The translations under genes were made by a program, and so were the position numbers. Shown here piece after piece: positions 1 to 18,914 of a DNA stretch of 18,914 nt. The notes below the pieces were generated by a model. The model saw nothing but the letters and a program-made list of their open reading frames with translations, had not been told where the DNA came from and did not search any database. Within the stretch, counting starts at the first letter, position 1; each line of letters starts with the position of its first letter. Origin of the DNA: Candidatus Thorarchaeota archaeon. Lineage in GTDB: Archaea > Asgardarchaeota > Thorarchaeia > Thorarchaeales > Thorarchaeaceae. Location of the stretch: the NCBI GenBank assembly GCA_004524445.1, contig SDNP01000043.1:1-18914 (forward strand), given 5' to 3'.

Positions 1-36
1 ACAATAAATCAGTAATCATGCTAGAAAATATTGAGT

Positions 37-417
37 CTATTCATCTAGCGACCTAAATTTCATCCTTCGTCCGTCGCGGTACTTCACTAGATGTCCATCA
101 TCCACAAGTTGGTTTAGGACTTCGCTTGTCCGAGATCTGGACTTACCCCACTTCTTAGCCAATTCGGAGGTGGTCAATCCCTTCTGTGCATTCTCCAACA
201 GATTCAGTAGACGATTCCAACTAGCATCCTCCATGATGACGCTTTCGCCCTCATCGAATATCCTATAGTGCCCTGGTGCAACTGACTTCGAATCTCTCTT
301 CTCTGGAACTTGTATTTTTGAAGATAATTCATCGACTGTCTTGGTGAGAGTGCTGACGGTTTCTTTTAGTTCTCGTATCTCATCTTTTAGTACATCTACT
401 TCAGATCGTTTTGCCAT
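37..417 (-). CDS. Winged helix-turn-helix DNA-binding protein with N-terminal coiled coil (putative transcriptional regulator)
   Basis: N-terminal heptads (VDVLKDEIRELKETVSTLTKTVDELSSKI). C-terminal wHTH pattern GLTTSELAKKWGKSRSRTSEVLNQLVDDGHLVKYRDGRRMKF. ATG at 417 follows a GGTGA RBS; the ORF track starts at GTG 426. Confidence 0.75.
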   Translation of the reverse strand: MAKRSEVDVLKDEIRELKETVSTLTKTVDELSSKIQVPEKRDSKSVAPGHYRIFDEGESVIMEDASWNRLLNLLENAQKGLTTSELAKKWGKSRSRTSEVLNQLVDDGHLVKYRDGRRMKFRSLDE

Positions 418-426
418 CGATCTCAC

Positions 427-801
427 CTACTCATTCTCATATTCGTCCCTGATGTTCACATAGTTACGTCTTTTCCGATCCCGTTGTACAACCTTTCTAA
501 TCTCAGAACCTGGATCCCTAACTTCTCGATTAGGGCGATAATTCTCCATACCCTTTGTTTCAAAGGATTCGGGTTTTTGCTTGTCTGCCTCATCTACATC
601 TTCCTTTGTTTCATCTTCAGAACTCGTTGGTAAAACGTTGATTTTGGTAGTGTCTTCGACTACGCTCTCCATGGGATCTGAGACCACTATACTTTGTCCC
701 TCATTGATGAATGCATACTTTGCTTTATGGTCTCTAATCACATTATCAAGAATCTCTTTGGTTTTTTTGGCGCATTTCTTGCGCTTGTGGCTATAGGTCA
801 T
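427..801 (-). CDS. Hypothetical protein, highly charged (basic ends, acidic centre), probably co-transcribed with the wHTH gene
   Basis: ATG at 801 (MTYSHKRKK...) follows a GGTGA RBS and has a TTTATAA box about 70 nt upstream. The ORF-track extension to 894 runs through the repeat array and TATA box, so it is unlikely to be coding. Confidence 0.6.
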   Translation of the reverse strand: MTYSHKRKKCAKKTKEILDNVIRDHKAKYAFINEGQSIVVSDPMESVVEDTTKINVLPTSSEDETKEDVDEADKQKPESFETKGMENYRPNREVRDPGSEIRKVVQRDRKRRNYVNIRDEYENE

Positions 802-812
802 CCCAATTTCAC

Positions 813-852
813 CGACAACAATCGACAATAATAGACAACAATCGACAACATA
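813..852. repeat. Tandem direct repeat, 4 x 10 bp (consensus CGACAACAAT)
   Basis: Units CGACAACAAT, CGACAATAAT, AGACAACAAT and CGACAACATA start at 813, 823, 833 and 843. Confidence 0.9.
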
Positions 853-865
853 TCTAGCTCTCGAG

Positions 866-878
866 ATGTTATAAACAT
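866..878 (-). promoter_or_regulatory. Putative archaeal TATA box (TTTATAA on - strand) inside the palindrome ATGTT-N3-AACAT
   Basis: ATGTTATAAACAT at 866-878, upstream of the 801 start. Confidence 0.55.
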
Positions 879-987
879 TTGCCCCAAAAGTCAAAGCTTC
901 CCCAAATCGGAAAAATTGTCAGATTTTATACCAGCATACTGAATCCTTCGCATAATATGCCGGCATCATCAGCAGACGCTAATGTTT

Positions 988-1764
988 TCAAACCATCAGT
1001 TTTCTCGCAAATGTAATGTATCCTGTGTGTCCCACCATCCATGTGGGAGGACGTGTTTTGCCCTCTCTTACCATTAACTCGCGCTCCAGAATCTCTAATG
1101 TTTTAACCATGCCCCACTTTCCCTCTTCTCCCAATTCCTTGCAGGTCTTCATCACTTGTTCGATTGTTGGGCTGTAACTCACAACAAATCGACTGGGTTT
1201 GAGGGCAACATGAGCCTCTTTCACTGCCAGCCAAGGCGTAGCTAAATCAAAAACGACAGCATCAACATCTCGTTCCTCAATTCCATCTAGTACATCTTTG
1301 TTGTACATTGTGATGCGGTCCATATCAGCGAATCGTTTCAGATTCTTCTGTGCCCGATTGTACATATCTTCCCTGACTTCGTATGTGTAGACATGCCCCT
1401 CTGAACCAACGATTCTTGAAAGAACCCAGGTCAGAGAGCCCGATCCTGTCCCAGCTTCAACAACACGAGAGCCGGCACATATTCCCGCCTCGTTCACAAT
1501 CGTGCCCGCATCCTTTGGATAGATGATTTGAGTTGCTCTTCCCATGGAGATTTGAATATCATTCTGGCTTGGCCTATGAATCTGAAATATGGTTCCGGAG
1601 TGGCTTTCGACTTTGATGCCATATGGACGCCCAATAATATCATCAAATTCGATTATCCCCTTATTCGAATGAAATTTTGCGCCTGCTTTCACTTTTCTTA
1701 TCCAGTTTCTTTTAACGTCCAAGAAAATGAACACATTGTCGCCGTCTTCAATTGTGGTTGGCAT
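988..1764 (-). CDS. trmI: tRNA (adenine-57/58-N1)-methyltransferase
   Basis: TQIIYPKD, SAM-binding VVEAGTGSGSLT, FDLATPW, SYSPTIEQV and C-terminal TRP...VGHTGYITFARK, all typical of GCD14/TrmI. Confidence 0.95.
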   Translation of the reverse strand: MPTTIEDGDNVFIFLDVKRNWIRKVKAGAKFHSNKGIIEFDDIIGRPYGIKVESHSGTIFQIHRPSQNDIQISMGRATQIIYPKDAGTIVNEAGICAGSRVVEAGTGSGSLTWVLSRIVGSEGHVYTYEVREDMYNRAQKNLKRFADMDRITMYNKDVLDGIEERDVDAVVFDLATPWLAVKEAHVALKPSRFVVSYSPTIEQVMKTCKELGEEGKWGMVKTLEILERELMVREGKTRPPTWMVGHTGYITFARKLMV

Positions 1765-1888
1765 ACTTGATGGATTCAGGAAAGGGTGTTTTGAGTCTTG
1801 CTAACGGAACAAGGATATGACTCAGATTATAGCCTCCCACTACAAAGCTTTATTCGGCTACGACAAAACGAGCCATGAAGGGAACAGC

Positions 1889-4057
1889 ATGGTTGACAAC
1901 GACCCGGAAGATAAACCTGACGAAGATGAAGCCGGGAATAATTACCAAGAACCGGCCGAACTAGACCGTATTATTTCCCCGTCAGATGTGGATTTCACAC
2001 CAAGAATTGGTCATGAGTTGGACCTCCACCTTGACTTAGATAATGGAGTCATTCTTGGGCGTTCCGCGAAGTTTCATGAGAAGTTCGGCTCCTCTGGTCT
2101 TGGCTTGATTGGAGCTGTTTCAGAGGTCGCAGATGATGAATCATCATCTCTCTTCGGTGTGCCTGTATTGATGGACCTTATGAGTCCCCATGTGGTGTTT
2201 GTGGCTGGCAAGAGAGGGTCAGGTAAGAGCTACACACTTGGCATCTTCGCAGAGGCTTTGGCTCTCTCCATGGGTCGGAATGAGATACAGGTTGCCGGGG
2301 TCATCGTTGATACGGTCGACGTTTTTCGACAGATGGTGGAAGAAAATGCTGACCAAGAAGACCTTCTAAAAAAGTGGGGGCTTGAAGCGAAAAGGTTCCC
2401 TGTGTCGGTATACATACCTCGAAAGACATACTTGTCTCTACCTGATGAAGTAAAGAAAAAAGCTAGACTATTGCCTCTTGCAATCAGTCCTAGAGAGCTT
2501 ACAGCAAGCGAATGGGGCTACGTGCTGGAACGTGGGGGGCAGCTAAGCACCTCGATGACTAATTTGATTGGCGATGTATTAGAGAGCATCAGAAAAGGCT
2601 ACACTCTTGAGTCTGGCGAGCAAGTGAAACGGAAACGTGATTTCAGCATAGCTGATATGATTAGCTGTATAGAGAATAATCCGGCAATTGACGAACTTTA
2701 CCAAACATCATCCAAGACGGCGCTTATCCAAAGGCTCCGTAGAGCTGACCGACTGGGTGTATTTCATACAGGAGGAACAAGTGCTCAAGACCTTGCTGTC
2801 GGAGGACAAATCTCAATCATCGATGTTGCTCCCCTTGGTTCTAATGCAGAGGCAGTACTTGCGATTTTGACCAATATGCTCTCTCGACAGGTTCTGACCT
2901 ACCGCATGGCTTGGACTGAAGAGGGGACTAGTGCCAGAGAAGAGTTGCCTCCCACTTGGCTTATTATCGATGAGGCTCACACTCTTGTCCCACGGGCGGG
3001 CAATACGCCTGCTAAGGATGCCATTATTGGATATGCCAAACTTGGTAGACGATTCGGATGCAGCCTCATACTCTGCACACAACAGCCCTCTGCTGTAGCT
3101 GATGAAGCAATCTCTCAGGCTGATATTATACTGTCTCATTCGTTATCCCACCAGAGCGATATTCGAGCACTGCATCAGAGAGCTCCCGCATTTATGCCGG
3201 ATCAATTCAAGGATAAACTATTCATCAGCAGCTTACCGAGAGGTGTCGCTTTGGTATTTGACCAAAGCACGGAGAACAAACGCGCGTTCATCATGCAGGT
3301 ACGTCCGAGGATGTCACAACATGGTGGCGCAGATAGGCTCTCCGGCATCTTTCAGGCTGCAGCATTGGCGCCTGACCAAGTAGAAGATACAATCGCTGCT
3401 GAAGAAGAATCTGCTGAGCCACATGAATTGCCTAGTATTCCTCGGCCGCCTCTTAAGTTGAGCAAAGAGGATTGGGCTGTTCTTGATGATTGGATGCGGG
3501 ATTATGTAGAGCGTCTTTTTGAGGAGCGATTACAAGAATACACCATAACAGAAGACGAGCATCCTCATATACAGACTTCTAATGCGAATGAAGACGAATC
3601 TGAAGTACAGCTAGAGGATAGTCCCTTTGATCTTGCTGACGAAATGCCTGAATACGATTTGAAATCGCTTGAATTAACAATTCGCGCATTCAGAAACCTC
3701 TCCCCATCAGTCCTCCGAAAGGCAATGCTGAGAAAGGTTCTCTACGCACCTCCTTCTCATGGTTTTCTTTTCAGTTCAGATATTCGTGAACGAGACTCCT
3801 TTGCTATTGTCAGTGAGACCCTTGATGCAGATGTTCTGCTAGAGCGCGTGATATCTATACTCAAAACTGCGGGATTCGATATCGTCAGAGCTCTCCAGGA
3901 TGATTCATTTTCCTTTATCCTTATGGGAACAGAGAATGCCCGTGCTTCGATATCGGCAGCAAAAACTCCAGCTTATTCCTGTGTTGCCATTGCATTGGTC
4001 AGTCCCGAGAAGAAGGCGATCATGAATCTTGCAAACCGACTTCGATCTTTATCTTAG
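1889..4057 (+). CDS. HerA/FtsK-superfamily (DUF87-type) P-loop ATPase with acidic linker and extra C-terminal domain
   Basis: Walker A in PHVVFVAGKRGSGKS, Walker B LIIDEAH, Arg-finger region KLGRRFG and LCTQQPS. No N-terminal HAS barrel is evident. Start chosen at ATG 1889; the ORF is open from 1817. Confidence 0.85.
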   Translation: MVDNDPEDKPDEDEAGNNYQEPAELDRIISPSDVDFTPRIGHELDLHLDLDNGVILGRSAKFHEKFGSSGLGLIGAVSEVADDESSSLFGVPVLMDLMSPHVVFVAGKRGSGKSYTLGIFAEALALSMGRNEIQVAGVIVDTVDVFRQMVEENADQEDLLKKWGLEAKRFPVSVYIPRKTYLSLPDEVKKKARLLPLAISPRELTASEWGYVLERGGQLSTSMTNLIGDVLESIRKGYTLESGEQVKRKRDFSIADMISCIENNPAIDELYQTSSKTALIQRLRRADRLGVFHTGGTSAQDLAVGGQISIIDVAPLGSNAEAVLAILTNMLSRQVLTYRMAWTEEGTSAREELPPTWLIIDEAHTLVPRAGNTPAKDAIIGYAKLGRRFGCSLILCTQQPSAVADEAISQADIILSHSLSHQSDIRALHQRAPAFMPDQFKDKLFISSLPRGVALVFDQSTENKRAFIMQVRPRMSQHGGADRLSGIFQAAALAPDQVEDTIAAEEESAEPHELPSIPRPPLKLSKEDWAVLDDWMRDYVERLFEERLQEYTITEDEHPHIQTSNANEDESEVQLEDSPFDLADEMPEYDLKSLELTIRAFRNLSPSVLRKAMLRKVLYAPPSHGFLFSSDIRERDSFAIVSETLDADVLLERVISILKTAGFDIVRALQDDSFSFILMGTENARASISAAKTPAYSCVAIALVSPEKKAIMNLANRLRSLS

Positions 4058-4114
4058 CCACCCAGCATGAATGGCCTTATAAGGAGTGGATTTTGCCTTG
4101 AAACTGGTGTCAAA

Positions 4115-4471
4115 ATGAGCAAAGAAGATATTCGCCCTCCTGTGAACCTTAAACTATCTTCCATGACCGATTTAGCTAGGATGCTTGTTTCATGGTCTCA
4201 AAGAGATCGTCCCGCAAGCATGCTGTACTTCGAACACGAGGGGAAGCACGTTTACGGTACAATGATTTCAAACCATGGTTACTACGAATACTATGGTATG
4301 CCTCTATGGATCTACTATGAGGCTGATGAACCACCTAAAGGCAATTTTCTAGCATACAAGGCTCGTCCAAAGGAATCGCTCAAATTCGTCGATGCATTTG
4401 AATCTGAACCAATGATTGTGCATTTGCCCATTATTAGATTGGCTGAGAAGCTCGAGATATTGGATATTTAG
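4115..4471 (+). CDS. Conserved archaeal hypothetical protein (resembles small TACK/Asgard 'cren' proteins)
   Basis: N-terminal VNLKLSSMTDLARML, aromatic-rich beta strands and C-terminal LPIIRL, a pattern recalled from crenarchaeal hypotheticals. A TTATAA box lies near 4077-4082 before ATG 4115; the ORF is open from 4067. Confidence 0.65.
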   Translation: MSKEDIRPPVNLKLSSMTDLARMLVSWSQRDRPASMLYFEHEGKHVYGTMISNHGYYEYYGMPLWIYYEADEPPKGNFLAYKARPKESLKFVDAFESEPMIVHLPIIRLAEKLEILDI

Positions 4472-4492
4472 GCAATACCCCATCTTCAGATT

Positions 4493-4963
4493 TCATCTTT
4501 CTTTTGATGACCAGAAGGACATTGATGCGTCCTTCAGCCAAGACTTTAGATCCTGTAAAATCAGACCATGATCAAAGGCCAAATCATCTGGAATTAAGTC
4601 TTTTAGATTTCTCCATTCTGCGGCAGCCGCATCATCTCCACCCTTCACGTCCCCGTTTAGGCTTCTGCCAACAAAGACAACCGATATGTTATGCGCTCGA
4701 GGGTCTCGGTCGGGGTCACTGTACACCCCAAGGATGTCCACTAATTTGATATCCAATGAGGTTTCTTCTTTGGCTTCCCTGATTGCCGCATCTTCTACCC
4801 TCTCATTGTATTCCACGAACCCTCCCGGAAATACCCATTGCCCCTTAAAGGGCTCATTTGCCCGCTGAATCAGTACAACCCGATTCCCGTCAGTAATCAC
4901 AACATCAACTGTTGGATTAGGATTCTGCCACTCACTTTTTTCTCTGGGCCTGTTTTTTGTCAT
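4493..4963 (-). CDS. Nudix hydrolase (ADP-ribose pyrophosphatase / MutT-like)
   Basis: Nudix box GGFVEYNERVEDAAIREAKEETSL plus YSDPDRDPR, GDDA and LAFDH motifs. Start is ATG 4963 or 5002. Confidence 0.92.
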   Translation of the reverse strand: MTKNRPREKSEWQNPNPTVDVVITDGNRVVLIQRANEPFKGQWVFPGGFVEYNERVEDAAIREAKEETSLDIKLVDILGVYSDPDRDPRAHNISVVFVGRSLNGDVKGGDDAAAAEWRNLKDLIPDDLAFDHGLILQDLKSWLKDASMSFWSSKER

Positions 4964-5056
4964 AGATTTTCCCTCTTTCTGTGAGGTAACTTTCTCTGCC
5001 ATAACTTATTCGGATATTGACAGAGGACTTTTGTGACCTTTTTCTATATCACTGGC

Positions 5057-5335
5057 ATGACTGGGGATATTGATGAGTCTCCACCTTCTTGCGCGATAAC
5101 CATGCTGGGAATGATTGTGGTTGCATTCCCCGCCGCAATGATTGTGATATGGATTGTATTGATTGATGTGAATGACCTGATTGATCTCTTTGTCGTCATA
5201 CTCAGTTTTGTGCCTATTATTGCACTTACAACGCGTGCTGCTTGGTGCGCTACAAAACGTACAAAGAAATGGATTGCTCATTTAGATGAGTCTCAATCAA
5301 GTGAAGAAATTGACTTTGCTGGTGAAGACGAATGA
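5057..5335 (+). CDS. Small membrane protein with two predicted TM helices
   Basis: Hydrophobic stretches MLGMIVVAFPAAMIVIWIVLI and LFVVILSFVPIIALTT, then a basic segment and an acidic tail. The ORF is open from 5033. Confidence 0.6.
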   Translation: MTGDIDESPPSCAITMLGMIVVAFPAAMIVIWIVLIDVNDLIDLFVVILSFVPIIALTTRAAWCATKRTKKWIAHLDESQSSEEIDFAGEDE

Positions 5336-5384
5336 CACGCGAAATGCTTCAGTTGCCTGAAGAAGGACAGCATTATGGCGAATA

Positions 5385-6482
5385 CTAGTACATCTCTCGT
5401 GGTGAAGCTCTAAGGAAATTTGCTATGAATACGCTAGCGTATAATAGGAATGCTAGCCAGATTATCAGAGTCACAATGAGCAGGTCAGTTTTGAAGAAAA
5501 GTTCGACTACAAGAAACATACCAACGATGACAATGTTAGAAGCTCCTCCAAGTGTAGTATCATTTTCAACCCCAAGCAACTTCTTTACCAGAGTGAGAAT
5601 GACAACAACTCCTAGAGAAACCCAGTTTATGTACTGATTGAAGAGATCTGACCGGTCTAGAAAGGGTATTGTTCCCAATGGCGTTGGAACAGGCGGCAAA
5701 TAGAGCGATATGAAGATAATGAAAATAACTGCCTCTGCAATCCTAATCCATTTTGTAGGCGTTGGCGTATACACCTCTCCGTAGACTCCCCTGTCATATT
5801 CTTGGGCTGCAAAATATAGGAAGTAAACGGGTGCCCCAAAGCTAAGAGAGTTCACCAGACATTGGGCAATCCCGTATACGATTTTCACCCAAAAGGAGCT
5901 CCATGTTGCAAGTATCTCCTGCCAAACCAGCACATACTCTGGAATAAATTGGAGCAGTATGATTGCAGGAAGTATACATAGGGCGATAGCAATCAGAACC
6001 GCCAAGGCTGACGCCAATTTGCCCCCTCCAAGTTTTCCGACTCCAACTCTATAGAATACTACTCCTGCAACATATAGTCCTCCAAGAATTGCAAGTGGTG
6101 GGGTAACAATAGGCAGCACGAAAAACGCAAGAACAAATGCAGCATTTGTTCCATAAAACACCCTCCATCTCAAGGGTACTGAACTGGTGGAGTCATGCAT
6201 ATGGTGGACCGTATTAGCGAATCGGTATCTAGAGTTGTAGATTATTCCCATCCACGGTGCAGAAAACACGAGGGGAGTGACCACGTAGTGAAACATTATG
6301 TTGTATAGTGGCTCGGTAAACGGACTCAGCGTGAACGGCAAAATGAACATGAGTAGGAAAAAGTAGACTGGCCCCAAAATTGCAGTGGCAACGACGACCA
6401 ATCTTGTATGCATCCAGTCCGGACTCAACTCAATCACGCTGGTATCTTGGATTCCGCATTTAATATAAGTGTCCTCGACCAA
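5385..6482 (-). CDS. Uncharacterised polytopic membrane protein (about 9-10 TM segments)
   Basis: 365-aa ORF with repeated long hydrophobic segments. The true start may be TTG 6428 or ATG 6413, since a TTATAT box lies near 6463-6468. No family recognised. Confidence 0.75.
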   Translation of the reverse strand: MVEDTYIKCGIQDTSVIELSPDWMHTRLVVVATAILGPVYFFLLMFILPFTLSPFTEPLYNIMFHYVVTPLVFSAPWMGIIYNSRYRFANTVHHMHDSTSSVPLRWRVFYGTNAAFVLAFFVLPIVTPPLAILGGLYVAGVVFYRVGVGKLGGGKLASALAVLIAIALCILPAIILLQFIPEYVLVWQEILATWSSFWVKIVYGIAQCLVNSLSFGAPVYFLYFAAQEYDRGVYGEVYTPTPTKWIRIAEAVIFIIFISLYLPPVPTPLGTIPFLDRSDLFNQYINWVSLGVVVILTLVKKLLGVENDTTLGGASNIVIVGMFLVVELFFKTDLLIVTLIIWLAFLLYASVFIANFLRASPREMY

Positions 6483-6505
6483 GGGGATGTAAGGTATTCT
6501 AGGAG

Positions 6506-7303
6506 TTGTGCGCTGTGTATAAGAGAAAACTTGCTGCTGCCAAATTTGTCAGAAAGAGCAGGCTAATCCTTGGACTGGATCTTGTAGCAAATACAACACT
6601 CTATAGAAGCGATGCTCGGATTATAGAGAAGAAAGGTCTGGCAGAGAAGGCGCGAAATACAATCCGACAGACCTCTGACCACGTACTCGCTTACAAATTC
6701 AACCGTCATCTCGTATTGCCCCTTGGTCTTTATGACGAAATTCCTGATTTGATTGATCTCATTCATGACCTAGGCTTGACAGCTATCATGGATTGCAAAA
6801 TCAACGACATCGGGCATTCCAACGAAATAATCGCCAAATATTATCTAGATGCTGGATTCGATGCTATCATTGTGAATCCCTTTGTGGGATGGGATAATGG
6901 CCTTGATTCAGTCTTCAAAGTTGCTACTGAACGGTCCAAAGGAATCATCACTCTCTGCTATATGTCTCATCCTGCAGCGGAAGAGGGATATGGCCTAAGG
7001 GTTGCACTAGATGAGAAGGGAAAGAAGTGGGAGCCACTATACCTCGAATTTGCTCGACGTGCAAAGAAGTGGGAAGCTGATGGAGTAATAGTCGGAGCAA
7101 CATATCCAGAACGAATAACCGAGGTCAAGGATATTCTTGGTGACGCTGTTCCAATAATATCGCCTGGAGTTGGAGCTCAGGGTGGATCTGCTAGTAAAGC
7201 AATAAAGGCGGGAGCAGAATATGTCATTGTTGCTCGTTCAATAATCAATGCGGATAATCCTGGTGAAGCGGCGCGGACGTTGGCCGAGGAAACCATGCAG
7301 TAA
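6506..7303 (+). CDS. pyrF: Orotidine 5'-phosphate decarboxylase
   Basis: LILGLD, AYK, catalytic DCKINDIGHS (DxKxxDI), VGAT, SPGVGAQGG and IVARSI. GTG 6515 is an alternative start after an AGGAG RBS. Confidence 0.95.
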   Translation: MCAVYKRKLAAAKFVRKSRLILGLDLVANTTLYRSDARIIEKKGLAEKARNTIRQTSDHVLAYKFNRHLVLPLGLYDEIPDLIDLIHDLGLTAIMDCKINDIGHSNEIIAKYYLDAGFDAIIVNPFVGWDNGLDSVFKVATERSKGIITLCYMSHPAAEEGYGLRVALDEKGKKWEPLYLEFARRAKKWEADGVIVGATYPERITEVKDILGDAVPIISPGVGAQGGSASKAIKAGAEYVIVARSIINADNPGEAARTLAEETMQ

Positions 7304-7318
7304 GTTAGAAAAGCAAAA

Positions 7319-7334
7319 TGCACAGAAGTGTACA
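7319..7334. promoter_or_regulatory. Candidate operator TGCACA-N4-TGTACA (distal copy)
   Basis: TGCACAGAAGTGTACA in the pyrF-aminotransferase intergenic region; matches the copy at 7414. Confidence 0.45.
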
Positions 7335-7413
7335 TATTAGGTCGGAAGAGACCTCTATCTGCCTCTCATAATTAGAAACAGATAAAGGGAACAGGCATCC
7401 ATTTTTTAGTAGT

Positions 7414-7429
7414 TGTACATAAATGTACA
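7414..7429. promoter_or_regulatory. Candidate operator TGTACA-N4-TGTACA (proximal copy)
   Basis: TGTACATAAATGTACA, about 30 nt before the aminotransferase start. Confidence 0.5.
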
Positions 7430-7461
7430 TGACGACATCGTAATTGATGGAGCGAGTTCTA

Positions 7462-8736
7462 ATGGCAGATAAAGACGGTTACAGTTTTTCGAGTTGGACT
7501 TCGTTTATTGAAGAATCTCAAATCCGAGCACTCCTAAAGTATCACGTGGAGTACTATTACGCCGGTGGAAAACCCGGAATAATCCCCACAGATACTTTTG
7601 CTGACATCATGGCTGATTTGAGCGAAACATATAAAGAAAATCCAAAGATGGCGCTGGAAGATTTTAATTATGGGCCGACAGGAGGGCAGCCTTGGTTCCT
7701 AAAGACCCTTGCTCGAAGACTTTGTGATGTTCGCGGAATACCTATTGATTGTGATGATGAAGAATGGGAACTAGTATCCATTACGAATGGCTCTCAACAG
7801 GCTCTATACGCTCTGCTCGATACTCTCATTGACCCTGGTGATGTAATAATCACTCCATCACCAGCATATCTTGGGTTCTTGGTTCCCGCCGTCAAACTTG
7901 GCGGGAGAATCATAACCATCCCAACCGATCTCGATGGTATAATCCCCGAATATGTTGAAAAAGCGGTGCATGTTTCAAAAATGAAGTTTGGCAAGGTTCC
8001 AGATATTCTCTATGTGGTACCAGATTCAGATAATCCAAAGGGAACGACAATTCCTATGAAACGCAGAAAGGCGCTCTTTGATATCTGTGAGAGCCACGAT
8101 ATGTTATTGATTGAAGACTCCGCTTATGCCGAAATTCAATTCAAGAAGAACCCCAAGCCGATTAAGACACTTGACAAAGAGAACAAAAGAGTAGCATACC
8201 TCGGTACGACAAGCAAAGAGGCTGCAGTCCTTAGAGTCGGGTACTCTGTGATGCCAACTAATGTTCGAGAACAAGTTCTGAAAGATAAGGGCTACCTTGA
8301 CTTGTGTACATCCACACTAGTTCAGCGTATCTTGAATGAGTACTACATGAACCACATTGACGAGGCCATGAAGGTTGCAATTCCTGAGTACGAAAAGAGA
8401 TACAAGGCTATGGCAAAAGCAATGGACGCCTCATTCCCTGCCGGCAAGAGAACTGACCCAACGGGCGGCTTTTTCATCTGGTGGGAGAGCGAAAAGCCCG
8501 ACTTCAATAGCAAGAAATTCATGATGGATGTCGCGATTCCAAACGATATCCTCTATGTTCCTGGAGGTCCATTCTACCCCATCACAGGATATGACTTGAC
8601 CGACAATGGAAACGATTTGAAACCAACATCGCCGCAGCCTAATACCATGAGGCTAGGTTACTCTTATGCTGAACCTGACGTAATATCCGAAGGTATTGAG
8701 AAACTGGGCAATCTTCTCTCAGAAGAACTAGACTAG
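7462..8736 (+). CDS. PLP-dependent aminotransferase class I/II (LysN/ARO8-like 2-aminoadipate or aromatic transaminase subfamily)
   Basis: SQIRALLK...AGGKP, NYGPTGG, ITNGSQQAL, DNPKGTT, IEDSAY, PLP lysine in GTTSKEAAVLRVGY, GGFFIW and MRLGYS. ATG 7462 follows a GGAG RBS; the ORF is open from 7444. Confidence 0.92.
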   Translation: MADKDGYSFSSWTSFIEESQIRALLKYHVEYYYAGGKPGIIPTDTFADIMADLSETYKENPKMALEDFNYGPTGGQPWFLKTLARRLCDVRGIPIDCDDEEWELVSITNGSQQALYALLDTLIDPGDVIITPSPAYLGFLVPAVKLGGRIITIPTDLDGIIPEYVEKAVHVSKMKFGKVPDILYVVPDSDNPKGTTIPMKRRKALFDICESHDMLLIEDSAYAEIQFKKNPKPIKTLDKENKRVAYLGTTSKEAAVLRVGYSVMPTNVREQVLKDKGYLDLCTSTLVQRILNEYYMNHIDEAMKVAIPEYEKRYKAMAKAMDASFPAGKRTDPTGGFFIWWESEKPDFNSKKFMMDVAIPNDILYVPGGPFYPITGYDLTDNGNDLKPTSPQPNTMRLGYSYAEPDVISEGIEKLGNLLSEELD

Positions 8737-8745
8737 AAATTCATG

Positions 8746-8769
8746 GCACCAGAACTCGCTTTCTGGTGC
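8746..8769. terminator. Inverted repeat between convergent genes (possible bidirectional terminator)
   Basis: GCACCAGAA-ctcgct-TTCTGGTGC, a perfect 9-bp stem followed by T-rich TTTCTTCTTTT on the + strand. Confidence 0.6.
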
Positions 8770-8782
8770 ACGTTTCTTCTTT

Positions 8783-10501
8783 TCACACCATGAAGTTAAC
8801 GAAGAGCGTTGCTCCATTCTTCATGTCAGCCATATAGGCTCGTTTATACGGCCCAAATAGATCACTAAGCCCTGCATTTAGCGCCCATTCAATCCATGAC
8901 CATGAGGACTCCTGTGTGTTCTTTCCCTTTGCATATCTACCATATGCCCAAGACAGATATGTTTCAATCTTGAATTTCAATTCTAGTTTTTCTTCCTCCA
9001 CATGCTCCTCAGTTTCCTCGATTTCATTCTCAAGATTGTGTAATGAATCTAAGAGATCGTCATGAGTCCTCCAGATGATTCCTGCAAGATTTTGGATTGC
9101 CTCATTCATCTCATCATAGTTCTCTTTGTTTCTGCTCCGTGTGATCTTTCCCATTGCCCGAAACATCTCCCCTCTGTGGAGTACAGGAATATTATCTCTC
9201 TTAAGCTGGTTGGCCATGTCTTCACCCCACGGTGTGTTGAAGAAAACTCGAGGATATTTCACAAACATGGGGAATGGTATTTCTAATTTTCTTGCAATCG
9301 GTATGACTTGGGAATAATATGCAGTTTCTCCGGGCCCCCCTGCATGGGCGATGACAGGAATCGAGGAATCGATTGCGAATTGCCGAGAATCAACTCTGGG
9401 TGATAGAAAGGTAGCATGGTCCGATAGGTCTGGAGACTGAGCATCGACTTCTAATCGGATCTCTTCGCCGCAAAGGGGACATTCTCCCCTGAGTATTGCA
9501 TTGGAGCCATCCAGTTCATAGAATAGTTCTGTTCTTGCTCGATTACATGATTTCGCTTGGCATTCATAGAAGAATGGCACATAAGAGGTATCTCTTCCTC
9601 CCGCTCCTGGTTCAAAGCCGTTATTCCGAATCTTTTTTGTCGCTTCATCATGGATTCGAACAAAATCCTCTCGTATCTCTCTGGATAGAAGGAATTCCAT
9701 ACCAAGTGCCCATAGCTCACGTATCTCATCATCAGAAGCTGGAACTAGAGGTAATCCTAGATTACCTACAATGTTCACAATCCTTGCGATAATTCTCTGT
9801 GCCCATTCTCCTAGGGTATCCGAGTTAAGAAATGCTTGTCTGGTCACGGAGAGGGCATATTCAAGCCTTTCATCAAAGAGCGTTCGTGTATTTCCCTCAA
9901 GTACTTTGAATAAGGGACTATACCCCGCTCTAATACTCTGCTCTATTTCCTCATACCAATGATACTCAGGTAAAGGCACAACACTTACAGGTGAGAATTC
10001 GTATTCCTGCGGGATTGGAATACTCACTATATTTCCACTTGGTCCCATCAGGGGCGTTCTTGTATGGGTCAGTTCACTCTGAACTATGTCATAATCAGCA
10101 ATACAATAGAAGGGAACGAGAGATGATTCTTCAGTCGAATTCAGACGCGCCAATCTTTCTGCTGTGACCGCCTTATTCAGAATATAGCAGGGGCCACCCA
10201 GAACAATGCTTTGATGAGCGGCCTCAACAGCACCCTGATTTAGTTTTTCAATAGTTCTCTTAACTTTCGGACTCAGACATCCTAGCTTGCGGTTGATTCT
10301 TGTCAAGGCTGCCTGCAATCTAACGATTCTATCATCAGTATGCCACTCCTGCTTAGCATACTTTCTTCGCAACTTAACTGCACGGTTCCTCAAGTCATTC
10401 ATCATAATAGGTGGATCATTGTAGAGTTCAGATGCCAACCCCTCGTGTTTGGATTCCCAAATATAGTCTAAGTATGCTTGGGTGATTATCCTCTTGGTCA
10501 C
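8783..10501 (-). CDS. bshC: Bacillithiol biosynthesis cysteine-adding enzyme BshC homologue
   Basis: AVEAAHQSIVLGGPCYILNKAVTA (compare BshC tGqQaglfgGPlYtiyK), VPFYCIADYD, FLSPRVDSR and HAGGPGETAYYSQ (compare GGPgEiaYwaQ). Size 572 aa; directly downstream of bshA. Confidence 0.85.
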   Translation of the reverse strand: MTKRIITQAYLDYIWESKHEGLASELYNDPPIMMNDLRNRAVKLRRKYAKQEWHTDDRIVRLQAALTRINRKLGCLSPKVKRTIEKLNQGAVEAAHQSIVLGGPCYILNKAVTAERLARLNSTEESSLVPFYCIADYDIVQSELTHTRTPLMGPSGNIVSIPIPQEYEFSPVSVVPLPEYHWYEEIEQSIRAGYSPLFKVLEGNTRTLFDERLEYALSVTRQAFLNSDTLGEWAQRIIARIVNIVGNLGLPLVPASDDEIRELWALGMEFLLSREIREDFVRIHDEATKKIRNNGFEPGAGGRDTSYVPFFYECQAKSCNRARTELFYELDGSNAILRGECPLCGEEIRLEVDAQSPDLSDHATFLSPRVDSRQFAIDSSIPVIAHAGGPGETAYYSQVIPIARKLEIPFPMFVKYPRVFFNTPWGEDMANQLKRDNIPVLHRGEMFRAMGKITRSRNKENYDEMNEAIQNLAGIIWRTHDDLLDSLHNLENEIEETEEHVEEEKLELKFKIETYLSWAYGRYAKGKNTQESSWSWIEWALNAGLSDLFGPYKRAYMADMKNGATLFVNFMV

Positions 10502-10512
10502 TCAATTCTCTC

Positions 10513-11685
10513 CTATGTTTGAACCGCTTCTTCGAAGACTTGTTCATATTTCGGCACAATTATGTCCGCTGAAAAATTTTCCTTGACCCTCTTTCTTCCA
10601 GCTCGTCCGAGTTTCTTTAATCTTGCATCATCATCAAGAAGGGTAACAATGGCATGAGCAAATTCGTCTTTTTCATAACCTTCGGTGACCCAACCGTCTT
10701 TTCCAGGTCTGACCAATTCCGGTATTCCGCCAGCCGGAGTAGTGATGACTGGCAATCGTGACGCCATTGCCTCCAAGATTACTAGAGGCATCCCTTCCTG
10801 CAAAGAATTCATCAAGAGCATATCCGAGGAGCACATAATCTCATGCACATTACTTCTGATTCCTAGTAGGTGTACCTTCTGGCAAAGATCCAGTTCCTCT
10901 ATTTTACGTTCGACTTCCACTCTCTTCGGTCCATCTCCTACCAGAACAAGCCGGGTGTCTGGGTTTTCATCCACCACCATCTTCATTATTTCTACTAACT
11001 CAACAACACGCTTAACTGCGCGGAAGTTTGAAACATGAAGTAATATCCTCTGATCGGGATTGATTGCCTCTGCATCCTCCTCTTTTCTCACAGATACACA
11101 ACCACTTTCAACCACAAGCCGTGTGCCCTCTTCCCGTTTGTACTTCTCTATATCTATGAAGTTTGGAATGACATGAATTTCTCTCTCAATACCTAATTCT
11201 GTGTACGCGCTCTCTCGAAGATATTCAGCTACAGTGGTGACGGCATTTGCTTGTTGAACGGTATGTTTTACTACTGGCTGGTATGCCGGGTCTAGACCCA
11301 GAGAATGTACATCTGAACCATGCATAGTTATGACATAAGGTATCCCAACAATTTCTCTTGCCATGTATGCAGACAACGCGTGAGGAATGGCGTAGTGCGA
11401 GTGAATCAAATCCAACTTAGAGTTATGAGTGACTTGAACCATCTTTGACGCAAGTGCCATCGAATAAGGGGGACAGATATCCTTGAATAATGGATAGTCT
11501 ATGGTATCGACAAGATCTACATATGCTCCTCGGGTGTCCTCCCACATCAAAGAGAAAGGTCTTTGATATGTTACAAAGTGGATTATGTGACCTCTCTCAA
11601 CAAGATGTCGTCCCAATCGAGTGGCAAGATATCCTGAACCACCAACTGAAGGATATAGATTGACTCCTATTTTCACCCTTGTCAA
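10513..11685 (-). CDS. bshA: N-acetyl-alpha-D-glucosaminyl L-malate synthase BshA (GT4 glycosyltransferase)
   Basis: KIGVNLYPSVGGSGYLATRLG, YPLF..PPYSMALASKM, HSHYAIPHA, TMHGSDV and HVSNFRAVKRV are BshA-specific blocks. GT4 motif EGMPLVILEAM is present. Confidence 0.93.
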   Translation of the reverse strand: MTRVKIGVNLYPSVGGSGYLATRLGRHLVERGHIIHFVTYQRPFSLMWEDTRGAYVDLVDTIDYPLFKDICPPYSMALASKMVQVTHNSKLDLIHSHYAIPHALSAYMAREIVGIPYVITMHGSDVHSLGLDPAYQPVVKHTVQQANAVTTVAEYLRESAYTELGIEREIHVIPNFIDIEKYKREEGTRLVVESGCVSVRKEEDAEAINPDQRILLHVSNFRAVKRVVELVEIMKMVVDENPDTRLVLVGDGPKRVEVERKIEELDLCQKVHLLGIRSNVHEIMCSSDMLLMNSLQEGMPLVILEAMASRLPVITTPAGGIPELVRPGKDGWVTEGYEKDEFAHAIVTLLDDDARLKKLGRAGRKRVKENFSADIIVPKYEQVFEEAVQT

Positions 11686-11792
11686 CTCTGGTATCGTATC
11701 AAGACTACCTGCCTTTAAGGTGCTTGGTGCGGGAAGACGGACCTTCTAAGCATTAGTAAAACTTGAATAGTGACCAGCTCCGATTAATCAGT

Positions 11793-12455
11793 ATGGCGGA
11801 TTTGGGTTCTATTCTTGTGATTGCTGCGCATCCCGATGACGAGTGCCTGGGCGCTGGAGGTACAGTTAGAAATCATACTAGGGCTGGTGTTCCAGTAGAT
11901 CTCCTTTGCTTAACCGGAAACGACATCCGAAATGAGGAGCTGGCTAGCGCTAGTGATATATTGGGTGTCAGAAATTTATACCCCTCCAACCGCGATGACT
12001 TTGATATCGATAGGAGTCTTTCCGACTCAGTAGTTGAGGTTATCCTTGAGTCCCGTCCCACTGCTATAATCACACACTCTGACGAGGATTACAATCGTAA
12101 CCATAGAATATGTGCAGAGATTGTTAACGACTCCATTGAATGGGCATCGCACAAGACAATGTATGAAGAACCTCATAGAGTGGAACAAGTACTGCAGATG
12201 GAAATCAATACCCTCCATTCGCATCCTCACTTTATAGTTGACATCACAGCATCTTACGATGAGTCTTTACTGGCACTCAAGAAATATGAATCTCAACTAT
12301 CAAAAGCTGATGAGTTCTATTTGGATTTCTATGATGCACGAACACGACTGAGGGGTGTTCAAGGCGCTTGTTCACGCGCAGAGGCATTCACTGTTTCGAC
12401 TCCTCGCCATGCAGGTCCCTTTTACCAAAAGAATAGCCGCGAACTATTGATTTAG
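11793..12455 (+). CDS. bshB: PIG-L/LmbE-family deacetylase, probable BshB (GlcNAc-malate deacetylase)
   Basis: ILVIAAHPDDECLGAGGT, RNEELASASDILGV, VDIT..YESQ and RG..AEAF. Divergent from bshA. The second motif reads DYNRNH instead of DxHPDH. The ORF is open from 11763. Confidence 0.8.
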   Translation: MADLGSILVIAAHPDDECLGAGGTVRNHTRAGVPVDLLCLTGNDIRNEELASASDILGVRNLYPSNRDDFDIDRSLSDSVVEVILESRPTAIITHSDEDYNRNHRICAEIVNDSIEWASHKTMYEEPHRVEQVLQMEINTLHSHPHFIVDITASYDESLLALKKYESQLSKADEFYLDFYDARTRLRGVQGACSRAEAFTVSTPRHAGPFYQKNSRELLI

Positions 12456-12883
12456 GCTTGCTTGTCTCCGCCCTCTACCTTCTTCCTTCTAGCTGCTAAC
12501 AAGGCTTTGAGTTCGCCCATCATCGTCATTCCGCCGCCTCCGCCACTAGGTGGCCCTCCGCCTCCTGCACTGGCTGGTGCCGGACCTGGCGCAGCACCAA
12601 CGCTTGGTGATGTTGGTGGACTGGGTGTGGATGACCCTACTTCTGCTGCAGATTCTGCAGCAACACTACTTGCTCTTGAGCTCAGAGAAGATATTCGGGA
12701 ATCCATGCTACTGACATTCTCTTCTAACGAGCTAATTCGGTTCTCAAGCTGACCTATAGCATCAACAATTTTTCCCGTTATGATGCTGACTACTTCACCA
12801 AGTTGACGTAGCTTTTCTTCCGTTGGGTCCTTTAAGGCCCATTCAAATTCTTCCATGATGAAATCGTCATCGTCTTCAGCCAT
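12452..12883 (-). CDS. Coiled-coil / proline-glycine-rich protein with C-terminal WH2/C/FAB-like helix; putative actin regulator
   Basis: Order of parts: MAEDDDDFIMEEFEW, heptad coil, STPSPPTSP..APGPAP..GGGGPPSGGGGG, MMGELKALLAARRKKV. ATG 12883 has a GGAG RBS and a TTTATA box near 12926-12931. CDS status is well supported; the function is inferred. Confidence 0.7.
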   Translation of the reverse strand: MAEDDDDFIMEEFEWALKDPTEEKLRQLGEVVSIITGKIVDAIGQLENRISSLEENVSSMDSRISSLSSRASSVAAESAAEVGSSTPSPPTSPSVGAAPGPAPASAGGGGPPSGGGGGMTMMGELKALLAARRKKVEGGDKQA

Positions 12884-12966
12884 TGGACTTGGCTCCGTTC
12901 TTTTTACAGTTTGATTTGTTTGCGCTATAAAGCTTGTTTGCACAAGACCAATCTATTCTCCGCTTA

Positions 12967-14346
12967 TTATTTCTGGGAAGCGATTGTCTTCCTCACGACT
13001 TGCTCACACGAGTCCAATATTTCATGAACCCGATCATCAGTGGTTGCTTCGCACGTTATTCGTATGACCGGTTCAGTTCCGGATGGTCTTACAAGAACCC
13101 ACCCATCATCTAGAACCAATCCGATGCCATCTACTGTAATAACATCTTGAATTCCATCTATCTCTTTTGGTAATATCCCCGAGAGCTCCTGCATGACCAC
13201 TTTCTTCTTATCATTTGCGACTTGAAGCTTTGTTTTCAATAGTGGGTATATCGGAATCTCAGAAACCAGCACTCCAAAACTCTTTCCTGTGTGCGCCATC
13301 ATCTCAAGTATCTTGCATGCAGCCAAGAAAGGTTCTGGCGCCATATGAAATGAAGGGAATATGAATACTCCACACGCTTCTCCACCCATGATACCGCCCA
13401 GCTCCTTTAACTTCACAGCAACTTGGATATCGCCAACAGGGGTTCGAACGATATCTCCCCCAGTCTTCTGAACTATTTCATCGAGAACCTTTGAACTATC
13501 AACGGTGGTAACAACTGTGCTTCCTTTCTCTTTCTTCAGAAGTGTCTTTGCCAGTAGGGCGATAGTTCTGTCCCCTCTGACAACCTCTCCCGTTTCCGTG
13601 ACAAACACACCTCTATCTGAATCTCCATCATGAGCTATCCCCAGATCTGCTCCCTGTTTCCTCACCATATGAATAAGGGCCTGAAGTGTTTCTTCTTCGG
13701 GTTCAGACTCTCTTCCAGGAAAATGCCCATCTGGCTGTCCGTTTATTGTTACAACCTTGCACCCTAGCTCCCTCACTAGATAGGGCGTTAACACGCATGC
13801 TGCTCCATTTCCTGGATCAACAATCACCTTGAACTCCTTCCGGTTTATTGCTTCACTATCACAGTGATCTATGATGTCAACGATGTGTTTCTCCACTGCA
13901 TCACCCAATACAGCTTCTTGACCTAATTCGTTCCAAGGTGCTACTTTAAATCCTCCAGATGTGTAGAGTGTTTCGAGTTCTTTCTCCATCTCTGATGTAT
14001 ATCCCATGCTGTCTCTATGCCAGAATTTGATGCCTGTGTACTCTGGGGGATTATGCGAAGCCGTCACCATAACGCCCGCATCAAATCCCATTTTCTTGGT
14101 CAGATATGCTAATGTCGGTGTTGGAACTATGCCCAATCGGGTAACATCAACGCCTGTGGACAGAACCCCTGCTACGAATGCATCGACGACCATTTTCCCA
14201 GTAGTTCGAGTATCCCTTGCAATGAGGATTTTTCCTGTTTGAAGATATGTGCCTAATGCCTTCCCCAATTTCATTGCCATATCTAAGGTGAATTCGGAAC
14301 CATACACTTTCCGTACACCCGTTGTTCCAAACAAATCGTTAGCCAT
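12967..14346 (-). CDS. glmM: Phosphohexomutase (phosphoglucosamine mutase or PMM/PGM)
   Basis: LFGTTGVR, phosphoserine loop TASHNP, metal loop DGDSDR, sugar loop GGEACG and VRPSGTEP. Substrate specificity cannot be resolved by eye. Confidence 0.85.
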   Translation of the reverse strand: MANDLFGTTGVRKVYGSEFTLDMAMKLGKALGTYLQTGKILIARDTRTTGKMVVDAFVAGVLSTGVDVTRLGIVPTPTLAYLTKKMGFDAGVMVTASHNPPEYTGIKFWHRDSMGYTSEMEKELETLYTSGGFKVAPWNELGQEAVLGDAVEKHIVDIIDHCDSEAINRKEFKVIVDPGNGAACVLTPYLVRELGCKVVTINGQPDGHFPGRESEPEEETLQALIHMVRKQGADLGIAHDGDSDRGVFVTETGEVVRGDRTIALLAKTLLKKEKGSTVVTTVDSSKVLDEIVQKTGGDIVRTPVGDIQVAVKLKELGGIMGGEACGVFIFPSFHMAPEPFLAACKILEMMAHTGKSFGVLVSEIPIYPLLKTKLQVANDKKKVVMQELSGILPKEIDGIQDVITVDGIGLVLDDGWVLVRPSGTEPVIRITCEATTDDRVHEILDSCEQVVRKTIASQK

Positions 14347-14468
14347 TCTTTTCACATGTCTTTTATCTCAACTTTGAAACAAAAAGGTAACTGAGCGCAG
14401 GGCGAAGTATCCAGAATACGAATATATGCGATATCTAACTTCTACAGGAAAAAAGCAGAGGTCATTGG

Positions 14469-15311
14469 ATGCCACACTTCGAATTCGAGGAATGCAAGCT
14501 TCATTATGTTGACTTTGATGATCGCCTAGAAGATAATGATGCTCCTGTCCTGCTCTTCATCCACGGAGCGGGGTCATCTCATCTGATTTGGACTTTACAG
14601 TTACTGAAACTTAAGGAAGCACACAGAGTCGTTGCCTTGGACCTCTCTGGTCATGGGCTAAGTGACAGAGCTGAAAAAACATCCTCCATTGAACACGGGT
14701 ACACTGACCAAGTTCATGCCCTCATAACATATCTAGATATAGATAATTTCATCCTTGTTGGCCACTCAATGGGCGGAGGTATAGTGATGTCTTACTGCCT
14801 ACGTGATGATGTGTCTCCTCCTTGTGCCATTGTGTTAGTGGGCACGTCTTCAGACCTGAGTCTTCGAAAACTGGCTAAGGGGCTCATCATCGAAGCCTTT
14901 GAAGACCACAAACCTCCTTATGGAATTGAGACCCTCGATGAAGACTTCAAGACCTTCTCTCTTGCCAAGTTTCAAGACGCTGTGACAAAATTCGACGCCA
15001 AGAGCATTTTCCGGGACTTGGACATCTGTGATGACTTCAATATTTCTGACAGAGTTGACGAGATCAAGGTACCTGCCCTAGTCGTTGTTGGAGATGATGA
15101 TGATATCGTTCCGCCTGGTGTTGCATGGGAGCTCGAAAAGGCGCTTCCTCGAGCAGACATTGCAGTCATCAAAGATGCTGACCATTCCCCTATGGTTCAG
15201 CAGCCCGAGGTCTTCAATCGGTTACTCAGTAAGTTTGTGAAGTGGGCTCAGGGCGATCTCGACCGTCGTCGACTGAAGGGCACAAGTGTGATTGTGGACA
15301 AAAAGGAGTAG
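14469..15311 (+). CDS. Alpha/beta-fold hydrolase
   Basis: LLFIHGAG, ALDLSGHGLS, nucleophile elbow GHSMGG, acid in GDDDDIVP and His in ADHSPM. Confidence 0.92.
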   Translation: MPHFEFEECKLHYVDFDDRLEDNDAPVLLFIHGAGSSHLIWTLQLLKLKEAHRVVALDLSGHGLSDRAEKTSSIEHGYTDQVHALITYLDIDNFILVGHSMGGGIVMSYCLRDDVSPPCAIVLVGTSSDLSLRKLAKGLIIEAFEDHKPPYGIETLDEDFKTFSLAKFQDAVTKFDAKSIFRDLDICDDFNISDRVDEIKVPALVVVGDDDDIVPPGVAWELEKALPRADIAVIKDADHSPMVQQPEVFNRLLSKFVKWAQGDLDRRRLKGTSVIVDKKE

Positions 15312-15354
15312 TAGAAAACCGGAACACTCTTCCAAAATCCTAGGGCCAACGAAA

Positions 15355-15387
15355 CCTTATTAGATGCCTGCGCATCTAACGCGTTAG
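15355..15387 (+). promoter_or_regulatory. Putative TATA box plus two overlapping inverted repeats upstream of the Rab-like gene
   Basis: CCTTATTA at 15355-15362, TTAGATGC-N4-GCATCTAA at 15360-15379 and the perfect palindrome CTAACGCGTTAG at 15376-15387. Confidence 0.5.
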
Positions 15388-15434
15388 GTTAAGCCCAATC
15401 TTTTCACCCAAAACGAGACTCGGAATTGAATCAG

Positions 15435-15983
15435 ATGAGCAGTACGTACGATTACCTATTTAAAGTGGTCATTCTCGGCGAAGGCGCGGTAGGAAAAACC
15501 GCAATCGTCACACGCTTCTCTCATGGCTTCTTCCGCACCGATTACAAGACCACGATTGGCTCTCAGTTTGCTGTCAAGAACATCGATGTACATGAGGGTA
15601 GCGAGAACCTAACTGTGAAGCTGCAAATATGGGACGTAGCTGGGCAAAGCAGATTTCAGATATTGAGGCCTATGTACTATCGTGGGTCAAGCGGTGGTGT
15701 ACTGGTTTTTGATGTGACTCGACGCCGAACATTTCTTCTTCTGGATGAATGGCTCAATGAGCTGGAAAGAGCGGTTGGGAAGAAGATTCCCTTAGTGCTG
15801 GTTGCAAACAAGACAGACTTGCCCGACCGTGTAGTTGAGCCAAGAGAGGGCAAGGAATTTGCAGACGCACGCGACATGCCTTACGTGGAGTCATCAGCAA
15901 AGACGGGCGAAGGGATCGTTGACATCTTCGAAAATTTAGGAAAAACCCTCGTTAGTACAAGACGCTCAAGCGACCGATTTTAG
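15435..15983 (+). CDS. Rab-like small GTPase (Ras superfamily, eukaryotic signature protein)
   Basis: G1 GEGAVGKT, G2 YKTTIG, G3 WDVAGQ, G4 NKTD and G5 SSAK. RabF-like blocks IGSQF, KLQIW, RFQILR, YYRGS and LVFDVT, with N-terminal YDYLFKVV. No C-terminal Cys. Confidence 0.95.
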   Translation: MSSTYDYLFKVVILGEGAVGKTAIVTRFSHGFFRTDYKTTIGSQFAVKNIDVHEGSENLTVKLQIWDVAGQSRFQILRPMYYRGSSGGVLVFDVTRRRTFLLLDEWLNELERAVGKKIPLVLVANKTDLPDRVVEPREGKEFADARDMPYVESSAKTGEGIVDIFENLGKTLVSTRRSSDRF

Positions 15984-16085
15984 TACGACCTCCTATCCTT
16001 TTTGTTCATGGAGGACAAGACTTAGATTGGTGCGACCACTGCAATTTATGACATTGTCCATCAATAAACAGCCAGCTGAGTAGAC

Positions 16086-16676
16086 ATGACCGATCGAAGT
16101 GAGCTCTATCCAGTAAATACAATCCCTCCTCTTACGTGGGCTATGCAGTTATACTTCAAGAAAGACTTCAAATTCAAAGAGCCGGGGACAATAGAATTGG
16201 TCTTTCCCGCAGGCGATCATAAAGAGCTAATGCAGAAAAAAGGTGAACATAGAGTGCATCTATGGTTTACTGACCAGAAGGTGTTTGTAAGAGCTCGATG
16301 TACTCATAGCAGTAAATGTGACTTCAATGGTACAAGGATACAGGGGGGTGATCGTGAGGGCTTGATGAATATCCCTTGGGAGGGCACTGATGACCGATCA
16401 TTCTTCCGTGCCATCACGAAGTGGTTGCTCAGAATCAATCTTGAATTTGTGCCGCTAATTCGCTCCCTAACTACTGTCTGTGATCGATATGTCCAGATTC
16501 CTATGACTACTAAATACGGGCGAACATTCGAAAAATTTGACGAGTATAGACGTAATCGGTGGCCAAAGGATGCCAAACCGAATGACCGGCCTCGCTTTCT
16601 GGAGGAAGTACTTGTCCGGGTCTGTTTCTGGATTCAATCTGCAGCAGATGTTGGCGCTTTACATCCTCCTGACTAA
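16086..16676 (+). CDS. Hypothetical soluble protein (196 aa)
   Basis: Long ATG-started ORF filling the gap between Rab and the protease, with globular composition. A TTTATG box lies near 16045. No family recognised. Confidence 0.75.
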   Translation: MTDRSELYPVNTIPPLTWAMQLYFKKDFKFKEPGTIELVFPAGDHKELMQKKGEHRVHLWFTDQKVFVRARCTHSSKCDFNGTRIQGGDREGLMNIPWEGTDDRSFFRAITKWLLRINLEFVPLIRSLTTVCDRYVQIPMTTKYGRTFEKFDEYRRNRWPKDAKPNDRPRFLEEVLVRVCFWIQSAADVGALHPPD

Positions 16677-16790
16677 ACCAACGCGAGCCTCTGTCTTTTT
16701 TCTACTCCGCTTGTCCTCTCTGTCGAGGACACTTCATCTTCGATATTGTTCATCGTGCATGAAGTACCAATCGGGAGATTTCTAGGTATA

Positions 16791-16815
16791 TTTATATGTT
16801 AGTTTACATTTTCCC
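16791..16815 (+). promoter_or_regulatory. TATA box (TTTATATG) plus downstream motif TTTACATTTTCCC
   Basis: TATA at 16791-16798 and 13-mer at 16803-16815. The same 13-mer at the same spacing occurs at 18883. Confidence 0.6.
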
Positions 16816-16855
16816 AAACACTATGCCTGAGGTCTAGTTCGAAAGGCCTCTGGAT

Positions 16856-18826
16856 GTGAGAGATTTGAAAAAACGCGGATACAAGTATCTAGCTTGCTCT
16901 TTTGCGTTCTTATTCTTAACAGTGGCAATTGCCGGTCTAGTTGTGGCCCAGCCAAAGGGCACCACAATTGTCACCCATAGCTGGGACCAGAACGGTAACA
17001 AAATTGTTGATGAATTTGAGCCAAAATTAGCAGAGCTAAAACAAAACGAACGCGTATCTGTGATTGTGACTGCCTCTCAAAGCTTGGAAGATATGCTACC
17101 AATGCTGGATGCAGATATCAGATACAGATACGACGCAATTGGAGCTCTATCCATAGAACTTCCTCGTCGAAATTTGGACATTCTGAGTACTTCCCAGGAT
17201 GTCTTCAGAATATCAGACGCACATCTCGAAGTGCAAGCAACCCTTGATAGTGGACTGCCGATAGTGCAGGTTCCAGAGGCCTATCAATCCTACAATTATC
17301 GAGGTGAGGGAATCGTCATTGCTGTTTTGGACACGGGAATTGACAACACTCATGTTGACTTGGATGATAATGACGCCTACAACGCCTACAAGGTCATTGC
17401 CTTCAGGGATGTTGTAAACGGTCAAGATGATTTCTCGACCCCGGTTGTAGCATATGATGATAATGGACATGGCACCCACTGTTCTAGCATCGCTGCCGGA
17501 TCCGGTGAAGGCGACTCACGATATCGTGGAGTTGCATATGCGGCACAGCTTGTTGGAGTAAAAGTTCTTGATGCAGACGGTGGTGGAACCCTAGAGGGTG
17601 TTCTTGCTGGCATGCAGTGGATAATTGATTACCGGACCACGTATAGCATTGATATCGCCTCAATGAGCCTATCAACCAACCCCTCCAGTTCATGCGATGG
17701 TACAGATGAGATTTGTTTGATGGCTGACTCCATAATGGAGAACGACATCGCCCTCTTTGTTGCTGCCGGCAATCATGGTCATCCTGAACGTCTGTATGGC
17801 TACAACACCATTGGTTGTCCGTCAGCATCCAGGTATGCTATTACAGTAGGATCTGTTAATGATGACGGAACTCATTCAAGCTTCAGTAATGAGGGCCCAA
17901 CCGGTGATGGTAGAATCAAGCCTGAGATTTGTGCTGCTGGCTCATCGATAACAGCAGCCGAGGCCAATAGTGGAAGCGGTTACGTCACGTATAGTGGGAC
18001 GTCTATGGCAACACCCATGGCTGCCGGAATTGGCGCACTACTTCGACAGGCTGACTCTAGCCTATCTTCCTTTAATGTCAAGGAGGTGCTCAAGAGTACC
18101 GCCATGGATATGGGTGAGACCGGCGAAGACAACACATATGGCTGGGGTATCGCACAAGCAAAAGCTGCCTTAGACTATGTCACTGGTGGCGGAACCGAGC
18201 CTACTGACAATCCTCCTACTGCATCAATCTATGCTCCTACAGAAGGAGAAACAGTGAGTGGTACGTATAGAGTCAAGGTTTCAGCCAGCGACGACAATGG
18301 CGTTTCCACAGTCGAAGTGAACATCGACGGAGGGAACTGGATTGACATAACTAATAATGTTGATTCGGATGGCTACTACTACTATGACTGGGACACCACC
18401 GGTGTAGCAGATGGCGCCCATACAATCAATGCTCGAGTCACTGACTCAGCAGGTCAAACAGCTTCTGATAGTGTTGGAGTTACAGTGAACAATGGTGGAG
18501 GTAGCACTGGTGATACCATGCATGTTGCAGACATCTCCTACTCTGCCGTCTATCGAGGTCCTAACGCATGGTTGACCATTGAAGTCACAATTGTTGACTC
18601 GAATGGGAACTCAGTTAGCGGTGCTGATGTCACTATAAGCTTGGAATACCCTGACGGAAGCATTAGTACCTATACTGCAACCACAGGATCTAGTGGTGTT
18701 GCCATTTTTGATTTTGGCAAGTCTCCGAAGGGTACCTATACTGTTAGCGTGACAGGCGTATCTCATAGCAGTTACACATATGATGAAACTGCTAACGTCG
18801 AAACATCTGAAACCTTTACAATTTGA
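16856..18826 (+). CDS. Secreted subtilisin-like (S8) serine protease with propeptide and two C-terminal Ig-like domains
   Basis: Signal peptide (KKRGYK plus hydrophobic core) and I9-like propeptide. Triad VLDTG / HGTH / GTSMATP with oxyanion AAGN. C-terminal Ig-like repeats (PTASIYAP..VSG..WDTTGVADGAHT; MHVADI..VSGADVT). No C-terminal anchor. Confidence 0.95.
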   Translation: MRDLKKRGYKYLACSFAFLFLTVAIAGLVVAQPKGTTIVTHSWDQNGNKIVDEFEPKLAELKQNERVSVIVTASQSLEDMLPMLDADIRYRYDAIGALSIELPRRNLDILSTSQDVFRISDAHLEVQATLDSGLPIVQVPEAYQSYNYRGEGIVIAVLDTGIDNTHVDLDDNDAYNAYKVIAFRDVVNGQDDFSTPVVAYDDNGHGTHCSSIAAGSGEGDSRYRGVAYAAQLVGVKVLDADGGGTLEGVLAGMQWIIDYRTTYSIDIASMSLSTNPSSSCDGTDEICLMADSIMENDIALFVAAGNHGHPERLYGYNTIGCPSASRYAITVGSVNDDGTHSSFSNEGPTGDGRIKPEICAAGSSITAAEANSGSGYVTYSGTSMATPMAAGIGALLRQADSSLSSFNVKEVLKSTAMDMGETGEDNTYGWGIAQAKAALDYVTGGGTEPTDNPPTASIYAPTEGETVSGTYRVKVSASDDNGVSTVEVNIDGGNWIDITNNVDSDGYYYYDWDTTGVADGAHTINARVTDSAGQTASDSVGVTVNNGGGSTGDTMHVADISYSAVYRGPNAWLTIEVTIVDSNGNSVSGADVTISLEYPDGSISTYTATTGSSGVAIFDFGKSPKGTYTVSVTGVSHSSYTYDETANVETSETFTI

Positions 18827-18860
18827 TGAGGGGTCTCCCTCATCCCCTCTTTTTTTATTT
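18825..18860 (+). terminator. Hairpin plus poly-T terminator after the protease gene
   Basis: GATGAGGG-gtct-CCCTCATC (18825-18844), or GAGGGG (18828-33) pairing with CCCCTC (18844-49), followed by T7 at 18850-18856. Confidence 0.7.
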
Positions 18861-18870
18861 TCCGAAGACA

Positions 18871-18895
18871 TATATAAGATGCTTTACATTTTCCC
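18871..18895 (+). promoter_or_regulatory. TATA box (TATATAAG) plus second copy of TTTACATTTTCCC; promoter of the next gene (possible ATG at 18901, cut by the window edge)
   Basis: TATA at 18871-18878, 13-mer at 18883-18895, then ATG AAA TAT GGA at 18901. Confidence 0.55.
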
Positions 18896-18914
18896 GAACT
18901 ATGAAATATGGAAA

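Follow-up and report, generated by a model that had tools for sequence, protein, structure and literature searches.

Bacillithiol (L-cysteinyl-D-glucosaminyl-L-malate) is a protective thiol built from a sugar and cysteine, which to date has been measured in bacteria alone. The locus described here raises the question of whether three clustered genes in an Asgard archaeon, initially annotated as a complete set of bshA, bshB and bshC, encode a pathway for this thiol or a variant of it. In a 2020 review (PMC7278568), Rawat and Maupin-Furlow found that InterPro matches to BshA and BshC fall mainly in Asgard, and proposed that BSH is made there. A thiol of the bacillithiol kind has been detected in no archaeon (PMC7278568), and a 2025 survey of RefSeq found the full pathway in no archaeon (PMC12719100). 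At NCBI the Thorarchaeota proteins are already named BshA and BshC. RefSeq omits most metagenome-assembled genomes (MAGs) of this kind. The initial annotation was unsure whether the pathway had been reported; it has been, in print (PMC7278568) and in the NCBI annotation, and the core idea is not new. To judge from their sequences, the BshB-like and BshC-like proteins are divergent archaeal variants.

Gene arrangement, host and inheritance

The window, which is the entire 18.9-kb contig, belongs to a MAG that is ~90% complete with 5.4% estimated contamination. The features of the locus are collected in Table 1. The adjacency of bshA and bshC on one strand across a short gap, as initially annotated, was exact in its coordinates. 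The Shine-Dalgarno-like GGAG motif of the junction overlaps the bshA stop, and so short a junction with this motif implies that the two genes form an operon and would be co-transcribed and translationally coupled. An alternative bshA start (GTG 11676) would give a protein of 387 aa. The mechanical open reading frame of the deacetylase (11763-12455, plus strand) has a TTG start, counted from which the divergent spacer would be 77 nt; because the start conserved in relatives is ATG 11793, we take the spacer to be ~107 nt, in keeping with the ~100 bp first proposed. When eight Thorarchaeaceae loci were compared, the spacer held only two conserved blocks (Table 1), which may be TATA-like elements.

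Table 1. Features of the bsh-type locus (positions in the window)
Feature	Coordinates	Strand	Description
bshC-like gene	8783..10501	-	572 aa; archaeal-type, putative cysteine-adding enzyme
Zinc-knuckle-like insert of the BshC-like protein	9470..9562	-	Cys314/Cys319/Cys341/Cys344 around invariant Arg323; from alignment of BshC sequences
bshA-bshC junction	10502..10512	-	11 nt with GGAG ribosome-binding motif; read off the sequence
bshA	10513..11685	-	390 aa; predicted GT4 UDP-GlcNAc:L-malate N-acetylglucosaminyltransferase, TIGR03999
Divergent promoter spacer	11686..11792	.	Conserved blocks CCTTTAAGG (11712-11720) and CTTGAATAG (11762-11770)
BshB-like LmbE/PIG-L zinc deacetylase	11793..12455	+	220 aa from the conserved ATG
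Archaeal phosphoglucosamine mutase GlmM, second copy	12967..14355	-	TIGR03990, 536 bits

In 8/8 Thorarchaeaceae loci the second-copy GlmM flanks the trio at its bshB end, and it may supply the trio with UDP-GlcNAc precursor; a further GlmM copy above cut-off is present on contig C28 of the same genome. At the other end an aminotransferase gene (7444-8736) adjoins the bshC-like gene tail-to-tail, an arrangement kept in family f1 and also in f22. The enzyme looks to be of a general archaeal KAT/aminoadipate type, and we set aside a functional link to BshC and left the arrangement as synteny.

Because the closest homologues carry Thorarchaeota names at NCBI, the host is assigned to the Thorarchaeota. 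The Asgard origin that had seemed apparent was thereby borne out, and the contig also codes for an archaeal GlmM and a Ras-family GTPase. Bacterial contamination, a chimeric MAG join or very recent acquisition from bacteria that make BSH could be suspected from the window being one whole contig of a MAG with the contamination given above, and from the bacterial-type bshC-bshB-bshA cluster of a separate, Heimdall-named family (f27). Contamination and chimerism were rejected because the order of genes across 15 kb surrounding the trio, including archaeal GlmM, a Ras-type GTPase, TrmI and HerA, was kept in 8/8 Thorarchaeaceae loci, among them loci on contigs of 1.5 and 3.2 Mb. The top homologues were all from Thorarchaeota, and archaeal-type BshC formed a separate deep clade with a long branch from all bacterial BshC (SH-aLRT 97-100); we regard the whole explanation as effectively refuted. 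Gene trees of bshA, bshB and bshC recovered matching family groups, with the BshA and BshB trees rooted on the bacterial-type f27 copies only. On the choice between transfer and inheritance posed in the initial annotation, our reading is vertical descent within the Thorarchaeaceae: the cluster would belong to an ancient form of the pathway peculiar to archaea and would not be a recent import from Firmicutes.

Glycosyltransferase and deacetylase

BshA passed the curated equivalog cut-off of TIGR03999 (379 bits, cut-off 273.7), the sole NCBIfam model above cut-off for this protein; the next-best model gave 155 bits (cut-off 409). In a Pfam search residues 14-181 matched PF13439 and residues 201-366 matched PF00534, which predicts a GT-B fold, the N-terminal domain being of GT4 type and the C-terminal one Glycos_transf_1. 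The closest solved relatives were the BshA proteins of Bacillus anthracis, B. subtilis and Staphylococcus aureus (216-257 bits), and alignment with B. anthracis BshA showed the N-terminal motifs YPSVGGSG, HYAIPHA and HG(S/T)D in common, an indirect pointer to malate as the predicted acceptor. The equivalog-level match argues that GlcNAc-malate is the first intermediate.

The deacetylase, the sole PIG-L gene of this genome, scored above the gathering score of the PIG-L Pfam family (70.5 bits, gathering score 28.2) and below the cut-offs of the BshB1 model TIGR04001 (86.9 bits, cut-off 182.5) and the BshB2 model (58 bits, cut-off 195). Its closest solved relatives were B. cereus BC1534 and S. 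aureus BshB, and the zinc ligands, namely the His and Asp of AHPDD and a distal His, were kept: AAHPDDE and the final His of DYNRNH line up with BC1534 and other Asgard BshB. The first His of HxDH, which we take to be the catalytic His of MshB and BshB, was replaced by Asn in 9/9 Thorarchaeaceae deacetylases, in contrast to the His of MshB/BshB; the BshB of families f12, f14, f26 and f27 have His at this position.

The synthesis of GPI anchors likewise begins with a GT4 and a PIG-L enzyme, and LmbE/PIG-L proteins were found in 200/251 Asgard genomes with or without BshC, a distribution too common to be informative as a pathway marker. Both observations would suit a pair that makes a glycolipid or glycan (a GPI-like GlcN-lipid, as with PIG-A/PIG-L), while the BshC-like protein had an unrelated synthetase-like role. 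We consider this very unlikely, given that the Pfam search gave no PIGA match, that the models for GlcNAc-phosphatidylglycerol synthase and MshA scored 68 bits each on BshA against 379 for the BshA model, and that the bshC-like gene, which appears translationally coupled to bshA, co-occurs with it across families. The mycothiol pathway of Actinobacteria (MshA/MshB/MshC) has a like logic of GT4 transferase, LmbE deacetylase and class I synthetase-like cysteine ligase. The scores of its models were far from their cut-offs, however (MshA 68 bits, cut-off 462; MshB 27, cut-off 224), and the structures of MshC and CysRS were distant from the BshC-like protein (Foldseek E ~0.2; CysRS Z ~10-11) by comparison with those of BshC and LysRS-I. 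Unlike the mycothiol pathway, the Thorarchaeota cluster is without an MshD-type acetyltransferase. A GPI-like or mycothiol-like reading was rejected on the HMM scores.

Archaeal-type BshC and its co-occurrence with BshA

The BshC-like protein matched Pfam PF10079 (Rossmann-like_BshC) over residues 23-414 with 66.1 bits (cut-off 27) and gave no Pfam match to the C-terminal BshC domain. Its score of 66 bits with TIGR03998 was far below the curated equivalog cut-off of 265.8, and phmmer searches reached canonical BshC at E 1e-10 to 1e-6 only. The AF2 model (pLDDT 95.8) found B. subtilis BshC (4WBD) as the best Foldseek match (E 6e-20, TM 0.66-0.70), and VIA-align superposed 473 residues of the two structures with Z 33.6 and rmsd 3.4, spanning model residues 1-570. 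The protein is thus predicted to share the fold of B. subtilis BshC, the C-terminal helical part included. Among 62 BshC sequences (35 archaeal-type and 27 bacterial-type), Q97, K110, D138, R323, G389 and Y395 were invariant and E392 of the GPGE motif nearly so.

What sets the archaeal clade apart from bacterial BshC is an insert with three to four cysteines around the invariant Arg323. C314 and C341 were present in 35/35 archaeal-type sequences and C344 in 34/35, while the position of the fourth ligand varies. The insert was missing from 26/27 comparison sequences, and the exception (P0314), which has the insert cysteines, falls in the archaeal clade of the tree. A scan of genome contigs with BshC gave a match only in a MAG of the same genus.

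The runner-up in VIA-align was class I LysRS of P. horikoshii (1IRX), with Z 20.4 against 33.6 for BshC; this second-best match to the catalytic domain covered 303 residues and stayed within the LysRS catalytic domain (chain residues 3-319). Class I LysRS has a CxxC...CxxC knuckle with an RVD motif behind it, and this segment is collinear with residues 329-371 of the BshC-like protein. In BLASTP the same residues of the BshC-like protein aligned, at E 0.01, with the class I LysRS encoded in this genome (contig C10) at its second CxxC knuckle. Comparison of the BshC alignment with this LysRS by profile gave an hhalign probability of 9% and no significant match overall, and the BshC-like protein, unlike class I LysRS, sits in a bsh operon. 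The structural match and the one short BLASTP match are what link BshC to LysRS. It is doubtful, in our estimate, that archaeal-type BshC is the older form, derived from an archaeal class I LysRS with its zinc knuckle kept, in which case bacillithiol-type thiols would be archaeal-born and the bacterial form streamlined.

Across a 251-genome Asgard sample, in which BshA matches were counted at E <= 1e-40, BshA and the BshC-like protein shared one family distribution. The BshC-like protein was found in 55/59 genomes of family f1, 25/26 of f5, 17/19 of f12, 9/10 of f14, 3/3 of f26 and 5/5 of f27; the corresponding counts for BshA were 57/59, 25/26, 17/19, 10/10, 3/3 and 5/5, with all or nearly all of these matches above cut-off. 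In f9 the BshC-like protein was found in 0/54 genomes, and the BshA matches (2/54) were weak and of generic GT4 type only. The trio was clustered in f1, f12 and f26, and bshA and bshC were adjacent in f5. Strict co-occurrence with bshA was the signal by which bshC was first identified in bacteria (PMC5790435).

Clusters of another kind were found in the Heimdallarchaeota-named family f27 and in Bathyarchaeota, archaeal hosts in which bshC, bshB and bshA are adjacent and BshC is of canonical type. These clusters passed the curated cut-offs of the bacterial models (BshC Pfam domain 269-280 bits, BshB1 222-236, BshA 405-424), and their BshC have no Cys insert and fall among bacterial sequences in the tree. 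The nearest non-archaeal relatives were Ignavibacteria and Melioribacter. These bacterial-type clusters represent a second, independent origin.

Predicted pathway, product and partners

We consider the cluster real and probably functional. In the proposed pathway BshA would link the GlcNAc of UDP-GlcNAc to L-malate, the LmbE-type zinc deacetylase would strip the acetyl group to leave GlcN-malate, and archaeal-type BshC, resembling a class I aminoacyl-tRNA synthetase, would put cysteine on the free amine. Co-transcribed bshA and bshC and the divergent bshB would be expressed from the shared spacer, and the adjoining second GlmM may feed the UDP-GlcNAc pool. The substrates malate and cysteine, the product and a role as thiol buffer or cofactor are what we infer; gene identities, conserved residues, synteny and co-occurrence were read directly, and the fold from the model.

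The three enzyme families and the order of reactions are those of the bacterial BshA/BshB1(B2)/BshC system of B. subtilis, B. anthracis, S. aureus and Deinococcus. BshA matches at equivalog level; the BshC fold, the BshC invariants and the zinc ligands of the deacetylase are kept, and co-occurrence of bshA and bshC is common to the bacteria and the Thorarchaeota. The trio is clustered in the Thorarchaeota whereas bshC is unlinked from bshA and bshB1 in Bacillus (PMC5790435), as the initial annotation had said. Since reconstitution of the reaction has never been achieved, even with BshC of bacteria (PMC5790435), the statement that this enzyme adds cysteine comes from Bacillus genetics only.

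The redox partners of the bacterial system were sought in this 90%-complete genome. BrxA/B (PF06491) and BrxC (PF11009) gave no match in it, and no protein reached the Bdr/YpdA cut-off of 339.9 (TIGR04018; best 76.8 bits in the genome search). The two TrxR-like open reading frames behind these matches scored 84.9-86.9 bits with TIGR04018 when scanned whole. As both keep CxxC, and as only one (C64) of the two CoADR/Nox-like proteins has a single active-site-type Cys, none was a clear Bdr analogue. The genome also encodes five DinB_2 proteins, none with a curated NCBIfam match. The suggested redox buffer thus has no backing from the partner enzymes known in bacteria: BrxA/B, BrxC and Bdr/YpdA were not found in this genome, and what was found were DinB_2, TrxR and CoADR-like proteins of generic kind only. 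Unlike in the bacterial system, the product here is predicted from the genes alone.

The partners not found in the genome, together with BshC and BshB scores far under the equivalog cut-offs, the altered catalytic motif of BshB and the deep BshC clade with its Cys-rich insert beside Arg323, would also fit a related but different conjugate: a GlcN-malate scaffold bearing some other amino acid or an altered cysteine, or a product with a different aglycone, for which the specificity of the BshC-like and BshB-like enzymes would have shifted. We think this rather unlikely, in view of the equivalog-level BshA, which argues for GlcNAc-malate as first intermediate, the retention of every residue invariant in BshC, and the fact that the BshC-like protein strictly accompanies BshA, just as such co-occurrence had led to the recognition of bshC in bacteria (PMC5790435). 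The HMM searches proposed at the outset were answered in part, by BshA above its cut-off and the BshB1 and BshC TIGR models below theirs. Since BshA is the only curated-threshold member, the product cannot be narrowed past "bacillithiol or variant"; that initial wording stands as the best reading, with BshB and BshC as divergent variants of their families. On balance, the three genes likely encode a functional route to bacillithiol or to a compound very similar to it.

Archaeal-type BshC, with a Cys-rich insert beside an invariant active-site Arg, offers a fresh candidate for the unreconstituted BshC reaction, and the zinc-knuckle form might be a tractable one that reveals the activated cysteine donor. 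If the Thorarchaeota and several Heimdall-type lineages make bacillithiol, a thiol deemed bacterial would serve the nearest archaeal relatives of eukaryotes as a major buffer for redox state and metals, and this would bear on the tolerance of oxygen, electrophiles and metals in Asgard archaea of mostly anoxic sediments.

Gene layout and host of the bsh cluster

The bshA, bshC and PIG-L deacetylase trio that the initial annotation had read from the window was confirmed by ORF listing and HMM scans. The 11-nt gap between the first two genes was also found in the sequence, running from the bshA stop to the GTG start of bshC with a GGAG that overlaps the stop, and this junction argues that bshA and bshC are one operon with coupled translation. 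As was pointed out at the outset, bshC is unlinked from bshA-bshB1 in Bacillus (PMC5790435). The aligned deacetylase start across eight related loci is the ATG at 11793, so the divergent bshA/bshB spacer, put at about 100 bp, measures ~107 nt. The sole blocks of this spacer conserved across eight Thorarchaeaceae loci were CCTTTAAGG and CTTGAATAG, each preceding one of the two start codons by ~25-40 nt, and they may be the two promoter elements or regulator sites. The coiled-coil ORF, with a 4-nt overlap at the bshB stop, was recognisable only in a same-genus MAG and therefore is probably not part of the bsh pathway.

Features of the bsh locus and its neighbours in the window
Feature	Position	Strand	Basis or remark
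Class I/II aminotransferase	7444-8736	+	
BshC-like protein, 572 aa	8783-10501	-	ORF + HMM
BshA (GT4 glycosyltransferase), 390 aa	10513-11685	-	ORF + HMM
CCTTTAAGG	11712-11720		Conserved spacer block
CTTGAATAG	11762-11770		Conserved spacer block
PIG-L/LmbE deacetylase (BshB)	11763-12455	+	ORF + HMM; start in relatives = ATG 11793
Coiled-coil ORF, 163 aa	12452-12943	-	
GlmM	12967-14355	-	
Ras-family small GTPase	15426-15983	+	Pfam Ras, 164 bits
Conserved 196-aa protein	16086-16676	+	No Pfam match
Subtilase	16856-18826	+	Peptidase_S8, 191 bits

The window is one entire contig (C55, 18,914 bp) from a MAG of 2.79 Mb (completeness 90%, contamination 5.4%), and its attribution to an Asgard archaeon was upheld. 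The nearest BshC and BshA homologues were overwhelmingly Candidatus Thorarchaeota by NCBI name, and the contig also encodes a GlmM of archaeal type, a GTPase of the Ras family and a winged-helix protein whose EAP30-like match is weak. When 20 regions cut from relatives were searched with the window's proteins, the order TrmI, HerA-like ATPase, u134, NUDIX, u365, PyrF, aminotransferase, BshC, BshA, BshB, GlmM, hydrolase, Ras and u196 (u196 being the conserved 196-aa protein) was kept in 8/8 Thorarchaeaceae loci, among them contigs of 1.5 and 3.2 Mb. The recurrence of the whole order rules out contamination, chimerism and recent import.

Two archaeal-type phosphoglucosamine mutases score above cut-off in this genome, the GlmM of the window and one at 78310-79635 of contig C28. 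In every Thorarchaeaceae locus examined the GlmM of the cluster sits on the bshB side, separated from bshB by 0.4-0.7 kb; this second copy may feed UDP-GlcNAc. The aminotransferase, which lies tail-to-tail with the BshC-like gene throughout the family, shows 74-79% identity across most Thorarchaeaceae loci and 92% in the same-genus MAG, and among solved structures it is nearest to kynurenine or multi-substrate aminotransferases from Pyrococcus/Thermococcus. The 196-aa protein always follows the Ras GTPase (78-92% identity across the family), and the two may be a GTPase-partner pair. The subtilase carries C-terminal Ig-like domains and is probably a secreted or surface protease.

Family assignment of the three proteins

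The model searches proposed in the initial annotation bore out BshA, at 379 bits against a curated cut-off of 273.7, and left BshB (86.9 against 182.5) and the BshC-like protein (66 against 265.8 on the equivalog) below theirs. No other glycosyltransferase model came near its own cut-off with BshA, whose best solved relatives were the BshA enzymes of B. anthracis, B. subtilis and S. aureus. BshB is the sole PIG-L gene in the genome, and its nearest structures were BshB1 2IXD and 6P2T. Alignment of the Asgard copies showed AHPDDE and the distal His to be retained, and the first His of HxDH to be Asn (DYN[RK]xH) in 9/9 Thorarchaeaceae sequences; other Asgard families retain this His.

The BshC-like protein did clear the Pfam model of the domain, at 66 bits (cut-off 27). 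A HMMER scan of 1.84 billion representatives returned 46 matches below E 1e-30, whose named members were Thorarchaeota, Heimdallarchaeota and one 'Bathyarchaeota', while canonical BshC reached no better than E 1e-10 to 1e-6. The AlphaFold model (62 input sequences) was very confident, with a pLDDT of 95.8, and its best match was B. subtilis BshC 4WBD (Foldseek E 6e-20; VIA-align Z 33.6 over 473 residues), followed by class I lysyl-tRNA synthetase (LysRS) 1IRX at Z 20.4 and by GluRS, MetRS and CysRS at Z ~10-12; MshC gave only a weak Foldseek match (E ~0.2). Since Q97, K110, D138, R323, G389 and Y395 are invariant across archaeal and bacterial BshC, the two types have one catalytic core.

Around R323 the archaeal type carries an insert with C314 (35/35), C341 (35/35), C344 (34/35) and a variable fourth ligand. 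This insert was missing from 26/27 comparison sequences, the exception, P0314, falling in the archaeal clade. The genome's own class I LysRS carries CPECG...ECPECG knuckles, and BLASTP aligned BshC-like residues 329-371 (ECPLCG...SPRVD) with LysRS 220-255 (ECPECG...TWRVD) at E 0.01. A profile comparison of the two proteins gave no significant match, so kinship between the insert and the LysRS knuckle is suggestive only.

Distribution and history in Asgard archaea

In a sample of 251 Asgard genomes, PF10079 was present in 126 and BshA above cut-off in 112, with both found in families f1 (Thorarchaeaceae), f5, f12, f14, f18, f25, f26 and f27. Families f12 and f26 have the three genes grouped in the same way as the window, and f5 has bshA and bshC side by side. 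BshC-like genes were absent (0/54) from the largest other family, f9, in which the BshA search gave only two matches, both weak and of generic GT4 type. In f22, where no BshA scored above cut-off, the BshC-like gene adjoins the same aminotransferase (at 6500-7762 of L046 and 8963-10198 of L047, two regions cut from relatives), again tail-to-tail.

Family f27 (Heimdallarchaeota by NCBI name) encodes a bacterial-type bshC-bshB-bshA that passed the curated cut-offs (regions L043-L045; genomes G135, G239 and G233). Its nearest relatives outside Asgard were in Bathyarchaeota, then Ignavibacteria and Melioribacter. The contigs that bear related canonical BshC in Bathyarchaeota are 1.5-1.9 Mb long.

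BshC sequences of the archaeal type formed a single clade in their tree (SH-aLRT 97-100). A long branch divided this clade from the bacterial type, with the f27 copies on the bacterial side. The BshA and BshB trees recovered the same family groups, and on this combined evidence the window's cluster is part of an old archaeal branch, inherited vertically within families. Asgard archaea as a whole gained bsh genes on at least two occasions.

Recycling partners and relation to earlier work

A search of the genome (a 90% complete MAG) for partners named in the initial annotation found no bacilliredoxin (BrxA/B or BrxC) or BSSB reductase (Bdr/YpdA) above cut-off. The best Bdr matches were two thioredoxin-reductase-like proteins retaining CxxC; the genome also encodes two flavoproteins resembling CoADR/Nox and five DinB_2 proteins without classification.

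Rawat and Maupin-Furlow (2020) listed archaeal InterPro hits to BshA (39) and BshC (39), mostly in Asgard (PMC7278568, section 13), and a 2025 RefSeq search reported the complete pathway in no archaeon (PMC12719100); we found no mention of bacillithiol in the other Asgard literature searched. The BshC reaction has never been reconstituted (PMC5790435). The bacillithiol reading, already known in outline for Asgard, is reasonable, and its initial wording was over-confident on the product and the redox role. Beyond the literature, the analysis describes a putative archaeal variant of the pathway, in which the genes are tightly clustered, no known recycling enzymes were found, the catalytic motif of BshB is altered and BshC forms a clade whose cysteine-rich insert is LysRS-like.

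Follow-up and report, generated by a model that had tools for sequence, protein, structure and literature searches.

Gene Structure and Genomic Context

The window analysed here is a stretch of 18,914 nucleotides from a Candidatus Thorarchaeota archaeon (assembly GCA_004524445.1, contig SDNP01000043.1), and the gene under study lies at positions 12452..12883 on its minus strand. Translation of this interval gives a 143-aa protein, named P0001, for which 306 homologues were found at E<=0.01. The stop codon TAA (12452-12454, minus strand) has a 4-nt overlap with the stop of a convergent PIG-L gene. At the other end, the ATG at 12883 and not the upstream GTG at 12943 is the true start codon, and homologues begin at the same place. 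An archaeal TATA box, TTTATA (12926..12931, minus strand), is positioned ~45 nt 5' of this ATG within the conserved block ACAAnnTTTATAGC, and a Shine-Dalgarno-like GGAG (12893..12896, minus strand) stands 9 nt ahead of the ATG. The block recurs at an equal distance (~45 nt) in about 28 of 31 Thor loci, the other three being cases in which the script chose a wrong upstream ATG, and GGAG, GAGG or GGGG is present 7-12 nt 5' of the ATG in the Thor loci compared. The conservation of this promoter block also explains the spurious conserved 'MQTxFIA' N-terminal extensions that appear in some gene calls. The P0001 gene is real, possesses its own promoter and is strongly constrained at both ends.

The neighbourhood of the gene is kept within lineages and differs between them, offering no consistent clue to function. 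In Thor genomes the gene is situated between a phosphohexomutase and a bacillithiol-type cluster, while in Loki-type genomes an Elf1-like Zn-ribbon protein and unknown coiled-coil proteins are encoded near the family gene. For two of these neighbours (c4 and c9) the window's genome holds no homologue, and the Elf1-like one (c5) is located elsewhere there. The neighbourhood comparison revealed no linkage of the P0001 gene to actin, profilin or gelsolin genes. The sole longer form of the protein, a 472-aa phosphomannomutase fusion encoded on a 2.1-kb contig, is probably a read-through of two adjacent genes and was rejected as a fused form.

Modular Architecture of P0001

A first-pass annotation of this DNA had described P0001 as four ordered modules, and the translation, the alignments and the AlphaFold2 model all bear this out. 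The strings that it quoted, namely AEDDDDFIMEEFEW, EEKLRQL...RISSL, TPSPPTSP, APGPAP, GGGGPP and MMGELKALLAARRKKV, are all present in the translation. The model is an AlphaFold2 monomer built on an alignment of 33 sequences. The first module, seen in the alignments, is the N-terminal acidic/aromatic helix DDDDFIMEEFEWALKD (residues 1-18; 12830..12883, minus strand), modelled as a helix over residues 3-17. It is followed by a head segment (PTEEKLRxLGEVVSIIT) that runs into a long coiled-coil helix (residues 20-81; 12641..12826, minus strand; pLDDT 89-98). Next comes a Ser/Pro/Ala/Gly tether ending in a Gly run, which is predicted to be disordered (residues 82-120; 12524..12640, minus strand; pLDDT 42-46). 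The last module, the C-terminal 'ELK' helix MMGELKALLAARRKKV (residues 121-138; 12470..12523, minus strand; pLDDT ~79), has a hydrophobic stripe with a basic cluster behind it and is invariant in 33 Thor sequences.

Conservation is concentrated at the two ends of the protein. Among the 33 Thor homologues, the invariant positions form an N-terminal block (F13, W15, A16, L17, D19, P20, L28, G29, I35, T36) and a C-terminal block (M122, E124, L125, K126, L128-R133), whereas the coil and the linker vary freely, the linker in both sequence and length. In the N-terminal helix the EEF core is family-wide, and the Trp and acidic run belong to Thor sequences only. The C-terminal helix, whose conservation among homologues the first-pass annotation had made a test of its proposal, is the most conserved part of the protein, so that this ground for refutation falls away. 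The modules of P0001 lie far from chance.

Known domains give little hold on the protein. In Pfam at E<=0.01, P0001 yields sub-threshold coiled-coil matches only (BLOC1_2, 19.6 bits; DUF7310, 17.3 bits), and of the PDB chains hit by its full-length profile most are trimeric coiled coils (adhesin stalks, sigma-1, gp26, Lpp, HA2). The Ser/Pro/Gly linker of the first description is present, but the P0001 linker holds no run of at least three Pro, the longest being PP; polyproline is found instead in Loki-type relatives. P0001 therefore lacks the tracts of at least five Pro to which profilin binds in Ena/VASP and formin FH1.

A Family Spread across Asgard Archaea

The P0001 gene is single-copy in the window's genome and is present in 82 of the 85 genomes of its family, and the same architecture is spread across most Asgard lineages, so that the conservation across Asgard genomes for which the earlier reading wanted a check is real. 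The family was defined by a head helix, a coil, a Pro-rich disordered linker and the 'ELK' helix within a protein of 125-205 aa. P0001 possesses all four parts, including the EEF/LGE(V/I)V head helix, the long coil, the disordered linker and the C-terminal helix, and it matches the Thor profile at 5.6e-51 and the pan-Asgard profile at 4.1e-39. The family-wide core of the end helix reads R..[ILM]..ELK.[LA][FL].[KR].[KR], also written as SLRGAIMGELKELFAKRK. All matches of the family come from Asgard genomes and metagenome proteins, apart from one 'Bathyarchaeota' label on a 1.3-kb contig. A feature-based atlas search for P0001 returned unnamed Asgard clusters only. In Thorarchaeota, P0001 represents this undescribed, cytoplasmic, single-copy pan-Asgard family.

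The tether differs between lineages; in other Asgard families it is made of PPPPPG repeats or of P/Q-rich linkers of 100 aa. Loki-type orthologues carry true polyproline, with repeated PPPPPG tracts directly before the end helix. The orthologue of Lokiarchaeum ossiferum, GNAMCCOK_02219, has three PPPP(P)GR tracts, the polyproline feature absent from P0001. This orthologue was identified by gene order and molecular weight, via its 24.0-kDa upstream neighbour, and it is well expressed, having been quantified in the proteome at a mean log2 of 18.47, at about rank 380-460 of 3,061.

The ELK Helix on Unrelated Carriers

The 'ELK' helix is not confined to this family. It also forms the end of Arf/Rag-like GTPases (412-490 aa) encoded by several genomes within one Loki-type family; four of these carriers were confirmed by sequence and Pfam, and more are suggested by frame length. 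Further carriers are a Ras-like GTPase, a Sec23/24-like protein, an integrase-domain protein and one protein for which a membrane-spanning segment is predicted. On these carriers the helix usually follows a Pro-rich stretch. Its occurrence on unrelated proteins, which is new here, marks the helix as a portable and putative docking motif.

One rival reading takes the helix for a membrane-targeting sequence. C-terminal membrane-targeting helices of the MinD/FtsA type are terminal, follow a flexible linker and combine hydrophobic with basic residues. In P0001, too, a flexible linker leads to a helix at the very C-terminus, and this helix joins a hydrophobic stripe to a polybasic tail. As in MinD or FtsA, it would attach to anionic lipids of archaea and so anchor to the membrane a coiled-coil stalk and, on other proteins, small GTPases that have no lipid anchor and a Sec23/24-like coat protein. 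Most of the other carriers (Arf/Rag-like and Ras-like GTPases, Sec23/24-like protein) resemble eukaryotic membrane-acting proteins, and a lipid-binding helix would also explain why the carriers are mostly of the peripheral membrane type. However, the near-invariant sequence of the P0001 helix, with its polar Glu-Leu-Lys invariant across the phylum and on unrelated carriers, is unusual for lipid-binding helices. Furthermore, its hydrophobic moment is low (0.05-0.10 over 18 residues, Eisenberg scale), since the hydrophobic face includes arginines, the Thor helix offers nothing aromatic or bulky as an anchor apart from Leu and Met, and one carrier of the motif has a predicted membrane-spanning segment of its own, where an anchor would be needless. 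That E-L-K on the polar side does not vary, whether among orthologues or between unrelated carriers, is more in keeping with recognition of a protein than with lipid binding, and a membrane-targeting role is rather improbable.

If the helix recognizes a protein, the ESCRT ATPase Vps4 deserves mention, as a MIM1-type tail would recruit this enzyme and make P0001 an ESCRT accessory factor. A short C-terminal helix after Pro-rich disorder is the layout of ESCRT-III tails, and two Snf7-family proteins are encoded in the window's genome. The MIM1 consensus is (D/E)xxLxxRLxxL(K/R), and it needs an Arg where the P0001 family has the invariant Glu. The tails of the two ESCRT-III proteins of the genome are acidic and gave no positive score against four motif profiles, and Pfam returned no Snf7 match on P0001, making this assignment very hard to sustain.

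Comparison with Actin Assembly Factors

Dynamic actin-filled protrusions have been described in Asgard archaea, and the known Asgard actin regulators are profilins and gelsolins only, a nucleator, an elongation factor or a membrane-to-actin linker having yet to be reported (PMC13716822). P0001 had been proposed to be a WASH/WAVE/VASP-like protein that acts on actin. As an actin-assembly or bundling factor like Ena/VASP or a WH2 protein, it would insert its clustered C-terminal helices into the hydrophobic cleft of Asgard actin, either G- or F-actin, and the polyproline tracts of Loki-type orthologues would feed profilin-actin into a stand-alone polymerase, nucleator or bundler. The actin-regulator reading is only partly supported, and as the function of the family it is possible but on the doubtful side.

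Several observations are in its favour. The layout of coil, Pro-rich tether and basic amphipathic helix is like that of eukaryotic actin-assembly factors, PPPPPG tracts directly precede the helix in Loki-type orthologues, and the matches of the family come from Asgard genomes and metagenome proteins. The window's genome encodes a profilin and a 380-aa actin, its sole PF00022 match (440 bits), and actin was present in every carrier genome tested, that is, in the window's genome and in five from other Asgard families, whose actins share 70-79% identity with the Thor actin; the small-genome carriers tested were no exception. The converse does not hold, as the Asgard families f8, f3 and f5 bear actin without having the protein. 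An f10 protein that carries GGGGGEPPQSQMGELKALLARRRKMA also counts for the actin reading, and eukaryotic WH2 modules are used in a similar manner, being portable, placed after polyproline and found on GTPase-linked and membrane proteins.

Among the nearest known systems are the Ena/VASP proteins. Human VASP contains a GAB at 223-239, a FAB at 259-278 and a tetramerising coil at 343-380 (PMC10340426). Both proteins combine a coiled coil, which oligomerises in VASP and is predicted to do so in P0001, with a Pro-rich region, and true polyproline is found in the Loki-type relatives. The FAB resembles the end of P0001 in that a Gly run leads into a helix rich in Met and Leu whose last residues are ARR(R/K)K, and the two would share the logic of clustering several weak binding helices on flexible arms, with binding in P0001 as a candidate property. 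On the other hand, the order is reversed in P0001, whose coil is N-terminal to the motif, and P0001 has no EVH1 domain, no VASP_tetra match (Pfam, E<=0.01) and no GAB/WH2-like KLRK motif.

The likeness to VASP depends on the profile that is used. Against the Thor-only helix profile, the human VASP FAB (PMC10340426) scores 12.5 bits, the best unrelated peptide in a background of 2.6 million six-frame residues of the window's genome reaching 7.4. By contrast, the FAB scores 7.6 bits against the family-wide profile, which is chance level (random peptides, 7.2-8.9), and 6.4 bits against the non-Thor profile (random peptides, up to 9.7). Since the family-wide core scores the FAB at chance, the likeness comes from the Gly run and AARR, which are features derived in Thor.

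Comparison with the WASP family led to a similar picture. The WH2 and VCA elements are short portable helices, commonly after a Pro-rich stretch, on many unrelated carriers and with a basic cluster afterwards, as is the 'ELK' helix. In WH2 (PF02205) the amphipathic helix is followed by an LKKV/LKKT-type motif at a fixed distance, and P0001 has no LKKV-type motif at that spacing. In Pfam, six C-terminal pieces gave no WH2 match at E<=10, and P0001 gave no WH1/EVH1, WHD/SCAR or WAHD1 domain at E<=0.01. The C-terminal profile found no WH2, VASP or WASP chain in the PDB at E<=10. Against the motif profiles, the human VASP GAB scored -0.6 to 0.1 bits, the N-WASP WH2 -1.4 to 1.0 bits and the N-WASP C helix ~0 bits, the N-WASP sequence being residues 420-505 as printed in PMC5609757. 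Kinship of P0001 with WASH, WAVE, WASP or VASP finds no counterpart in these Pfam searches, in which WH2, WH1/EVH1, VASP_tetra and WASH/WAVE were all without a match, nor among the PDB chains.

The acidic-Trp start is present in P0001, but unlike the C-terminal Arp2/3-binding tail of WASP-family VCA regions it is N-terminal and Thor-specific. Moreover, a PF00022 search did not detect Arp2 and Arp3, the 90%-complete genome giving one match; with a single actin-family gene there is no Arp2/Arp3 for such a tag to address.

Further points speak against actin as the partner. The L. ossiferum orthologue is expressed, yet it is missing from all published Lokiactin Co-IP rows down to a log2 ratio of -1.06. 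Enriched in the same Co-IP were one profilin, five gelsolins and an Arf; this co-purified Arf GTPase carries no 'ELK' motif. A Co-IP of this kind might miss binders that are weak and exchange fast. The Thor protein P0001 has no polyproline run, and Loki profilins have been reported not to bind polyproline (PMC8410842). The lack of linkage to actin, profilin or gelsolin genes also weighs against the actin reading.

A bolder extension would regard the 'ELK' helix as an Asgard-wide docking motif, the archaeal counterpart of WH2-type modules. A single partner in the cytoskeleton, for which actin or an actin-profilin complex is the most attractive choice, would be recruited through it by the coiled-coil protein, the Arf/Rag- and Ras-like GTPases, the Sec23/24-like protein and membrane proteins. 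P0001 would then be a minimal polymerase or bundler predating Ena/VASP- and WASP-type factors, a proposal that is speculative and unlikely.

A Proposed Multivalent Tethered-Docking Adaptor

The role that seems most likely for the P0001 family, with about an even chance of being correct, is that of a multivalent tethered-docking adaptor. The long helix would oligomerise, as suggested by its sequence likeness to parallel trimeric coils, and both the oligomerisation and its order are to be read from that likeness. The oligomer would cluster several C-terminal 'ELK' helices, each on a tether of ~40 residues in P0001 and of up to ~100 in other lineages. The earlier idea of an oligomerising coil that gathers tethered end helices thus keeps its logic, with the oligomeric state itself still a prediction. 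Each 'ELK' helix may dock through its hydrophobic stripe, its invariant Glu-Leu-Lys and its basic tail onto a groove of a conserved and probably acidic partner protein, for which actin is one candidate, while the conserved N-terminal head may bind or localise a second component.

The family combines small size, abundance and near-universal presence with an invariant putative docking helix on flexible arms, for which clustering is proposed. The 'ELK' helix common to P0001, the eukaryote-like GTPases and a coat-protein relative provides a concrete entry point to the partner. Should the partner be actin, the family would supply the assembly factor that is missing; with any other partner, the helix would reveal a previously unseen interaction network linking the 'eukaryotic signature' trafficking proteins of Asgard archaea.

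The nearest working analogies for such an adaptor may be the clustered actin-binding motifs of VASP, the linker and C-terminal peptide of FtsZ and the tails of the ribosomal P-stalk. In the FtsZ C-terminal peptide and the ribosomal stalk P1, multivalency raises the local concentration. FtsZ and archaeal P1 also resemble P0001 in their build: the body is oligomeric or polymeric, as predicted for P0001, the disordered linker is long and free to vary in sequence and length, and the chain ends in a short, almost invariant helix that docks on partners, docking being the proposed function in P0001. Unlike these proteins, to which it has no sequence relation, P0001 has a body made of a coiled coil and a small conserved head only, and its tail is basic whereas that of P1 is acidic.

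Distribution of the Family

The 143-aa protein P0001 belongs to an undescribed pan-Asgard family and merits an experiment. A word-indexed search returned 306 homologues, almost all from Thorarchaeota (Thor) assemblies, and an exhaustive single-sequence search gave only 18 matches among 1.84 billion representatives. When 400 genomes of the phylum were searched with a profile, the gene turned up in 82 of 85 genomes belonging to the window's family, usually as a single copy, and full-length relatives were found in several other families. With a broader profile (E ≤ 1e-8; genomes at least 85% complete), members were present in the Asgard families f1 (20/20), f2 (1/1), f22 (19/19), f21 (2/2), f14 (7/7), f15 (3/3), f16 (5/6), f28 (1/1), f29 (4/4), and f30 (2/2). 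A C-terminus-only profile added members of 175–205 aa in f4, f6, f11, f32, and f26, with P/Q-rich linkers of about 100 residues, and profile searches found none in f8 (0/10 and 0/6), f3, f5, f13, or f33. The named database members are all Asgard, save one labeled "Bathyarchaeota" on a 1.3-kb contig. The layout of P0001 is kept in non-Thor members, and many from Lokiarchaeota-like (Loki-type) lineages have true polyproline tracts immediately N-terminal to a C-terminal helix, NPVSLRGAIMGELKELFAKRKK; such tracts include GAPPPPPGAPPPPPG and three copies of PPPP(P)GR.

Gene, Promoter, and Neighborhood

About 28 of 31 Thorarchaeota loci have a conserved block, ACAAnnTTTATAGC, about 45 nt 5' of the ATG, with a GGAG/GGGG site 3' of it, 7–12 nt before the start codon; in the remaining three, the script chose a wrong upstream ATG. 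The window has its TATA box at 12926–12931 and its GGAG site at 12893–12896, both on the minus strand. Given this conserved block and site, the gene has its own promoter, despite its constant place directly downstream of the phosphohexomutase gene. In some database gene calls, the promoter block was translated in-frame, which gave rise to the "MQTxFIA" extensions. A longer GTG-started frame from 12943 was rejected as the gene: homologues begin at the ATG, and the conserved promoter block with its GGAG/GGGG site precedes that ATG.

On either side of the target (8783–12455 and 12967–14355) lies a bacillithiol-type gene set, comprising a BshC-like gene (8783–10501, minus; PF10079, 66 bits), a GT4 glycosyltransferase (10513–11685, minus), a PIG-L deacetylase (11763–12455, plus), and a phosphoglucomutase/phosphomannomutase (12967–14355, minus). 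About 28 of 31 Thor loci share the gene order mutase, target, PIG-L, GT4, and the others end early or differ at one gene. In P0189, a 472-aa database protein from a 2.1-kb metagenome contig, a phosphomannomutase is joined to the target family (E 3.3e-25), probably by read-through of two adjacent genes and not as a true fusion. At a distance of 2.5 kb from the target, a Ras-family small GTPase is encoded (15426–15983, plus; PF00071, 163.7 bits), and after it come a 196-aa ORF without a Pfam family (16086–16676) and a subtilase with Ig-like domains (16856–18826). The window also encodes a winged-helix MarR/TrmB-type regulator (37–426, minus) with a weak EAP30/Vps36-family match (23.4 bits, below cut-off) and a 746-aa HerA-like ATPase (1817–4057, plus).

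Anatomy of P0001

The first-pass annotation had divided the protein into an acidic-Trp start, a coiled coil, a Ser/Pro/Gly linker, and a Gly run with an amphipathic helix and basic cluster. Every string that it quoted is present in the translation of 12452–12883 (minus strand), and the four modules were confirmed. An AlphaFold2 monomer model built with 33 homologues has a helix at residues 3–17, a long helix at 20–81 (pLDDT 89–98), a disordered stretch at 82–120 (pLDDT 42–46), and a helix at 121–138. Two blocks show no or almost no variation in 33 Thor sequences, FIMEEFEWALKDPTEEKLRxLGEVVSIIT at the N-terminal end and MMGELKALLAARRxK at the C-terminal end; coil and linker differ in sequence and length. 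Against Pfam, P0001 gave coiled-coil matches only, all sub-threshold. The PDB matches of the whole-family profile were chiefly trimeric coiled coils of the parallel type (adhesin stalks, reovirus sigma-1, P22 gp26, Lpp, and haemagglutinin HA2), which suggests that the family coil may be a trimer.

A Portable C-Terminal Helix

Other carriers of the conserved C-terminal (ELK) helix were located by searching genomes with the C-terminal profile alone. In one Loki-type family, several genomes encode Arf/Rag-like GTPases of 412–490 aa with the motif at their extreme C-terminus (sequence and Pfam confirm this for four genomes, and frame length suggests more), found at loci L110:184–1608 and L122:297–1541 (plus) and L112:1492–2727, L123:137–1387, and L128:151–1623 (minus); examples end in ...RVRVLDELKDLFAKRKKLDI and ...PPPPPQKV...RREIISELKEMFKKRGLVTR. 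These GTPases have an extra domain at the N-terminus, a coil, and a Lys/Pro-rich linker, and they share their C-terminal ELK helix with the target family. The motif also occurs inside a Ras-like GTPase (PATPVSLRGAIMSELKQIL), close to the C-terminus of a Sec23/24-like protein with trunk and beta-sandwich domains (L127:84–1643, plus), near the C-terminus of a phage-integrase-domain protein (GGGGGEPPQSQMGELKALLARRRKMA; L125:451–2241, plus), in a 697-aa protein for which a membrane-spanning segment is predicted at the C-terminus, and in a 129-aa protein. Its constant part is R..[ILM]..ELK.[LA][FL].[KR].[KR], and a Pro-rich stretch precedes it in most other carriers.

A motif with invariant polar residues that is common to unrelated carriers appears to behave like a protein-docking peptide, and the best account of P0001 would be a multivalent tethered-docking adaptor. 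That the end helix is a plain membrane anchor is less likely, because its computed hydrophobic moment is low (0.05–0.10), Glu-Leu-Lys does not vary, and a membrane-spanning segment is already predicted in one carrier; this reading is kept because most carriers are membrane-associated kinds of protein. A MIM1-type Vps4-binding tail is not supported: the tails of the genome's own two ESCRT-III proteins are acidic, and neither matches the motif profiles.

Relation to Actin and Its Regulators

For a docking helix of this kind, actin would be the most interesting candidate partner, and a rather unlikely one. The protein had been read as a miniature WASH/WAVE/VASP-like nucleation or elongation factor; as a functional analogy this is partly supported, but membership of these families is not supported. 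Pfam revealed no WH2, WH1/EVH1, VASP_tetra, or WAVE/WASH domain in P0001, even at E ≤ 10 with six C-terminal pieces, and the C-terminal profile, run at E ≤ 10 against all PDB sequences, including many WH2-actin complexes, matched a designed coil, a capsid protein, and nothing else. The human VASP FAB (residues 259–278; PMC10340426) exceeded chance with Thor sequences only: it scored 12.5 bits against the Thor-only helix profile, where the best unrelated peptide among 2.6 million six-frame residues of this genome reached 7.4, 7.6 bits against the all-Asgard profile, where random peptides reach 8.9, 8.0, and 7.7, and 6.4 bits against the non-Thor profile. VASP GAB, N-WASP WH2, and the N-WASP C helix (PMC5609757) score about zero against the helix profiles. 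Since the FAB score is high only for the Thor-only profile, the likeness is carried by derived Thor features (Gly run, AARR) and not by the conserved core, which favors coincidence or convergence over descent. In the integrase-domain protein, a Gly run plus MGELKALLARRRKMA is the most VASP-FAB-like version seen.

The acidic-Trp tag is N-terminal, and its Trp is Thor-specific; a single actin-family gene was detected in this genome, which leaves no Arp2/Arp3 target for the tag. P0001 itself has no polyproline. Loki profilins are reported not to bind polyproline, and Thor profilin to bind it only weakly (PMC8410842).

This genome encodes both a profilin and an actin (380 aa, 440 bits), and actins at 70–79% identity are present in 5/5 carrier genomes tested from other families, most of them small, but in f8, f3, and f5 actins occur without any detectable member of the target family. 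This distribution is uninformative, and actin does not generally require the protein. In the actin loci L078 and L081 of two Thor genomes (G319 and G313), the actin match exceeds that of the other genomes by 30 nt and holds one in-frame stop (TGA or TAA); possible explanations are a small insertion, a sequencing error, or a recoding site.

The Lokiarchaeum ossiferum orthologue (152 aa, 16.14 kDa) was assigned to GNAMCCOK_02219 through gene order and its 24.0-kDa upstream neighbor. In the published proteome (Radler et al., Nature 2026, PMC13716822; tables in preprint 10.1101/2025.11.30.690169), its mean log2 is 18.47; profilin Pro1 stands about 1 log2 unit higher and actin 3.2 units higher. It is in none of the listed Lokiactin Co-IP rows, which extend to a log2 ratio of -1.06; the Co-IP enriched one profilin, five gelsolins, and one Arf GTPase (PMC13716822), the last a different protein without the ELK motif. 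The Co-IP result argues against stable actin binding and is compatible with a weak, fast-exchanging interaction. Directly upstream of the orthologue, GNAMCCOK_02218 (L085:738–1358, plus, genome G138; 206 aa, 24.01 kDa) has a long acidic helical extension and belongs to an Elf1-like Zn-ribbon family whose members neighbor the target in two Loki-type families. The same Co-IP showed significant enrichment of GNAMCCOK_02218 (log2 1.36, adjusted p 0.034), without discussion in the paper.

Follow-up and report, generated by a model that had tools for sequence, protein, structure and literature searches.

The 18,914-nucleotide stretch of Thorarchaeota DNA analysed here (the window) encodes on its minus strand a 143-residue protein whose family is undescribed in the literature searched. 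Its most conserved element is a basic amphipathic helix at the C-terminus (the tail) that resembles the F-actin-binding (FAB) block of human VASP beyond shuffled peptides and the genomic background. Our verdict is that this motif acts as a portable docking helix on what is probably a multivalent scaffold. That it binds actin in an Ena/VASP FAB-like manner is the likeliest single reading of the sequence, and one that we hold tentatively.

Gene and predicted architecture

The window is contig 55 of a Thorarchaeota genome assembly (2.79 Mb, 90% complete). Reading the sequence directly placed the peptide highlighted in the initial annotation on the minus strand, within the last 37 residues of an ORF spanning 12452-12943, with its Ser-Gly5 stretch beginning at 12547. 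The interval given for it there, 12476-12545, covers the peptide, except for the final three residues, E-G-G (12467-12475), which fall outside. Translation likely starts at ATG 12883 rather than at the GTG reached by the mechanical ORF, because homologues start at the equivalent Met, the ESM Atlas record begins at the same Met, and the upstream signals point the same way (Table 1). Namely, the TATA-like box sits downstream of the GTG, which disfavours the longer ORF, and the ribosome-binding-like GGAG is downstream of it too.

Table 1. Coordinates of the family gene, its predicted parts and the genes around it in the window
Feature	Position	Strand	Basis or remark
BshC-like protein	8783-10501	-	PF10079, E 4.7e-18
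GT4 glycosyltransferase	10513-11685	-	Neighbour of the 143-aa gene
PIG-L deacetylase (divergent)	11763-12455	+	Neighbour of the 143-aa gene
143-aa family member gene	12452-12883	-	ATG 12883, stop codon 12452-12454; mechanical ORF reaches GTG 12943
Short variable polar end, G-G-D-K-Q-A type	12455-12469	-	Alignment of relatives
C-terminal helix, residues 119-138	12470-12529	-	Begins M-T-M-M-G-E-L-K; AF2 pLDDT ~80; 14-residue core 12482-12523
Disordered Ser/Ala/Pro/Gly arm, residues 83-118, Gly run at end	12530-12637	-	AF2 pLDDT 46-53; variable columns
Long helix, residues 22-82, predicted oligomerising coiled coil	12638-12820	-	AF2, core pLDDT 88-98
N-terminal acidic/aromatic helix, residues 3-18	12830-12877	-	AF2, pLDDT ~78; invariant columns
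GGAG, ribosome-binding-like, 9 nt ahead of ATG	12893-12896	-	Sequence read; putative function
TATA-like box TTTATAG, 42 nt upstream of ATG	12925-12931	-	Sequence read; putative function
Phosphohexomutase	12967-14355	-	Neighbour of the 143-aa gene
Ras-family GTPase, eukaryote-like Ras/Rab	15426-15983	+	PF00071, E 3.5e-48

An AlphaFold2 model of the 143-residue protein, built with a 25-sequence alignment, resolves two helices, a disordered arm and a tail helix (Table 1). The long helix carries R-h-x-x-h-E motifs of the trimer type, and it is the only region matched when the whole protein is searched as a profile against the PDB, mainly by trimeric coils (Lpp, reovirus sigma-1, GCN4 trimer variants, influenza HA2, phage gp26). 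From this model we infer an oligomer, probably a trimer, in which every chain contributes a single flexible arm with a tail helix. Pro runs in the window protein never exceed two residues, so that a poly-Pro run is absent, and the polar end that follows the tail is acidic in many relatives, with six consecutive Asp in the homologue from Lokiarchaeum ossiferum.

Pfam scans at E<=10 of 39 Thorarchaeota and 16 other members returned coiled-coil families only, all of them below curated cut-offs. We set these matches (BLOC1_2, CCDC53, HSBP1, LPP and others) aside as composition noise; they are sub-threshold and scattered over dozens of unrelated families. In the ESM Atlas the protein matched nothing beyond the unnamed clusters to which it belongs and structures consisting of single helices.

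A widespread Asgard family with two conserved blocks

A word-indexed search recovered 305 homologues at E<=0.01, about 130 residues long, mostly from Thorarchaeota and every one annotated as hypothetical. The close homologues are Candidatus Thorarchaeota, as are all named tail-carrying loci (locus confirmation used the first row, a Thorarchaeota one). An exhaustive profile search added distant members of 117-170 residues from organisms named Lokiarchaeota, Jordarchaeales, Freyarchaeota and Promethearchaeota, which are ~20-28% identical to the window protein, yet keep its plan and tail core. This shared plan comprises ~125-165 residues with an N-terminal helix, a coiled coil, a disordered Ala/Pro arm and a C-terminal helix bearing E-L-K and an Arg pair.

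At the level of genomes, a joint profile found matches in 332 of 400 Asgard assemblies and in 79 of the 90 that are of high quality. Strong matches (E<1e-15) come from the Thor family and ~14 other families, and only weak ones from families f4-f13, f26-27 and f32-33, while a profile of the tail alone gave nothing convincing in five sampled genomes (of f4, f6, f8, f10 and f11). Since strong matches in the Thor and ~14 other families stand beside weak or absent ones elsewhere, the family, as judged from profile matches, is widespread, not universal, in Asgard archaea, and appears almost ubiquitous across lineages of Thor and Loki type.

Conservation is concentrated in two blocks. Among 39 aligned Thor sequences the invariant columns fall in two places: the N-terminal F-E-W-A-L-x-D-P, in which the Thor subfamily never varies at F, W, A, L, D and P, and the tail, with M, E, L, K, L, L, A, A and R as its unvarying residues. 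Across lineages, 100 distinct tails aligned in register share the core [M/I/L]-[M/Q]-[G/S/D]-E-L-[K/R]-x-[L/F]-[L/F]-[A/S]-x-R-[R/K], with E kept in 99, L in all 100, K in 90 and R in 91. These counts make the hydrophobic and Arg spacing, first remarked on in a single peptide, a feature of the whole family. Two other details of that peptide proved local. The Gly-run lead-in, which had been counted as part of the resemblance, is found in the Thor subfamily only; at the corresponding position other lineages read S-[L/A]-R-[G/S]-[A/S]. The final K-K-V, which had been likened to the L-K-K-V of WH2, occurs in the window protein alone among aligned members and is unconserved, so that we ascribe the likeness to chance. 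The tail motif is present once per genome on a small protein, and in this Thorarchaeota genome it occurs once overall.

Resemblance to the VASP FAB block

Human VASP has its FAB at residues 259-278 and its GAB at 223-239 (PMC10340426), and the FAB sequence given in the initial annotation agrees with the published one. We scanned all six-frame ORFs of the Thorarchaeota genome (3.24 M residues) with FAB by ungapped BLOSUM62 scoring, and the family tail was the top match genome-wide at each of three lengths of the block, scoring 46 against 35 for the runner-up with the 20-mer, 39 against 35 with the 16-mer and 40 against 36 with the 14-mer. When FAB peptides were shuffled, with the Gly block fixed or free, the genome-wide maximum equalled or exceeded that of FAB itself in 1-6% of trials, which taken alone is a modest result.

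The reverse comparison was sharper. A 14-column profile of the tail, derived from 100 distinct family tails, was set against a background of 3.24 M positions with the family gene masked. FAB scored 21.5 bits, the best background position scored 17.2, and one of 20,000 composition-preserving FAB shuffles attained the FAB value. A profile of non-Thor tails only still gave FAB 20.5 bits, so the match is independent of the sequence that prompted the comparison. The likeness thus survives the shuffled controls that had been proposed for it. VASP GAB matched in none of the tests, ranking 619th on the window protein and scoring negatively against the tail profile. Allowing for the number of motifs available for comparison, we estimate that among ~1000 basic helical motifs of similar composition one would match this well in a few per cent of cases, and that a matching motif would also be actin-related in a few per thousand. 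The FAB resemblance is, in our judgement, real at the level of sequence; a shared binding partner does not follow from it.

In detail, the tail and FAB have in common paired hydrophobics at i, i+1, i+4, i+7 and i+8 followed by Ala and an Arg/Lys cluster, a short helix placed after a flexible Gly/Pro-rich stretch, and the display of several copies by a coiled coil, the oligomeric state of the Asgard protein being a predicted one. They differ in that the Lys after E-L, invariant in the family, is Asn in VASP, and in that the Asgard protein has only 143 residues, with its putative actin-binding helix at the extreme C-terminus.

Comparison with Ena/VASP, WH2 and WASP/WASH proteins

Beyond the FAB block, which is present at motif level only, features of Ena/VASP were sparse. 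Pfam scans of the window protein and 54 relatives gave no match to EVH1 (WH1, PF00568) or to the Ena/VASP tetramerising coil (PF08776). Ena/VASP proteins assemble through a C-terminal right-handed tetramer coil, whereas the Asgard coil is N-terminal to the tail and apparently trimeric. As for the profilin-binding poly-Pro region of Ena/VASP, the window protein has no such run, and in Lokiarchaeial relatives two or three G-P-P-P-P-P-G repeats lie less than ~15 residues before the tail.

The initial annotation had suggested scoring the peptide against WH2, and the Pfam profile (PF02205) proved blind to the tail, with no match in 55 family members at E<=10; a whole-genome scan at the same threshold returned one unrelated 11.8-bit site, not the family tail. 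The PDB contains many WH2-actin and VCA-Arp2/3 complexes. No chain in it, WH2 and VCA chains included, matched the tail alone or the tail-only profile at E<=10. By eye, the tail recalls WH2 in being an amphipathic helix followed by basic residues, and the Lokiarchaeial S-L-R-G-A-I-M-x-E-L resembles the start of a WH2 helix, but the family lacks an L-K-K-[TV] element at WH2 spacing. WH2-like linkers have been described in Asgard gelsolins (PMC9433394). A MIM1-type (Vps4 MIT-binding) motif was also considered and rejected by inspection, the Leu/Arg spacing misfitting the consensus.

In the VCA regions of WASP/WAVE/WASH proteins, a Pro-rich stretch precedes the C helix, which is likewise basic and amphipathic. 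An acidic run behind the helix, as in VCA regions, closes some of the Lokiarchaeial members, whereas an acidic-Trp end is lacking and the window protein ends G-G-D-K-Q-A. VCA moreover acts on Arp2/3, and in this 90%-complete Thorarchaeota genome we found one actin-family gene and no ARPC4, which makes an Arp target unlikely in this organism. The proposal that the helix occupies the barbed-end cleft of actin or of an actin-related protein therefore stands in part: the FAB resemblance falls on the most conserved part of the protein, while the WH2 comparison fails and the Arp alternative is improbable, leaving actin binding as a candidate function.

Could the protein nevertheless be a true homologue, or minimal ancestor, of Ena/VASP or of WASH/WAVE-type nucleation-promoting factors? 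The order of its modules (oligomerising coil, Pro-containing arm, basic helix) is loosely similar, the FAB match is significant, and CCDC53, BLOC1_2 and HSBP1 were among the Pfam matches on the coil. Those matches, however, lie below cut-offs and extend to dozens of unrelated families, EVH1/WH1, VASP_tetra and WH2 are all unmatched, the coil has the wrong position and apparent stoichiometry (N-terminal and trimer-like against a C-terminal tetramer), the genome has the single actin-family gene and lacks a detected ARPC4, and the tail is missing from the five sampled genomes of other Asgard families. Membership of Ena/VASP or WASH is thus largely refuted, and we consider such homology very improbable. 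With no other Ena/VASP feature present and the tail not found in those five genomes, convergence, or a shared ancient WH2-like theme, is a more likely source of the VASP resemblance than direct descent.

The same tail on Arf/RagA-type GTPases

Profile searching and tail-profile genome scans revealed fused forms of the tail. Two Arf/Gtr1-RagA-type GTPases, P0173 (413 residues) and L048:561-1757:- (398 residues), end in the tail core after a Pro-containing linker, here in the form I-M-x-E-L-K-x-L-F-x-x-R-[KR], and the coil ahead of the tail in P0173 also matches the family profile. Unlike the small protein, these Lokiarchaeial GTPases consist of an extra N-terminal domain and a GTPase domain, and none was found in this Thorarchaeota genome. 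The tail-profile scan of 31 sampled f22 genomes located the small family gene in 29 and, in 11 of the 31, also a weaker tail match ending a frame of 412-434 residues; a GTPase-type frame ending in the tail was seen in one f21 genome as well. A word-indexed search for longer tail-carrying proteins returned none, E-values for a 20-residue motif being harsh in 5.8 billion proteins. Judged by these matches, the tail is portable between unrelated scaffolds, a coiled-coil protein and GTPases. Several of the f22 matches (G176:C25:9952-10374, G233:C89:311-748 and others) were flagged with one in-frame TAG, TGA or TAA, which probably sits ahead of the true start, inside the matched stretch.

On a GTPase of ~400-430 residues of the Arf/Gtr1-RagA type, the ordinary reading of such a C-terminal tail would be a membrane anchor. 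Accordingly, the tail might be a membrane-targeting amphipathic helix. It would lie along the surface of the anionic archaeal membrane and hold both the scaffold and the Arf/RagA GTPases there, much as MinD and FtsA are held by their terminal helices and eukaryotic small GTPases by their polybasic tails. The AF2 model places the helix at the end of the chain, behind a floppy linker, its net charge is +3 to +4, and its HeliQuest-type discriminant is ~1.4. Yet the hydrophobic moment (0.24-0.30) and mean hydrophobicity (0.14-0.22) are low, so the discriminant is carried by charge. Lipid-binding helices conserve pattern rather than residues, whereas here E, L, K, G and the small Ala/Ser positions are near-strictly kept between lineages ~25% identical elsewhere, and an invariant Glu is unexpected on a membrane face. 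The tail would thus share with MinD/FtsA-type helices a terminal, basic, amphipathic and flexibly tethered character, and differ from them in its modest hydrophobic moment and strict residue conservation, Glu included. We regard membrane anchoring as possible, though on balance doubtful.

The Lokiarchaeum ossiferum homologue: abundance, and absence from the listed actin co-IP rows

One genome in our set, G138, behaves as that of L. ossiferum, since the masses of its actin ORF (42.75 kDa, monoisotopic) and of an Arf-like 329-residue ORF (38.10 kDa) both agree with a preprint's Lokiactin co-IP table. Its family member, P0342 (152 residues, 16.13 kDa), is encoded directly downstream of an Elf1-like gene whose 24.01-kDa product corresponds by mass to GNAMCCOK_02218, and by this adjacency we take P0342 to be GNAMCCOK_02219. 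All 16 proteome samples contained the latter protein, whose log2 intensity averaged 18.5, a value close to that of the profilin Pro1 (GNAMCCOK_02671; 19.5) in the same sheet.

The Lokiactin co-IP gave a different picture. Actin, five gelsolins, a profilin and Arf are present among the enriched rows, whereas GNAMCCOK_02219 has no row among those listed, which run from the top to below a log2 ratio of 0.3, and no 16.13-kDa protein appears among rows with a log2 ratio of at least 1.14. Such an absence is moderate evidence against a stable actin complex, weak filament-side binders being easily lost in co-IP, and it would suit either a membrane anchor or a partner other than actin. The Elf1-like GNAMCCOK_02218 (24.01 kDa) was itself modestly enriched (log2 1.36, adjusted p 0.034).

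We also asked whether the co-purifying 38.1-kDa 'Arf' carries the tail, and rejected it, as the minus-strand 329-residue ORF of L018 (38.10 kDa) lacks one. That ORF (G138:C1 about 5472000-5473000) has a C-terminal domain of ~150 residues instead, and no other G138 sequence matches the tail-bearing GTPase P0173 as well (E 2e-30, 32% identity).

Gene neighbourhood and the possibility of another partner

The arrangement of genes around the family member in the window recurs in a second Thorarchaeota genome (L034), and it is not the same in Lokiarchaeial genomes. In none of the Thor or Loki genomes examined did cytoskeletal genes (actin, profilin, gelsolin) lie beside the family gene. In Lokiarchaeial genomes the gene adjoins an Elf1-like zinc-ribbon gene (PF05129, E 1.5e-16; L030:7037-7657:+ in G138) with a long C-terminal extension. 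Directly 3' of the family gene in three such genomes, pairs of ~300- and ~400-residue proteins (L030:8309-12595:+ in G138, and L031 and L032) are followed by a small zinc-ribbon gene, and the sole Pfam signal of these pairs is hexapeptide/left-handed beta-helix repeats.

These surroundings bear on a further explanation, in which the tail docks on another Asgard protein, neither actin nor lipid, and the FAB likeness is coincidental. Such a partner might, for example, be the effector of a GTPase, a regulator or some large complex, with the coil protein acting as a multivalent adaptor in Arf/Rag-type trafficking or signalling. Residue-level invariance is typical of peptide-in-groove recognition, and the portability of the motif across two unrelated scaffolds, its single occurrence per genome on a small protein, and the conserved Lokiarchaeial setting of Elf1-like zinc-ribbon and paired hexapeptide-repeat genes, not cytoskeletal ones, all fit this explanation. 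Set against it, no candidate partner was found, the neighbourhood is unlike between Thor and Loki genomes, and the FAB match would then have arisen by chance at ~1e-2 to 1e-3 by our estimate, which allows for many motifs. We find this about as doubtful as membrane anchoring; what likelihood is left, after these readings and those concerning actin and true homology, belongs to something else.

A candidate actin-binding scaffold

Returning to actin as the partner, the N-terminal coiled coil, probably a trimer, would gather several copies of the protein, each extending a floppy Ala/Pro/Gly arm with a 20-residue basic amphipathic helix at its tip. The helix would bind an actin filament or monomer in the Ena/VASP FAB mode, its hydrophobic pairs resting on a surface or groove of actin and its Arg pair touching acidic actin residues, and several tails per particle would tether or bundle filaments of the Lokiactin type. 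In Lokiarchaeial relatives, the arm with its G-P-P-P-P-P-G repeats might also feed profilin-actin. Poly-Pro beside a WH2-like helix is a signature of eukaryotic actin-assembly factors.

The host genome encodes potential counterparts, namely one gene of the actin family (PF00022, E 5e-132; G000:C24:124041-125144) and one profilin. One Thorarchaeota profilin shows weak binding to a poly-Pro peptide of VASP, and Loki profilins have been reported without poly-Pro binding (PMC8410842). The case for actin is therefore built from the FAB match, the poly-Pro repeats of relatives, the multivalent design, the actin and profilin of the genome, the abundance of the L. ossiferum homologue and a gap among known actin regulators. 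The case against it is built from the co-IP, the failed WH2, GAB and PDB tests, the lack of cytoskeletal synteny, the GTPase tails and the patchy distribution, together with the want of a poly-Pro run in the window protein and the reported behaviour of Loki profilins.

Asgard archaea form dynamic actin-filled protrusions and crawl. As their actin regulators the literature, including reviews and a 2026 motility study, names profilins and gelsolins only (PMC13716822, PMC12050087), so that a bundler or elongator appears to be missing. In the absence of formins, Arp2/3 and Ena/VASP, the question arises by what means filaments are elongated and bundled and become attached to membranes. The family described here is a concrete candidate, being small, abundant in the one cultured species with proteome data, and FAB-like in its most conserved element. 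In a stronger version of this proposal, the family would be a minimal archaeal actin-assembly or bundling factor, combining an oligomerising coil, arms with a FAB/WH2-like helix and, in Lokiarchaeia, profilin-type poly-Pro repeats. This is conceivable, if rather unlikely. Were it true, multivalent Pro-arm-plus-helix actin machinery, coupling to Arf-type GTPases included, would predate eukaryotes and have an Asgard origin. Even if the target is not actin, a docking helix common to a coil scaffold and to Arf/RagA GTPases would amount to a new interaction module, and one belonging to the closest prokaryotic relatives of eukaryotes.

Other genes in the window

The BshC-like, GT4 and divergent PIG-L genes (8783-12455) make up, here in an Asgard genome, a gene set of the bacillithiol type, with the phosphohexomutase two genes away from it, and this layout is repeated in L034. 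Eukaryote-like Ras/Rab small GTPases such as the one at 15426-15983 (+) are typical for Asgard genomes. Further along, 16856-18826 (+) encodes a probably secreted subtilase, whose N-propeptide is Tk-SP-like and which contains several Ig-like domains.
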